Positions 1 through 64,000 are shown, counted from the first letter of the stretch. The stretch: 64,000 bases of DNA from Mizuhopecten yessoensis (GCF_002113885.1 NW_018407883.1:125896-189895); one strand, 5' to 3'. The notes: generated by a model from the sequence alone, not told the origin. Numbers and translations: made by a program.

Positions 1-880
1 GGAGTGAAACTGTCCACAGGGTAAGCATACCCAACGTGTGTATGGGAGTGTAACTGTCCACAAGGTAAGCATACCAAACGTGTGTCTGGGACTGTAACTA
101 TCCACAGGGTAAGCATACCAAACGTGTATCTGGGAGTGTAACTGTCAATAGGGTAAGCATACCAAACGTGTGTATGGAAGTGTAACTGTACACAGGGTAA
201 GCATACCAAACGTGTATCTGGGAGTGTAACTGTCCACAGGGTAAGCATACCAAACGTGTGTAGGGGAGTGTAACTGTCCACAAAGTAAGCATACCAAACG
301 TGTGTCTGGGAGTGTAACTGTCCACAGGGTAAGCATGCCACACGTGTGTATGGGAGTGTAACTGTCCACAGGGTAAGCGTACCAAACGTGTGTCTGGGAG
401 TGTAACTGTCCACAGGGTAAGCATGCCACACGTGTGTATGGGAGTGTAACTGTCCACAGGGTAAGCGTACCAAACGTGTGTCTGGGAGTGTAACTGTCCA
501 CAGGGTAAGCATTCCAAACGTGGGTATGGGAGTGTAACTGTCCACAAAGTAAGCTTACCAAACGTGTGTTTGGGAGTGTAACTGTCCACAGGGTAAGCAT
601 TCCAAACGTGGGTATGGGAGTGTAACTGTCCACAAAGTAAGCTTACCAAACGTGTGTTTGGGAGTGTAACTGTCCACAGGGTAAGCGTACCAAACGTGTG
701 TCTGGGAGTGTAACTGTCCACAGGGTAAGCGTACCAAACGTGTGTCTGGGAGTGTAACTGTCCACAGGGTAAGCATACCAAACGTGTGTATGGAAGTGTA
801 ACTGTACACAGGGTAAGCATACCAAACGTGTGTATGGGAGTGTAACTGTCCACAGGGTAAGCATGCCACACGTGTGTCTA
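1..880 (+). repeat. 44-bp minisatellite, about 20 copies, truncated by the window start; each unit contains CAGG|GTAAGC
   Basis: Unit GGAGTGTAACTGTCCACAGGGTAAGCATACCAAACGTGTGT(A/C)TG, period 44. Confidence 0.95.
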
Positions 881-884
881 GGAG

Positions 885-3800
885 TTCATTAGTATGCCCT
901 GTGGTTTATTGTGGTCATTAGTATGCCCTATGGTTTATTATGTTCATTAGTATGCCCTGTAGTTTATTATGTTCAGAAGTATGCCCTGTGGTTTATTATG
1001 TTCATTAGAGTGTCCTGTGGTTTATTATGTTCATTAGTATGCCCTGTGGTTTTTTTGTGGTCATTAGTATGCCCTCTGTTTTTTTGTGGTCATTAGTATG
1101 TCCTGTGGTTTATGATGTTCATTAGTATGCCCTGTGGTTTATTATGTTCATTAGTATGCCCTGTGGTTTATTATGTTCATTAGTATGCCCTGTGGTTTTT
1201 TTGTGGTCATTAGTATGCCCTCTGTTTTTTTGTGGTCATTAGTATGTCCTGTGGTTTATGATGTTCATTAGTATGCCCTGTGGTTTATTATGTTCATTAG
1301 TATGCCCTGTGGTTTATTATGTTCATTAGTATGCCCTGTGGTTTTTTTGTGGTCATTAGTATGCCCTCTGTTTTTTTGTGGTCATTAGTATGTCCTGTGG
1401 TTTATGATGTTCATTAGTATGCCCTGTGGTTTATTATGTTCATTAGTATGCCCTGTGGTTTATTATGTTCATTAGTATGCCCTGTGGAATATTATGTGCA
1501 TTAGTATGTCCTGTGGTTTATTACATTCATTAGTATGCCCTGTGGTTTATTATGTTCATTAGAATACATGTGGATTATTACATTCATTACTATGCCCTGT
1601 GGTTGTTTATGTTCATAAGTATGCCCTGTGGTTTATTATGTTCATTAGTATGCCCTGTGGTTTATTATGTTCAGAAGTATGCCCTGTGGTATATTATGTT
1701 CATTAGTATGCCCTTTGGTTTATAATGTTCATTAGTATGCCCTGTGGAATATTATGTGCATTAGTATGTCCTGTGGTTTATCATGTTCATTAGTATACCT
1801 GTGGTTTATTACATTCATTAGTATACCCTGTGGTTTATTACGTTCATTAGTATGCCCTGTGGTTTATTACATTCATTAGTATACCCTGTGGTTTATTACA
1901 TTCATTAGTATACCCTGTGGTTTATTACATTCATTAGTATACCCTGTGGTTTATTACGTTCATTAGTATACCCTGTGGTTTATTACATTCATTAGTATAC
2001 CCTGTGGTTTATTACATTCATTAGTATACCCTGTGGTTTATTACGTTCATTAGTATACCCTGTGGTTTATTACATTCATTAGTATACCCTGTGGTTTATT
2101 ACATTCATTAGTATACCCTGTGGTTTATTACGTTCATTAGTATACCCTGTGGTTTATTACATTCATTAGTATACCCTGTGGTTTATTACATTCATTAGTA
2201 TACCCTGTGGTTTATTACGTTCATTAGTATACCCTGTGGTTTATTACATTCATTAGTATACCCTGTGGTTTATTACATTCATTAGTATACCCTGTGGTTT
2301 ATTACGTTCATTAGTATACCCTGTGGTTTATTACATTCATTAGTATACCCTGTGGTTTATTACATTCATTAGTATACCCTGTGGTTTATTACGTTCATTA
2401 GTATACCCTGTGGTTTATTACATTCATTAGTATACCCTGTGGTTTATTACATTCATTAGTATACCCTGTGGTTTATTACGTTCATTAGTATACCCTGTGG
2501 TTTATTACATTCATTAGTATACCCTGTGGTTTATTACATTCATTAGTATACCCTGTGGTTTATTACGTTCATTAGTATACCCTGTGGTTTATTACGTTCA
2601 TTAGTATACCCTGTGGTTTATTACATTCATTAGTATACCCTGTGGTTTATTACATTCATTAGTATACCCTGTGGTTTATTACATTCATTAGTATACCCTG
2701 TGGTTTATTACATTCATTAGTATACCCTGTGGTTTATTACATTCATTAGTATACCCTGTGGTTTATTACATTCATTAGTATACCCTGTGGTTTATTACAT
2801 TCATTAGTATACCCTGTGGTTTATTACATTCATTAGTATACCCTGTGGTTTATTACATTCATTAGTATACCCTGTGGTTTATTACATTCATTAGTATACC
2901 CTGTGGTTTATTACATTCATTAGTATACCCTGTGGTTTATTACATTCATTAGTATACCCTGTGGTTTATTACATTCATTAGTATACCCTGTGGTTTATTA
3001 CATTCATTAGTATACCCTGTGGTTTATTACATTCATTAGTATACCCTGTGGTTTATTACATTCATTAGTATACCCTGTGGTTTATTACGTTCATTAGTAT
3101 GCCCTGTGGTTTATTACATTCATTAGTATACCCTGTGGTTTATTACATTCATTAGTATACCCTGTGGTTTATTACGTTCATTAGTATGCCCTGTGGTTTA
3201 TTACATTCATTAGTATACCCTGTGGTTTATTACATTCATTAGTATGCCCTGTGGTTTATTACGTTCATTAGTATACCCTGTGGTTTATGATGTATATTAG
3301 TATGCCCTGTGGTTTATTATGTTCATTAGTATGCCCTGTGGTTTATTATGTTCATTAGTATGCCCTATGTTTTTTATGTTCATTAGTATGTCCTGTGGTT
3401 TATCATGTTTATTAGTATGCCCTGTGTTTTATTATGTTCATTAGTATGCCCTGTGGTTTATTATGTTCATTAGTATGTCCTGTGGTTTATTACATTCATT
3501 AGTATGCCCTGTGGTTTATAACATACATTAGTATGTCCTGTGGTTTATCATGTTTATTAGTATGCCCTGTGGTTTATGATGTTCATTAGTATGCCCTGTG
3601 GTCTATTACGTTCATTAGCATGCCCTGTGGTTTATAACATTCATTAGTATGCCCTGTGGTTTATTATGTTCATTAGTATGCCCTGTGGTTTATTATGTTT
3701 ATTAGTATGCCCTGTGGTTTGTTTTGTTTATTATTATGCCTTGTGGTTTATTATGTTCATTAGTATGCCCTGTGGTTTATTATGTTCATTAGTATGCCCT

Positions 3801-4253
3801 GTGGTTCATTATGTTTATTAGTATGTCCTGTGGTTTGTTTTGTTTATAAGTATGCCTTGTGGTTTATTATGTTCATTAGTATGCCCTGTTGTTTATTATG
3901 TTCATTAGTATGCCCTTTGGTTTATAACATTCATTAGTATGCCCTGTGGTTTATTATGTTTATTAGTATGTCCTGTGGTTTATTATGTTCATTAGCATGC
4001 CGTGTGGTTTATAACATTCATTAGTATGCCCTGTGGTTTATTATGTTCATTAGTATGCCCTGTGGTTTATAACATACATTAGTATGCCCTGTGGTTGTTA
4101 TGTTCATTAGTATGCCCTGTGGTTTATTATGTTCATTAGTATGCCCTGTGGTCTATTATGTTCATTAGCATGCCGTGTGGTTTATAACATTCATTAGTAT
4201 GCCCTGTGGTTTATTATGTTCATTAGTATGCCCTGTGGTTTATTATGTTCATT
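885..4253. repeat. 29-bp minisatellite, about 115 copies, with higher-order structure
   Basis: Unit TTCATTAGTAT(G/A)CCCTGTGGTTTATTA(T/C)(G/A), period 29; homogeneous core at about 1860-3280. Confidence 0.97.
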
Positions 4254-5053
4254 ACCTCGACTTGTTGCTTCATTGCCACTACCCCAGTTCTCACTTTGAG
4301 GACGTGGTATCATTTCAGTTCGCTTAGAATTAGACATTTCGTGTTGTCGATGAAGCACAATACGCTTATCTTTGCGGGACATCTGCTCTTTTTTCACTGA
4401 CCTTTTTAGGTCTTCGTGCAGGTCTTTCCTTTGTTTCTCTTTTTTTAGTGTTTCATTGTTTGATTTAAACTTAAGTTAATTTCGCAATAATATTTCATAA
4501 CATACATTTTATACAACAAGGATTTTATCGTTTATTTCGAACCACGTTCACACTTCGCCATTCTCTTGTATAATTTCAAACAGGATCAAAAGGCCAGATG
4601 CCACTTTGTTAAACTTTTCGTTTGTAACCTCGTTGTGGTTGGTCAACGCCTGAAATCATTTACATCAATTAAACGGAAAACATTCATCTAGTAAATGCTC
4701 AAAATAATATACTGAAATTAAAAACTCAAAGAACTAGTATGTGGATTTAAAATTCCTCTAACGATCTGTTAAAAATCAAACACATATGAATACATTTTCA
4801 ATTAGTTCTCAAAAATAGGTCACTTCTTTTTAATGGAATTTACATTTAAATTATTCACCCGAATGAAAAAAAATGTAACTGTATTCGTTTACAAAAAAAG
4901 AAATATGATATAGGTCAGTTGTAACAGTTGACGGATATCTATTTAAGGATACTAGATTTACGCTTTTGTAGAAGTCATTTTCTCTGTATGTTGTTGTATC
5001 CTTCCGAAAAACTCGTTAACATGGAAATATACATATGTAATTTGATTGTGTAG

Positions 5054-5183
5054 GTGTAAGGTGCATGGGGCCAGGAATCTGCGCATGCGCACAGAGTTGC
5101 AAATATGGCACGTGCTGGAATGGTCAATGTGAGTGCTGGACAGGTTATACTGGCCATACCTGTTCGCATTACAACCCATTAAC
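5054..5183 (+). CDS. GH gene exon: EGF-like (tenascin-type) cysteine repeats
   Basis: tag|GT...AC|gtaagt; (G)VRCMGPGICACAQSCKYGTCWNGQCECWTGYTGHTCSHYNPL. The CxCxxGYxGxxC EGF signature is present. The exon ends in phase 2, matching the next exon. Missed by the ORF track. Confidence 0.85.
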
Positions 5184-8100
5184 GTAAGTTAGATATCTCT
5201 TGCGTTAACAAATGGAGTCATTCACAATTGAGGACAAATACCGGTAAATAAGAGAGAGTAAATAATCCGTAAAATAATATTTTATACTAGAGTTTCAGTT
5301 GTGATCAGTTGTAATTGTGGAGAAGAGTTCCATTCCAGAAAGTTTATTTGAATGGAGTAGTCTCCCTATTATCTATAAGATAAATACACCAAAGGCAGTT
5401 ATTCTGTTCCCGAATCTCAACATTAATGCAAGTGTAGGCTTCGCAAGGTAAAGGCCTTGAGTTAGACCCCTGCAGTCTTTCTGTTTTCTGTTTCCTATTT
5501 TTTCCCATATTTTCCCTTTTTTATTTTGCATTTTCAAATATTCAAATTCTGAACAACTATCATTCTGTAAAAACGCATGGCAACATGCGATTTTTATGGA
5601 AAGGACTAAAACAAATACTTTTATTCGGAATAGTGACAATATTTGACATGCTTGTACCTTTTACCTTAACAGAGTTTACTTAAGTAAAAGTAAGCCTGTC
5701 TAACACAGTGCCTCACCCAAATCTGCAACAATTCTGTTTATGTAACGATACAGTAACAGACATGGGATGCCTTTCCAGCATTGAATCGTCTTCAGTCTTA
5801 GTTTTTTACTCCCAATGTTTTTTTTTGAGAATGCCAAATTTCTCTTCCGAGCACAGGATGCCTAACAGGGGCGTCAGTGTGGGTATGAACCTCGGCGGCC
5901 TTTCCTACTACTCCAGTGAAGTGAAGTTCGTAGACGTGGCGAAAGAATCCATGGAATGGATAACACAAAGACGAGAGGGCGCACAAGCGCATCAGTGGAA
6001 TACTCAAGAGGAAGCAACAGTTGCCTATGACGACGACGGATATCCCAAACGACTGGAAGGTTTTGTTTGTTTGTTTGTTTGTTTGTTTGTTTTGGGGAGA
6101 CATGCTATAATATAACGCCAATAAAACTGCAGATAGCTTTTGTGAAACCGTGTATCGTTTGGAGATGTCCGTATGTGCTAAGAAGGCATCTCTTTTCCTT
6201 TCGAGACCAAAAAGAATGCAACATTTGTTGTTTGATTTGGCATCAGTTTGCTTATTTTCTATTATTTTGCTTCCTTGAATTCCTGCACAAATATTTGTGT
6301 ACACGTGTGATGTATCCGATTGCTTGCACTGCTACCCAAAACATACATTTGGCTATTTTTCAGTTATGATTTAGTGAGGCATGAAAGTTTATTATCATAC
6401 GTGTCTTGGCTCAAAGCCTGATGTAACAATAATCTTTTAAGATTCCACCTAATGCTCGAAAAAAACATAGCATCTGAAATATCTACCACTGTATGGTGTT
6501 GCCACTATATTACTCTGCAATTACAAATGGCATTCATATTGACTGTAAATACCAAGTACTACGTATTAACATTATCATTACATTAAGTCATGATTGTTAC
6601 GTTGTATACCTCTGATGGTTTATTGGAAATGTCTGTTCTATTCATTGAACAAGTATATACGATGCACATATTAATTTGAAGTAAATCATTTAATGCGGCA
6701 TATTTATAAACACGTGGTTATTTCAGTGATACCATAATACCATAAAAATGGTAAGTATAAGCATAGCAGTGTGTTGATATGGCATTTACAGTCTGTATGA
6801 ATGACAACACTTTGCAGTCAAACAAATCATTATGGGCTAGCGCACGTTATAAGTTTTGCTGTAAAAACTTGTTCGATTTGCTTAGAGTATATATGCAATA
6901 TTAACACAGTTAAACGCTGAATTAAAGCTAACATATTTTTCTCTGTATAGATACGATGATACTGGTGACCTTGATGCTCCGTGGAGGTCATTGGAGTCCC
7001 GGGGGTAACTATACCATACTGTATGACGGAGAGGGAGAACTTGACCTTGGACTCGTTCACGTCACACGTGTCTACGAGGGCAAAGGTAATATTCCTCTAT
7101 GAGCATTACTTTAAGAGATTGCATTCATAGGGCTATGAACGCAATTGGATCAGCGTCATTTCGAAGCTTCTCCTCCCGCCTCGACTAACATGATCCAGTC
7201 CACGGTTTAGGTTGTAATTCAGCACTGAACTGGTTAGAATGGTCGGGATGATATTCCGTAACACCATGAAAACAGCGTTACATGCGTATTGTTACACTTA
7301 ATACTCCAGACAGAGAATTATTAGAATGTGGATTTTTTCTAAAAAGAACTTGGTTCCTTGATCAACCCTGAACCACCTCTTTTCAAAACTGTGTTTTTTC
7401 TGAACATCTGATTTTCTCACTCCATACACCACTATATCTCATACCAAACTGGAGGAACACATTCGTTCTTTAATCATGGGAACTTCCTATTTCAGGAACA
7501 GCGGACGGTGATATACATATATGGTTGTAAAGTTTTTTTGAGCATATTTTGTGAAATATATACGACCTGGCTAAGAAAAAATATACCGAGGGTGAAATCG
7601 TGATGCTGAGTTGGATGCCAAGGTTTCCTAGAAGACTGCTCACCTCTCCTGATCGGCTTGCTTATCTTTTCAAAGGAGGCTAAAGAGCTCATCACGACTG
7701 GAAACAGAATCCTGCCATGTCCTTCATTTTCACTTTAGGATATTATGACGAAGTGTTATCTTCAATTTTTTAACACATATATCCAACGCAATTGTTTAAA
7801 CTTATCTTGACATCATAGACATTACGGGCTCTTCTTCGTCTGTATTCTTTCGCGAAGAGATGGCTTCTGCAAGCGTGATGGTTTTAATGTTACAATCGCT
7901 AATGTCTTCTTTCTCGATATAAGCTTCCCTGCTCCCCCAAATACAGTTCTTATATTTTGCAGTTGATTCATTATACCAGGGCTTGCTCTAAATATAATCA
8001 TTTACTGTTGACGGACAAACATAATATCATAGTTCTCGAGAGATCAAAGTTGATGAAACCGGTCGGCAAGTTTCCTGGACGCGAAATAATCTCATTGGGA

Positions 8101-11100
8101 AATAGCCTATGAATGAAGATGTTTTTTGCACTCATGATATCGCCTTGTGGTTTCGTTGTCACTACCGCGATTCTTACTTGGAGAACGTGACAACTCATAT
8201 ATACATTGTAGGTTTGTTCGATGAGTCTGCATAATCGAACCATTCCGAAACACCTTACCATATTGTTCTTGCATTTTAAAGGTCTGTACATTAATCTATC
8301 TTTTTTATCTCATTTTTATCGGGTTTTTTAAGGTCGAATTTCGGTTTTTCTGATACTTAAGTATCCCCTTAAAACAATTTGGATATATGTTCCATCCTTC
8401 ACTTTTCACAAAACTCGTTTTCGTGTCTGTCTTTGCACACTTATAGTTATATCTACCATTTTGACCTGCATGTCCTTATTGTGGCAGTTTCCTATTTTAT
8501 ATATGAAATATTCACACATTACGTGATATATGACATCATCTTACAGGACGCATCATCGTCAATATGGATCCTGGATCAGGTGGTATCGAACTGAAGCTCA
8601 TGCGCATAAACCCACAAAACCATATTCGGAACATCCGAGTCATACTTCCGGGTTTTGAGGATAGGCATGCGCACTTCCCTTACAATCCATTGTTCTTAGA
8701 GACAATCACACGTTACTCTGAGTTCCGATATATGGACTTCATGCATACAAACGCACACCGGGTAAGTATTTTGAGTCAAATATCTCCATGTTATGAATGG
8801 TTTTTCTAAAATAACAATAATCTTGAGTTCTTGAGAAGTATATCATTTTTTAGCATATCGTTATATATAATTTTCATCATGGTTCGTGTAAAATACTTTT
8901 TTTGCAAAAAATCTTTATTTTTCTCGAGGGGTAATTGCAGTTATGTACATGTACGTTATTGATATGGTGTCACGGTTACAGCCCGAACCTACAACATGGG
9001 CAAGTCGCAGGAAGCAGACTTTTTACACCCAGACCGGAAGCTACGGTGCCGCCATTGAAAACATGATACTGTTGAGTAACATGATGGGCGCCAACCCTTG
9101 GTTTAATATCCCTCACGCAGCAGACGACGACTTCATCAGACAGTTTGCGGCTTTGGTCAAATCATCCCTGCGTCCAGACCTTAAAGTTTGTTCATTTCCA
9201 TTCTATTTAAGTTTTTAAAAGTGGCAACATATACGCAGACATCGATATTACTTACCCATAAGAGTACTGTTGATCTTGTGAGCAGAAACATTATGATGTA
9301 TGCAACATTATCAGTTAATTAAAATTGACCGATGATTAAGGACAACAACACAATCTGATTGTGTTCTGCGTTTGTTCGACACAATTATTTCAAAGTACAT
9401 GAATAAGTTTACCCAATCATAAATCGACATTTACTGAGTTATAATGATATATAACATTTGATATAGCGCACTATTTAGCTAATATAAGCCACTCTAAAGC
9501 GCTTCAGAGTCCACAGATTTACAATTAAAACAATTAGCATATACATTAATCGATACAATTTTGAGGAATTCGCAGGAGCTGCCTTAACAGGCGCTAACTA
9601 CTAGTCCTATGCCACCTGGCTAATATCTCCCTATGTGGGTATGCCTGCGTGGTTGCTGGAGATGTAATGTAATTGATGTAAGTTGTGTGGTTTATGTTGT
9701 AGGTTTAACTCTTTTAGGTTTATAGTTTTTAGTTTATTATTAGCATCATATTTGTTGATATCCTATTTGAAGGTATATCTTGAGTATTCCAACGAAGTGT
9801 GGAATGGAATATTCCGCCAGACAGCATATACAGTAGAAAAGGGGACACAACTCGGTCTAGACAGCCATGGTAACAGGGCTGGGATGAAATATTATAATCA
9901 AAGGTCATCGGAGGTCATGCAGATATTCCAGGCGGTAAGAAGTCGGCGTCCTAGTGTCAGACTATTTATGTAAAACATTTTTTTGTTTTGTTTTTTTTTG
10001 TCATGCAAACAGTTGTCGATTTTATTTAAACTCTTTATTTCTTCTTAATCGGGCATCTTGTTAAGAATCTGTTTCATCTTTTTTTGTTTTATATCTTTTA
10101 CACCTGTCAAACCTTGAGTGTGGTATTAACGGAGAGTTAATAGCTTTTGCTATATAATAAAAAGGAAAATTACCATTTTATCATGCTGATCAGAAAAATA
10201 ATTTGAAGGATAGCATCACGGTAACTAAAGTGTAAACGAAATCCCGTAACACTTGATCAAAACGAGATTTAAACGTGATTTAAACATCCTAAACATGACA
10301 TACATCCACAGCGGTACACATCTCATATTACGGTTTGTTTTTTGTTTGCCTCTTCTATATCGAATTAGTTTCCTGTGTATTTATTAATGAACAGGTATTT
10401 GGTAATCATGGCAACGATAGACTCATTCCCGTGTGGGCGTGGCAGACTGGTTACCAGGACTACTACCGACAAGCACTTGATGACCTCGGTAACCGGACAC
10501 GTGACTTTAAGGCTCTGTCAATCACAGGGTATTTTTCATGCGACGGCGCTGCTTCAAAACATGTTCGTCATTTTTTTGCGTAATATCTTGACTAATATTT
10601 TATAATCATCTATGATATTTGATTAGTAGGTCTACATAACCAATTATATTATTTTCACGGGTATTTGTCAAACAAACAAAAAAAGAACCAATAATACTTA
10701 AATGTTAACGAAACCATAATTCGAACTCCACATCGATAAAAATCATTTATTAGATTTTACTAGTGTGGTTTTTGTATTGAAGCAAAATTTAAAAAAAAGT
10801 CCGATACACATATTATTAGTATAATTTCCAATAATTCAGAACGATCTTACAGAATGCAATCAACATATTAAAAAATCGATAGTATCTTTAAGGAAATTAG
10901 AAAAAGTCGATAAACTATTCCACAAATGTAGATGAAGCCCTAAGGATGAGGATGTGTCCCTCCTGTATTTGTTTTAGAAAGCTGAGTTACCAAACATGAC
11001 AATGAGCGAGATAAGTGACCTTTGTGCCTTGGGACTTTCCACCCAGGAAAACCTGTACCAACACTACATGGATGTCGCGAAGGTTAAACAAAGTTAATGT

Positions 11101-14100
11101 TGATTATCAGAACAATTTCATCTATATGACCTTTTCCTGTGAGGATGGTTTAACACAATGTTATAGTAATATTTTATCCTGTCCATCAGCACCACATTTT
11201 CAAGCATCATTTATGCTAGTTACCTAAAGTAGATACTCTATATTTCTCAAAAGTATTGTTTACCCTTTGTATCATCATAAGAACAGTGGTGAGTAAACTT
11301 TAGTTTCTAACATGGTGATCTGGAGTTCACACAGAAAAATAACACCGATGCTCTAGCTTGTGTTTTGGACTTTATAGCCTTATGCTCTGCAATTGAAAAA
11401 AGAAAAGCTGCACATGAGTTGACTACAGGAAACATTGTTAATCATAAAACAGTCTTCTTTTGGTCAGTATATTTTTTTTGAGTGCATATATTTTATGCTT
11501 TTATATTTTAAGAAGATCATATCGATTCATCAGGCAGTCTTGAACTGTAGGTTTAGATTTATTATTATTTATTTTGCAACCTGCAAAAAGTCAATGCTTT
11601 TAATGCAATTTCAATATTATTTCATTTCCTCACGCAGCGCACAGTTAATTCGGGCAATAGACTGCCCTCTTGTCAAACAAATGTCTGTTGCCCTTAAACC
11701 TGTTAATGTTTTCGTCTTGTTTGAGTTAGGACCTTGTCGCTTCTGATGCATTATATAAGTATACAGTTTGCAATAATTATAATTTTATAAACATCTTCTT
11801 CAGAACCACAGTTTAGCGCTGGTGATGTATGAGGGAGGACCAGCCGTGATGGAACCTGGGGCCATATCACATGGAACATCAAATGACGCTGTCACAACCA
11901 AGGCCATCGCGTTTAATTCCGACCCTCATATTAAAGTTAACGTGATGGCGATTCTGAACGCCTGGAAGAGGATCGTGACAGATGCCCCGGGAAATCAGGC
12001 TTCTGGTTAGTCTTTAAAATAACAAGAAGCACAAAGGCCTTAGCGGTCACCTGAGTTGTCACCTGAGTTATATCATAGGTACTGGTAGCTTTATTTTATT
12101 GTTTAGATGTGATGTGGAAATCAACATGTAAACTAAGTGAAATATAATACTTGTCATGTCATCAAAGGATAAGAATTTGAAAATATTGGTAAATGTTCCC
12201 TTTGGGGCCCCGCCCTAGCCCCTGGGGATCGCGCAGGAATCCTAATTTTACAATGTAATACCCTCATTCACCAAAGGTAATTCTGACTAAGTTTGAGTAA
12301 CTTTCTGCTGAAAATGGATAAAATATACCCAGAAGTGTTATTTCCCTATATAAACTATAGTAAACTTTACCCCCTCCCCAAGGGAGAACGGATTTAAATA
12401 AAGCCTATGATGATTTTTCTTTATATGCACTGAAATTGAATGTAGTACCTCTGAGTCATGGGAGAAGATTTTTATAATATTGGTTAATTTTCCCTTTGGA
12501 GCCCCGCCCTGGCCCCTAGGGTTGGGGTAGGAATCTCAATTTTACAATTTGAAACCATATTCCTCCAAGGATAATTCTCACCAAGTAAAAAAAAAATCCC
12601 TACAGAAAGTTGTTAAAATATACCCAAAAGTGTTTTTTCCCTATATAAACTATAGTAAACTTTACCCCCTCCCCAAGGGAGAACGGATAGATCGGGGGTC
12701 CTGAAATTTACAATTTAAATAAAGTCCCTGATGATCTTTCTTTTTATGCACTAAAATTGAATGTAGTACCTCTGAGTCTGGAGATTTTTGAAATATTGGT
12801 TAATTTTCCCTTTGGGGCCCCGCCCTGACCCCAGGGGTTGGGGTAGGAATCCCAATTTTACAATTTTGTAGCCTCATCTACCAAGGATGATTCTGGCTAA
12901 GTTTGAAAAAAAATCCATCCACTGGTTCTTGAGAAGAAGTTGAAAATGTAAAACGTTTACGCACGACAACGGACGACGACAGACGGAAAGCGATTAGAAT
13001 AGGTCACTTGAGCAAAGCTCAGGTGACCTAAAAATAAAAGCAAATCTCTATACATGATTGCAAAAGGAACATCTGTTACACAGGCAGTCTTGTGTGGTTG
13101 AATGGTTTGGCTTAAATATCAATAATAATGCTAACCCTAATCCCCAACATTATAGTTACAATAATACAGATAACCAATCGTATCTTACCGTTCTACACCA
13201 TCAGAACTAGGAACTTCCAGCTTTCACAATTTGTTTTGCATTTCCATAATTTTACATTTATTTACGCATGTAAATGTGTAGTTTAGACGTACAAGGAAAT
13301 AAAGGAAAGTGAGCACAACCCATTGATTATCGTGGACGGGGTGGGGTGTAAGGTAAATACAAATGTTATGATGAAACTAATATAGAATCGTTCGCTTTGC
13401 GATTAGACGCCTTGCATATTGCGGTGTTGTTTGAATAACGATAACACCGAAATGATTAATTCACACCGAAAGCGCGTGATTGTAATCATGTAACATAGCT
13501 TACTAATATCAAAACTTTCGAAAATGTATTTGATTCGCTTTAGGCGGCCTATTCAACTACTTTTCTTCGGCCGGTTTTCCAAGCAAATACGGAAGCTGGG
13601 GGATGCTACAATACACTGGGGAGGACCTGCACAGCGTCCCCAAATATATGGCTGTTCACGAGTTCATCACCAAACAACTCGGCCATGACGTTCTCGGAAA
13701 CAAATGTTCTTTCGTAAAAAGTGGGAACCTCGCGTTCGGATGCTTCAAACCAAAAAATGGACATAGCTGGAAATGTGGCAAATCTTACAATCATGGATCA
13801 GCCTGGGAGGTATACGAGCTTAAATACTTCAAAAATGTCGTAAGATACAGTTTAGAGTTAAAGAAGGAACACTTGCGAATCTGACAAATGAACGAGGGAT
13901 ACGCGACTTTTGATGTTCCTGTAAATAATTATAAACCCTCGCCAATGACCCACTACGAGAACGTCCCTGAAAATTACTACTCACAAAACAACTTGAACAT
14001 TTCCTTTTTAATGATCTTTTTCAACATTAATCGACTTTGATATGCACATCTCGAGGTTTTGTATAGGTTCAATTTTGTTTAAGCAATGGTTTATTCAATA

Positions 14101-15105
14101 ATCGTGCATGGTTATAACATACATGTAATCTCAGGGGGAGTGGAACACAAGCTTAGAGCTTATATCAATTCCTGTTTTATTGGGTTGGTTAGCAACCTAG
14201 AAAGATTCATCTATTATACGTCTCTGCCTCAGCGAAGCAAATGTTCTGTGTATCGAAATACTTATAATCACCGTGGAGAACATGAATCACGCCGACCATT
14301 ATCATGTATCTATACTCTACTCATTCTCTCAATTTGTTTTAAAAATTGTCGCGTATATACATATTGATCAAAAACTAAAGGGAATATATCAGTAATTACG
14401 TTTGAGATCAATCTTAAATAAAAAATCAAAACAAAAAAATCACCTCGAACGACTCATTTAAACCTAGTAAAATGTTCGACTTCCTTTGTACGTTCCAGTA
14501 CTTGCCTGACCTACCCGGACAAGGTATCCTAAGTATTCTTGACGGATACGATTCCATTACTCACACACTGTTTGTTCGGACAGTTGATGCGGTGGGTGTG
14601 AACCAATATCACGTGACCAATACCAACCATTTCAATTGGACCACGTAAGCTTATTCACACTCCAATACAAAAGATTTCGTTTTCCATTCCCTTAAATAAC
14701 TGTTCATTATAATGAAGCATCGGTATCCCAGTTATCATTATCAACAATGTGTCGTCAACTAACTGTTTAAGTGTGCAAGTGGGACGTTTTTAATTTATGT
14801 TCAGACATAATTCTGAATCATCATTTCTGTTTTTGAAATTAAATTTGAAGTCAATTCATTGTTCCATTTACTCAAATTTATACATATCTATCCGACTGAC
14901 TTTCTAAAATCTCACTTATTCTTCAAATTATTCTGTTTTATTGCTCTTATCTTGTTGATTTAGTACAGACAGTTGGGACTATCATTCAAAGTCTGCCTCT
15001 CGTCATGTGACTCGAAGTCTCGCGGCGGGAGATTATCACCATCTAGCTACAGCCCACGCTGACTGTGTATATTATGCACACGCACCTGCGCCTGTCTTGG
15101 GTTGA
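5054..15105 (+). CDS. Spliced gene (5'-incomplete): EGF-like repeats + putative clan GH-A glycoside hydrolase (bacterial 'cellulose-binding domain protein'-like) + C-terminal Asp-box-like region, about 691 aa in window
   Basis: 12 exons: 5054-5183, 5857-6059, 6951-7085, 8547-8761, 8982-9185, 9773-9934, 10395-10562, 10978-11082, 11804-12005, 13544-13809, 14499-14644, 14964-15105. All introns are GT-AG and the phases chain without a stop (2078 nt, ending TGA 15103-15105, AATAAA at 15113). The family assignment is from motif recognition, not a search. Confidence 0.88.
5857..6059 (+). CDS. GH gene exon
   Basis: cag|G ATG CCT...GAA G|gttttg; MPNRGVSVGMNLGGLSYYSSEVKFVDVAKESMEWITQ...DDDGYPKRLE. Confidence 0.88.
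6060..6092. repeat. (GTTT)n microsatellite starting at the intron donor GT
   Basis: gttttgtttgtttgtttg... directly after exon 5857-6059. Confidence 0.85.
6951..7085 (+). CDS. GH gene exon
   Basis: tatag|AT...AAA G|gtaat; DTMILVTLMLRGGHWSPGGNYTILYDGEGELDLGLVHVTRVYEGK. Not in the ORF track. Confidence 0.88.
8547..8761 (+). CDS. GH gene exon
   Basis: tacag|GA...CGG|gtaagt; GRIIVNMDPGSGGIELKLMRINPQNHIRNIRVILPGFED...NPLFLETITRYSEFRYMDFMHTNAHR. Confidence 0.9.
8982..9185 (+). CDS. GH gene exon
   Basis: tacag|CCC...AAA|gtttgt; PEPTTWASRRK...GAAIENMILLSNMMGANPWFNIPHAADDDFIRQFAALVKSSLRPDLK. Confidence 0.9.
9773..9934 (+). CDS. GH gene exon containing the putative acid/base Asn-Glu (EYSNEVWN)
   Basis: gaag|GTA...GCG|gtaaga; VYLEYSNEVWNGIFRQTAY...QRSSEVMQIFQA; Glu codon at 9794-9796. 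Confidence 0.9.
10395..10562 (+). CDS. GH gene exon
   Basis: acag|GTA...CAT|gttcgt; VFGNHGNDRLIPVWAWQTGY...KALSITGYFSCDGAASKH. Confidence 0.85.
10978..11082 (+). CDS. GH gene exon
   Basis: ttttag|AAA...AAG|gttaaa; KAELPNMTMSEISDLCALGLSTQENLYQHYMDVAK (phase 0-0). Confidence 0.82.
11804..12005 (+). CDS. GH gene exon containing the putative nucleophile Glu (YEGG)
   Basis: ttcag|AAC...TCT G|gttagt; NHSLALVMYEGGPAVMEPG...AFNSDPHIKVNVMAILNAWKRIV...; Glu codon at 11831-11833. Confidence 0.88.
12021..13034 (-). mobile_element. Non-autonomous Helentron/HINE-like element with internal tandem units, in an intron of the GH gene
   Basis: The minus strand starts TTTTTAGGTCACCTGAGCTTTGCTCAAGTGACCTA (subterminal hairpin), followed by a GTC-rich microsatellite-like stretch. 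Three internal units of about 300 bp follow (CCCTTTGGGGCCCCGCCCT-like at about 12199, 12493 and 12809). The 3' end is CTCAGGTGACCGCTAAGGCCTTTGTGCTTCTTGTT, inserted in a T-run. Confidence 0.8.
13544..13809 (+). CDS. GH gene exon (end of catalytic barrel, SKYGSWG; start of C-terminal domain)
   Basis: tttag|GC...GAG|gtatac; GGLFNYFSSAGFPSKYGSWGMLQYTGEDLHSVPKYMAV...CGKSYNHGSAWE. Confidence 0.88.
14499..14644 (+). CDS. GH gene exon
   Basis: ttccag|TAC...AC|gtaagc; YLPDLPGQGILSILDGYDSITHTLFVRTVDAVGVNQYHVTNTNHFNWT. Confidence 0.8.
14964..15105 (+). CDS. GH gene terminal exon
   Basis: tttag|T ACA...GGT TGA; TDSWDYHSKSASRHVTRSLAAGDYHHLATAHADCVYYAHAPAPVLG*. Confidence 0.8.
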
Positions 15106-15112
15106 CAACTTG

Positions 15113-15118
15113 AATAAA
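15113..15118 (+). terminator. Polyadenylation signal of the GH gene
   Basis: AATAAA starting 8 nt after the stop codon, followed by a T-rich tract at about 15140-15156. Confidence 0.6.
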
Positions 15119-15713
15119 AGTATGTACACAGTTGCATGTATTCTTTTTAATTTCTTGCAAGTAACTAATGTTCAATCAAAACGGATATTTATAAGTGCAC
15201 ATCAATCTGTGTATCCAGCTCTTTAAGGTTTAAAATTGTATATTCCGACCATATTTACCGTTATAACTTCATTTTCTTGATAGCAACATCCCAGCTTCCC
15301 CTTCCTACGGTATTTACATGTCACATTTGAATCGGTACTCAAGAACTTGCTTCTAATATCATTTTCCCGTGATATCTGTCGACAGATGACGGACAAATTT
15401 ACAACACATGGTTTTCAAATATACAAATTGATAAAAACTATTGACAAGTATGGTCGCTATCAGGATCTCGCATGGAATATGTTATTTTTGTGTTATATGA
15501 AGGACGATGTTTTTTAAATATGCTCAGAGAGCTTCTGGTTTTCTTGTTTCTGTCCTAGTTCTCGATGGGAGGGCGTGACATTACTTGGTTTCGACTTAGA
15601 TTTACATGATGGTTTTTATCGATGAAACTGACTATCACGAATGACTCAAGGGAGTTTTTTTCTTCTTATACCGACTCCCACGATGTTTGTTGATTGTTCA
15701 CTCCAATAATTGT

Positions 15714-15858
15714 GAAGACTGCCAGGACAGTTTCTGATCCCTCGTTACTATTTCTAAAAGACTGTCAGGACAGTTTCTGATCCCTCGATTTCTATTTCTA
15801 AAAGACTGCCAGGACGGTTTCTGATCTGGTTCTATTTCTAAAAGACTGCCAGGATGGT
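15714..15858. repeat. Short tandem repeat, about 43-bp unit, 3.5 copies
   Basis: AAGACTGCCAGGACAGTTTCTGATCCCTCG..CTATTTCTAA repeated. Confidence 0.8.
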
Positions 15859-17770
15859 TCCTTTATTTCTCTCCTATAGTTTATTTTTCTTCCTCACCAG
15901 GATAAACAATTATATAAATTGAACAACGTTGATGAATAAAGAGACAAAGCCGATATAAAATTGCATTGTTTAATCTCATATTGCACTAACCATTGTGACA
16001 TGGCGGCATTCATCTTCAGGCAAGTAAATCCCACAAGTAACTAAGGTAAAACGTGCTAACATGAACTTACATTAAAAATCTAAAATAATTTGCTTTTTTG
16101 GACACATATATTTACAACATTGGTTTGCTTTGAACATATACAAAGCATTCACGTTTCTTCATCACCATGCATTTGATGCACTTTATCTAAATTTAACAAA
16201 CTAGTGTTAACAGTTTATGTTAACAAAAACTCTAATAACGCCAAATGAGTTGTCAGTGTTAACAAGTGGTAGTACATATTATGGTTTATTGAAACCAAGT
16301 CACGTGATTTTAATCCTCACACGTGTGATCTCATCACGTGTCATTAGTTACACATGTTGTTCCATACAACTACATTTGAAGCATTTGCATGTAATTCTTT
16401 ATCTAAATAAGTTGTCATAAACTGCCTCAAATCTTGTATTGATGCCAAAAAATCATTGGACAGACTGTTCAACAAAAAATATGTAGCTGTGAAAATAACA
16501 TACCCAGCTCAATTAAAAACAAAATGAATCTTGTAGACCCTGGAGTGCCAGTTTGTAGTTGATTGAATTAATTTAGAAACGTGTTTGCACTTATCATTAG
16601 ACAAGAACAGATGTGTTGACGTATTAAGTGCGGATATAAGTGTAATGTAACATTCGTGCAACGCGTATTGTAGAACTTTTTTGATGTATACACATTGATT
16701 TCCAAATCAGATTGTGAAAACAAATTCAGTTTACTGAACAAACAGGAATAACCTTAAAACATTTTAACCCTTTTCACCACTGTAGACCATAATATTAATG
16801 GACTCATCCAGATCAATGCATGGTAGAGTCTACTAAAGTTACATAGGGGTACAAGGGTTAAATTAAGAAAAATTCTGCATTAAGGAAGTTCCACTAGTCA
16901 TTCTCAAAATATGATAATGAAGTAAATGGAATAAAGTTTGATATATGCTTGTGAAGGTGTAAAGCAGAAGAAGACACAGCATTCCAATGCCTCAAAAATA
17001 ATTGTAAAATCCAATTTTCCAACACCTTAAATCTATCATTGCTTTGTTCTTATGATGAACGAATGACGCGCAAAAGTAAAGATAGTGAAGCCTAACTCTG
17101 CTTTTGACGCTGGCCCATTTTGTAAACAATGATTCATGTCACAAAATATGAGAAACATGTAATGTAAACAATCTTTGTTTACTTCAAAAATACTTAAGTA
17201 AATAAAAAATATATTTGTTATGATAGCAGTTGTCTACAGGAATTACCAGAAATGCCCACATGAGATTCAATCCTTTGATAAAGCTACATCATCATCAGGA
17301 TCAACATGCATTAAGTTAACATGTTGTTATACATTAATTTTGTCCAGATTTACTTTTATTTAGTAAAAGAAATATGTTAGATAATTACAATCCACGTTTC
17401 CTAACTTCAATGTTCAAATTGCTATCATTATTCCATGCATACAGACAAATCTATTGTGTTCGTGTGACTAGCTTATTTTACGTTTTCGATTTTAGTCAAG
17501 AGAAATTATACCCAAGCGAATTTAAAATTAGCTGATATAAAAAATAATCAGTAAAATTCGTACCAGCAAAACATGAAAATAAATTGATGAAATAGTATTA
17601 AGTTATACACGAGAAAAACACGAAAATCAGCTAATGGAAAAATAGTCAGGGAAATTATATATCAGCAAAACATAAAAATTGATGAAAATTGATGTAAAAC
17701 TGTAGTATTTAGCTATACACCAGAAAACCCCCCAGGATAATTAACTGATTTAAAGGTAATCGTTACACCT

Positions 17771-17959
17771 TATTCCGTCTTTGCGTATTGCAGAGTTATC
17801 TTTTCTTGGGAGCAGGTATTGATTGTTACGTCACTTGTTTGTGAGAGTACGTCATCAATTTTTGAGAAAACGACGTAAATTTCTCGCACAAATCAATGAC
17901 GTAACAGTCAATACCTGTTCCCAAGAGAAGATAACTCTGCAATACGCAAAGACGGAATA
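17771..17959. mobile_element. Palindromic MITE (about 190 bp, TA-flanked, Tc1/mariner-type), copy 1
   Basis: TATTCCGTCTTTGCGTATTGCAGAGTTATCT...AGATAACTCTGCAATACGCAAAGACGGAATA; nearly the whole element is an inverted repeat; second copy at 34613-34802. Confidence 0.9.
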
Positions 17960-20900
17960 TGTAAACTTGAAATACATTGGTCTATAAAATTAGATAAGTC
18001 CATAACGTACCAAAAACAGTATTTTAAGTTAATGAGAACCACACACCATCAGGATCAGATCACTGGGCCAAAACTATTCATACATAAATACATAAATATA
18101 TGTAGCCTGATTAGCTTCATCTGTTAACTCATTCACCCCTGAAATTTCATAATGGACTATTCCAAGCTTTGAATTGGAAGAGTTAAAATGTGCCGTCTTA
18201 GGGACGAATAAAATGTTCAAAGGCAACTTTTTATATATTAGAAATATTTTCCAAATAATATTTGAGTGTGTTTTTTGTTTTCTTCCATATTTAGCTTCAA
18301 GCTCATCATCTTGCATCATCTACGCGTGATATTAGTTATGAATTTCAAATTCTTTTTGTAAATATGATAGACTGATGTTGTATATGTGTCGGTACAAAAT
18401 GAAGCTAATATAATCAGGCTTTTGAACAACTGTGATCTCGTAGCAGGTAAGACAAAACAAAATATACCTTTCACATAATAAGTTAGGATGCTATGGGAAT
18501 AAACAGTCGATCACACTTGCTTATCAAATGACCAAGGACATGTTTCATGTTAATATTGCATGCAAATAGTCTAGTTGTGGTTGCACAAAAACAATGACCA
18601 GCATGTTTTGATAAAATTTCTGGAAAAAACATGAATGTTTCAAACCATGAGATAGATAAGACTTTATGACATAAATGAAAGTATCTGTTAATTGTAAAGT
18701 TAAAAAAAGATGTAAAAATGACAAAAGTGACTCAAACAACATACAGAAATGTACGCTGTATTACAATCCACTGAATTATTTTCGACACACGTGACTTAAA
18801 TTTGAAATGGTCCTTTCTAAATACTTTGTACTGAGAATCTGACAAAAAGCTAACTCAATTTAACAATAATACTAAGGTCATACATAAAACAATGTTATGG
18901 GTGATTTTTAAATAACAAATTGCAGCTCAATTAATCTCTTCAAATTACACATGACATGGCAAGCTCATAACTTATGATCAACACAGCTAACACATTACGG
19001 TGACACATACCAATTTATAGGAGCATGAATGACATTTACATGGGTTTACATTTCGGTCCAGGTGTCCAATATTTGATTAACTTATCCCTTTCATCAACCG
19101 ATACTGGACATTTCCCAACATTTCTCAAAAATCATGTTTTGAAAATTTGTGTTAATGGTTCGGCTCGTAAAGATTATCAGAACTTGAACCACTGGGCACA
19201 AATAAGGTTATATCATCTAATGATGAGGTGACAAAACATAGCTAAATCATTAAAGCATTATCCTAAATTAAATTTCCCAACTAAAATTGTATTGTAATAT
19301 TTATCACAAGTATGTATTATTTCTCATCAGAGTGAAGTGAAAGATGTGGTTGTTTTTATCTGATATGTTGTTTTTACAAAATATCGGCTCTGTTCCAGAA
19401 TGTTTTAGATGAGGTGTACGGGTAAAGACTGCTATTTTTAATGTTTGTTAAAATGCCGTTGAACATTTTACATTTTGCTGTGCACTATGCATTATGTAAT
19501 CTGCGTATTGGGAAAAACAGAGATAAAAAAAAAAGAAGAGACAAATAATATTTTCATGGAACGTGGAAGGACAGCGTCGCTAATAATACAATAATGATAT
19601 CTCCATTCTGTTATAGGAATCATAGAAACTGGGACTATCAAAATCATGGTACAAAGAAAACATTATTGAAGTTAATAAAAATGATATTATTGTAGTTTTA
19701 AGTAAATTATTTTAATGTCATTATACATGTAATGTAGATACATATGAAATCTGATATATATCTGATCGTTACTTCGTTTGGAAATTTCATACACAGAAAA
19801 AGGGCACATTAAAAATTCCCAAAAAATAATTGCAAGACACGAAAACCTTAAGTTATGGCTACCTCGATATGACTTAACCAAAATTGTCCAAAAACTCCCC
19901 ACTTCTATCTACTGTAAATGAAGGAAGTTAGAAACATTTCATATTTTAAACAGTCCGAAATAAATGACATTAGCTTTTCCATTCTCTAGTAACTGTTCTA
20001 GACCCCACATGAGCAAGATATCGACTCTATGCATAGGTAATCCATATGGTACTACAATATTCATTTTTGGCATATATTCTAAACGATGAAACCAAATATT
20101 GGATTACCAGGGCTCAACAATTTAACTTCAACAGCTCTCAGTTACGAGCTTTATTCCACTTTAGACATATATACTTTGTATTGGCAAAGTGGAGGAAATT
20201 AACTGGCAATTCAATGAAGTAATCCATTTTTAAAATAGATTCTTCGTTCGGTATTTAGCTGAATCCTCTCTAGGATGAAAGAAAAGACATTCTTTATATC
20301 TGTTCAGACAAGCTCAGGATTCACACAGAAAATGACAAAACATTCACAGTACACTGCCCCAAGAAATAGAAAAAGAACTATCAATTATTATTTGTTTGTC
20401 AAGATTTTGATTCACTCCATACACATATTGTATGCAACAGGAGGTCAATCTTCAGTTTGTCAGGATATTTGACTGTTTAGCTAAATACAAGTTATACAAA
20501 TATACTGGAAGAAATAAATAGCTATAGACAACAAACTTTTATTAATACACACTTACTTAGTCTACTTCAATTTTTTTTTTTTAGTTTTGTAGAAATAGTC
20601 ATTTTCTATCACATTGGAAACCCTGAAGGTCATTTGTATTTGTATAAAAAATCACAAATGAAATCTTAGAATAAAAATATTTAAGTTATACCAATTATTC
20701 ATCTATAAATCAAACTCTTAACCACAAATTGAATATTTTCATTCAAATTTAAATTTACACAGATTTTTTTTTTATTGCACTGTACACTCCAATACATTTT
20801 CTAGTATTTCTACATTAACAGATTACTTATTGTTCAGTTTATATCAAACAGAATTTCTCCAAACATTATGATTTTCCCTTATAAATCTTGATTGTGTGTC

Positions 20901-23448
20901 AGTTAAATAAGTTCAATTGTGATGTTCCAGCATGTTAATGTTTCTGTCTGACACATACAATATGGTGGAACGTTTAACTAAGGACTCCGCTGTAAAGCTG
21001 GTATATTTTTTAAGGCCTAGAAGATATATACATTTTATGTCAGGAATTCATTGTGTATGTTTTGTTTTTGTTTTTTACTTTTGCCTAATTTACCTTGTAC
21101 AATTTTAATGATTCATACAATTTTGTTTCACAGAAGTTGTGAATCCCCTGGGCATTCATCAAATATCCAATCAGAAAAGGAAATTATATCTCGGGATTGT
21201 TTTTTTGTGAGATATCAATTTTTGTCGTTGTTAAACAAATGTTTATGATGTAATCCTTAACATAATTTTAGTATGCATATTTAATACTTTGTATCCCAAA
21301 ACAAAAGATTTCTTTGATGAGAATCATCTTGCCCCAACATATATATCATGATAGGACATGGTTATCCACCGATTCAAAACAATGGCGACACTGCAGGGCT
21401 ACAGAGGAAGGAAAAAGGAGGTTCGAGTCCATAATGTTATGTTAAATACCATATCATGAAAATATGTTTTACAATATGAAAACCTCAATTTCATTTTAAT
21501 GATATTTACCACAACTTTATTAAGAGAATGTACTGCAGTGGATACTCTGAAATCCCAGCAAGACGGGCAAACTCTTAGTTTACTCCTCCAAGATAGTCGC
21601 AGGAGAAACACAAAGGTTAAGGAACCCCCAGATGCCCCAAATAAAACAAAAAGAGATGGGAAAGACTCCTCATGGTTAAAGAGGTTTTGTTCCACCGACA
21701 AGTCTGCTGGCATGGCTGCTTCAACCACAGGACCAAATGTCCTCAGAATGTAACTACTACAGAGAGAAATCAATTTAAGGATCCCCGTACCACTGTCAAA
21801 AACTGTAGGATAGGACACTGTTTTTTCTGGCATGACATTAGCTTTGAAAAATCATTTTTGAAAAGACAACCATACCTTGCGAGACTTTTAAGAGACATAA
21901 TAAAGATATATAAAACAAAATATAATCAACAGCATTGTTCCGAGTGTCAAATATTGAGTGGGGCTAGATCGGGATTCGTACTCTGAACATCAGATTGTTA
22001 TACTTTCGCTCTAATTGATTGAGTTACCTGGACACCTGAAGTGCCCTGGCCAAACTGTGCTACAGTTATATCTATATCCAATTAAAGCTGAAGTTAAGGG
22101 GAGGTTACTGTATATAGGAGAAACCACAGCGCAATGGAACAGGGATCCTAAAGAATGATCGTACCTTGTGTAATGCCCAAAACCCATCCTCAGTCTGATT
22201 GCTTCACAGATCCACCAGCAGACAGAATAAGAGAAGGTATCTCACTGACCTTGCAAATGTGCCGTCAAGGGAAGTAACCGCGAGTGAAATCTTTATGTTG
22301 GGATACTAATGATAGGTACTTGTATTGATTATGCATACTTAAGTTATGGTAATCATTACTGAAATTAAACAAGTCATTTAAGTACAGTAACACATGCATG
22401 ATATAGATTTGTGTTTTAATTTTTGTAAGGAAAAGGTGAGACTTAAGCTTGAGTAAGAAGAGGTGTTTCTGAGAGTGAATAGTGTTCTACTGTATTTGTA
22501 TATTAAACCTGTATTACGTTTGTATTGTGTAGCACATTTATCACATTGAAAGACACACATCTAAAACTAATCGGATATAACTCGCTCCGCCTTTCTATCA
22601 CCTTATATCACGGGACATGCAATGCATGTGGAAATTAAAATATTCATGAGATACAGTTCAACAACAAAGCAATTCAATAACTATTCAATAACCTTGCTTG
22701 GCAAGGGACATAACTCTCATTTTAAAACGAAAATCATCTGTTACAATTCCTGGATGGAACAGTATTTTGTTCTCAAGTGCTAGTTTTTGTAGTCAGCTAT
22801 TTAACTAGATTCGTTTGACCAGTGTGGTTGACCTCTAGATCACTTGTCTAGGGTCTCGACTGACTGACCACTCTGTAATGCCTTACTTCACAACCTCATG
22901 ACACGAGCATGACTAAATCTGGAGATGTTCTCACAGCACAACCATCCAGTCCTCCAATCTATGTGCTAGGGAGCTTTATAAACTTACCATATTCACACTT
23001 AAGTTTTCCAAATGTCTGATTTCAAATCAATCGTATCCAAGCCAGGATATCACTTTTACAAATTATTCAATCCATCTTTAACGTCTTTACGTAAAATTCT
23101 ACCGCAGAATTCTGTGTAAAATTCCAGATGGAAACACTTTTAAAAATGTCACATTATGTTAACTCCATTACACAAGCTACTTACTGCTGAAGAACGCACA
23201 CAAATGTTTTGAAATCTAGATCGCATTCCAGATCTTCTCTTGGCAAGAATACATCACATCAAATGCAAGCATCAATATTTTCCAGAAAAGTATGGAGCAA
23301 CGTTCATTGCGAGCACTGACAATATCCCAGTATTGTGTCGAGAAGTGTCAAATATAATAGTCATTTCCACCGACAGTCGCCCAATCCCAAATACTGATCA
23401 GTTTCCAGTATATAGAAGGTCAGACTAACAACCAGAATACACGTGCTG

Positions 23449-23575
23449 TTATCGTCGCGGCAACAACTCCACGATATAATTCCAAATGTTATATATAGTC
23501 GTTGATATCATTCCCCAATTCTGGCCCACTAACACCAACGCAAATATCAAAACAACGGTGCTGAGAATCCTCGCT
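23449..23575 (-). CDS. TMCC1: TMCC terminal coding exon (second TM helix)
   Basis: ttgcag|A GCG...CGA TAA; [42 protein letters not shown]. Confidence 0.9.
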
Positions 23576-26500
23576 CTGCAAATAAAAAATGTAATTATGA
23601 AACATGTCAAAGTATCGATCGCCGACTTTCAACATTATGACAAAACATCCTGGTTATATTTGTGTAATTTGACAGTTAACATTGCTATTATTATCCCTGT
23701 GACCCGGGACTTCGGTGGTTATATGTGTATAATTTGACAGTTAACATTGCTATTGTTATCCCCGTGACCTGGGACTTCGGTGGTTATATTTGTGTGATTT
23801 GACAGTTAACATTGCTATTGTTATCCCTGCCACCCGGGACTTCGGTGGTTATATTTGTGTAATTCGACAGTTAACATTGCTATTGTTATCCCTGTGACCT
23901 GGGACTTCGGGGGTTATATTTGTGTAATTTGACAGTTAACATTGCTGTTGTTAACCCTGTGACCCGGGACTTCGGTGGTTGTATTTGTGTAATTTGACAG
24001 TTAACATTGCTATTGTTATCCCCGTGACCTGGGACTTCGGTGGTTATATTTGTGTAATTTGAAAGTTAACATTGCTGTTGTTATCCCTGTGACCCGGGCC
24101 TTCGGTGGTTATATTTGTGTAATTTGACAGTTAACATTGCTGTTGTTATACCTGTGACCCGGGACTACGGTGGTTGTATTTGTGTAATTTGACAGTTAAC
24201 ATTGCTATTATTATCCCTGTGACCCGGGACTTCGGTGGTTATATGTGTATAATTTGACAGTTAACATTGCTATTGTTATCCCCGTGACCTGGGACTTCGG
24301 TGGTTATATTTGTGTAATTTGACAGTTAACATTGCTATTATTATCCCTGTGACCCGGGACTTCGGTGGTTATATGTGTATAATTTGACAGTTAACATTGC
24401 TATTGTTATCCCCGTGACCTGGGACTTCGGTGGTTATATTTGTGTGATTTGACAGTTAACATTGCTATTGTTATCCCTGTGTCCCGGGACTTCGGTGGTT
24501 ATATATGTGTAATTTGACAGTTAACATAGCTATTGTTATCCCTGTGACCTGGGACTTCGGTTGTTATATTTGTGTAATTTGACAGTTAACATTGCTATTA
24601 TTATCCCTGTGACCCGGGACTTCGGTGGTTATATTTGTGTAATTTGACAGTTAACATTGCTATTGTTATCCCTGTGACCTGGGACTTCGGGAAATTAGTC
24701 TAAGACATGATTGACACATTTGTCTTCTCAGTGTCTTTTTATTTTTCTCCCTGAAGTCGAGACTCCCGTTCTAAACTACAAAACAGACTGCTGTAGATGT
24801 ATATAATAAAGTTTTAACGCAGGACTGTCCAGGATTTCCAGAATGTGTCATTATTTATTTCAACCTTCCTGACCAGTCATAAAATTATGTATATATCACT
24901 GTATAACTGACATATACATATTTCAATTTCATCACAACTTCGACAATTAAGTACTTTGTTGATTCTATTTAACATCTCCAGACTTAACAGTTTTCAAAAT
25001 AGGAATTTTCGCCCAGTCAAATATTCGCCAATTACTGACAAAATCCTATTTGCCTAGTGATAATTTTGCCATTCACAGGTATTTACTACACGTATATGTT
25101 TATGTCCCATACTAATATTCGTTGTCAAAATAAAATTGCCCTCATTAGGAAAGGCAAAAAAGGCGAAAATCAAAACTACAGCAAAAATATCTCAGTATAC
25201 AGCACTACTTCTATTTCAAGTTATATTTACTTCTATTTCAAGTTATATTCACTTTCGCATAATTTGCTAATAAGTATGGAATAAGAATTCTAGCATGAGA
25301 CAAACAACTATTTATGCATAACCACATATATCTAGTAACCTCATGTGATGACATGATATGCTTTAAAGTCAGTACACATAGGGAGAAAGTGCGTGAAACG
25401 TGACTAAAACTGCTTTGCTCAATCTATCTTTCCCTTTTTATGTATCAAAATAACTCCGAAGAGCATTTATTTGATTCATACACACCTGCTATGATCAGTA
25501 CACCACACACTGCAGTAGCTAGGAGATCATATCATTTGACCACACGGAATTAGATTTTGAGTTTGTGTGAGTTTGGACTTGCTTGAAGGAGCTTCAAGGT
25601 AGATTGTTAAATTTTGGTCATAATGAGGGAGTCTGCCTCCTAATGAGGGAGGTTTGACAGCCATAAATACAATAAGGCCAGGTTTTTTAACAGTCTGTAT
25701 ATGTTAAAAACCTAACCGTGAGGTGGGTTTGATTCGGCCGACACATGCAACATGTCTTACCTGGTTGTGAGGAAGGGAGCCACCAGATGGGCTCCTGTAG
25801 ATACGAAGACAAGTACCACGGCCAGAAGAGCTAACAAAACATTGATCAACTTGGTAAGTAAAGTTCGAAATGTCACATTATCAACCATCTCCATGGAAAT
25901 CAACTGCTGCTGTTGTTGCTGAAGTTCCATCTTCGATACCTGTGGAAACACAGTATACGTTACATTGCCTCATTTCAAGACCAATGAATTATCAATGAAA
26001 CACAAGGTGTGTAAATGAAAAATTCTCTGACTTTCAAAATGAAAATGCTATTAAAATCAACAATAAAGAACAGATTTTTCAAATATTCTTTCCGGTAAAT
26101 TATTTATCTAAGGAATTCAATGATTTTACAATAATTAATGCCTATTAGGAACTCACTCTAGTTTGACAGTTTTCTAAGGACTCGTGAAGGTCACCCGTCC
26201 GCTCGTCTAGTCGGTACTCAATCTTCTCTTCCATGCTGCTGATATCTTGCCGTAGATTTGTAACCTCGTTCTGATGAAGTTCTGTCATATCATTCATCTG
26301 TTCCTCAAGTCGTTCAGAGCGATACCGCTCCTCCTCGAGGTATGTCTTAACCATAGTGAGATCAGACTGGGTATCAACCTGCAAAAACAAAACAATTCCG
26401 TATTTTCCCGTTTTTGTTACAGTATAAAGCAGTTATAACACCTTTGAGGGAAAATTTTACATTATGATGTCATACTCCTCTGGTAAGAATTTCTCCTTGA

Positions 26501-29500
26501 AGGATTCCTGTCCAACTGCAGGTAAATGACTTGAGACTTCATTGTTGTTTTATATATAGGTAGAGTAACCTCCCCTTAATTTCGTTTTAAATATGGATGC
26601 TTTTGCTAGCCAGGTAGCTCAGTTGGTTAGAGTATAAGTAAAATAATCAGAGGTGCAGGGTTCGAATCCTGGTCTGGGCAAGCTGAATTTTTACACTTAA
26701 AACACTAGTACTGTTGCTGACTATATTTTGTTTATTTTGTCTATTTATCAAAGCTATAGGCTAACAAACAGTTTCCAATGCACAGTTGCTGTATTTGTAA
26801 GTGGCACCAGTATCCTTAGCAGTCTCAACTTTTCCAGTAGCCTTGAAAATTACCACGTAGCTTTCAAACTAATTCAGTATTCATTTAATTTATCCCGTCA
26901 ACTTCAAATTTACCATGTATCCTACTTCTTAGTTTTTAAATTTACTCTGTAATCTTCAAACTTACACAATAGCCCTCAAACATTATTTATAGCCTTCAAA
27001 TATACAAATGAGGCTGTCAACCTTCTTTTAGCCTTCAAACTTACAGAGTAACCTTCAAATATTACATTTCCCCTTTAAACTTATAAAGTAACCTTCAAAC
27101 ATTCTCTCTCTTTAGCCTTCAAATTTACACAGTAGCCTTGAAATATTCTCTTTATAGCCTTCAAACTTACAAAGTAACCTTCAAACGTTCTCTCCCTTTA
27201 GCCTATAAATTTACACAGCAGCCTTAAAATATTCTCTTAAGCCTTCAAACTTACACAGTGGCCTTCAAACATTCTCTTTAGCCTTCAAACTTACACATTG
27301 GCCTTCAAACATTCTCTTTAGCCTTCAAACTTACACAGTGGCCTTCAAACATTCTTTTTAGCCTTCAAACTTACCCAGTGGGCTTCAAACATTCTCTTTA
27401 GCCTTCAAGCTTACACAGAGTAACTTTCAAACATTCTCTTTAGCCTTCAAACTCACACAATAGCCTTCAAATATTACATTTCGTCTTTAAACTTACAAAG
27501 TAGCCTTCAAACTGAGAGTAACCTTCGAAAAATATGTTTAACCTTTGAACTTTGAGCAGCCTTCAAACGTTATATATAGCCTTCAAACTTATAGCGTAGC
27601 CTTCAACTTTACACAAAGCAACTTTCAAACATTCTCTTTAGCCTTTAAATATTAATTCCCTTTAGCCTTAAAACTTACACAGTAACCTTCAAATATTACA
27701 TTTAACCTTCAAATGTTTAATCTCTCTTTCATCAAACTCACAATCTTGTCTTCAAAATTATTCTGTAACTAATGAACAAACTCGGTTTAAACATAGCCTG
27801 CCACTACCAAACCTTCTCTACAACCCTAATCACTCACCCTCTAACTACCAACCCTTCTCTACAACCCTAATCACTCACCCTGCAACTACCAAACCTTCCC
27901 TACAACCCTTATCACTCAGCCTGTAACTACCAAACCTTCTCTACCACCCTAATCACTCAGCCTGCAACTACCAAACCTTCTCTACCACCCTAATCACTCA
28001 GCCTGCAACTACCAAACCTTCTCTACCACCCTAATCACTCAGCCTGTAACTAGCAAACCTTCTCTAACACCCTAATCACTCAGCCTGTAACTACCAAACC
28101 TTCTCGACAACCCTAATCACTTACCCTGCAACTACCAAACCTTCTCTACAACCCTAATCATTCAGGCTGGAACTACCAAACCTTCTCTACAACCCTAATC
28201 CCTCACCCTATAACTACCAAACCTTCTCTACAACCCTAATCACCCAGCCTGCAACTACCAAACCTTCCCTACAACACTAATCACGCAGCCTGTAACTACC
28301 AAACCTTCTCTACAACCCTAATCATTCAGGCTGGAACTACCAAACCTTCTCTACAACCCCAATCACTCAGCCTATAACTACCAAACCTTCTCTACAACCC
28401 TAATCACTAAGCCTGCAACTACCAAACCTTCTCTACAACCCTAATCACTCAACCTACAACTACCAAACCTTCTCTACAACCCTAATCACTTAACCTGCAA
28501 CTACCAAACCTTCCCTACAACCCTTATCACTCAGCCTGTAACTACCAAACCTTCTCGACAACCCTAATCACTTACCCTGCAACTACCAAACCTTCTCTAC
28601 AACCCTCATCACTCAGCCTGGAACTACCAAACCTTCTCTACAACCCTAATCCCTCACCCTATAACTACCAAACCTTCTCTACAACCCTAATCACCCAGCC
28701 TGCAACTACCAAACCTTCCCTACAACACTAATCACGCAGCCTGTAACTACCAAACCTTCTCTACAACCCTCATCACTCACCCTGTAACTACCAAACCTTC
28801 CCTACAACCCTAATCACTCAGCCTGCAACTACCGAACCTTCCCTACAACACTAATCACTCACCCTGTAACTACCAAACCTTCTCTTCAACCCTAATCACT
28901 CACCCTGTAACTACCAAACCTTCCCTACAACCCTAATCACTCAGCCTACAACTACCAAACCTTCTCTACAACCCTAATCACTTACCCTGCAACTACCAAA
29001 CCTTCCCTACAACCCTAATCACTCAGCCTGCAACTACCAAACCTTCCCTACAACACTAATCACTCACCCTGTAACTACCAAACCTTCTCTAACACCCTAA
29101 TCACTCACCCTGTAGACTTTGAAGTCCTTGATGAGACAATGCAGGGTTTCATGTAGCAGTGCATTGCTGTCGTGTAGTCCCTTTAGTTCTGTGACAAAAG
29201 GGTCCAAACTAGCCTGTGTGAGGATTGGGAGTTGTTGTGATGTATTCTGGGATACAGACGGAGGACTGCTGTGGGCTCCGAACCCAGACCCAGATGTAAT
29301 ACTGCTGTTATCGTCATCAGACCCATACTTAAAACTGTAACAAAATAAAGTGTCATTAAAATTCTGGAAATTATGATACAGAACATGAAATTCTTTTCTT
29401 TTTCTCTCTCTTTCTATTCATAACGCACCTGAAATGAAACTACAAATACTGTATTAATGTCTTTTTTGTTTACTATTTCTTTCCTCACACAAAAACTGTA

Positions 29501-32500
29501 AGGCGTTGTCACCTTGGTCCAGCAGATTGCGACTTCATAGATTTAAAAATATTCCCCAAAAATAATCATAATTGATCAATATTTTTGGTATTTAATTTTG
29601 ATGCTGAAATAAATTCACCCACAAATGTTTATGACAAGTGTTTTTTAACACAGGATTACTGAAGAGTTAAACTGGACAGCAATGTGGATATGAAGATGAG
29701 ATGGAATTAAATAGCTCTTGAAATAAAGATTGGGATTCTTTTTTTTATATTTACTTTGTATAATATCCACGTATATACCATAGATAGCCTGGACTCAACA
29801 AACTTGATAGTACCGATATAGCACTTATACATGTATCCCGACACAAACCGGACATATTCTGTACCTAAGTCGTGTACATGTATAGTTCAATATAATTCAG
29901 GTTGTCATCAAGAACAAAGCAGGTAAAACCTATAATTGGTGTATAGCAATAAGCAGGTGATGAGGTAAATTATTGTGCTGTGTCACAACATGTTTAACAC
30001 TATACTAGACAGTAGCCTGGTCTACATTACAACATAGTGACGGTAACAAGCATCTGTACAGACACTGACAGTCAAACCTACTCCCTTACCTTTATACACT
30101 GACAGTCAAACCTACTACCTTACCTTTATACACTGACAGTCAAACCTACTCCCTTACCTTTATACACTGACAGTCAAACCTACTCCCTTACCTTTATACA
30201 CTGACAGTCAAACCTACTCCCTTACCTTTATACACTGACAGTCAAACCTACTCCCTTACCTTTATACACTGACAGTCAAACCTACTCCCTTACCTTTATA
30301 CACTGACAGTCAAACCTACTCCCTTACCTTTATACACTGACAGTCAAACCTACTCCCTTACCTTTATACACTGACAGTCAAACCTACTCCCTTACCTTTA
30401 TACACTGACAGTCAAACCTACTCCCTTACCTTTATACACTGACAGTCAAACCTACTCCCTTACCTTTATACACTGACAGTCAAACCTACTCCCTTACCTT
30501 TATACACTGACAGTCAAACCTACTCCCTTACCTTTATACACTGACAGTCAAACCTACTCCCTTACCTTTATACACTGACAGTCAAACCTACTCCCTTACC
30601 TTTATACACTGACAGTCAAACCTACTCCCTTACCTTTATACACTGACAGTCAAACCTACTCCCTTACCTTTATACACTGACAGTCAAACCTACTCCCTTA
30701 CCTTTATACACTGACAGTCAAACCTACTCCCTTACCTTTATACACTGACAGTCAAACCTACTCCCTTACCTTTATACACTGACAGTCAAACCTACTCCCT
30801 TACCTTTATACACTGACAGTCAAACCTACTCCCTTACCTTTATACACTGACAGTCAAACCTACTCCCTTACCTTTATACACTGACAGTCAAACCTACTCC
30901 CTTACCTTTATACACTGACAGTCAAACCTACTCCCTTACCTTTATACACTGACAGTCAAACCTACTCCCTTACCTTTATACACTGACAGTCAAACCTACT
31001 CCCTTACCTTTATACACTGACAGTCAAACCTACTCCCTTACCTTTATACACTGACAGTCAAACCTACTCCCTTACCTTTATACACTGACAGTCAAACCTA
31101 CTCCCTTACCTTTATACACTGACAGTCAAACCTACTCCCTTACCTTTATACACTGACAGTCAAACCTACTCCCTTACCTTTATACACTGACAGTCAAACC
31201 TACTCCCTTACCTTTATACACTGACAGTCAAACCTACTCCCTTACCTTTATACACTGACAGTCAAACCTACTCCCTTACCTTTATACACTGACAGTCAAA
31301 CCTACTCCCTTACCTTTATACACTGACAGTCAAACCTACTCCCTTACCTTTATACACTGACAGTCAAACCTACTCCCTTACCTTTATACACTGACAGTCA
31401 AACCTACTCCCTTACCTTTATACACTGACAGTCAAACCTACTCCCTTACCTTTATACACTGACAGTCAAACCTACTCCCTTACCTTTATACACTGACAGT
31501 CAAACCTACTCCCTTACCTTTATACACTGACAGTCAAACCTACTCCCTTACCTTTATACACTGACAGTCAAACCTACTCCCTTACCTTTATACACTGACA
31601 GTCAAACCTACTCCCTTACCTTTATACACTGACAGTCAAACCTACTCCCTTACCTTTATACACTGACAGTCAAACCTACTCCCTTACCTTTATACACTGA
31701 CAGTCAAACCTACTCCCTTACCTTTATACACTGACAGTCAAACCTACTCCCTTACCTTTATACACTGACAGTCAAACCTACTCCCTTACCTTTATACACT
31801 GACAGTCAAACCTACTCCCTTACCTTTATACACTGACAGTCAAACCTACTCCCTTACCTTTATACACTGACAGTCAAACCTACTCCCTTACCTTTATACA
31901 CTGACAGTCAAACCTACTCCCTTACCTTTATACACTGACAGTCAAACCTACTCCCTTACCTTTATACACTGACAGTCAAACCTACTCCCTTACCTTTATA
32001 CACTGACAGTCAAACCTACTCCCTTACCTGTATACACTGACAGTCAAACCTACTCCCTTACCTTTATACACTGACAACAAACCTACTCCTTTACCTTTAT
32101 ACACTGACAGTCAAACTAACTCCCTTACCATTATACACTGACAGTCAAACCTACTCCCTTACCTTTATACACTGACAGTCAAACTAACTCCCTTACCTTT
32201 ATACACTGACAGTCAAACCTACTCCCTTACCTTTATACACTGACGGTCAAAACCTACTCCCTTACCTTTATATACTGACAGTCAAAACCTACTCCCTTAC
32301 CTTTATACACTGACAGTCAAAACCTACTCCCTTACCTTTATATACTGACAGTCAAAACCTACTCCCTTACCTTAATACACTGACAGTCAAAACCTACTCC
32401 TTAACCTCCTATTAAACCCAGACGATGGGAAAATATTTTCTAACATGCATGTATATAAGTATCTAATTATGTTTAGGTCAGGTCATCCTCGATATCCAGG

Positions 32501-35500
32501 GGTAACGCTCACTTTTGCTCTCTGCACCCCTGGAACATGTCATAACAAAATTGAAAGCACAAAGATAGCTGTTTGATTGGTCTCAGGTAAAAACAAGGTT
32601 ACCGCGAGCGGTACATAATACGCCCGTCACACATTGAATGAGCAGTTGTTTGTATGATTGAAATATATGAAGTATTTGTGAGTAATTGATATTAAAAGAG
32701 AAATCATTCAACAAAACTGGTAGATCAATGAGTGCAATACAACATCATGGAACGCATGCATCGCATTAATGAAACCAAGGGAAATAACTCCACAAATTAT
32801 GGTCGGATAATGGCGGTTATCGANNNNNNNNNNNNNNNNNNNNNNNNNNNNNNNNNNNNNNNNNNNNNNNNNNNNNNNNNNNNNNNNNNNNNNNNNNNNN
32901 NNNNNNNNNNNNNNNNNNNNNNNNNNNNNNNNNNNNNNNNNNNNNNNNNNNNNNNNNNNNNNNNNNNNNNNNNNNNNNNNNNNNNNNNNNNNNNNNNNNN
33001 NNNNNNNNNNNNNNNNNNNNNNNNNNNNNNNNNNNNNNNNNNNNNNNNNNNNNNNNNNNNNNNNNNNNNNNNNNNNNNNNNNNNNNNNNNNNNNNNNNNN
33101 NNNNNNNNNNNNNNNNNNNNNNNNNNNNNNNNNNNNNNNNNNNNNNNNNNNNNNNNNNNNNNNNNNNNNNNNNNNNNNNNNNNNNNNNNNNNNNNNNNNN
33201 NNNNNNNNNNNNNNNNNNNNNNNNNNNNNNNNNNNNNNNNNNNNNNNNNNNNNNNNNNNNNNNNNNNNNNNNNNNNNNNNNNNNNNNNNNNNNNNNNNNN
33301 NNNNNNNNNNNNNNNNNNNNNNNNNNNNNNNNNNNNNNNNNNNNNNNNNNNNNNNNNNNNNNNNNNNNNNNNNNNNNNNNNNNNNNNNNNNNNNNNNNNN
33401 NNNNNNNNNNNNNNNNNNNNNNNNNNNNNNNNNNNNNNNNNNNNNNNNNNNNNNNNNNNNNNNNNNNNNNNNNNNNNNNNNNNNNNNNNNNNNNNNNNNN
33501 NNNNNNNNNNNNNNNNNNNNNNNNNNNNNNNNNNNNNNNNNNNNNNNNNNNNNNNNNNNNNNNNNNNNNNNNNNNNNNNNNNNNNNNNNNNNNNNNNNNN
33601 NNNNNNNNNNNNNNNNNNNNNNNNNNNNNNNNNNNNNNNNNNNNNNNNNNNNNNNNNNNNNNNNNNNNNNNNNNNNNNNNNNNNNNNNNNNNNNNNNNNN
33701 NNNNNNNNNNNNNNNNNNNNNNNNNNNNNNNNNNNNNNNNNNNNNNNNNNNNNNNNNNNNNNNNNNNNNNNNNNNNNNNNNNNNNNNNNNNNNNNNNNNN
33801 NNNNCACGTGATAACATAATACGTCCCCGTCTTCGACGGGCGTATAAAAACTGACCAATCGCTAGGCTGATAAATGTCCTTTGAAGATTAAAAAGGAGAG
33901 ACGCCCGACTTCAAAGCATGTCAATTTTTACCGTTATGTAAGGATCAAACTAGTCTTCTTGTCTCATCAACAAGGCGGTGCACAATGAGCCTTCAATTTT
34001 GCTATGACATATTCCAGGGGTATAGAGAGCGAAAGTTAGCATGACCACTGGATATCGCGGATGAGGTCAGGTTGATTTTGTCATTTCTCAGGCTGTTATG
34101 TAATGTAATGCCACCATCATATAAATTGTAGTCATGCCTAAAAAACTGATGCAATCAAATACTTATACAATGTAGCTGTTTTGGTTAAAAATTCAATCCA
34201 TCACATTTGTATCATGATGATTTTTTTGTTTGCCTCACAATTGTGCTGTAAAATTCTAATTTTGTATGCGGAATAGGTGTTTGTCTCTCTATCTGAAGTT
34301 TTCATCTTTCTTTTTTTTTTTTTTTTTTTTTTTGTCCATTTATTTCCAATCTTCGTTTACTAACTTTTCACCACCACCCTCATTGTATCTATCTCACTTT
34401 GGTCTATTTCAACAGCTACACTTTGTTAATTCATAAGTCGCCTGTGAGTAAATGTGTAACCCCAGGTCCAGTGTCTGCAAGCATAACTTTATCAACAAAC
34501 AGATCAAAAATATTGTTTTTAAATTTCTGCCTTTTTATGAACTTTCATTTGTTTTTTGTCCCAGGATATTTCATACATTTCATAAATTACTGGAAAATTT
34601 GAACAGACTACTTATTCCGTCTTTGCGTATTGCAGAGCTATCTTCTCTTGACAGCCGGTATTGATTGTTACGTCATTTGTTTTTGAGAGGAACGTCATCA
34701 ATTTTTGAGAAAACGACGTAATTTTCTCACACAAACAAATGACGTAACAATCAATACCTGCTCTCAAGAGAAGATAACTCTGCAATACGCAAAGACGGAA
34801 TAGGCTTACAGACAAATGTCCCCTGGAAATCTGTACATTATAACTTAATATTGTACAACTAAACATCAATAAACAGGCTCAAAAATGCAATTGCCCAAAA
34901 TTAATATTCCATGCAAAGGTCAATGTGACAGGGTATTTTGTTCAGACTATTGCTGGTTCCAGCTTAAACAATATAATTAAATGATTACCAATTTTTTATT
35001 TACTATTGTTAATATTTATAAGTAATTAGTATCAGTACATTCCATTCCTTTTATTATAACCTCTTTAAATCAAACATTACACATATCACATGATTTAAGT
35101 GCTTTAGTATTGAAATTTGGATAAATTCCCATATACACTTTCTATATTTCACGTCCATTTTCCTTTATTGATAGGTTTTTGATATTTTCTAACATGCAAA
35201 CATTTCTAACCAACATCATGTAAGGATGTGTCCAGGTTAAAACACTTCTTAGCTATTAGTAAACTCCCTCTTCAGAAAGTGATTTTTAAATTGAAATATT
35301 TTCATGAAGGTTTAAATCCTTGTAATTATAAAATTGTCATTACCAGATATTTTTTGTGTTATTCAAATTGAAATTTGGCTCTTTTTCAACTTGTGGGGTT
35401 TGATCACTATTATCCATATGTTGTCAAGCGTTTTAGAGTAATTTTACAAATTATAAAGGACGCTATATAAATGTTGTATATTATTATTTATTATTAAGAC

Positions 35501-38500
35501 CAACTGAACAAGGAGCCCAAAATAAACTTCAACATTTTTTTTAATAAATTCTATATTTAACCATGGAACAAATGTGAAATATTTCCTTTTGATTAAATGG
35601 GGATGAAACCGTTCTAATAATTTATCCTGTATCCCTTTATATGGAGAATACATTCCACTAGAACAAAGTTTGGACTTTTTTCTTTTTGATTACATTGGGA
35701 TGTATAGTAAAAGTGCAATATTACATGCTAAGAATTGTACTTGTTAAAGGCATTTAGGTACAATATAGAATGTTAGAAAGTGAAATAAGTTACCGAATCG
35801 GAATGGGGTTAAAAAACTGCTCTGGACATCTGAAACATATTAAATTTGTGCGTTTGTTTTTATAGAAAGTGCACATCATATATATTTTTAAAAAAAATAT
35901 GAAAAATTAGAGAAATAAAGAGAACTGAAGAAATAATATATCATGAAATGAAAGTGTGAAAGCAGTTTAGATGACAATCAGGACAATATTTCTTAAATTT
36001 TGTATCGGAAAGATTCAGGCATTAATTTTAACTTGTGATACTATATACCGGGTAATGTTCCTGAAAAAAAATAATTGTACTCCTTGTAAAAACTGAAATT
36101 CCAACAGCTTATCCTAAAAAAATTCATGCTGAAATAGTAACCTAACAACAAATGTGTAAATTACAAGAATAAAATTATACCAAAATGTGTGATAACTATT
36201 TTGTTTTGAAATATTGAATCAATCACTGAACAAAATTGCGATATTTCTTGCTATATTTTGTTGGGAATTGGTTGATGTGCACAGAATAATATATTGCTTC
36301 AGTGTCTAAAGCATACATCACAACAGTACAGCAAGGACATCTTACAAAACAAACCAGCAACTCCACACACCGAGGATATGGAGTATATTACAACAGCGAC
36401 TAGTGATATATGTTTTATACTACTATATATATACAGGGCTAGAAATTAATTTTGAATACCACTAGTCAACTGGGGTAGTAGTTTCTAATTCTTATTAGTC
36501 ATTGTGCAAATTCAAAAAACCCAAATTATTCAATAGGATATTAGCAATATCAAATTTAGACTAGTCGATCGGGCTTGCAGTTTTTAGAACCACTAGTCCA
36601 GCTGGAGATTTCACTAGCCTCGCCTACCCTTACTGTTTAGCCTTGAGATATCTGCTAGTATTAATGTCTAGAATGGCAGGAATAATTTTTTACATTGTGT
36701 CATACGATAGTTACTGTCTTATTGAAAGATTGCTGTCCCAACGTAGCAAAAACACTGGAGAAATCCACTGTAGTTTTTCACACATACAGTAACCTCCCTT
36801 TAATTTTAATCAAGATATACTTCGCTAGAGCGATAGTATAACAATCCAGGGTCAAGGTCCAGGGTTGGAATCCAGCTAGTCTGACCCCATTGCACATTTT
36901 ACAATCGGAACATTGTTGCTGAATATTGTTTTATCTTTATTATTTTTTCATATTAGTTCAACAACATATCCGTTTTTCCCCAGAAATGATCTTTCATTAT
37001 ACATGAGTGCGCACAAATACATGAATATTTACGGTATGGTCATGCCGGGAAAAAGTTCCACATGCATAATTAGTTTTTAATGGCAGTGGTACATGAGGGT
37101 CGGTCCTTAAGGATGTATGCTAACAGTTACACTGAAAGGAATCTCCAATTATAAAGAGTTCAACAAAAGTAAAATAGTAATGGTAATATGAACTTAACTA
37201 GTGATACACCTTCAATATTTTAGCAAACTTAGTCACAATACAAGGAGTTCAGGTCAAAGTTAATTCTACAAGGAGTTACTTCCCTTTGAATATGCATTAT
37301 CATTATAACATACAAAAATGTGGATATAAAGGTTATAATATTTGATTCTCATTGAAGAAAAAACACCATCTCAAAGTGCCAGAACACTGAATTATTAAAA
37401 ACTTGTACCTCATGATACGTGACCCTTTCAGATTATTCTGAGGCTAACCAAAAGTGCCTAAAAATGAGAGAGTAGAAAAGAGAGAAAATTAAAGAAAAGA
37501 GTCCTTAGTACTGTGATGGAAGGAGTAGATCAATTTTGACCTCCAGTGTTTGTCGTATCAGAGGAAAATGAGGAAAACACCACAGAAAGCTTCACAGATT
37601 TAGCCGCCTCATACAATCATGCAGTGGAATGCAACAGGCCAATGTTTTTCTGACATTGCTGAGAGGGGTGTGAGTTAGCAAACCTGATAACACTGGTGTT
37701 TGGTTTGCCTCTTCATATTTGAGCCAGGCTTTAAAAAACACATGGACACTGCGCTGACCTATGTTTCACCAACAGCTATGTTAAAACCAGCAGAAATGTA
37801 TTGTCAAGATCTATTTTTTCTTCAAACTATATATTGAGTGAAAAATCTTTGTGAGTTCATGGCACCTAGGACCAACCAATGAATATTTATATATGAACCA
37901 GTGTAAACTTGACAGTCCAACATCCTATCAATGGAGAAAATAATAATCGACTGACAATCAAGTGATAAGGACATCATATATATACTGAAGAGTCTTACAT
38001 GTCCCAGAACTTTTAGAATGAGCCAATTTATGTTGGTGCTTTGTGAAAGAAAAAAATTTGAGTCAATAATTTGTGAGGGGAGTGCTTTGTAAACAAGGTC
38101 CATGTGAGAGTTTGCTATGAATGATTAGTCAGTGCTTAAGATAGATAACTTTGTGATTGAGTTTTTTGTGATGAGTACTTAATCACTAAATATTTTGAGT
38201 AACTACATTACCATTGAGTTCTATGTGAGTCAAATGCAACTCTATGTGATTAAAAGCCATATAAATGAGCATTGTTATTGAGTGAGCGTAGGTCTCAGTA
38301 ATGAGCCCTGTTAGTCACACCCACAGCAAGTAACTGACTTTGTGAGTACTATAGGTTGACACAACTAGCCAACTCGAAAATGTGAGCTCTGTTAGTTACT
38401 AATCAAACTCACAGCGAGTTACAGTGAGTACGTAGCCAACACAAATAGCCAATCATGGGTTATAAGTGTGTAAGCACTAGGCAAATACCAAGTCAGCCCA

Positions 38501-41500
38501 ACTCGAGGCTCTTACATGTATGCCTGTGATGGGCTTGCCACAGCGATCATGCCTGGACTTGTGGCAACCCTTACAAGGGAAGAAGTGGCATGCCGGGGTT
38601 GACTTTTAGATCTACAGTACCTTGCGGGCAGCGTGCTACCGTGGCTTTTCTCCCCCTCCGATGATGGCACCTCATCCATAATCTCTGTAACACCAGAACC
38701 AGTAAAAGTGGCTGTATATAATGATGTACTTTAGCGGAAAACAGCGACATATATTTATAATGTGAAACAATATTAATATACTTTGGATCGGTAAGATCTT
38801 TCATATTATTGATTATTTGAAATAATTGAATAACAATTTTTTTCAAGTTCAGAATCCCATGAATTCAAATTTTGGATGCTTACTTTGCTGATCGAGCATT
38901 TTGATTTATATAAAGACTTCTTAGAATTTAGTGGAGCTTATTGTACAAATTTAAATGAACCTTTTGAATTGAAATTAACAACTTTTTTTTAGCAGATGAG
39001 TATAGAAATGAATAACTTTACAATGTTTAAAGCTTTACTCTTTGTATCGCATCTTTTTTTGTATAATGTAGACTATTTTTTATTTAATGTCAGAGGTAAA
39101 TATTTGACAGTAAGAAACACAGAACTATGACAAAGTCTTAAAGATTTCTATTTTACATGATAGATTTCTATTTTACATGATAATGTATAAAATTTTGTAA
39201 TAAGTTTAGACGCAAATTGGACCTGGTCCTGACGTTAAAGCAACTTACTAAGTTCACTGATGTCTCCAGCACTGCCAAACTTGTTCTTGATGAGGTGAGC
39301 GAACTCCTTGGGTTTTGACACGATGGTACTGAGAAACAAAACAAAGGGTAAAATTGCAAAATAATAAATACTAAAATCAGATTTTTTTCATATTCCTAAA
39401 TACTTTTCAAATGTGTGCATTATTTAAGGTTTCCATGTAATTTTGATCTGATTGAGTGATTAACTCATTCACCCTTGATGACACATTTGAACTCCTCCAA
39501 TTCAAAGGTTGGAATAGTTCATTATGAAATTTCAGGGGTGAATGAGTTAAGAATGCTCTTCAAAATGAGAATAATCAGAATGGTCTAATCAATATAGAGT
39601 TTACCCCTCACTACAGCTTTTTTAACACTTCATCTCATTTTAGGTTAGGTCTGCATTAAACCCCCAAATTATATCTATGCATCCACAGATTGTAAGAATG
39701 AAATATAAGGAGAAATAGCGGCACTAGTGTGGCAGACTCAACATTTAACCTCAACCCCATATTTACCCTGCTTCCTATTTTGTTTAAAAGTTAAATCTAA
39801 GTTCTGTTTTCTATGTCCTAGGCTCGGTTATAAATGTAACAAGGACGTAAAGCCCCATCAATCAATCAATCAATGAGTCCATCAATGAATCACTCAATCA
39901 ATAATCAATCAATCAATCAATCAATCAAGTGTTATGATAACACCCGGGGTGATTAACAGAACAAATATGGTATGTATATACTGTAATACTTACTCTTTGG
40001 CACCTTTGATATTATCCACTACACCCCTGGAAAAAACAAAGAGAAATGGTATTTACAAATTAAAATCAATTAAAAAATATTGTTAAAATAAATAATAATA
40101 TATGGGAATTAAAACGGTAACGAAGCAACTTTTTTAATTTCATTTGAATTATTTGCACCCTGGTCTGCAGTCAATGATCCGTTTCACTGATACTAAGTTC
40201 ACAATAAACACAAAACATGATAGGGGAAAAAGATCTGAAAGTCCTTACATCTGGGTCCAATCTGTTACGTAAGAAATTTGCGAATAAAATCTGTTAGAAA
40301 ATTATAACTTTGATCAATGGTGAAAACTCCTTGGCAAACTCAATGTAATATCATGGAAGAAAGGATTGCAAGACAATAATACCTTGAAATAAAATTCTAA
40401 TATCTCAGCTGTACTGACAAACAGTCTGAAATACTTTGAAGTCAAATAAGGCTAAAAAAACTGCCTGAAGCTTAACAAAAAAACCCACCAAACAAGAAAA
40501 TAAAACAAATAAAAATTAAAATAAAAAGAACATACGCAATATAAACCATTTGACAGCAGAAACCTAGTAAGTCTGACCTTTGACCTTATGAAATACCAGA
40601 ATATTAGCAGTCTGGCTAAATCTTCAACTTCCAGGAAAATTACATTTGTTTTAAATGTCAAAAATGTCAAGACAAAAACAAAAGAAGGTTCCAATCTGCT
40701 TAATGACATCAAATAGTAACAACCAAGAAGAAACCAATGCTCCAAAAAATCCACAAAAACTGAAGTGTAAGGGAAGCCAACTTAAATAAATACGGGAATT
40801 CAAAGAAAGTGGATGTGTCACCCAACCCCCAGGGCTGCATGATCATGTTTATTTTCAGTTTTGGTATAAAATCAAACGGAGAGATGATCTGCCATCTTGC
40901 GAACTATGAATACTATCAGGTCTCCACCCCCTGGATCACTACCACCTTATTGGAATTGACCCCATTGCAGGGACGTCGGGTCTCTATATAGCTCCTCTAC
41001 ACCTTACATTTACATCATCACTTCTAACCCAAAATGTTTAAATAAAACCTTTACAAACCAAAAACTGGAAAATAATAGCATATTAACACCATCAGATTTA
41101 ACTCGCAAAATAACTACAGAAATTTGTCAATAACTAAAAAAACAACAAAAAAATCACATAACAATAACAGTTCAAGCAGTCAACAAACCCAGACAAGGGG
41201 AGATAGGGGATGTAAAAGGTGACGGACAATGGATTGTACCCTCATAAATCATGCAAAATTCATGACATATGACAGAAAAACAAGAAAGTCATACATACCG
41301 ATTAAATAATTACACTTTTGTTTGTGAAATCAAACATGCATTAACCAAGAGATTCAAGAAGAACGTTGGTAACCTTATCAAAAGATCATGGAGTGCTGCT
41401 GGTACTTAATGTATGTATATAGGTTGCTTTCTCTGTTTTTTTCTTTCCTTGAACAAGCACAATTGTCACTAAGTTACCAAGGAGATCATGCGAATCAAAT

Positions 41501-44290
41501 ACTAACATGATCGTTCTGGGGCGTGTTCTAAGCTAGATTATCTGATTCATCAAGTTTCAACATGATCCCTTAGGTATTTCCAACAAAATTTTATAACAAT
41601 CTTCACACGCATACTCTAAAGATTGCTGACATTCTGCTTATCTGATCTGTCTCAAACTGAACCATACACAACAACAGACCTAGGAGATCACATATACCAA
41701 GCTTTACCATGATACCTTCAGCAGTTACATAGAAATAGCAGTTACAAACTTCACATGCAAAATGCAAGATGACCGCCCTGCTGCCATTTTGTTTTTATGA
41801 TCAATCTCAAATGAAAGCATGCACAACTATATATGGACCACAGGAAACATGTTTGGAGATTTCAGTAGTAGGGAAAAAGCAACAACAAACAATTGAATTG
41901 TTCACAAAATAACTGTCTGATGATGGCAGGCTAAACATACTATTAATTAAAAGGGAAAACATGAAGAAGAATAAAGTGAAACAATCAAAGCACGTTTTTC
42001 CAAAATCAAAAACCTCCACCAAATATTTTCCGCTTAAATAATCGGTGTGAGCTTTATTCCCAGCCCTAACAGAGATTCTGTAGAATCTCTAAACCCAAGT
42101 TTGTTCTCACCAAGAAGGCTTAGAACCATGTTTTTTCCAAACAGAACGCCATAGTAAAGGTCTGTAAAAGTACAATATTACGCTTAGTGTCAGAGAAAGA
42201 CCTCAATGTGATGTTATCAGGGGTTATCTGACCTTGAGGTAGGGCAAGATGTTTGTTAAAAGTTAAAAATAAACAGGTTGAAAATGGGACTAATCACTTA
42301 AAACTCCTAACACACAAATGTACTTTCACAGGTTTTCATCTTAAAGAGTAAAAAAAAAAAAAACTTTTACATCATGTCATTTGAGTTTATTCAGATTGAT
42401 GTAATGTAAGCTATTAATTCAAAACTTATTTACTGTTAGCTATTTCAGACAGATGATATGGAAGTTAATTCAAAACTGAGGTGATGTGAGCTTAATTCAG
42501 ACAGATGTTTTGTGAGCTAATTGAGACAGATGTTATGTGAGCTAATTCAGACAGACGTTATGTGAGCTAATTCAGACAGACGTTTTGTGAGCTAATTCAG
42601 ACAGATGTTGTGTGAGCTTATTCAGACAGATGTTATGTGAGCTTATTCAGACAGATGTTATATGAGCTAATTCAGACAGATGTTATGTGAGCTAAGATGT
42701 TATGTGAGTCAATTCAGACGGACACTACATGAGCTTATTCAAAACTTATGTAATGTGAGTTAATTCCAGAATCAAGAACAGAAAATACATCTATACATCA
42801 GTTAACGATAGGTCAGCTATATATTTACACATAAGGAAAGTATGATGCCTTTAACTGTGACCATTAATACTTACTTAAGTCCCTGGCCCATGTCCCGTAG
42901 AACTTCCCTCGCCTGCTTATGTCCAGACACACCATACGTTTCTATATCACTTAAACGTTTATGATAGTTCTCCAGTTTTTTCTGGAGGTGACTAATTGTC
43001 TGTGTGGATTTCTGATTTTTCTTCTCAAACATTGTTTTAATCCGCTGTAACTGTTGTTTGTCAGCACCAGTACTGGCAGCAAGCTTCAGGTATTCGTTGA
43101 CATTTTCTGTAGAAAGAAGAATATATTATTTTTACCAATAAAAACTCTCTGTCTTTTGTTCTATTTTTTATATTTAATTCCAACACAAGGACTTCTCAAT
43201 GTTTTTTTTATTTTTACCATATATTTACATCTCTCCCTTCTTCAGCTTTGTAAACTCTGACTGCCTATAAATGAACACCATTACAATTTGTTCGTTGCCA
43301 ACTGCGTTTATACTACCGTGTATGCCATCAAAATAGAGGTCAAACCTTATATATACAATAGCATCAATATTCTTCTGAACTATATTTTTGACAGTATATC
43401 CCATTTTTATGTTTTTCAACCTTGTTTCAATAACGTGGGAAAAAAGGGGAAAAAACAAAGAATTATCTCCACCTTCTTTGGCAGCTTGTTCCGCCTTGAT
43501 CATCTCCATGGTTCGGCGTATTTTGGCCTGAGTCTGTTCAATGGCGGTTTTGGTCCTGAGTGGGTCATGGGTATGAGTGTCTGTGGGTGTGGGACCGTCC
43601 ATTTCGTCCATCCCTCCCTCCCCACTGCTCCCATTTTCGCGACTGCTCACTTCCACCTAAGATACCAGAAAACATTGACAATGAAAGTTTAATTTGTATC
43701 CAGCTCAAATTCTTAACAAATTTTCACTTATATATTAGTTAAATTTTGAGTACTCGTAAAAGATTCATACTTTTGTAACATCAGTTTGTGATGACGGAGC
43801 TTCTGAACCAACTGGTCCTGATGTCATTCTTTCCTAATTACCTTTTAATATCTTTTTGTATGAAATTTTGAAATAAGATTTCATCACCATTATTAAGATT
43901 TTCAGGTGGTTTTTTTGCAGCTTAATTTCAAATTTCCATTTTTCTCTATTCACTACCTGGGTATCTCTTAAAATAAAATAAACTAGACATCGGAAAAATT
44001 GCCTGTTTACTCATTTATCAGCATCATATGAGAGAAAAAGAACTACAAAAGGGAGATAATTCTGATCACTCACACTGTCCAGGTCCTCGGTACTGCTGCG
44101 CAGCATCTGTTGCTGGTCGTCCGTGTACGGGACCCCCAGATTAGACCCTGCTCGTGGCTTCGTTGTTGCTGCACTCATTGCCTCCTGGGAAGGGGTCACC
44201 GGGTGCTTTTTGGGCAGACTAGGACTTTTAGAGACGCCTTTCTTCTGAAGGCCCTTTAATGCTGGTATTTTACTGGCATCTGACTTTTTC
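23449..44290 (-). CDS. TMCC1: Transmembrane and coiled-coil domain family protein (TMCC1/2/3 co-ortholog; Drosophila Dementin-like), spliced
   Basis: Exons: 44290-44074, 43656-43473, 43106-42875, 40026-39994, 39328-39249, 38684(or 38711)-38621, 29334-29109, 26378-26157, 25939-25761, 23575-23449. All introns are GT-AG and phases are consistent. Hallmark TMCC sequences: [84 protein letters not shown], plus two C-terminal TM helices. Confidence 0.93.
23652..24690. repeat. 65-bp minisatellite, about 16 copies, in the last TMCC intron
   Basis: Unit TGGTTATATTTGTGTAATTTGACAGTTAACATTGCTATTGTTATCCCTGTGACCCGGGACTTCGG. Confidence 0.95.
25761..25939 (-). CDS. TMCC1: TMCC exon (first TM helix)
   Basis: cacag|GTA...AG|gtaag; [59 protein letters not shown]. 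Confidence 0.95.
26157..26378 (-). CDS. TMCC1: TMCC exon (second coiled coil)
   Basis: tgcag|GTT...AGA|gtgagt; [38 protein letters not shown]...SLENCQTR. Confidence 0.95.
26560..26730 (+). mobile_element. tRNA-derived interspersed repeat (SINE-like)
   Basis: A box GTAGCTCAGTTGGTTAGAG and B box GGTTCGAATCC, but no valid anticodon arm. A diverged relative lies at 36787-36935. Confidence 0.65.
26950..27760. repeat. Degenerate tandem repeat of about 20/40 bp (AGCCTTCAAAC core)
   Basis: Alternating AGCCTTCAAACTTACACAGT and GGCCTTCAAACATTCTCTTT sub-units. Confidence 0.85.
27803..29113 (-). repeat. 41-bp minisatellite, about 32 copies, derived from the TMCC exon/intron junction at 29109
   Basis: Minus-strand unit ACAGG|GTGAGTGATTAGGGTTGTAGAGAAGGTTTGGTAGTT; the first unit is the authentic donor. 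Confidence 0.95.
29109..29334 (-). CDS. TMCC1: TMCC exon
   Basis: ttacag|T TTT AAG TAT GGG...TAC AGG|gtgagt; [26 protein letters not shown]...[27 protein letters not shown]. Confidence 0.9.
30060..32405 (-). repeat. 34-bp near-perfect minisatellite, about 69 copies
   Basis: Plus unit TATACACTGACAGTCAAACCTACTCCCTTACCTT; the minus (TMCC sense) strand contains AAG|GTAAGG. Confidence 0.97.
32484..34063. mobile_element. TIR DNA transposon (Mutator/MULE-like by its 9-bp TSD) spanning the assembly gap
   Basis: Imperfect TIRs of about 70 bp: CATCCTCGATATCCAGGGGTAACGCT...CATAACAAAATTGAA and TTCAATTTTGCTATG...CTGGATATCGCGGATG. Exact 9-bp direct repeat AGGTCAGGT at 32475-32483 and 34064-34072. Confidence 0.85.
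32824..33804. other. Assembly gap (981 N)
   Basis: Run of N. Confidence 1.
34613..34802. mobile_element. Palindromic MITE (about 190 bp, TA-flanked), copy 2
   Basis: Same termini as 17771-17959, with scattered internal substitutions. Confidence 0.9.
36434..36646. mobile_element. Degenerate hAT-like MITE
   Basis: Termini CAGGGCTA...TAGCCTTG with internal CCACTAGTC/GACTAGT motifs; a similar element lies at 49870-50037 (CAGAGGTGTAC...GTTCACCCCTG). Confidence 0.45.
38621..38684 (-). CDS. TMCC1: TMCC exon (alternative in-frame acceptor at 38711)
   Basis: ttacag|AG ATT ATG...GCA AG|gtactg; [21 protein letters not shown]. This exon supplies the required phase 1 to phase 2 bridge. Confidence 0.78.
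39249..39328 (-). CDS. TMCC1: TMCC exon
   Basis: ctcag|T...A|gtaagt; [26 protein letters not shown]. Confidence 0.92.
39460..39550. mobile_element. About 90-bp TTAA-flanked MITE (piggyBac-like)
   Basis: TTAA CTCATTCACCC...GGGTGAATGAG TTAA; relatives at 16764-16861, 18124-18190, 53930-54026, 63185-63277 and 63529-63619. Confidence 0.8.
39832..39927 (+). repeat. Retroposon 3' tail with (CAAT)n microsatellite
   Basis: ...AAGGACGTAAAGCCCC followed by (ATCA)n; resembles the tail of the SINE at 58720-58947. Confidence 0.6.
39994..40026 (-). CDS. TMCC1: TMCC 33-nt micro-exon
   Basis: tttttccag|GGGTGTAGTGGATAATATCAAAGGTGCCAAAGA|gtaagt; [10 protein letters not shown]; symmetric phase 2-2. Confidence 0.75.
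42400..42770. repeat. 25-bp minisatellite
   Basis: Unit TTCAGACAGATGTTATGTGAGCTAA, about 10 clear copies with degenerate flanks. Confidence 0.88.
42875..43106 (-). CDS. TMCC1: TMCC exon (first coiled coil)
   Basis: acag|AA...AA|gtaagt; [52 protein letters not shown]...VLRDMGQGL. Confidence 0.95.
43473..43656 (-). CDS. TMCC1: TMCC exon
   Basis: ttag|GTG...GAA G|gtggag; [12 protein letters not shown]...[31 protein letters not shown]. Confidence 0.9.
44074..44290 (-). CDS. TMCC1: TMCC exon (N-terminal low-complexity region)
   Basis: ttttag|G AAA AAG...GAC AGT|gtgagt; [38 protein letters not shown]...RSSTEDLDS. Confidence 0.8.
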
Positions 44291-46279
44291 CTAAAATCAA
44301 AAAAAAATCTATATTATATAGACAAATATATCAGATAAACAATGGAGGTGAAAGGTCGCTGTAGATAGATTTATATAGAGATAGTTACATATGGGACAAG
44401 GCAGTGATTCCAACAGTGTCCATTATATGTCAAACTTCCGGAGCAATCAACTCCTTAATGGTTATAGTCATATAGGTATTATAGAAAGCTCATATAATGG
44501 TTAACTTATATATCGATGATTTCCAATATTTATTATAAATATAGTCTATCTGTATACATGTTTATTAGTTCTGTTTAACACGAAGAAAATAGAAATTCTG
44601 TTTAAAGAAAACTAAATATAATTTCTGTATCAAAATTGATTTGATTTGAAGTTAGAGTTTATTTATGAATTACCTGGTAGGATTTTCAGAAAGAAATAAA
44701 CACAAATAATTTGTGACATTAACTTCGGGTGACTGGGATTGTACACAAAACTGATACTGTAATCAACACACTGGACATTACATAACCAGATACTGTAATC
44801 AACACCTGGGGAGCTGATAACAATAAACCATGAATCATGATTTTTTTATAAAATGATTAAACTCTGACAAACAGGACACCAATCAATGTAAAATCTCGTC
44901 CCAGACAAATTATAACTCGGGGATACCAGACCAGACTCCTGACTCACAGAGTGATTCACCTAACCCAACAGCCAGCTCATTCACAACGCTTCATTTTCTA
45001 AACTCTAATCTTAAAACTACCTCATCAAACTTAAATTACAATAAACTGATCTGAAATTATAAACTTTGTATAACAGTTTTAATAACCAACTCACTTGTCT
45101 AAATTAGAATTACAGGGAATATCTAAATTTGTAATAATTAACCAGATGAATTTCTAACTTCCCTATAGTTACAAATTGTTATCTTGCAATTAAAGGATAT
45201 AGGTGAACTTTCAAAAATAATTAAAACTTCATATTTATCATTTATGAATATAAGCTTTCAATGATGAAAACGAAAGCTGACATTTTCAGTTTTGTACAAG
45301 AAATCCCAGAAACGATGATTGAGATCACACATATAAGCCATTCATATGTCAACACCTAATAAAGATTGGAAGAGTTGATCAATCCAGTAAATAAAGGACA
45401 AAGAAAGCATCAATGCTTTTGCTAATTAAATCCGGTATCATCAGTTTTAGGAGAAAGTAAAAAAAGAATTATAGGTCACACATGTAGATCAATACACTAT
45501 AGTAGACCAAACAGAAAATCTAGTTTAGTAATCAGATCCCATCACACACTTTATCAAAATCACATGCACACGTTTGTCTAAGAACTTAAATGTAAATATA
45601 CATGTACAATCAAACCTGCATTGAAAACCAGAATCATCCATCTTAAATTGGACTCAATAATTGGTATATCAATGAGCTACTGTAATTACCTGTGTTAAAT
45701 TGTCTACAAAACTTATCATCTGATCCATTGATCTCACGTGTTCCCCTCCTTTTCTATAGTGAACAATGTTAGATTGTTTGCTGTATAAGTAAGGAAACAT
45801 TACCAGATAGATACTTAAGGTGCTTTGACTTAGGTAAACCAGAAGCACTTTTTGTAAATCTTTAAGCAGAAGAATTTTGTTATCAACAAAATCCCTGCTG
45901 AATATTTTATAAACTTGACTTGCTGAAGTAGACGCCTGCTATTGTCGTTTACCCTATCACACAACAGTACATCTGATTAATTCTGTCATTAGTTCTTCAA
46001 GGCGATTGATTTTCTCTGAGCCGCAAGCACACATACGTTACCAAGTAATCATCCACATCGAACAACACAGGTCATGTGACCTGATCTCATAGCCTCTGAG
46101 TTACATGAATGAAACAAAAAATGTGTTACAGGAATTTGTATATATCATACCATATTTCCTCAATAACAACCCCCTATGCTATTACATGTTTTCTCAATAA
46201 CATCTTTCACTATTACTATGTCACCCTGTTGAAATACTAGCTGCTTTCCTACTGACTTGGCTGGGGAGAATTGATCTTA

Positions 46280-46980
46280 AGCTCATTAATGGTAGAGTGT
46301 AAGACTAGTCAACCAGAGGTTCTGGGTTCGACTCCTAGCGGAGGCAATAAGTATGCTATGGACCAGTGAAGCACAGTGGTATAACACATCAGTCTAAAGC
46401 CTGAATGACTAGGTTTGAATCTCACTAACAACAGAACAAGACACTTTATATATGTGTTGCAGTGTCCACTCGAACTACCAAAAGATGTGTATGATGTGGA
46501 AAGGTTGGTGATAACAGCACCTGTGCTGCAGTATATTTAAGTGGTAGTTGTCACTATAAATGAGCCCTTGGAAACACTGACTCATAACAAAGAGAACACA
46601 AATACAACCCCCTGCATTCGCACATATGGAGGCAGGGTAGGTACATATAGTGTAGGAAGTGGTAAACACTGGTGGCAGAATGGGACTGGGTCGATTTACG
46701 CCAGCAACCGTGTTGCTCAATTCATTAGAGCGTTTGTCTAGAATTCAGAAGGTCTTAGGTTTGAATCTTCTTTTACAGTGGTGCAGTTACATGTACCAAA
46801 TCTTATTTTCAGTATTGGGTGTCAAATGCTTGTGACGAGAATACCTTCTGGGGCAAAGACTCAGTACAAGGAGGAGGAATTGTTGCACAACTGGAAATGG
46901 TAACCACTGAAAACCTGAGCTAGCTCATACTGTTAGAGCATCCGTCTATAGTATGGAGGGCCTGGGTTCAAATCTCTCAA
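46280..46980 (+). repeat. Cluster of four degenerate tRNA-like (A box/B box) modules
   Basis: Modules at about 46280-46346, 46370-46430, 46710-46770 and 46915-46978, each (T)AGC(T/A)CA..G(G)T(A)AGA..GGTT(C/T)(G/A)A(A/C)TC. Confidence 0.6.
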
Positions 46981-47894
46981 TTTCTGGGGGAGTGGGGTTT
47001 GGAGTTTCCTATTCCAAGACATTTCAATGCTATTTAAAATCCATCTTGTGGATGGTGTCAAAATGAATACCACATTGATACATCTAAGATACTTTTAATA
47101 TTCTGATGTATCGAGTACAAAGTACTTTGTGCTTTTCCATTTTACTTCGAAACTATAACTTATTAACAACGATTTGTTTTTAAACCTCAAAAGAGACAGA
47201 CCATTTCTATCTGTATTGAAAAACTGTTTTTTGTTGTTGACATGTGTGTTTATAAGAATAGATACGGTAGACCAATCCTCTTATTGTGTCAGATTTACTG
47301 TCAGCTGGTCCTATGATATACATACAGCCTTCCAATAACTATTCACTTACTCACTGTTGTCAGCACTGCAGCTAGCTAGCTCTCATACTTCCAAAAACAA
47401 TTCTGTTATTGAATTTGAAGGTAATTTCTGTCAAGCGTTTCGCAGAAAACAAATTTCTATAAGATAGATATCGACTAAGCCCTTCCTTGTTGGTTTGTGA
47501 GTGCAATCTCAGTCATTTTAAGAGATTTGTTTCCTGAATCATTGTTAAAGCTGATATTCCATATTAAGGAAAATCATGGAGTATAATTCCCAAGTGGCTT
47601 TGGGTAATACACGGGTGTTTTATACAATAAACTGATAACAGTCCAATAGTGTAAAGTGTTTGCTGTCTATTTTTAATATACTTCAAATACGGTTTAAACA
47701 GCATTTTTTTAACTTCATGCCAGTATGAACACAAATCGGTTACATACATATTCAACTTCCTAAGGGTGTCTTTTGCTCAGGAAATAGCCAGAAATTAATT
47801 TTCATTCACCACATTTATTAGAATGTTTTCCACTTTGGAGAGAAAGACAAAAATTATAACACATGAATAACATTCTTCAACATCCAGCTTGGTT

Positions 47895-49145
47895 TCTGTT
47901 GTTGACAACTAAAAAGAAACCAACATCACTGCAGAGATTTGTTGACAACAGAAAAGACATCAACATCACTACAGAAATTTGTTGACATCTAAAAAGACAC
48001 CAACATCACTGCAGAGAACTGTTGACAACAAATATGACATCAAAATCACAGCAGAGATTTGTTGACAACTAAAAAGAAACCAACACCACTACAGATATTT
48101 GTTGACAACTAAAAAGACACCAAGATCACTGCAGAGATTTGTTGACAACTAAAAAGACACCAAGATCACTGCAGAGATTAGTTGACAACAGAAATGATGC
48201 CAACATCACTGCAGAGATTTGTTGACAACTAAAAAGACACCAAGATCACTACAGAGATTTGTTGACAACTAAAAAGACACCAAGATCACTGCAGAGATTT
48301 GTTGACAACTAAAAAGAAACCAACACCACTACAGAGATTTGTTGACAACTAAAAAGACACCAACATCACTGCAGAGATTTGTTGACAACAGAAATGATGC
48401 CAACATCACTGCAGAGATTTGTTGACAACAGAAATGACACCAACATCATTGCAGAAATTTGTTGACAATGGAAATGACACCAACATCACTGCACAGATTT
48501 GTTGACAACAGAAATGACATCAACATCACTGCAGAAACTTGTTGACAACTAAAAGACACCAACATCACAGCAGAGATTTGTTGACAACATAAATGACATC
48601 AACATCACTGCAGAAATTTGTTGACAACGGAAATGACACCAACATCACTGCAGAGATTTGTTGACAACAGAAATGACATCAACATCACTGCAGAAACTTG
48701 TTGACAACTAAAAGACACCAACATCACAGCAGAGATTTGTTGACAACATAAATGACATCAACATCACTGCAGAAATTTGTTGACAACTACAAAGGCACCA
48801 ACATCACTGCAGAAATTTGTTGACAACGGAAAAGACACCAACATCACTGCAGAGATTTGTTGACAACAGAAATGACATCAACATCACTGCAGAAATTTGT
48901 TGACAACGGAAAAGACACCAACATCACTGCAGAGATTTGTTGACAACATAAATGACATCAACATCACTGCAGAAATTTGTTGACAACATAAATGATACTC
49001 TTCATTGCAGAGATTTGTCAACAATTGAAATTAGCATCAACATGCATACATCACAGCAGAGATTTGTTGACAACAGAAATGACACTCTTCATTGCAGAGA
49101 TTTTTCAATAATAAATTCAACATCAACATCACTGCAGAGATTTGC
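47895..49145. repeat. 40-bp minisatellite, about 30 copies
   Basis: Unit GCAGAGATTTGTTGACAAC(T/A)(A/G)AAA(A/T)GACACCAACATCACT. Confidence 0.95.
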
Positions 49146-50320
49146 ACTAAAATTTCCTGGAATTTCCTTGCCTTGGAAAGCCTTTTTCATAACATCAAAA
49201 ATGTTCAACTGAGTTGAAAATTTTCAGTCTATTAATCAAACAGGAGTTACAGATTCTATTATTTACAGAAGTGCACAGCTGTTATAGCTTGATGGAAAAA
49301 ACATGTCAATAAATATATTTTTAACTGACACAAAAAACAACATAATTAAAAAGTAATTCTGTGAAGACTTGGTCATCAAAACTAGCTAAATGCAGATCTT
49401 GATATTTCTTAAATACTTGATCTCAACACTGCATCTGAAGCAAAATATATAAACTGCAAGGATAAAAATGTTAAGTTTAAGCTTACATGTTGAGTTATTT
49501 TTGTAATGAAGAATTTAAAGGTGAAATATAAGGTTTAACACATGTGTTGTTAGAGTTTAACAATATAGAGTTGTGTGTTAGGAAATTAAAGAGTGACTTT
49601 ATGTAATGTGAAGATATACAAGTCACCAATAATAGAGGTGCAAGTTAAAATTGAAAAATTCTCAAAAAAGTGGAATAGAACAATTAAGTGAATCTTTTGT
49701 AAAACTTTTGTATGTTGTAGATTATCTCAGGTATTTCCTAGGACATACTATGGTTGATACATTTTGTAACATTGTTTTAATATAAGTGATGGCATTCATC
49801 AAGATGCTGCATTTTCACTCTAAATCAATTCTTATGTCACCTTGTGTGTTCTACCTGAACTCTCTATTCCAGAGGTGTACAATTCCACTAGCCCACCACC
49901 CGGGCTAATAACTAAGATGTTTTATTGGGGCTTGTGAAAATTTTCAACATTTAGTTTGAAAATAAAGGTCAGCTAAGCAGAACTTTTTAAATCAAAACTG
50001 CAGGCTATTATTCTAAATATGAAAGTGTTCACCCCTGTATTATAGTCGAATTTTTCCTGAAGATGTAAATTCAATAATAAAGCTCATAAACCTACAACAG
50101 AACACTTCTGGCTTAACTGAAAAAAAGTAAGTAGAAAATAATGACATACATTTCATAATTATGTTTCTATGGTATGGAAAATGTAAAAATAGACAATGTC
50201 CTCCTGCCTCGAGATCACAAGTGGACAGTCCAAATTCTTCATCCCTACAGATCGTCATTAGGACAGCCCAAATGCCTCAACCCTACAGATCACAATAGGA
50301 TAGCCCAATCACAAAGTACA

Positions 50321-50502
50321 GGGGCCTGTTCGTTTATGGGGAACAACCGGTTTTTCTATAAATCCTGGCAGACCTGCAAATATTTATGCAAGCCTTGCAA
50401 GGCTTTGTCAAGGCTCATCTGAAAGCAGCATCAGATAACAAAGTCGAACAATTCTGCTCCAACCGGTTCAACCTTTTGTATCGCAATAAACGAAAGCGGC
50501 CC
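50321..50502. mobile_element. Harbinger/PIF-like MITE remnant
   Basis: Imperfect TIRs GGGCCTGTTCGTTTAT ... ATAAACGAAAGCGGCCC with inner AACCGGTT motifs. Confidence 0.5.
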
Positions 50503-53500
50503 AAGAAAGTCTACAGTTCTGGTCCCACATTCATGCTCGAACTTGGATTATGTGATGAGCTTAATTCTTTAAGTGAACAACATGAACAGTGTGAGAAGTT
50601 AAACATTTATTTGTAAGGATGATGAGAATGACTTTCTGGAATTAAGTACTACTTTAAGTTTGATAAAATATTTCATTTTTAACAAGATCACATGAAGATG
50701 TTGTTAATAGAAATGGTCTCTGCAAAACAAATCCTCCACAAAATTATATTTTGTATAAACAGTTAGAGGACAGTTTTAATTTAGAGTTATTTCCCTTCCA
50801 CAAGAGCATTTTTCAGAATCCCACCAATTAGACTTCCTCTTCTGTGTCACAATAAGTAACATCATCAGCGACAATCAAAAAACAATTCTGTCTTCAGGTA
50901 CACATTCATCATGTACCAGTGTTTGATCAAATTATAAAAATCATGCCGTAGTTGATGATTGTCAGGTGAAGGTGAACATCAGATGTCAGAAGAGGAAGTT
51001 TAATACATGGCCATACGGATATAACAGAGTGATGAAAACACTTTGAACCAGCACTGAACATCAGGGGTAAGCTAAACACAGACAGGACCACATACAGGAT
51101 CTGGTATACAAAATACACTTAAAGGGAATGATTGCAGTTCAACTTGTATTATCATCTGACCCTACTGTTTAAAAAAATCACTACTCTTACTTGTATAATG
51201 AATCATTTCTATTCAAGATACTTTAAGAATATATCATGTTCACATTTTCCCCAAAAATATTTAGAAACATAGTTTTTTTCTTTACTTATACTTATGAATG
51301 TTTTCCTTTATTTCTGACAGAAGTTTTTTTTATTACTGATATATATTACTAAAATAACTGTTCTGCTTGTGTCAAATTTGTCAAAATGATTATGCAATAA
51401 AACAGAGGAATAATTTTAAATAGATTTTATAATATGAAATAGAAACAATTTTAAATGACATTATTATCTGAAATTAGAACAAAATATATACTTTAACTGA
51501 CAAAATATATTCAAAGAGTGAAAGAAAGAAAAATCACAACACTGCAAAAATTATGTACTGCAAGGATAAAAGGAGAGAATTTGTTCTGTCAAATGAAAAT
51601 TGAAAGAAAGCTTAACTTCAAACTTAAAAAAATAATTAACATATGCCTACAGACTATATTCAAGCACAATAATAGCAATTAATCTTTTAATTGGTTGATA
51701 TTTTTTCAAATAATTCATCATCTTTTTCCATCTCTTTTAAAAATTTGAACTTTTGACGATAAAAATTTCCAGATTTCGAAAAGTTCAAAAACCTTGATTT
51801 TTCCCCCTACACATAGAGAAATGACTATTAATTTGATTGATTCATAAAAGGAATCGATGATTTTCTCCAGAATAATGTATGTAATAACTATAACTATAAC
51901 GTTTATAAATTTTGCACAGATACAGAAATGTAGTTGGGCAGCACATGAACAACACATTATGCGTTTTACCAGGATACCACAGTAAAGTCACAGACTTACT
52001 TCACTGCACAGGGTCCATAATGTCTTGTTTATATATAAAAGCAAATTCCTGAATATATGGTAGCTCTTTTTCATAAAATGCATGGCATATCTTGAATACA
52101 TATGAAAGCATTAGGAATGCGGGTTTAGCCAACAAATGTATCCTGGTTTAGCCGGTTTTATTTCTAAGGCTTGCTAGAGACTACTGAATTAAAATAAAAC
52201 AAATTTTCTTGGAGGAAAGAGTTTTCAGTTGAGTAAAAGATAGATTAGAATTTTCTAAAAATCAAATGGTAATAAAACTATCTATTTCCAAAAATCCAAA
52301 TATTTTTATTGTTATAAAGTTGAATCAAATATGAAATACAGTAAACAAATATTGCTTCTTTGCTAATATAATAAATGTAATACTTCCTGTAACATTTCTA
52401 ATTTTGTTGTCAAAAGTGTTTACAATAGATTTTTCAGGAATACAATAATGAAGTATAAGATTATTTTTTTTAAAATTCAATTCAAATTTTCTAATGATTC
52501 TGAAAATAGAATGCATATAACAAGCATTAAAGGTTTTGGGTACTTTAAGGTGATTGTCGGAGGGGAGAAGGGGCCAAACATAGGGTAATTCTGGTGGTTT
52601 TTTCAAGAACAGATTTCTTAAAAATTGACTCAACCGACCAAGGCAGATCCAGTCTGAATGGGTGATGACATATGATACTTACACATTGGTAAGTATTAGA
52701 GCTGGCAAATAATGAAATCAGGCTGAACGATTATCATTATCTGTCACCGATACAGCTATGTAGGTCACAGAAATGGATTCAAATTGATCTAGTGGTTATT
52801 TTTAACCATAAACAACATAAGCTATTTTATCAAGATTTAAAATATATCATATTACTTCTACTAAAGCAGACGTTCAGCTAAATAATGCCTCAAGATTGTC
52901 AATATATTTTTTGTTTTTGTACATATGACAGGTGGTGACTGAATAACAAATCGAGGTTGCCTTGCATTTGGTTATGGAAAAAAATCCATATCATGGTCAA
53001 GCGTACAATGGTGAAGTAGGGAGACAGTGTCTTGTGAGCGTAGCACACCTGATGTTCATGCTTTTTCAAATGGGAAACAGTGGCTATAGAAACAATGAAG
53101 CAGATATCTGGCCTAGGGTTATGCGACTAAATCAAACTGAAAGCGTTACCATAGTTACCTGTAGGGAAAGCTTGATCGCCTCCCTTGAGACGACATTACA
53201 ATTTTTGTCTGACTAGAAATAAATGATTGACATTAATTTTTTTTCTCTTTTTTTTCTCTTTCTACTTTTAAGTTTTGCATGTTTGTGACATGCCTGAGTT
53301 TAAAAATAGAAATGACTTAGCATAGTCCTTAGAAAATGGGATTTTTTTGTGACGTGGACATTTTTCAAAAGTTTAATTTGATGGAAAATAAACATTCATA
53401 TATGAAAATATATGAAGAATTTTTTTCATCACCTTGAAATTTTATCAGGATTTTTTTTTAATTTACGCTACCATTAATGGAGCAGAAATGCAAAAATTTC

Positions 53501-53929
53501 CACTCACAAAATATTGTATTTATAAACCAGAAGGCAAATAATAGGTTGAGTATATTTTATATTTAATATATAATTAAAAATAAAGTTGAATGGCTTCATA
53601 TGCCAGAAAAAAATCAAATAATATCAAACAAACTGTATCAGTTGAACATTTTTTGAAAAAATGTAACCATATTGCAATAACTTTGTAACATTTTTAACGA
53701 AATTACGGTATGTGTAAGACCTTATGCCTTTTGGTTTCAATTCCAATTTCCTACAACGAAAATATGAGCTTTCACTTTAAAAAGAAAAAAGAAGAAAGCT
53801 CAGACTTTAGACGGACCAAGTTAAGCTATAGACAAGTATATTGCCCATCACAATCATTATTTTCTTAAATCTTGTAGACCGTTGTGAAGGTTCGTCTTGC
53901 ATGAATTAGTAAGAATATAACAGAATACT

Positions 53930-54026
53930 TTAACTCATTCACCCCTTCATATTTAAACTGGACTTGCCCAGTGTTTGATTTGGTAAGGTTCAAATGTGAC
54001 TCAAGGGTTGAATGGCCATGGGTTAA
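53930..54026. mobile_element. TTAA-flanked MITE (piggyBac-like)
   Basis: TTAACTCATTCACCCCT...GGGTTGAATGGCCATGGGTTAA; the internal sequence is the reverse complement of the 63529-63619 copy. Confidence 0.7.
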
Positions 54027-55875
54027 TAATATAGATTTTCATAACAGTCTTTTTTTAAACCCTTTTTAACGTATTCATAAAGATTTTTTTCTTTTCTATT
54101 AACAGAATTTCAAAGAACTTGATAAAAAAAATCACAAAAAAATCAATTGTTTACTGGTATTTGAGAGGACTAGTAAGATTATCAAAGCTACTTTGACTGA
54201 ACATTTCAATTCTATTATTGAGGGGTTTTTCACCTGGATAAAGAAGAGCTTATTGAATGTTCTAGAATACATATTGTAAATAAAGTATATGAAATATGAA
54301 TTAAATGTAGCAAAGGAAAAGAATATGACAGGAATAAACACAATTTATTGTATAATCAATATGACAATTATATGACGTTATATAGACACAAATATATAAT
54401 TTCTACTGATTAAAATACATAAATTACAAATTGACACCAAGAACACAATTACTAATACTGAGAAGTTTTCAAAAAATTAATGTATAACCATAAATGATAT
54501 TTATAACTCAAATATATTTGCAAATTATCATTTTTTCTATAATTTGTGGAAAAGTGCCAACATGGAGCCAAATAAATAATGCTATGTTTAAAATCTCTAA
54601 TGCTGTGGTCTGTGTTGAGCAATGATTCAATGCTGTGACATTTTTTTTATCAACAGTTAGGTTTAAAACCAATTTATATATTAATATTCAGATTATTGTA
54701 GCGATCAATTAATGTAGATATTGTCAATATTTGTGCAACTAAAAGCTCATTGCCAGTGGTAAAACACTAAATGGTTTAACTGAATTCATTCTCAGCAGAT
54801 TTAACAAAAACACTCGCGAATATTAAGTACATCTTCCAAAATATATTGTATGAAAAGTATAGGCAACATGATTTTTCATGTGATGGAAGATATACCCAAT
54901 ATCAAAAGCAAATGTGATGGGATGACAAGTGATTGGTCAGAAGTTTTGACCATAAGGTGACCACTCTATAACATCAGTAATTATTAACAGCTGACCAATG
55001 AGTGACACACACGAATACTTAATATTAAAATAAATCTTAACTTTAACATGCCTTAATTAATCACCTCATCATTTAATAGGATTTAATAGGATATTAGTGG
55101 ATGCAGGCATTACTGCCTCTATATCCACAACAATATAGTTTGGAAATTCATTGTGGTAAACAAAAAATAAGCCTATATATAAGGAGCTGTATGATCGTAC
55201 TTCAACTCAAGATATTTCCAGAATTTGTCCAAGTTTTTCTAAAGTCAAATACGACATTTAATTGTTATTTTGAAAATTTCACCTTATATTATTAAGATAT
55301 TTTTAATAGATATGAAGTAACCTGACGTTTTTTCATTCTTAAAGTCACAGGGGGTTAAAGGTTCATGATTATGTTACATAATATTGTCTTTGGTTGATTT
55401 TGTTTTTGAGGATGTAAGGGATGCATTACTATTTCATTTTCCTCAACTTCGGGAAAAAAATCTTATTTCAATAATAATGTTTGAAAGACATCTTCACCTT
55501 CTGTCTTCAGTAACTTTGTGCGGACAACATACATTGTTTTCTTTTATTCTCAGAAATAGAAAAAAGAATATAATATTGCATTAATATCTGTTAGTGGTGT
55601 AAGGAAGAATATGGTTTATTTATATATTAATTATCAAATTTAAGAATGGAAAATTAATTCTAATTTTCAAGATTGTAGGAGATTAATAACTTCACATGAA
55701 GTTCCATGATGCATATGATGACTTAAAATTTCCTAAATTTGAAACATCTTCGCATTGTGTAAGACATATTACTCAGGGACACAGATCTAGAAGTTTATAT
55801 AGATTAGATGTGTAATTTCAGAGTCGACAGGACAACTATCATTCTTTAATTCTACTGAGGTCAGAGACAACTTAC

Positions 55876-56029
55876 ATTTTCGTGTGTTTGCGACTGCGAC
55901 TCCTCAGAGGCAGTAACAGACCCAGTAGGGAGCTGTTTGACTTGGACTCGACTTTAGTGACATTGGAAGGACTGTTCACTGGGTCCGGTAACGTTCCATC
56001 TGGCACCTTGTCGCAGGTAATGATCAGAT
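55876..56029 (-). CDS. TMCC1: Putative upstream TMCC exon (5'UTR or N-terminal extension; supplies the AT of a split AT|G)
   Basis: ttttccag|...CGAAAAT|gtaagt. It is open in the frame that joins 44290 (DLIITCDKVPDGTLPDPVNSP...RSRSRKHTK-M-KKSD) and has elevated GC. Confidence 0.6.
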
Positions 56030-58560
56030 CTGGAAAACACCAAATTTAACGTACTATGGAAAACTGTGTAAAAAGTAAGAAATTAATATTACCTAATTTC
56101 TTTGCAACAAAAACTGGAATCAATGTAATTTTAAACCTGGTGTTACTTTAACAGTATCAAACAGAACATATATGTCATTACAGAGATGCTTGTCAAATGT
56201 GTAGCCATCAAAATGTAATGCAAAAAAACTTGTAAAAAGTCAGACAATAAACATATGCAAAGCCAATACAAATAGACAAAAACTGATTCTTTTTCCAAAA
56301 ACAGAGATAAGAGACATCACACATTGGTAAGTCTTGTGTTCCTGAAACTAGATTTTGATCCATACTTGGATTTTTACTGAGTGGGAGTACATGAAAACGT
56401 ATTTGCTTTCCACTCCTGATCACATGTGATATTTTTTAGCAGGAAACAGTCTTTTATAATGCGATGACCATTTTGATTCCTGGATGAAGATTATCAACAC
56501 CTCTCTGTCCATTACCTTTAGCTTAAAGCAGCTTTCATAACAAGGTAATGCACTAATCATTGTATCTCCACTCCATTAAGGTTCTACATGAGGAATTAAT
56601 CGGTTACCATGGTAACAACATCAAGGTACGTGTAATTAATACAGGTGGGCAGGCTGAAGCAATTAGCGAAAAGTCGCTTTGTTATTATATCGGTATAGAA
56701 GTCGGATTGTTACTATTCTAGAGGACACCGTCTAGAATCAATGACAGGTTTCAGTTCCACCCAAAGGAAGAAATAGTCTTCACATGTTATTAACAGATGA
56801 TGCTGTTTGTTTGAAGTACGATGTCTCATTACATCGACATTAGTTGGGTTCTCATACTTGCATTGTATAACAAGCATCTGTCTGTGTACATGTAGACACT
56901 CAAGTAACTGCTTGAAATATTCTGACAACAATGTTGACGACAACAACCCCCTTTCCCCCGTCCCTGTTTTCTAAGTATTAATTACTTACCGATCATTTCT
57001 TTCTGCCAACGATATTTAGCTCTGTGTATCTGAGCGACTAGGCCACTAAACATGGAGCAATAAAAAGGCCTCCCCTGGGAGTACTGGCCTGGTATATACC
57101 CATATAAGTATAGTAATAATGTAGGCTATACTTGATGAGAAATTAATTTGTATCGGGACGAGGCCATGAGGATGATAATCAGTAGGTAATGTTATGCCAA
57201 CAATTAATTTCATTATAGAAATTACCCATTAGTCAGTAAATATTGATGAAGCCGTCAACAATTTTCACATGTGAATAAGCCATTCTTCCTACATATACAC
57301 ATAACTTAGACATTACACCTACATACCTGTAATATTTAATTAACCATTAACTACAGTTGTATCTCAATGTCAGTGACATTTATATCCTATACAGGTCTTC
57401 GTGAAAACAACAGCAAAGTAACGACAGCACTTCATCTTTATTCCACTAAAACCTACGTCATCACAGAACAAAAGCAAACTAACTTGGTCTTTATTTTACT
57501 ATAGTATTTGTAACTGTCCTCGCATCAAAATTCAATTGTGGACCAAGCTATATTTGTACCTGGCCTTTTTTTAATGCCCAGTATAAGTAATTGAACGCTA
57601 TTTATTTCCAGCACTTCTGTGTCCCGTGAGATGAATGGCTTCAATAAACGGCATTGTTAGTTTAGTTCTGGTGCATTGATTGACACGTCAAACTAAAGCC
57701 TGATCGGCCATGCATGTAATGATTCTGTCTATTTATATCTATCTAAAGGATGAACTTTGTTTAACAATATGGAAAAATTACCATTACATCAGAGAGATGT
57801 CCCACAGGACAGCTTAAGTTAGCGTACGTTTATTACTATAATTGTCAAACGTGACTGCATGGCCAGGATTGCTCATGTTCTGACCATCAAAACAGATCTG
57901 TTCCATCTCCAAACTTGCGGGGGCTTCATTAACTCAAAGAATATTAAAAAAAAAAGAAGGTTTACTTGATTACTTTAAATAAACATCAGTGAAGTCGGGT
58001 TTGGTTAGCAATCATTATAAACTTTACACTCGTAGATAATAGATATCAATGTCACTCTATACCAATGTTTTCTGTACACATAATGGGCGTTCTATTTAAA
58101 CGTTTCACTACATACTGTATGTGACCTATTGTGTCACCATGGCCAGCTTCTATACAAATTTTCTAATCAGTTGTAATTTGTTTAATGGGGGATATAGCGT
58201 CATTTGTCGAACAAATGATGTTGGTTTTGTATTTCTAGTCAAGGTTAATTAAGGATGGACCAAACAAGTGCTGAAGTGGTGAAGTACAATAGTATCGGTT
58301 CCTGGAAATGTTTTTCAAGTTTTATTTACCATTAAAAAAGTCACTATGTGTAGAACAATAACACTTCTCTGGGTAAGTATAAGCGACGCTTACATGAATG
58401 GGTCGACAAGACTTTGGTGAGAAGGTCACAAAACCTAGCAGAACATTACATCTGTAGCACTTTATCCTGTACATCACAGTGATGCATACTTTATGTTCTG
58501 GTTTTATTGTGAGGCTGCACGTGCATGCACTGTGTATACTTTCACCTGCCATTATCTTAC

Positions 58561-58720
58561 CTCCGTGTTAATAGTTTACCGTATTTATTCACATCACTCC
58601 AACCTTCCTGAAATCAATTGTAAGAATTTCATACAACACTTGAGTGCGAACTATACACTAATACACTGACAGGCCAGCAGTTACAAGGACCCCGCCATGT
58701 TTCTGACCATACTTCCCATT
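58561..58720 (-). promoter_or_regulatory. Putative TSS and first non-coding exon of TMCC
   Basis: Minus strand reads GGAAGT (ETS-like) then AAACATGGCGG (YY1-type motif typical of housekeeping 5' ends), and ends in the donor GAG|gtaaga at 58560. Confidence 0.45.
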
Positions 58721-58947
58721 TGTTTTTGGTTTGTTTGTGTTTTACGTCCTAATTAACAGCTATGGTCTTTAAAGGACGTGCCAGGTTTTGGTAGTGGAGG
58801 AAAGCCGGAGTTCCCGTGGAAAAAACCAACAACCTGCGGCCAGTACCATGCGACTGCCCCACGTAGGTCTCGAACCCACGACCTAGTGGTGGGGGCCTAG
58901 TGGAAGCAGAACATCCCCCATGTGTCTGACTATACTCTCCCATGGCC
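58720..58947 (-). mobile_element. tRNA-derived SINE with a V/MESC-type conserved core
   Basis: Minus strand: degenerate tRNA head with GGGTTCGAGACC B box, core GGTTTTTTCCACGGGAACTCCGGCTTTCCTCCAC, tail GGACGTAAAACACAAACAAAC. Confidence 0.8.
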
Positions 58948-61900
58948 TATTTTGAAACGACCAATCGATTAATTCACTTTATTGCCAAATACTTGTAGCA
59001 TCTTACTCAAAGTGTCATGAAACTGAACTAACATTGAAAAATAAATCCAATTTTCACTTAAGTTATGTAATATTGAGACAGACTGTATTGATCGCACCTG
59101 ACAGTCCGGATCAATGGTCTACGGAGAGACTATATTCTATGTAACCAGGGGTCACAACGTTTGGATCAATATTCCTCGACAAAATGTATTTAAGATTCTC
59201 TGGGGACGATTCACCACGGTATTCCCATTACATCATAAAAGACTCTTAACTCAATACAACAACATAATAACGAGAATGGTTCATCTGATCCAGGAAAAAA
59301 TGATCGCCCGGCCGCCATCATCAATATACAATAACTCTCTGACCACAACCATGTAGGGAATCCTGAAAGGATTTTTGTCTATCAATAAAGTACTGTAACG
59401 CTTACTCAGCAATTTTTTCTTTGGCAGTAAACAATATCTCCCATTAATGTTCATTACTACTGAGCTAAACTTATATGTCCTGGCTGATACTCTCGGAATC
59501 GAATGACGCAGTCAATCAAAACACTGAGAATTTATAAATTTGTATATTAAATGGAACAATTCGTTAGAGTATTTATGGAATGAAAAAGAATTCAATGAGA
59601 CATTTTTGTTTTATTATTTTTTTATCTATTTTTTAAACGATTTATTTTGGTCCTAAATAGTAATTTGAACGATGAAAATGAAATCCTTAACTGACATAAG
59701 AAATCAGAATATTTAGGCCCCAGCAGGGCCATCATATATACATACATGACACTGAAGGTGACGTAACAATCAGCTACTTTTTTCCAAATTTTGAAATCTA
59801 TCTGCTCCATTTATACCCAGCATTAACAGGGGTGTCAAATGTCATACCCTAATTTGGAGACATTTCTATGAATAGGGTGTGACCTTATGGTTCAGCCAAC
59901 AGATTAACTTTGACTGTATTCTTGTAGCAGTTGCAAGGGACCTTTGTACCAAAAATACTGGTGTGGGGGCAGCATCATCAATCCTTATGATAATGATTCG
60001 AACTTTACACCTCCCCGGGGTCTGAAGGACAATCCGATACCCTCCTACACCAGCACACAGATTAAAACAAATCAAATCCCTTCAACTCACAGTAACAAGC
60101 TTCAATTTCTTTTTAATTTTATTTTGCCATTTTTAATTCATGTATAATTATAATAGTTTAACATTGTTTTTACCTTACATTGACTAAGATAATTTCCATA
60201 TAAGAGTTAAGGTTAACTAACAAGGACTTTATCTTCTTTCCAGTTGAGTAACACTAGAAACTTGTTTTGTACATATTATCAATTAATATTCAAGATTAAA
60301 AACACATTAAATATGAAAGGTAACAATTAAGGCTGAATGCTTTCGATATCAGATCAGGTAATCAGAAAATATTTAATTCATCTTAAACAAAATTAAGGGA
60401 CTTAACTCTTACACAGATAATGGGTAAAGTGTGTAAGATAGCATACAGTATTTGTATATATTACCTTGAATACAAAGATTTCATATGCAGATGCCTGTAA
60501 TACTTCATATATCAAGAACAACAAAATGCCTCAAATTTTCATTTTGACGGCAAAATTGTAATTTCAATCACTAACAACTATTAGTTATTATTGTCTGTAT
60601 TTTTAATTATTGTCTGATAATCTGCAGATTTTTCCTGAATTTCTGCAAAAGACCAACACAACCATTACCACATGTACAGTGTCATTACTGAGATCATTCT
60701 ACATGGTGAGAAATTAAATCTTTTACATTTTGTATTTCAACAAAGAAATTGCATCTACAAGAAACAGAATCGTGATATTCTAATTTGTATTGATAGTTAT
60801 ATACATGTATTAACAAATGCACTTCAATCTTGTCGACCTGGGTTTTTCCTGAACCTGAAGGTCAAATTTAGGAACAGGATATTATGAATTTTATACACTT
60901 TTAAGGACGCGTTTCCCTTGGTTTTACCCTCGATACATGTATATTTTCTGTCTTATAGAAAAGTGACAGGGGACCTTAGACCCTGCATGAGTTCGATCAA
61001 AATGCTAAGGAAGACCGCAATGACCTCAGGGCCATGGCGACTGACCTTCCTTATATCCTGTCACAGGACGTGTGTCTGTCAGGATACGTGTGTGTCATCA
61101 TCAATGAGTGTATGTCTTAACATCAGGGTAAAATCACTTCCAGCACCCCAGGGGCATGGTACAAAACTATGGCACAGGGGCCTAGTTCAAAACCCACAGC
61201 ACAGGGACATGGTACAAACTACGGCACAGGGGCCTAGTTCAAAACCTACAGTACAGAACCAACAACACAGGGGCATGGTGCAAAAGTTTCTTTTGTTTAT
61301 TATATGAAGCTTACAACAAAGGATAGGATTAATTTTCTATTTTACATTTAAACCATCCCCCTACATCCTTTTTCAATTTCCAATCATATTGACAACTCGG
61401 AACTCTTCAGTATAACAAACAATCATGATCAGTTATCACCTAAATATCCTCTTTCCTAATGACATACAGTAAAAGTACATTCACCACTTACATGTTTATT
61501 GTTCTTTATGTCTCCTGATAAGGAATTTTATCATGGAACTCCTAATAATGAACCATGCCATAACAAACTAATGTCTTACATCATTAGGGTTACATACAAT
61601 GTACATGTAGGGTGTAAATGGGGTCATTTAAGCCTTTATCAAAGGTAAGCTATGTGCATTGTCTACGTACCAGTGATGTATGTGTATTTCGTATCAAGGC
61701 ATGTTTTAATGATTGACACAACTTAATCCGAATTTGTAGGACCAGCCTCCTACAACATCTTGTAGCAATCATAGAGAAGGCATGCCTATCATTTGCATGA
61801 GTGTTTAAAGTGTGTCTCTTACATCTACAGTGACATGGAAATGAGTATTTGTGTCACACAGACATCTTGGGCTTGTGTACATGGTGGAACAATGTAAGAT

Positions 61901-61969
61901 ATGTACCAGCTGGTCCAGGAACTCAGCTATCATAATGTAGTCTTAGGGAGGCTGACAGCAACAAACATA

Positions 61970-62795
61970 CCGTAATCATTCTAGTACTGACGACAAGTAA
62001 TCTTTACCCTCGTAATCATTCTAGTATTGACGACAAGTAATCTTTACCCTCGTAATCATTCTAGTATTGACGACAAGTAATCTTTACCCTCGTAAGCATT
62101 CTAGTATTGACGACAAGTAACCTTTACCCTCGTAAGCATTCTAGTATTGATGACAAGTAATCTTTACCCTCGTAATGATTCTAGTACTGACGACAAGTAA
62201 TCTTTACCCTCGTAATGATTCTAGTACTGACAACAAGTAATCTTTCCCCTCGTAATCATTCTAGTACTGACGACAAGTAATCTTTACCCTCGTAATGATT
62301 CTAGTACTGACGACAAGTAATCTTTACCCTCGTAATGATTCTAGTACTGACGACAAGTAATCTTTACCCTCGTAATCATTCTAGTACTGACGACAAGTAA
62401 TCTTTACCCTCGTAATCATTCTAGTATTGACGACAAGTAATCTTTACCCTCGTAAGCATTCTAGTATTGACGACAAGTAACCTTTACCCTCGTAAGCATT
62501 CTAGTATTGATGACAAGTAATCTTTACCCTCGTAATGATTCTAGTACTGACGACAAGTAATCTTTACCCTCGTAATGATTCTAGTACTGACGACAAGTAA
62601 TCTTTACCCTCGTAATCATTCTAGTACTGACGACAAGTAATCTTTACCCTCGTAATCATTCTAGTATTGACGACAAGTAATCTTTACCCTCGTAAGCATT
62701 CTAGTATTGACGACAAGTAATCTTTACCCTCGTAAGCATTCTAGTATTGACGACAAGTAATCTTTACCCTCGTAATCATTCTAGTATTGACGAGC
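61970..62795. repeat. 40-bp minisatellite, about 20 copies, plus a degenerate tail to about 63130
   Basis: Unit CGTAATCATTCTAGTA(C/T)TGACGACAAGTAATCTTTACCCT; an internal 360-bp higher-order duplication is visible (62081 vs 62441). Confidence 0.95.
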
Positions 62796-63528
62796 ATCAA
62801 ATACCGTTGATATTTTTAAGTACTGACGACAAGTAACCTATACAATCATAATTATTCTAGTATTGACAAGCACCATATACTGTAGTTATTCTAGTAAACT
62901 TAACAGCAACAATAGTTATTGTTGACAAATAACATACAATCTGAAGTTATTATTGCGAATCAAGATGAAACAACATATATCGTAGTTATCCTTATATTAT
63001 CAGGCAACACATAATGGAGTGGTTCTAGTATTGACAAGCAAAGTATAATGTAATTATTCTGGTAATGAAAAGTATAAGGTATACCGTAGTTATTCTAATA
63101 TTGACAGATGTTATACCACTTATCCTTTTGTTGTCAAAGAACATTTTACCAAAGTTAATCTATTTGGTTCACAGATAACCTTTACCCATTTACCCCTCCC
63201 TAAAGTCACATTTAAACCTTATACCAAATCAAATACTGGGCAAGTCCACTTTTAATTTGTAGGGATGAATGAGTTAATAACATAATTATTGTAGTAGACA
63301 ACACAGACTACATCTACCATGACTGTTTTAGTGTTCCCACTGTAAGCGAGGGCTGAAACCCCTGCGATGTGTTATATATATAGTTCTGTATGTACTGTGT
63401 GACAGTGAGTACACGGTGATCACTACAACTATACCTCAATAACACCCATCATTACACACATTCACTTACTGCTTTGTGATACAGAAATGTTCTTCAACAA
63501 ACCTTCTGAGTCCTAAACACGTAAGATT

Positions 63529-63619
63529 TTAATCCATTCACCCCTAAAGTCACATTTGAACCTTACCAAATCAAAGACTGGGCAAGTCCAGTTTAGATAC
63601 GTAGGGGTGAATGAGTTAA
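63529..63619. mobile_element. TTAA-flanked MITE (piggyBac-like)
   Basis: TTAATCCATTCACCCCT...AGGGGTGAATGAGTTAA; a second, more diverged copy lies about 340 bp upstream (63185-63277). Confidence 0.8.
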
Positions 63620-64000
63620 TCATACATATATGCTTAATGTTAGAGACATTTATTCTAAACCATCAACATCTATGGTGCCGTTTGTCAAATGGGACTACAA
63701 AAGGTCAAAGGTCAAACTCTAATTTCCCCCTGAACATATGAATGTTTGTTAAATGTTTGGGGTACTTTGAACAGTTGTCGACTGTGTGTATCAATGTGTT
63801 CAATAAATGTCAACGGTATAAAACCAATGTTTTGTTTAACATTTTTTCTCAGAAATTTCCTTGAACAAAACGGTTATCTAAAACCCTATAAATGATTCAA
63901 ACCTTCAACTGACAATGATGAAGAGACAGGAATATAATAAGTACATTGTATACCAAGCTTCTAATTCTGTGGGGAAACCATACATAACTGTATGTAGTGG

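Follow-up and report, generated by a model that had tools for sequence, protein, structure and literature searches.

A putative clan GH-A hydrolase with an EGF array in the scallop Mizuhopecten yessoensis and its relatives in algae, protists and bacteria

A gene at positions 5054-15105 of a 64,000-nucleotide stretch of the Mizuhopecten yessoensis genome (NW_018407883.1:125896-189895, referred to here as the window) encodes EGF repeats joined to a central region resembling uncharacterised bacterial proteins. It raises the questions of what such a protein does in an animal and from where it was obtained. The current analysis favours, with reasonable though not high confidence, an extracellular putative hydrolase of the GH-A type whose EGF-barrel cassette is of eukaryotic descent and is not a mollusc-specific acquisition from bacteria.

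The gene is LOC110457373, present in single copy in the scallop genome, and its database protein (P0163) has 784 residues. Exact-match spliced mapping of P0163 gives 12 exons on the + strand between 5054 and 15105, with all introns of the GT..AG type. These exons correspond exactly to residues 93-784 and make up the 3' 90% of the gene, which starts about 3.8 kb upstream of the window; residues 9-66 are encoded at G000:C4556:122050-122223 and residues 65-95 at G000:C4556:124770-124862, the window beginning at C4556:125896. The original prediction of 12 GT-AG exons in one open frame is thus confirmed, and its length of about 691 residues matches the truncated 688-residue models of the Pecten and Ylistrum orthologues, which begin with MGPGIC. 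The predicted motif series is also located as claimed, with 13 of the 13 motifs on the + strand from GMNLGGLSYYSSEVKFVD at 5882-5935 through PKY at 13639-13647, and so are the codons of the two putative catalytic glutamates, Glu396 (9794-9796) and Glu543 (11831-11833). The exons, with the evidence for each, are as follows.

5054..5183, + strand: residues 93-136, fourth (last) EGF-like module; start phase 1, end phase 2 (P0163 mapping)
5857..6059, + strand: residues 136-204, barrel strand 1 (GMNLGG), followed by the first part of the inserted beta-sandwich (mapping, motifs, model)
6951..7085, + strand: residues 204-249, inserted beta-sandwich (YTILYDGEG) (mapping, motifs, model)
8547..8761, + strand: residues 249-320, final part of the beta-sandwich (IRNIRVILPG), then the FRYMDFMHTN strand, in which Arg309 and Asn317 are invariant (mapping, motifs, alignment, RNA junction to the next exon)
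8982..9185, + strand: residues 321-388, IENMILLSN helix and PWFNIPH strand, with nearly invariant His365 (mapping, motifs, alignment, RNA contigs)
9773..9934, + strand: residues 389-442, strand 4 (VYLEYSNEVWN) with Asn395 and the predicted acid/base Glu396 (mapping, motifs, alignment, model, RNA contigs)
10395..10562, + strand: residues 443-498, barrel strands 5 and 6; Tyr488 is invariant (mapping, alignment, model, RNA contigs)
10978..11082, + strand: residues 499-533, helical segment linking strands 6 and 7 (mapping, RNA contigs)
11804..12005, + strand: residues 534-601, strand 7 (LVMYEGGP) with the predicted nucleophile Glu543 (mapping, motifs, alignment, model, RNA contigs)
13544..13809, + strand: residues 601-689, strand 8 (SKYGSWG), final part of the barrel (PKY) and first part of the mollusc-only C-terminal module (mapping, motifs, model, RNA contigs)
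14499..14644, + strand: residues 690-738, C-terminal beta module (P0163 mapping)
14964..15105, + strand: residues 738-784, last coding exon with the stop codon at 15103-15105 (mapping, open frame)

Two RNA contigs from two studies, X1 (2437 nt) and X7 (2332 nt), provide the splice-junction support that had been proposed as a check, spanning six junctions (8761/8982, 9185/9773, 9934/10395, 10562/10978, 11082/11804 and 12005/13544) with 0 mismatches. No reads on the LOC110457373 exons were found in the raw RNA runs X19 and X24 (2026). The introns, the transcripts and the occurrence of orthologues in many mollusc assemblies together exclude contamination, as the original prediction had held. LOC110457373 is a real, intron-rich and expressed animal gene.

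The encoded protein comprises an N-terminal leader, an EGF array (residues ~18-136), a barrel (residues 137-~655) and a C-terminal beta module (residues ~656-784). The leader is hydrophobic and by inspection looks like a signal peptide. The EGF array is made up of four modules of the teneurin type; exon 5054..5183, encoding the last of them, has weak Pfam matches to EGF_2 and EGF_TEN. The barrel domain of about 520 residues was modelled with AlphaFold2 (pLDDT 92.7, pTM 0.93) as a (beta/alpha)8 barrel of eight strand-helix units, in which a beta-sandwich insertion follows strand 1. The TIM barrel that had been foreseen is therefore found in the model, and its Foldseek match list is nearly all clan GH-A, headed by GH51, GH10, GH79, GH39, GH53 and GH158 (E ~1e-6 to 1e-4). 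The best 50 matches by VIA-align (Z 17.6-23.4) comprise 48 clan GH-A glycosidases and 2 Klotho proteins (GH1-like), all being GH-A-type barrels. The highest is GH51 1pz2 (Z 23.4, rmsd 3.5, 303 aligned), followed by GH79 5bwi (Z 21.2), GH39 1w91 (Z 20.6), GH10 (Z 20.0) and GH5 (Z 19.7). The C-terminal module is found only in molluscs; taken alone it is matched best by beta-propeller blades and two-blade fucose lectins, at a Z of up to 7.4, which is below the meaningful level of the tool.

Members of GH51 are known as alpha-L-arabinofuranosidases, those of GH79 as heparanases and beta-glucuronidases, and those of GH39 as beta-xylosidases and PslG. GH51, GH79, GH39, GH10 and GH5 share with the scallop protein the (beta/alpha)8 barrel, the Asn-Glu that follows strand 4 and the strand-7 Glu, and the structural alignments with GH79 extend into part of the scallop C-terminal beta region. 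With Z scores of 19-23 these families nevertheless form a flat list in which no one family stands out, the identity in structural alignments to solved GH-A families is 8-13% with none close, and the family of the scallop protein is set apart by the beta-sandwich that it carries between the first two strands.

Sequence searches for a family, with exon pieces and full-length homologues as queries, agree with the original prediction that the central ~520 residues carry no family assignment. The full-length homologues gave no family match for the barrel in Pfam, NCBIfam or PHROGs, the exon pieces gave only weak EGF and chance matches in Pfam and NCBIfam, and in the PDB sequence search neither a single exon nor an 81-sequence profile yielded more than chance matches. 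No significant sequence match to GH51, GH79 or GH39 was obtained in Pfam (exon pieces and full-length homologues) or in PDB (81-sequence profile). In the literature we found no paper naming LOC110457373 or any of six orthologues looked for and no founding paper for a matching GH family. The fold class is familiar, and the family is one without a Pfam, NCBIfam or solved-structure anchor.

The protein is named 'Tenascin-X' in UniRef. Tenascins are composed of FN3 repeats and a C-terminal fibrinogen domain besides EGF-like repeats, and the likeness of the scallop protein to tenascin is limited to the presence of the latter. FN3 repeats and a fibrinogen domain are absent by Pfam, both in the mollusc orthologues scanned whole and in the exon pieces of the window, where EGF-type matches alone were obtained, and we regard the name as an annotation artefact.

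The closest counterparts in domain organisation are giant EGF_TEN proteins (1.3-3.7 thousand residues) of algae and protists, also including those of Pleodorina and the 'Tenascin-X' of Tetrabaena. They contain three barrel copies along with TSP1, PA14 or REJ domains, and a scallop-like EGF array stands directly before barrel copy 3, as observed in Mesostigma, Chlamydomonas, Volvox, Guillardia, Mallomonas, Paulinella and a bicosoecid. The scallop protein, in contrast, has a single barrel, followed by a C-terminal module of its own, and matches the copy-3 cassette only. Its four-module array is collinear with those of Mesostigma and of P0036 (43-46% identity over 108-122 residues, E 8e-28 and 2e-27), the module encoded by exon 5054..5183 aligning with the last EGF module preceding copy 3. 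The rest of the scallop genome holds no close counterpart to this array, the best other match scoring 25 bits. The layout of EGF array followed by barrel is found in over 10 lineages of protists, the hosts of the cassette being green algae, cryptophytes, stramenopiles, Rhizaria and another protist. The metazoan EGF modules supposed to have been gained by an animal gene thus belong, with the barrel, to a cassette shared with these giant proteins. The scallop and protist genes also have in common the position of a phase-0 intron, between K and VY(L/V)E before exon 9773..9934; it lies at an AAG/GT proto-splice site, so a parallel gain is possible.

Phylogenetic analysis of the barrel was carried out under a mixture model with 58 rows, from which further molluscs, further multi-barrel proteins, Volvox, Tetrabaena and about 24 bacterial representatives were omitted. 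Molluscs and protists, with the giant proteins in the same clade, are separated from all sampled bacteria with a support of 100/98 and in 200 of the 200 bootstrap trees. The molluscs form a group (100/100) with the chiton basal and the gastropods at 99/96; their stem branch is long (0.67), and the barrel tree is compatible both with a place for them beside copy 3 (78/41) and with one outside the duplication seen in protists (AU p 0.52). The proposal that the gene was acquired from bacteria, which would have the molluscs nesting among them to the exclusion of other eukaryotes, is not borne out by this tree or by the shared intron position. A FastTree of 236 barrels, which was not relied on, has the same mollusc clade in the same neighbourhood.

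From the EGF array, the split in the tree and the shared intron, we conclude that the EGF-barrel cassette is eukaryotic. The eukaryotes, taken as one group, fall within a bacterial family of very large size, and a far earlier bacterial origin of the entire eukaryotic family is likely. Within the molluscs the gene tree follows the species tree, which places the gene in the mollusc ancestor. Among the matches listed, from a partly word-indexed search, all animal matches with a name are molluscs, and none with a name comes from other animals, choanoflagellates, fungi or amoebozoans. The gene is hence a candidate for marking molluscs off from other animals.

As the route by which the cassette reached the molluscs, we infer, with a slight preference over vertical descent and loss in other animals, a transfer from a microbial eukaryote. 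We tentatively propose that a stem mollusc took the EGF-barrel cassette with at least one intron from a three-barrel giant protein of an alga or other microbial eukaryote, founding an unclassified clan GH-A family whose animal members are molluscan only. It is rather doubtful that an ancient eukaryotic gene was instead inherited vertically, keeping only a single cassette in the animal or mollusc lineage and disappearing from all other animal lineages sampled. The occurrence of the cassette in several eukaryotic supergroups, the common intron position and the agreement with the species tree within molluscs are all in keeping with such descent, but the long mollusc stem branch is not, and very many independent losses would be needed because the opisthokont and amoebozoan matches listed hold none with a name outside molluscs. 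Transfer from a microbial eukaryote, if true, would be a rare and well-marked case of gene transfer from a eukaryote to an animal. The cassette and the intron shared with algal and protist proteins make the route of acquisition testable; they also serve as a warning, since the best match of the gene looks bacterial and yet this multi-domain arrangement is common to it and the algal and protist proteins.

The residues expected at a clan GH-A active site are intact, in agreement with the original prediction, according to the AlphaFold2 model and an alignment of 81 sequences from molluscs and bacteria. Asn395-Glu396 (266-267 of the model) directly follow strand 4 (260-264) and Glu543 (414 of the model) lies within strand 7 (409-417); they are invariant in the 81 homologues, as are an Arg, a Tyr and a Trp, the whole set of Arg, Asn-Glu, Tyr, Glu and Trp residing on model strands 2, 4, 6, 7 and 8 respectively. 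The acid/base would be provided by Asn395-Glu396, where strand 4 ends, and the nucleophile would be Glu543, where strand 7 ends. Given a barrel with the clan GH-A layout and this pair of Glu residues, the likeliest mechanism would be retaining hydrolysis of a glycosidic bond, probably in an extracellular complex glycan, and the EGF array and the C-terminal module may serve in anchoring or targeting. The case for catalysis is built wholly on the fold and the conserved residues, since no assayed enzyme or solved structure was found in the literature for the barrel family. We infer that the product of LOC110457373 is probably a secreted sugar-cutting enzyme, with the mechanism and the class of substrate suggested here.

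A non-catalytic role, in which the protein keeps a GH-like fold but binds glycans or serves as a structural component of the matrix, is improbable. The EGF array, a possibly lectin-like C-terminal module, the UniRef name and a family with no reported activity could be read in that manner; pseudo-enzymes, however, usually lose their catalytic residues, and here those typical of GH-A active sites are invariant in the 81 sequences and the catalytic motifs are present in most of the aligned protist copies.

The bacterial homologues of this putative hydrolase are encoded at no fewer than 592 loci in many phyla, their hosts including Planctomycetota, Verrucomicrobiota, Cyanobacteria, Armatimonadota, Proteobacteria and others. 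The family has more than 2000 representative clusters in bacteria, viral contigs, algae, protists and molluscs; the query of the representative search was exon 8982..9185 (as window:8970-9182). The claimed homology to bacterial proteins annotated as 'cellulose-binding (domain) protein' (~500 residues) holds over the full-length barrel; they share with the scallop protein the beta-sandwich, the motif series and the putative catalytic residues (E ~1e-100, 33-38.5% identity over ~500 residues; TM 0.88-0.92 between predicted structures) and differ from it in lacking the EGF array, the mollusc C-terminal module and introns. In raw identity the scallop barrel is slightly nearer to bacteria (36-38.5%) than to the protist copies (~33%), so that it is the model-based tree and the EGF array that place it with the protists. 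A direct transfer of the barrel from a bacterium to a mollusc with later gain of introns and metazoan EGF modules, as first proposed, has this highest raw identity and the enormous size of the bacterial family in its favour, but is largely refuted and very improbable in view of an EGF array collinear with protist arrays (E ~1e-27) and unlike any other scallop EGF, the split recovered in every bootstrap tree and the intron shared with protist genes.

The fusions and gene neighbours of the bacterial homologues point to carbohydrates and so favour the enzymatic reading. Frequent fusion partners are dockerin, CBM9, PA14 and RTX or T9SS tails, and NPCBM is a further one. Many members of the family are situated in polysaccharide-use or exopolysaccharide loci, with GH78, GH97, GH5 and beta-helix proteins as neighbours and sulfatases, GH39 and GH43 elsewhere; in exopolysaccharide loci a GT4 gene overlaps the start of the homologue gene. 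A tally of 80 genes that flank bacterial homologues shows a mixed set, in which glycosyltransferases, sugar-nucleotide enzymes and sulfatases are modestly over-represented and no partner is constant. If the enzymatic reading is true, these proteins would constitute a new CAZyme family, whose uncharacterised members in bacteria, viral contigs and protists number in the thousands, and identification of the substrate would give a name to a large block of 'hypothetical' and 'cellulose-binding' proteins. Deposited phage genomes gave no match by tblastn, and 61 IMG/VR viral contigs carry homologues.

The product of the gene in the window is identical to the protein of Mizuhopecten yessoensis LOC110457373 (P0163, 784 aa). 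An exact-match spliced mapping of this protein and a search of the scallop genome with it have given the following gene parts.

Scallop genome, G000:C4556:122050-122223: exon for aa 9-66
Scallop genome, G000:C4556:124770-124862, about 1 kb before the window: exon for aa 65-95
Window 5054-15105, + strand: 12 exons separated by GT..AG introns, encoding residues 93-784
Window 15103-15105, + strand: stop codon, with which the last exon ends

Residues 1-92 are encoded upstream of the window, whose first base is C4556:125896. All the 14 matches in the scallop genome are the gene's own exons and the gene is therefore single-copy. The 13 motifs quoted in the original prediction have all been located on the + strand at the places assigned to them. 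The window's own sequence has been searched exon by exon; the later homology work used P0163, a homology-search return that the exons encode exactly. The leader of P0163 (MIDVRIVSILLTLIGWSLA) looks like a signal peptide by inspection.

A 44-bp minisatellite at window 1-880 contains the coding segment for aa 84-93 of P0163 many times over (tblastn matches at 37-66, 301-330, 389-418, 477-506, 565-594 and 741-770). Since the true exon for aa 65-95 lies further upstream, the minisatellite looks like an amplified exon end within an intron. A run of 981 N is present at 32824-33804.

The gene is annotated without a proper name and its UniRef label, 'Tenascin-X', is a misnomer prompted by the EGF repeats. 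No paper on the scallop gene or its orthologues has been found in the literature. Per-exon scans of the barrel exons have revealed no family in Pfam or NCBIfam, and scans of full-length homologues none for the barrel in Pfam, NCBIfam or PHROGs. Exon 5 alone, compared by HMMER with 1.84 billion representatives, retrieves 2059 clusters at E<=1e-3. No solved structure has been detected by sequence with a profile built from 81 homologues.

The AlphaFold2 model built from the 81-homologue alignment is confident (pLDDT 92.7, pTM 0.93). It combines a (beta/alpha)8 barrel with a beta-sandwich, which is inserted between barrel strands 1 and 2 (model residues ~70-152), and with a C-terminal beta module. 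Nearly all the Foldseek matches belong to clan GH-A (GH51, GH10, GH79, GH39, GH53 and GH158). The best 50 entries of VIA-align all have a GH-A-type barrel, 48 being clan GH-A glycosidases and two Klotho proteins. GH51 1pz2 is the top structural match with Z 23.4 (303 residues aligned at rmsd 3.5 and 8% identity), and next in rank are GH79 (Z 21.2), GH39 (20.6), GH10 (20.0) and GH5 (19.7); the list of scores is flat, so no GH family stands out. Columns of the 81-homologue alignment placed on the strands of the model are as follows.

Arg309, strand 2: invariant
His365, after strand 3: nearly invariant
Asn395-Glu396, just past strand 4: invariant
Tyr488, strand 6: invariant
Glu543, strand 7: invariant
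Trp, around strand 8: invariant

Such residues on these strands form the canonical active-site set of clan GH-A. Within the reach of sequence and a predicted model, this supports the proposal of a clan GH-A-like barrel with a pair of Glu residues. The gene would be a new variant, at the level of a family, within a known fold clan, and its taxonomic pattern is unusual.

The C-terminal region of about 130 residues (window 13700-15102, aa ~656-784) is conserved in molluscs only and has four conserved Cys. Predicted alone, with confidence (pLDDT 85), it resembles two beta-propeller blades; its best Z of 7.4 and the values of 6.6-6.9 for the two-blade fucose lectins RSL/BambL are both below significance.

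The named animal proteins among the matches listed are exclusively from molluscs (bivalves, gastropods and a chiton), sharing 43-89% identity with the oyster query P0151, and their barrels 44-85% with the scallop barrel. The next matches are bacterial, with 36-38.5% identity to the scallop barrel, a pattern in line with the original prediction of a gene possibly acquired from bacteria. The family is expanded in gastropods, the scallop having one copy. Tandem pairs of mollusc-type barrels occur in the Batillaria proteins P0001, P0306 and P0343, and in Littorina a single chromosome-scale contig carries five or more paralogues (P0169, P0172, P0175, P0178 and P0179).

The search with exon 5 has also identified proteins of 1.3-3.7 thousand residues with three barrels, the named ones being from Mesostigma, Chlamydomonas, Volvox, Pleodorina, Astrephomene, Tetrabaena, Guillardia, Mallomonas, Paulinella, a bicosoecid and the eukaryote assembly GCA_003568945.1. 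These proteins have a four-module EGF array directly before the third barrel, collinear in alignment with aa 18-136 of the scallop protein. The scallop array shares 43% identity over 122 aa with that of Mesostigma (E 8e-28) and 46% over 108 aa with that of the multi-barrel protist protein P0036 (E 2e-27), against a best other EGF match of 25 bits within the scallop genome. The modules have therefore come with the barrel, which contradicts the earlier view that metazoan EGF modules were gained afterwards; their origin as generic metazoan additions is ruled out by the same comparison.

The relationships of 58 barrels (517 columns) have been analysed in an unrooted IQ-TREE tree (LG+C20+F+G4 by PMSF; supports are ultrafast bootstrap/SH-aLRT). 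The split of molluscs and all the protist copies from bacteria has a support of 100/98 and recurs in each of the 200 bootstrap trees. Further groups are the molluscs (100/100, the chiton being basal), the gastropods (99/96), copies 2 (100/99) and 3 (90/76) of the protists, and molluscs with copy 3 (78/41). An alternative topology, in which the protist copies form a clade of their own, survives the AU test (p 0.52). The barrel by itself therefore gives no verdict on which copy matches the mollusc gene; it is the EGF array that, judged from its alignment, ties the gene to copy 3.

The exact mapping of exons in three protist genes permits a comparison of introns. The scallop phase-0 intron at Lys388|Val389, just before VYLEYSNEVWN, has the same column and phase as introns in copy 3 of P0036 and in copy 2 of Chlamydomonas and of Guillardia, whose gene has five introns in total. 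Parallel gain is conceivable, because the site, AAG|GT (AAA|GT in scallop), is the proto-splice consensus. A second scallop intron (aa 321) is one residue off an intron of P0036 in a gapped region and has not been counted as shared.

The mollusc gene descends from a eukaryotic EGF-barrel cassette; it was already present in the mollusc ancestor and has evolved vertically from then on. Entry into molluscs by transfer from a microbial eukaryote has an even chance or slightly better. A vertically inherited gene that every other sampled animal has lost is a rather unlikely alternative. Direct transfer from bacteria to molluscs is highly improbable despite the bacterial matches next in rank, given the 100/98 split and an EGF array collinear with those of protists and unlike other scallop EGFs. 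The eukaryotic group as a whole attaches within the bacterial radiation, beside one bacterial sequence (100/94) and inside a 96/95 cluster; a single old transfer from a bacterium to a eukaryote is therefore likely for the entire family, although the tree is unrooted.

Among one-genome-per-species bacterial contigs at least 592 loci from many phyla encode a relative, with at most 38% identity to the scallop protein. The name 'cellulose-binding (domain) protein', given in the original prediction, is indeed used by ESM Atlas for the nearest clusters. Fusion to dockerin, CBM9, NPCBM, PA14, RTX repeats or T9SS tails is seen in many bacterial members. Four loci with informative neighbours are listed below.

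Sedimentisphaerales bacterium: GH78, homologue, oxidoreductase, beta-helix/CBM6, GH97, GH5
Another bacterial locus: homologue with two sulfatases, GH39 and GH43
L005:8001-9632, bacterial contig: homologue start overlapping a GT4 stop; flippase-like gene, Wzy-like polymerase (weak Pfam match), ATP-sulfurylase/APS-kinase, CysQ-like phosphatase
L098:9001-10590, bacterial contig: homologue start overlapping a GT4 stop; flippase-like gene, ATP-sulfurylase/APS-kinase, CysQ-like phosphatase, dTDP-rhamnose (dTDP-sugar) genes

The last two are exopolysaccharide loci with PAPS-synthesis genes next to the homologue, which suggests a processing glycosidase for sulfated exopolysaccharide. Two further loci have nothing telling among the neighbours, and a tally of 80 genes flanking bacterial homologues reveals no constant partner; a loose rhamnose/sulfate thread across the neighbourhoods is only a lead. 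Taken together, the fusions and neighbourhoods point to a secreted carbohydrate-active enzyme. Based on sequence and model, the scallop protein is probably a secreted retaining glycosidase that would act on an extracellular complex glycan of diet, biofilm, mucus or matrix.

Barrel relatives with 23-35% identity are also encoded in 61 IMG/VR viral contigs (L099-L159), one of which, of 285 kb, has two (L124 and L140), and one 91-member cluster in ESM Atlas is marked as half viral. A tblastn search of deposited phage genomes has detected none. A role as depolymerase in phages is possible.

In 14 RNA runs from eight studies 14-32% of the sampled words of window 8500-14000 are present. Nine of these runs hold at least 21%, about what spliced exons alone would give, as exons make up 24% of this region counted from the exon map. 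The transcript contigs X1 (2437 nt) and X7 (2332 nt), which come from separate studies, each contain all six junctions of the region with GT..AG ends and no mismatch. Two raw-read RNA runs of 2026 have no reads on the exons of the gene. The gene is therefore truly expressed, though not ubiquitously. Read depth is very high over the intronic stretches 9420-9787 and 11996-13099 in each of the four RNA runs, and variant letters and loose ends are numerous there. These stretches represent expressed repeats from many other copies, outside the transcript of this gene, and are probably transposon-derived.
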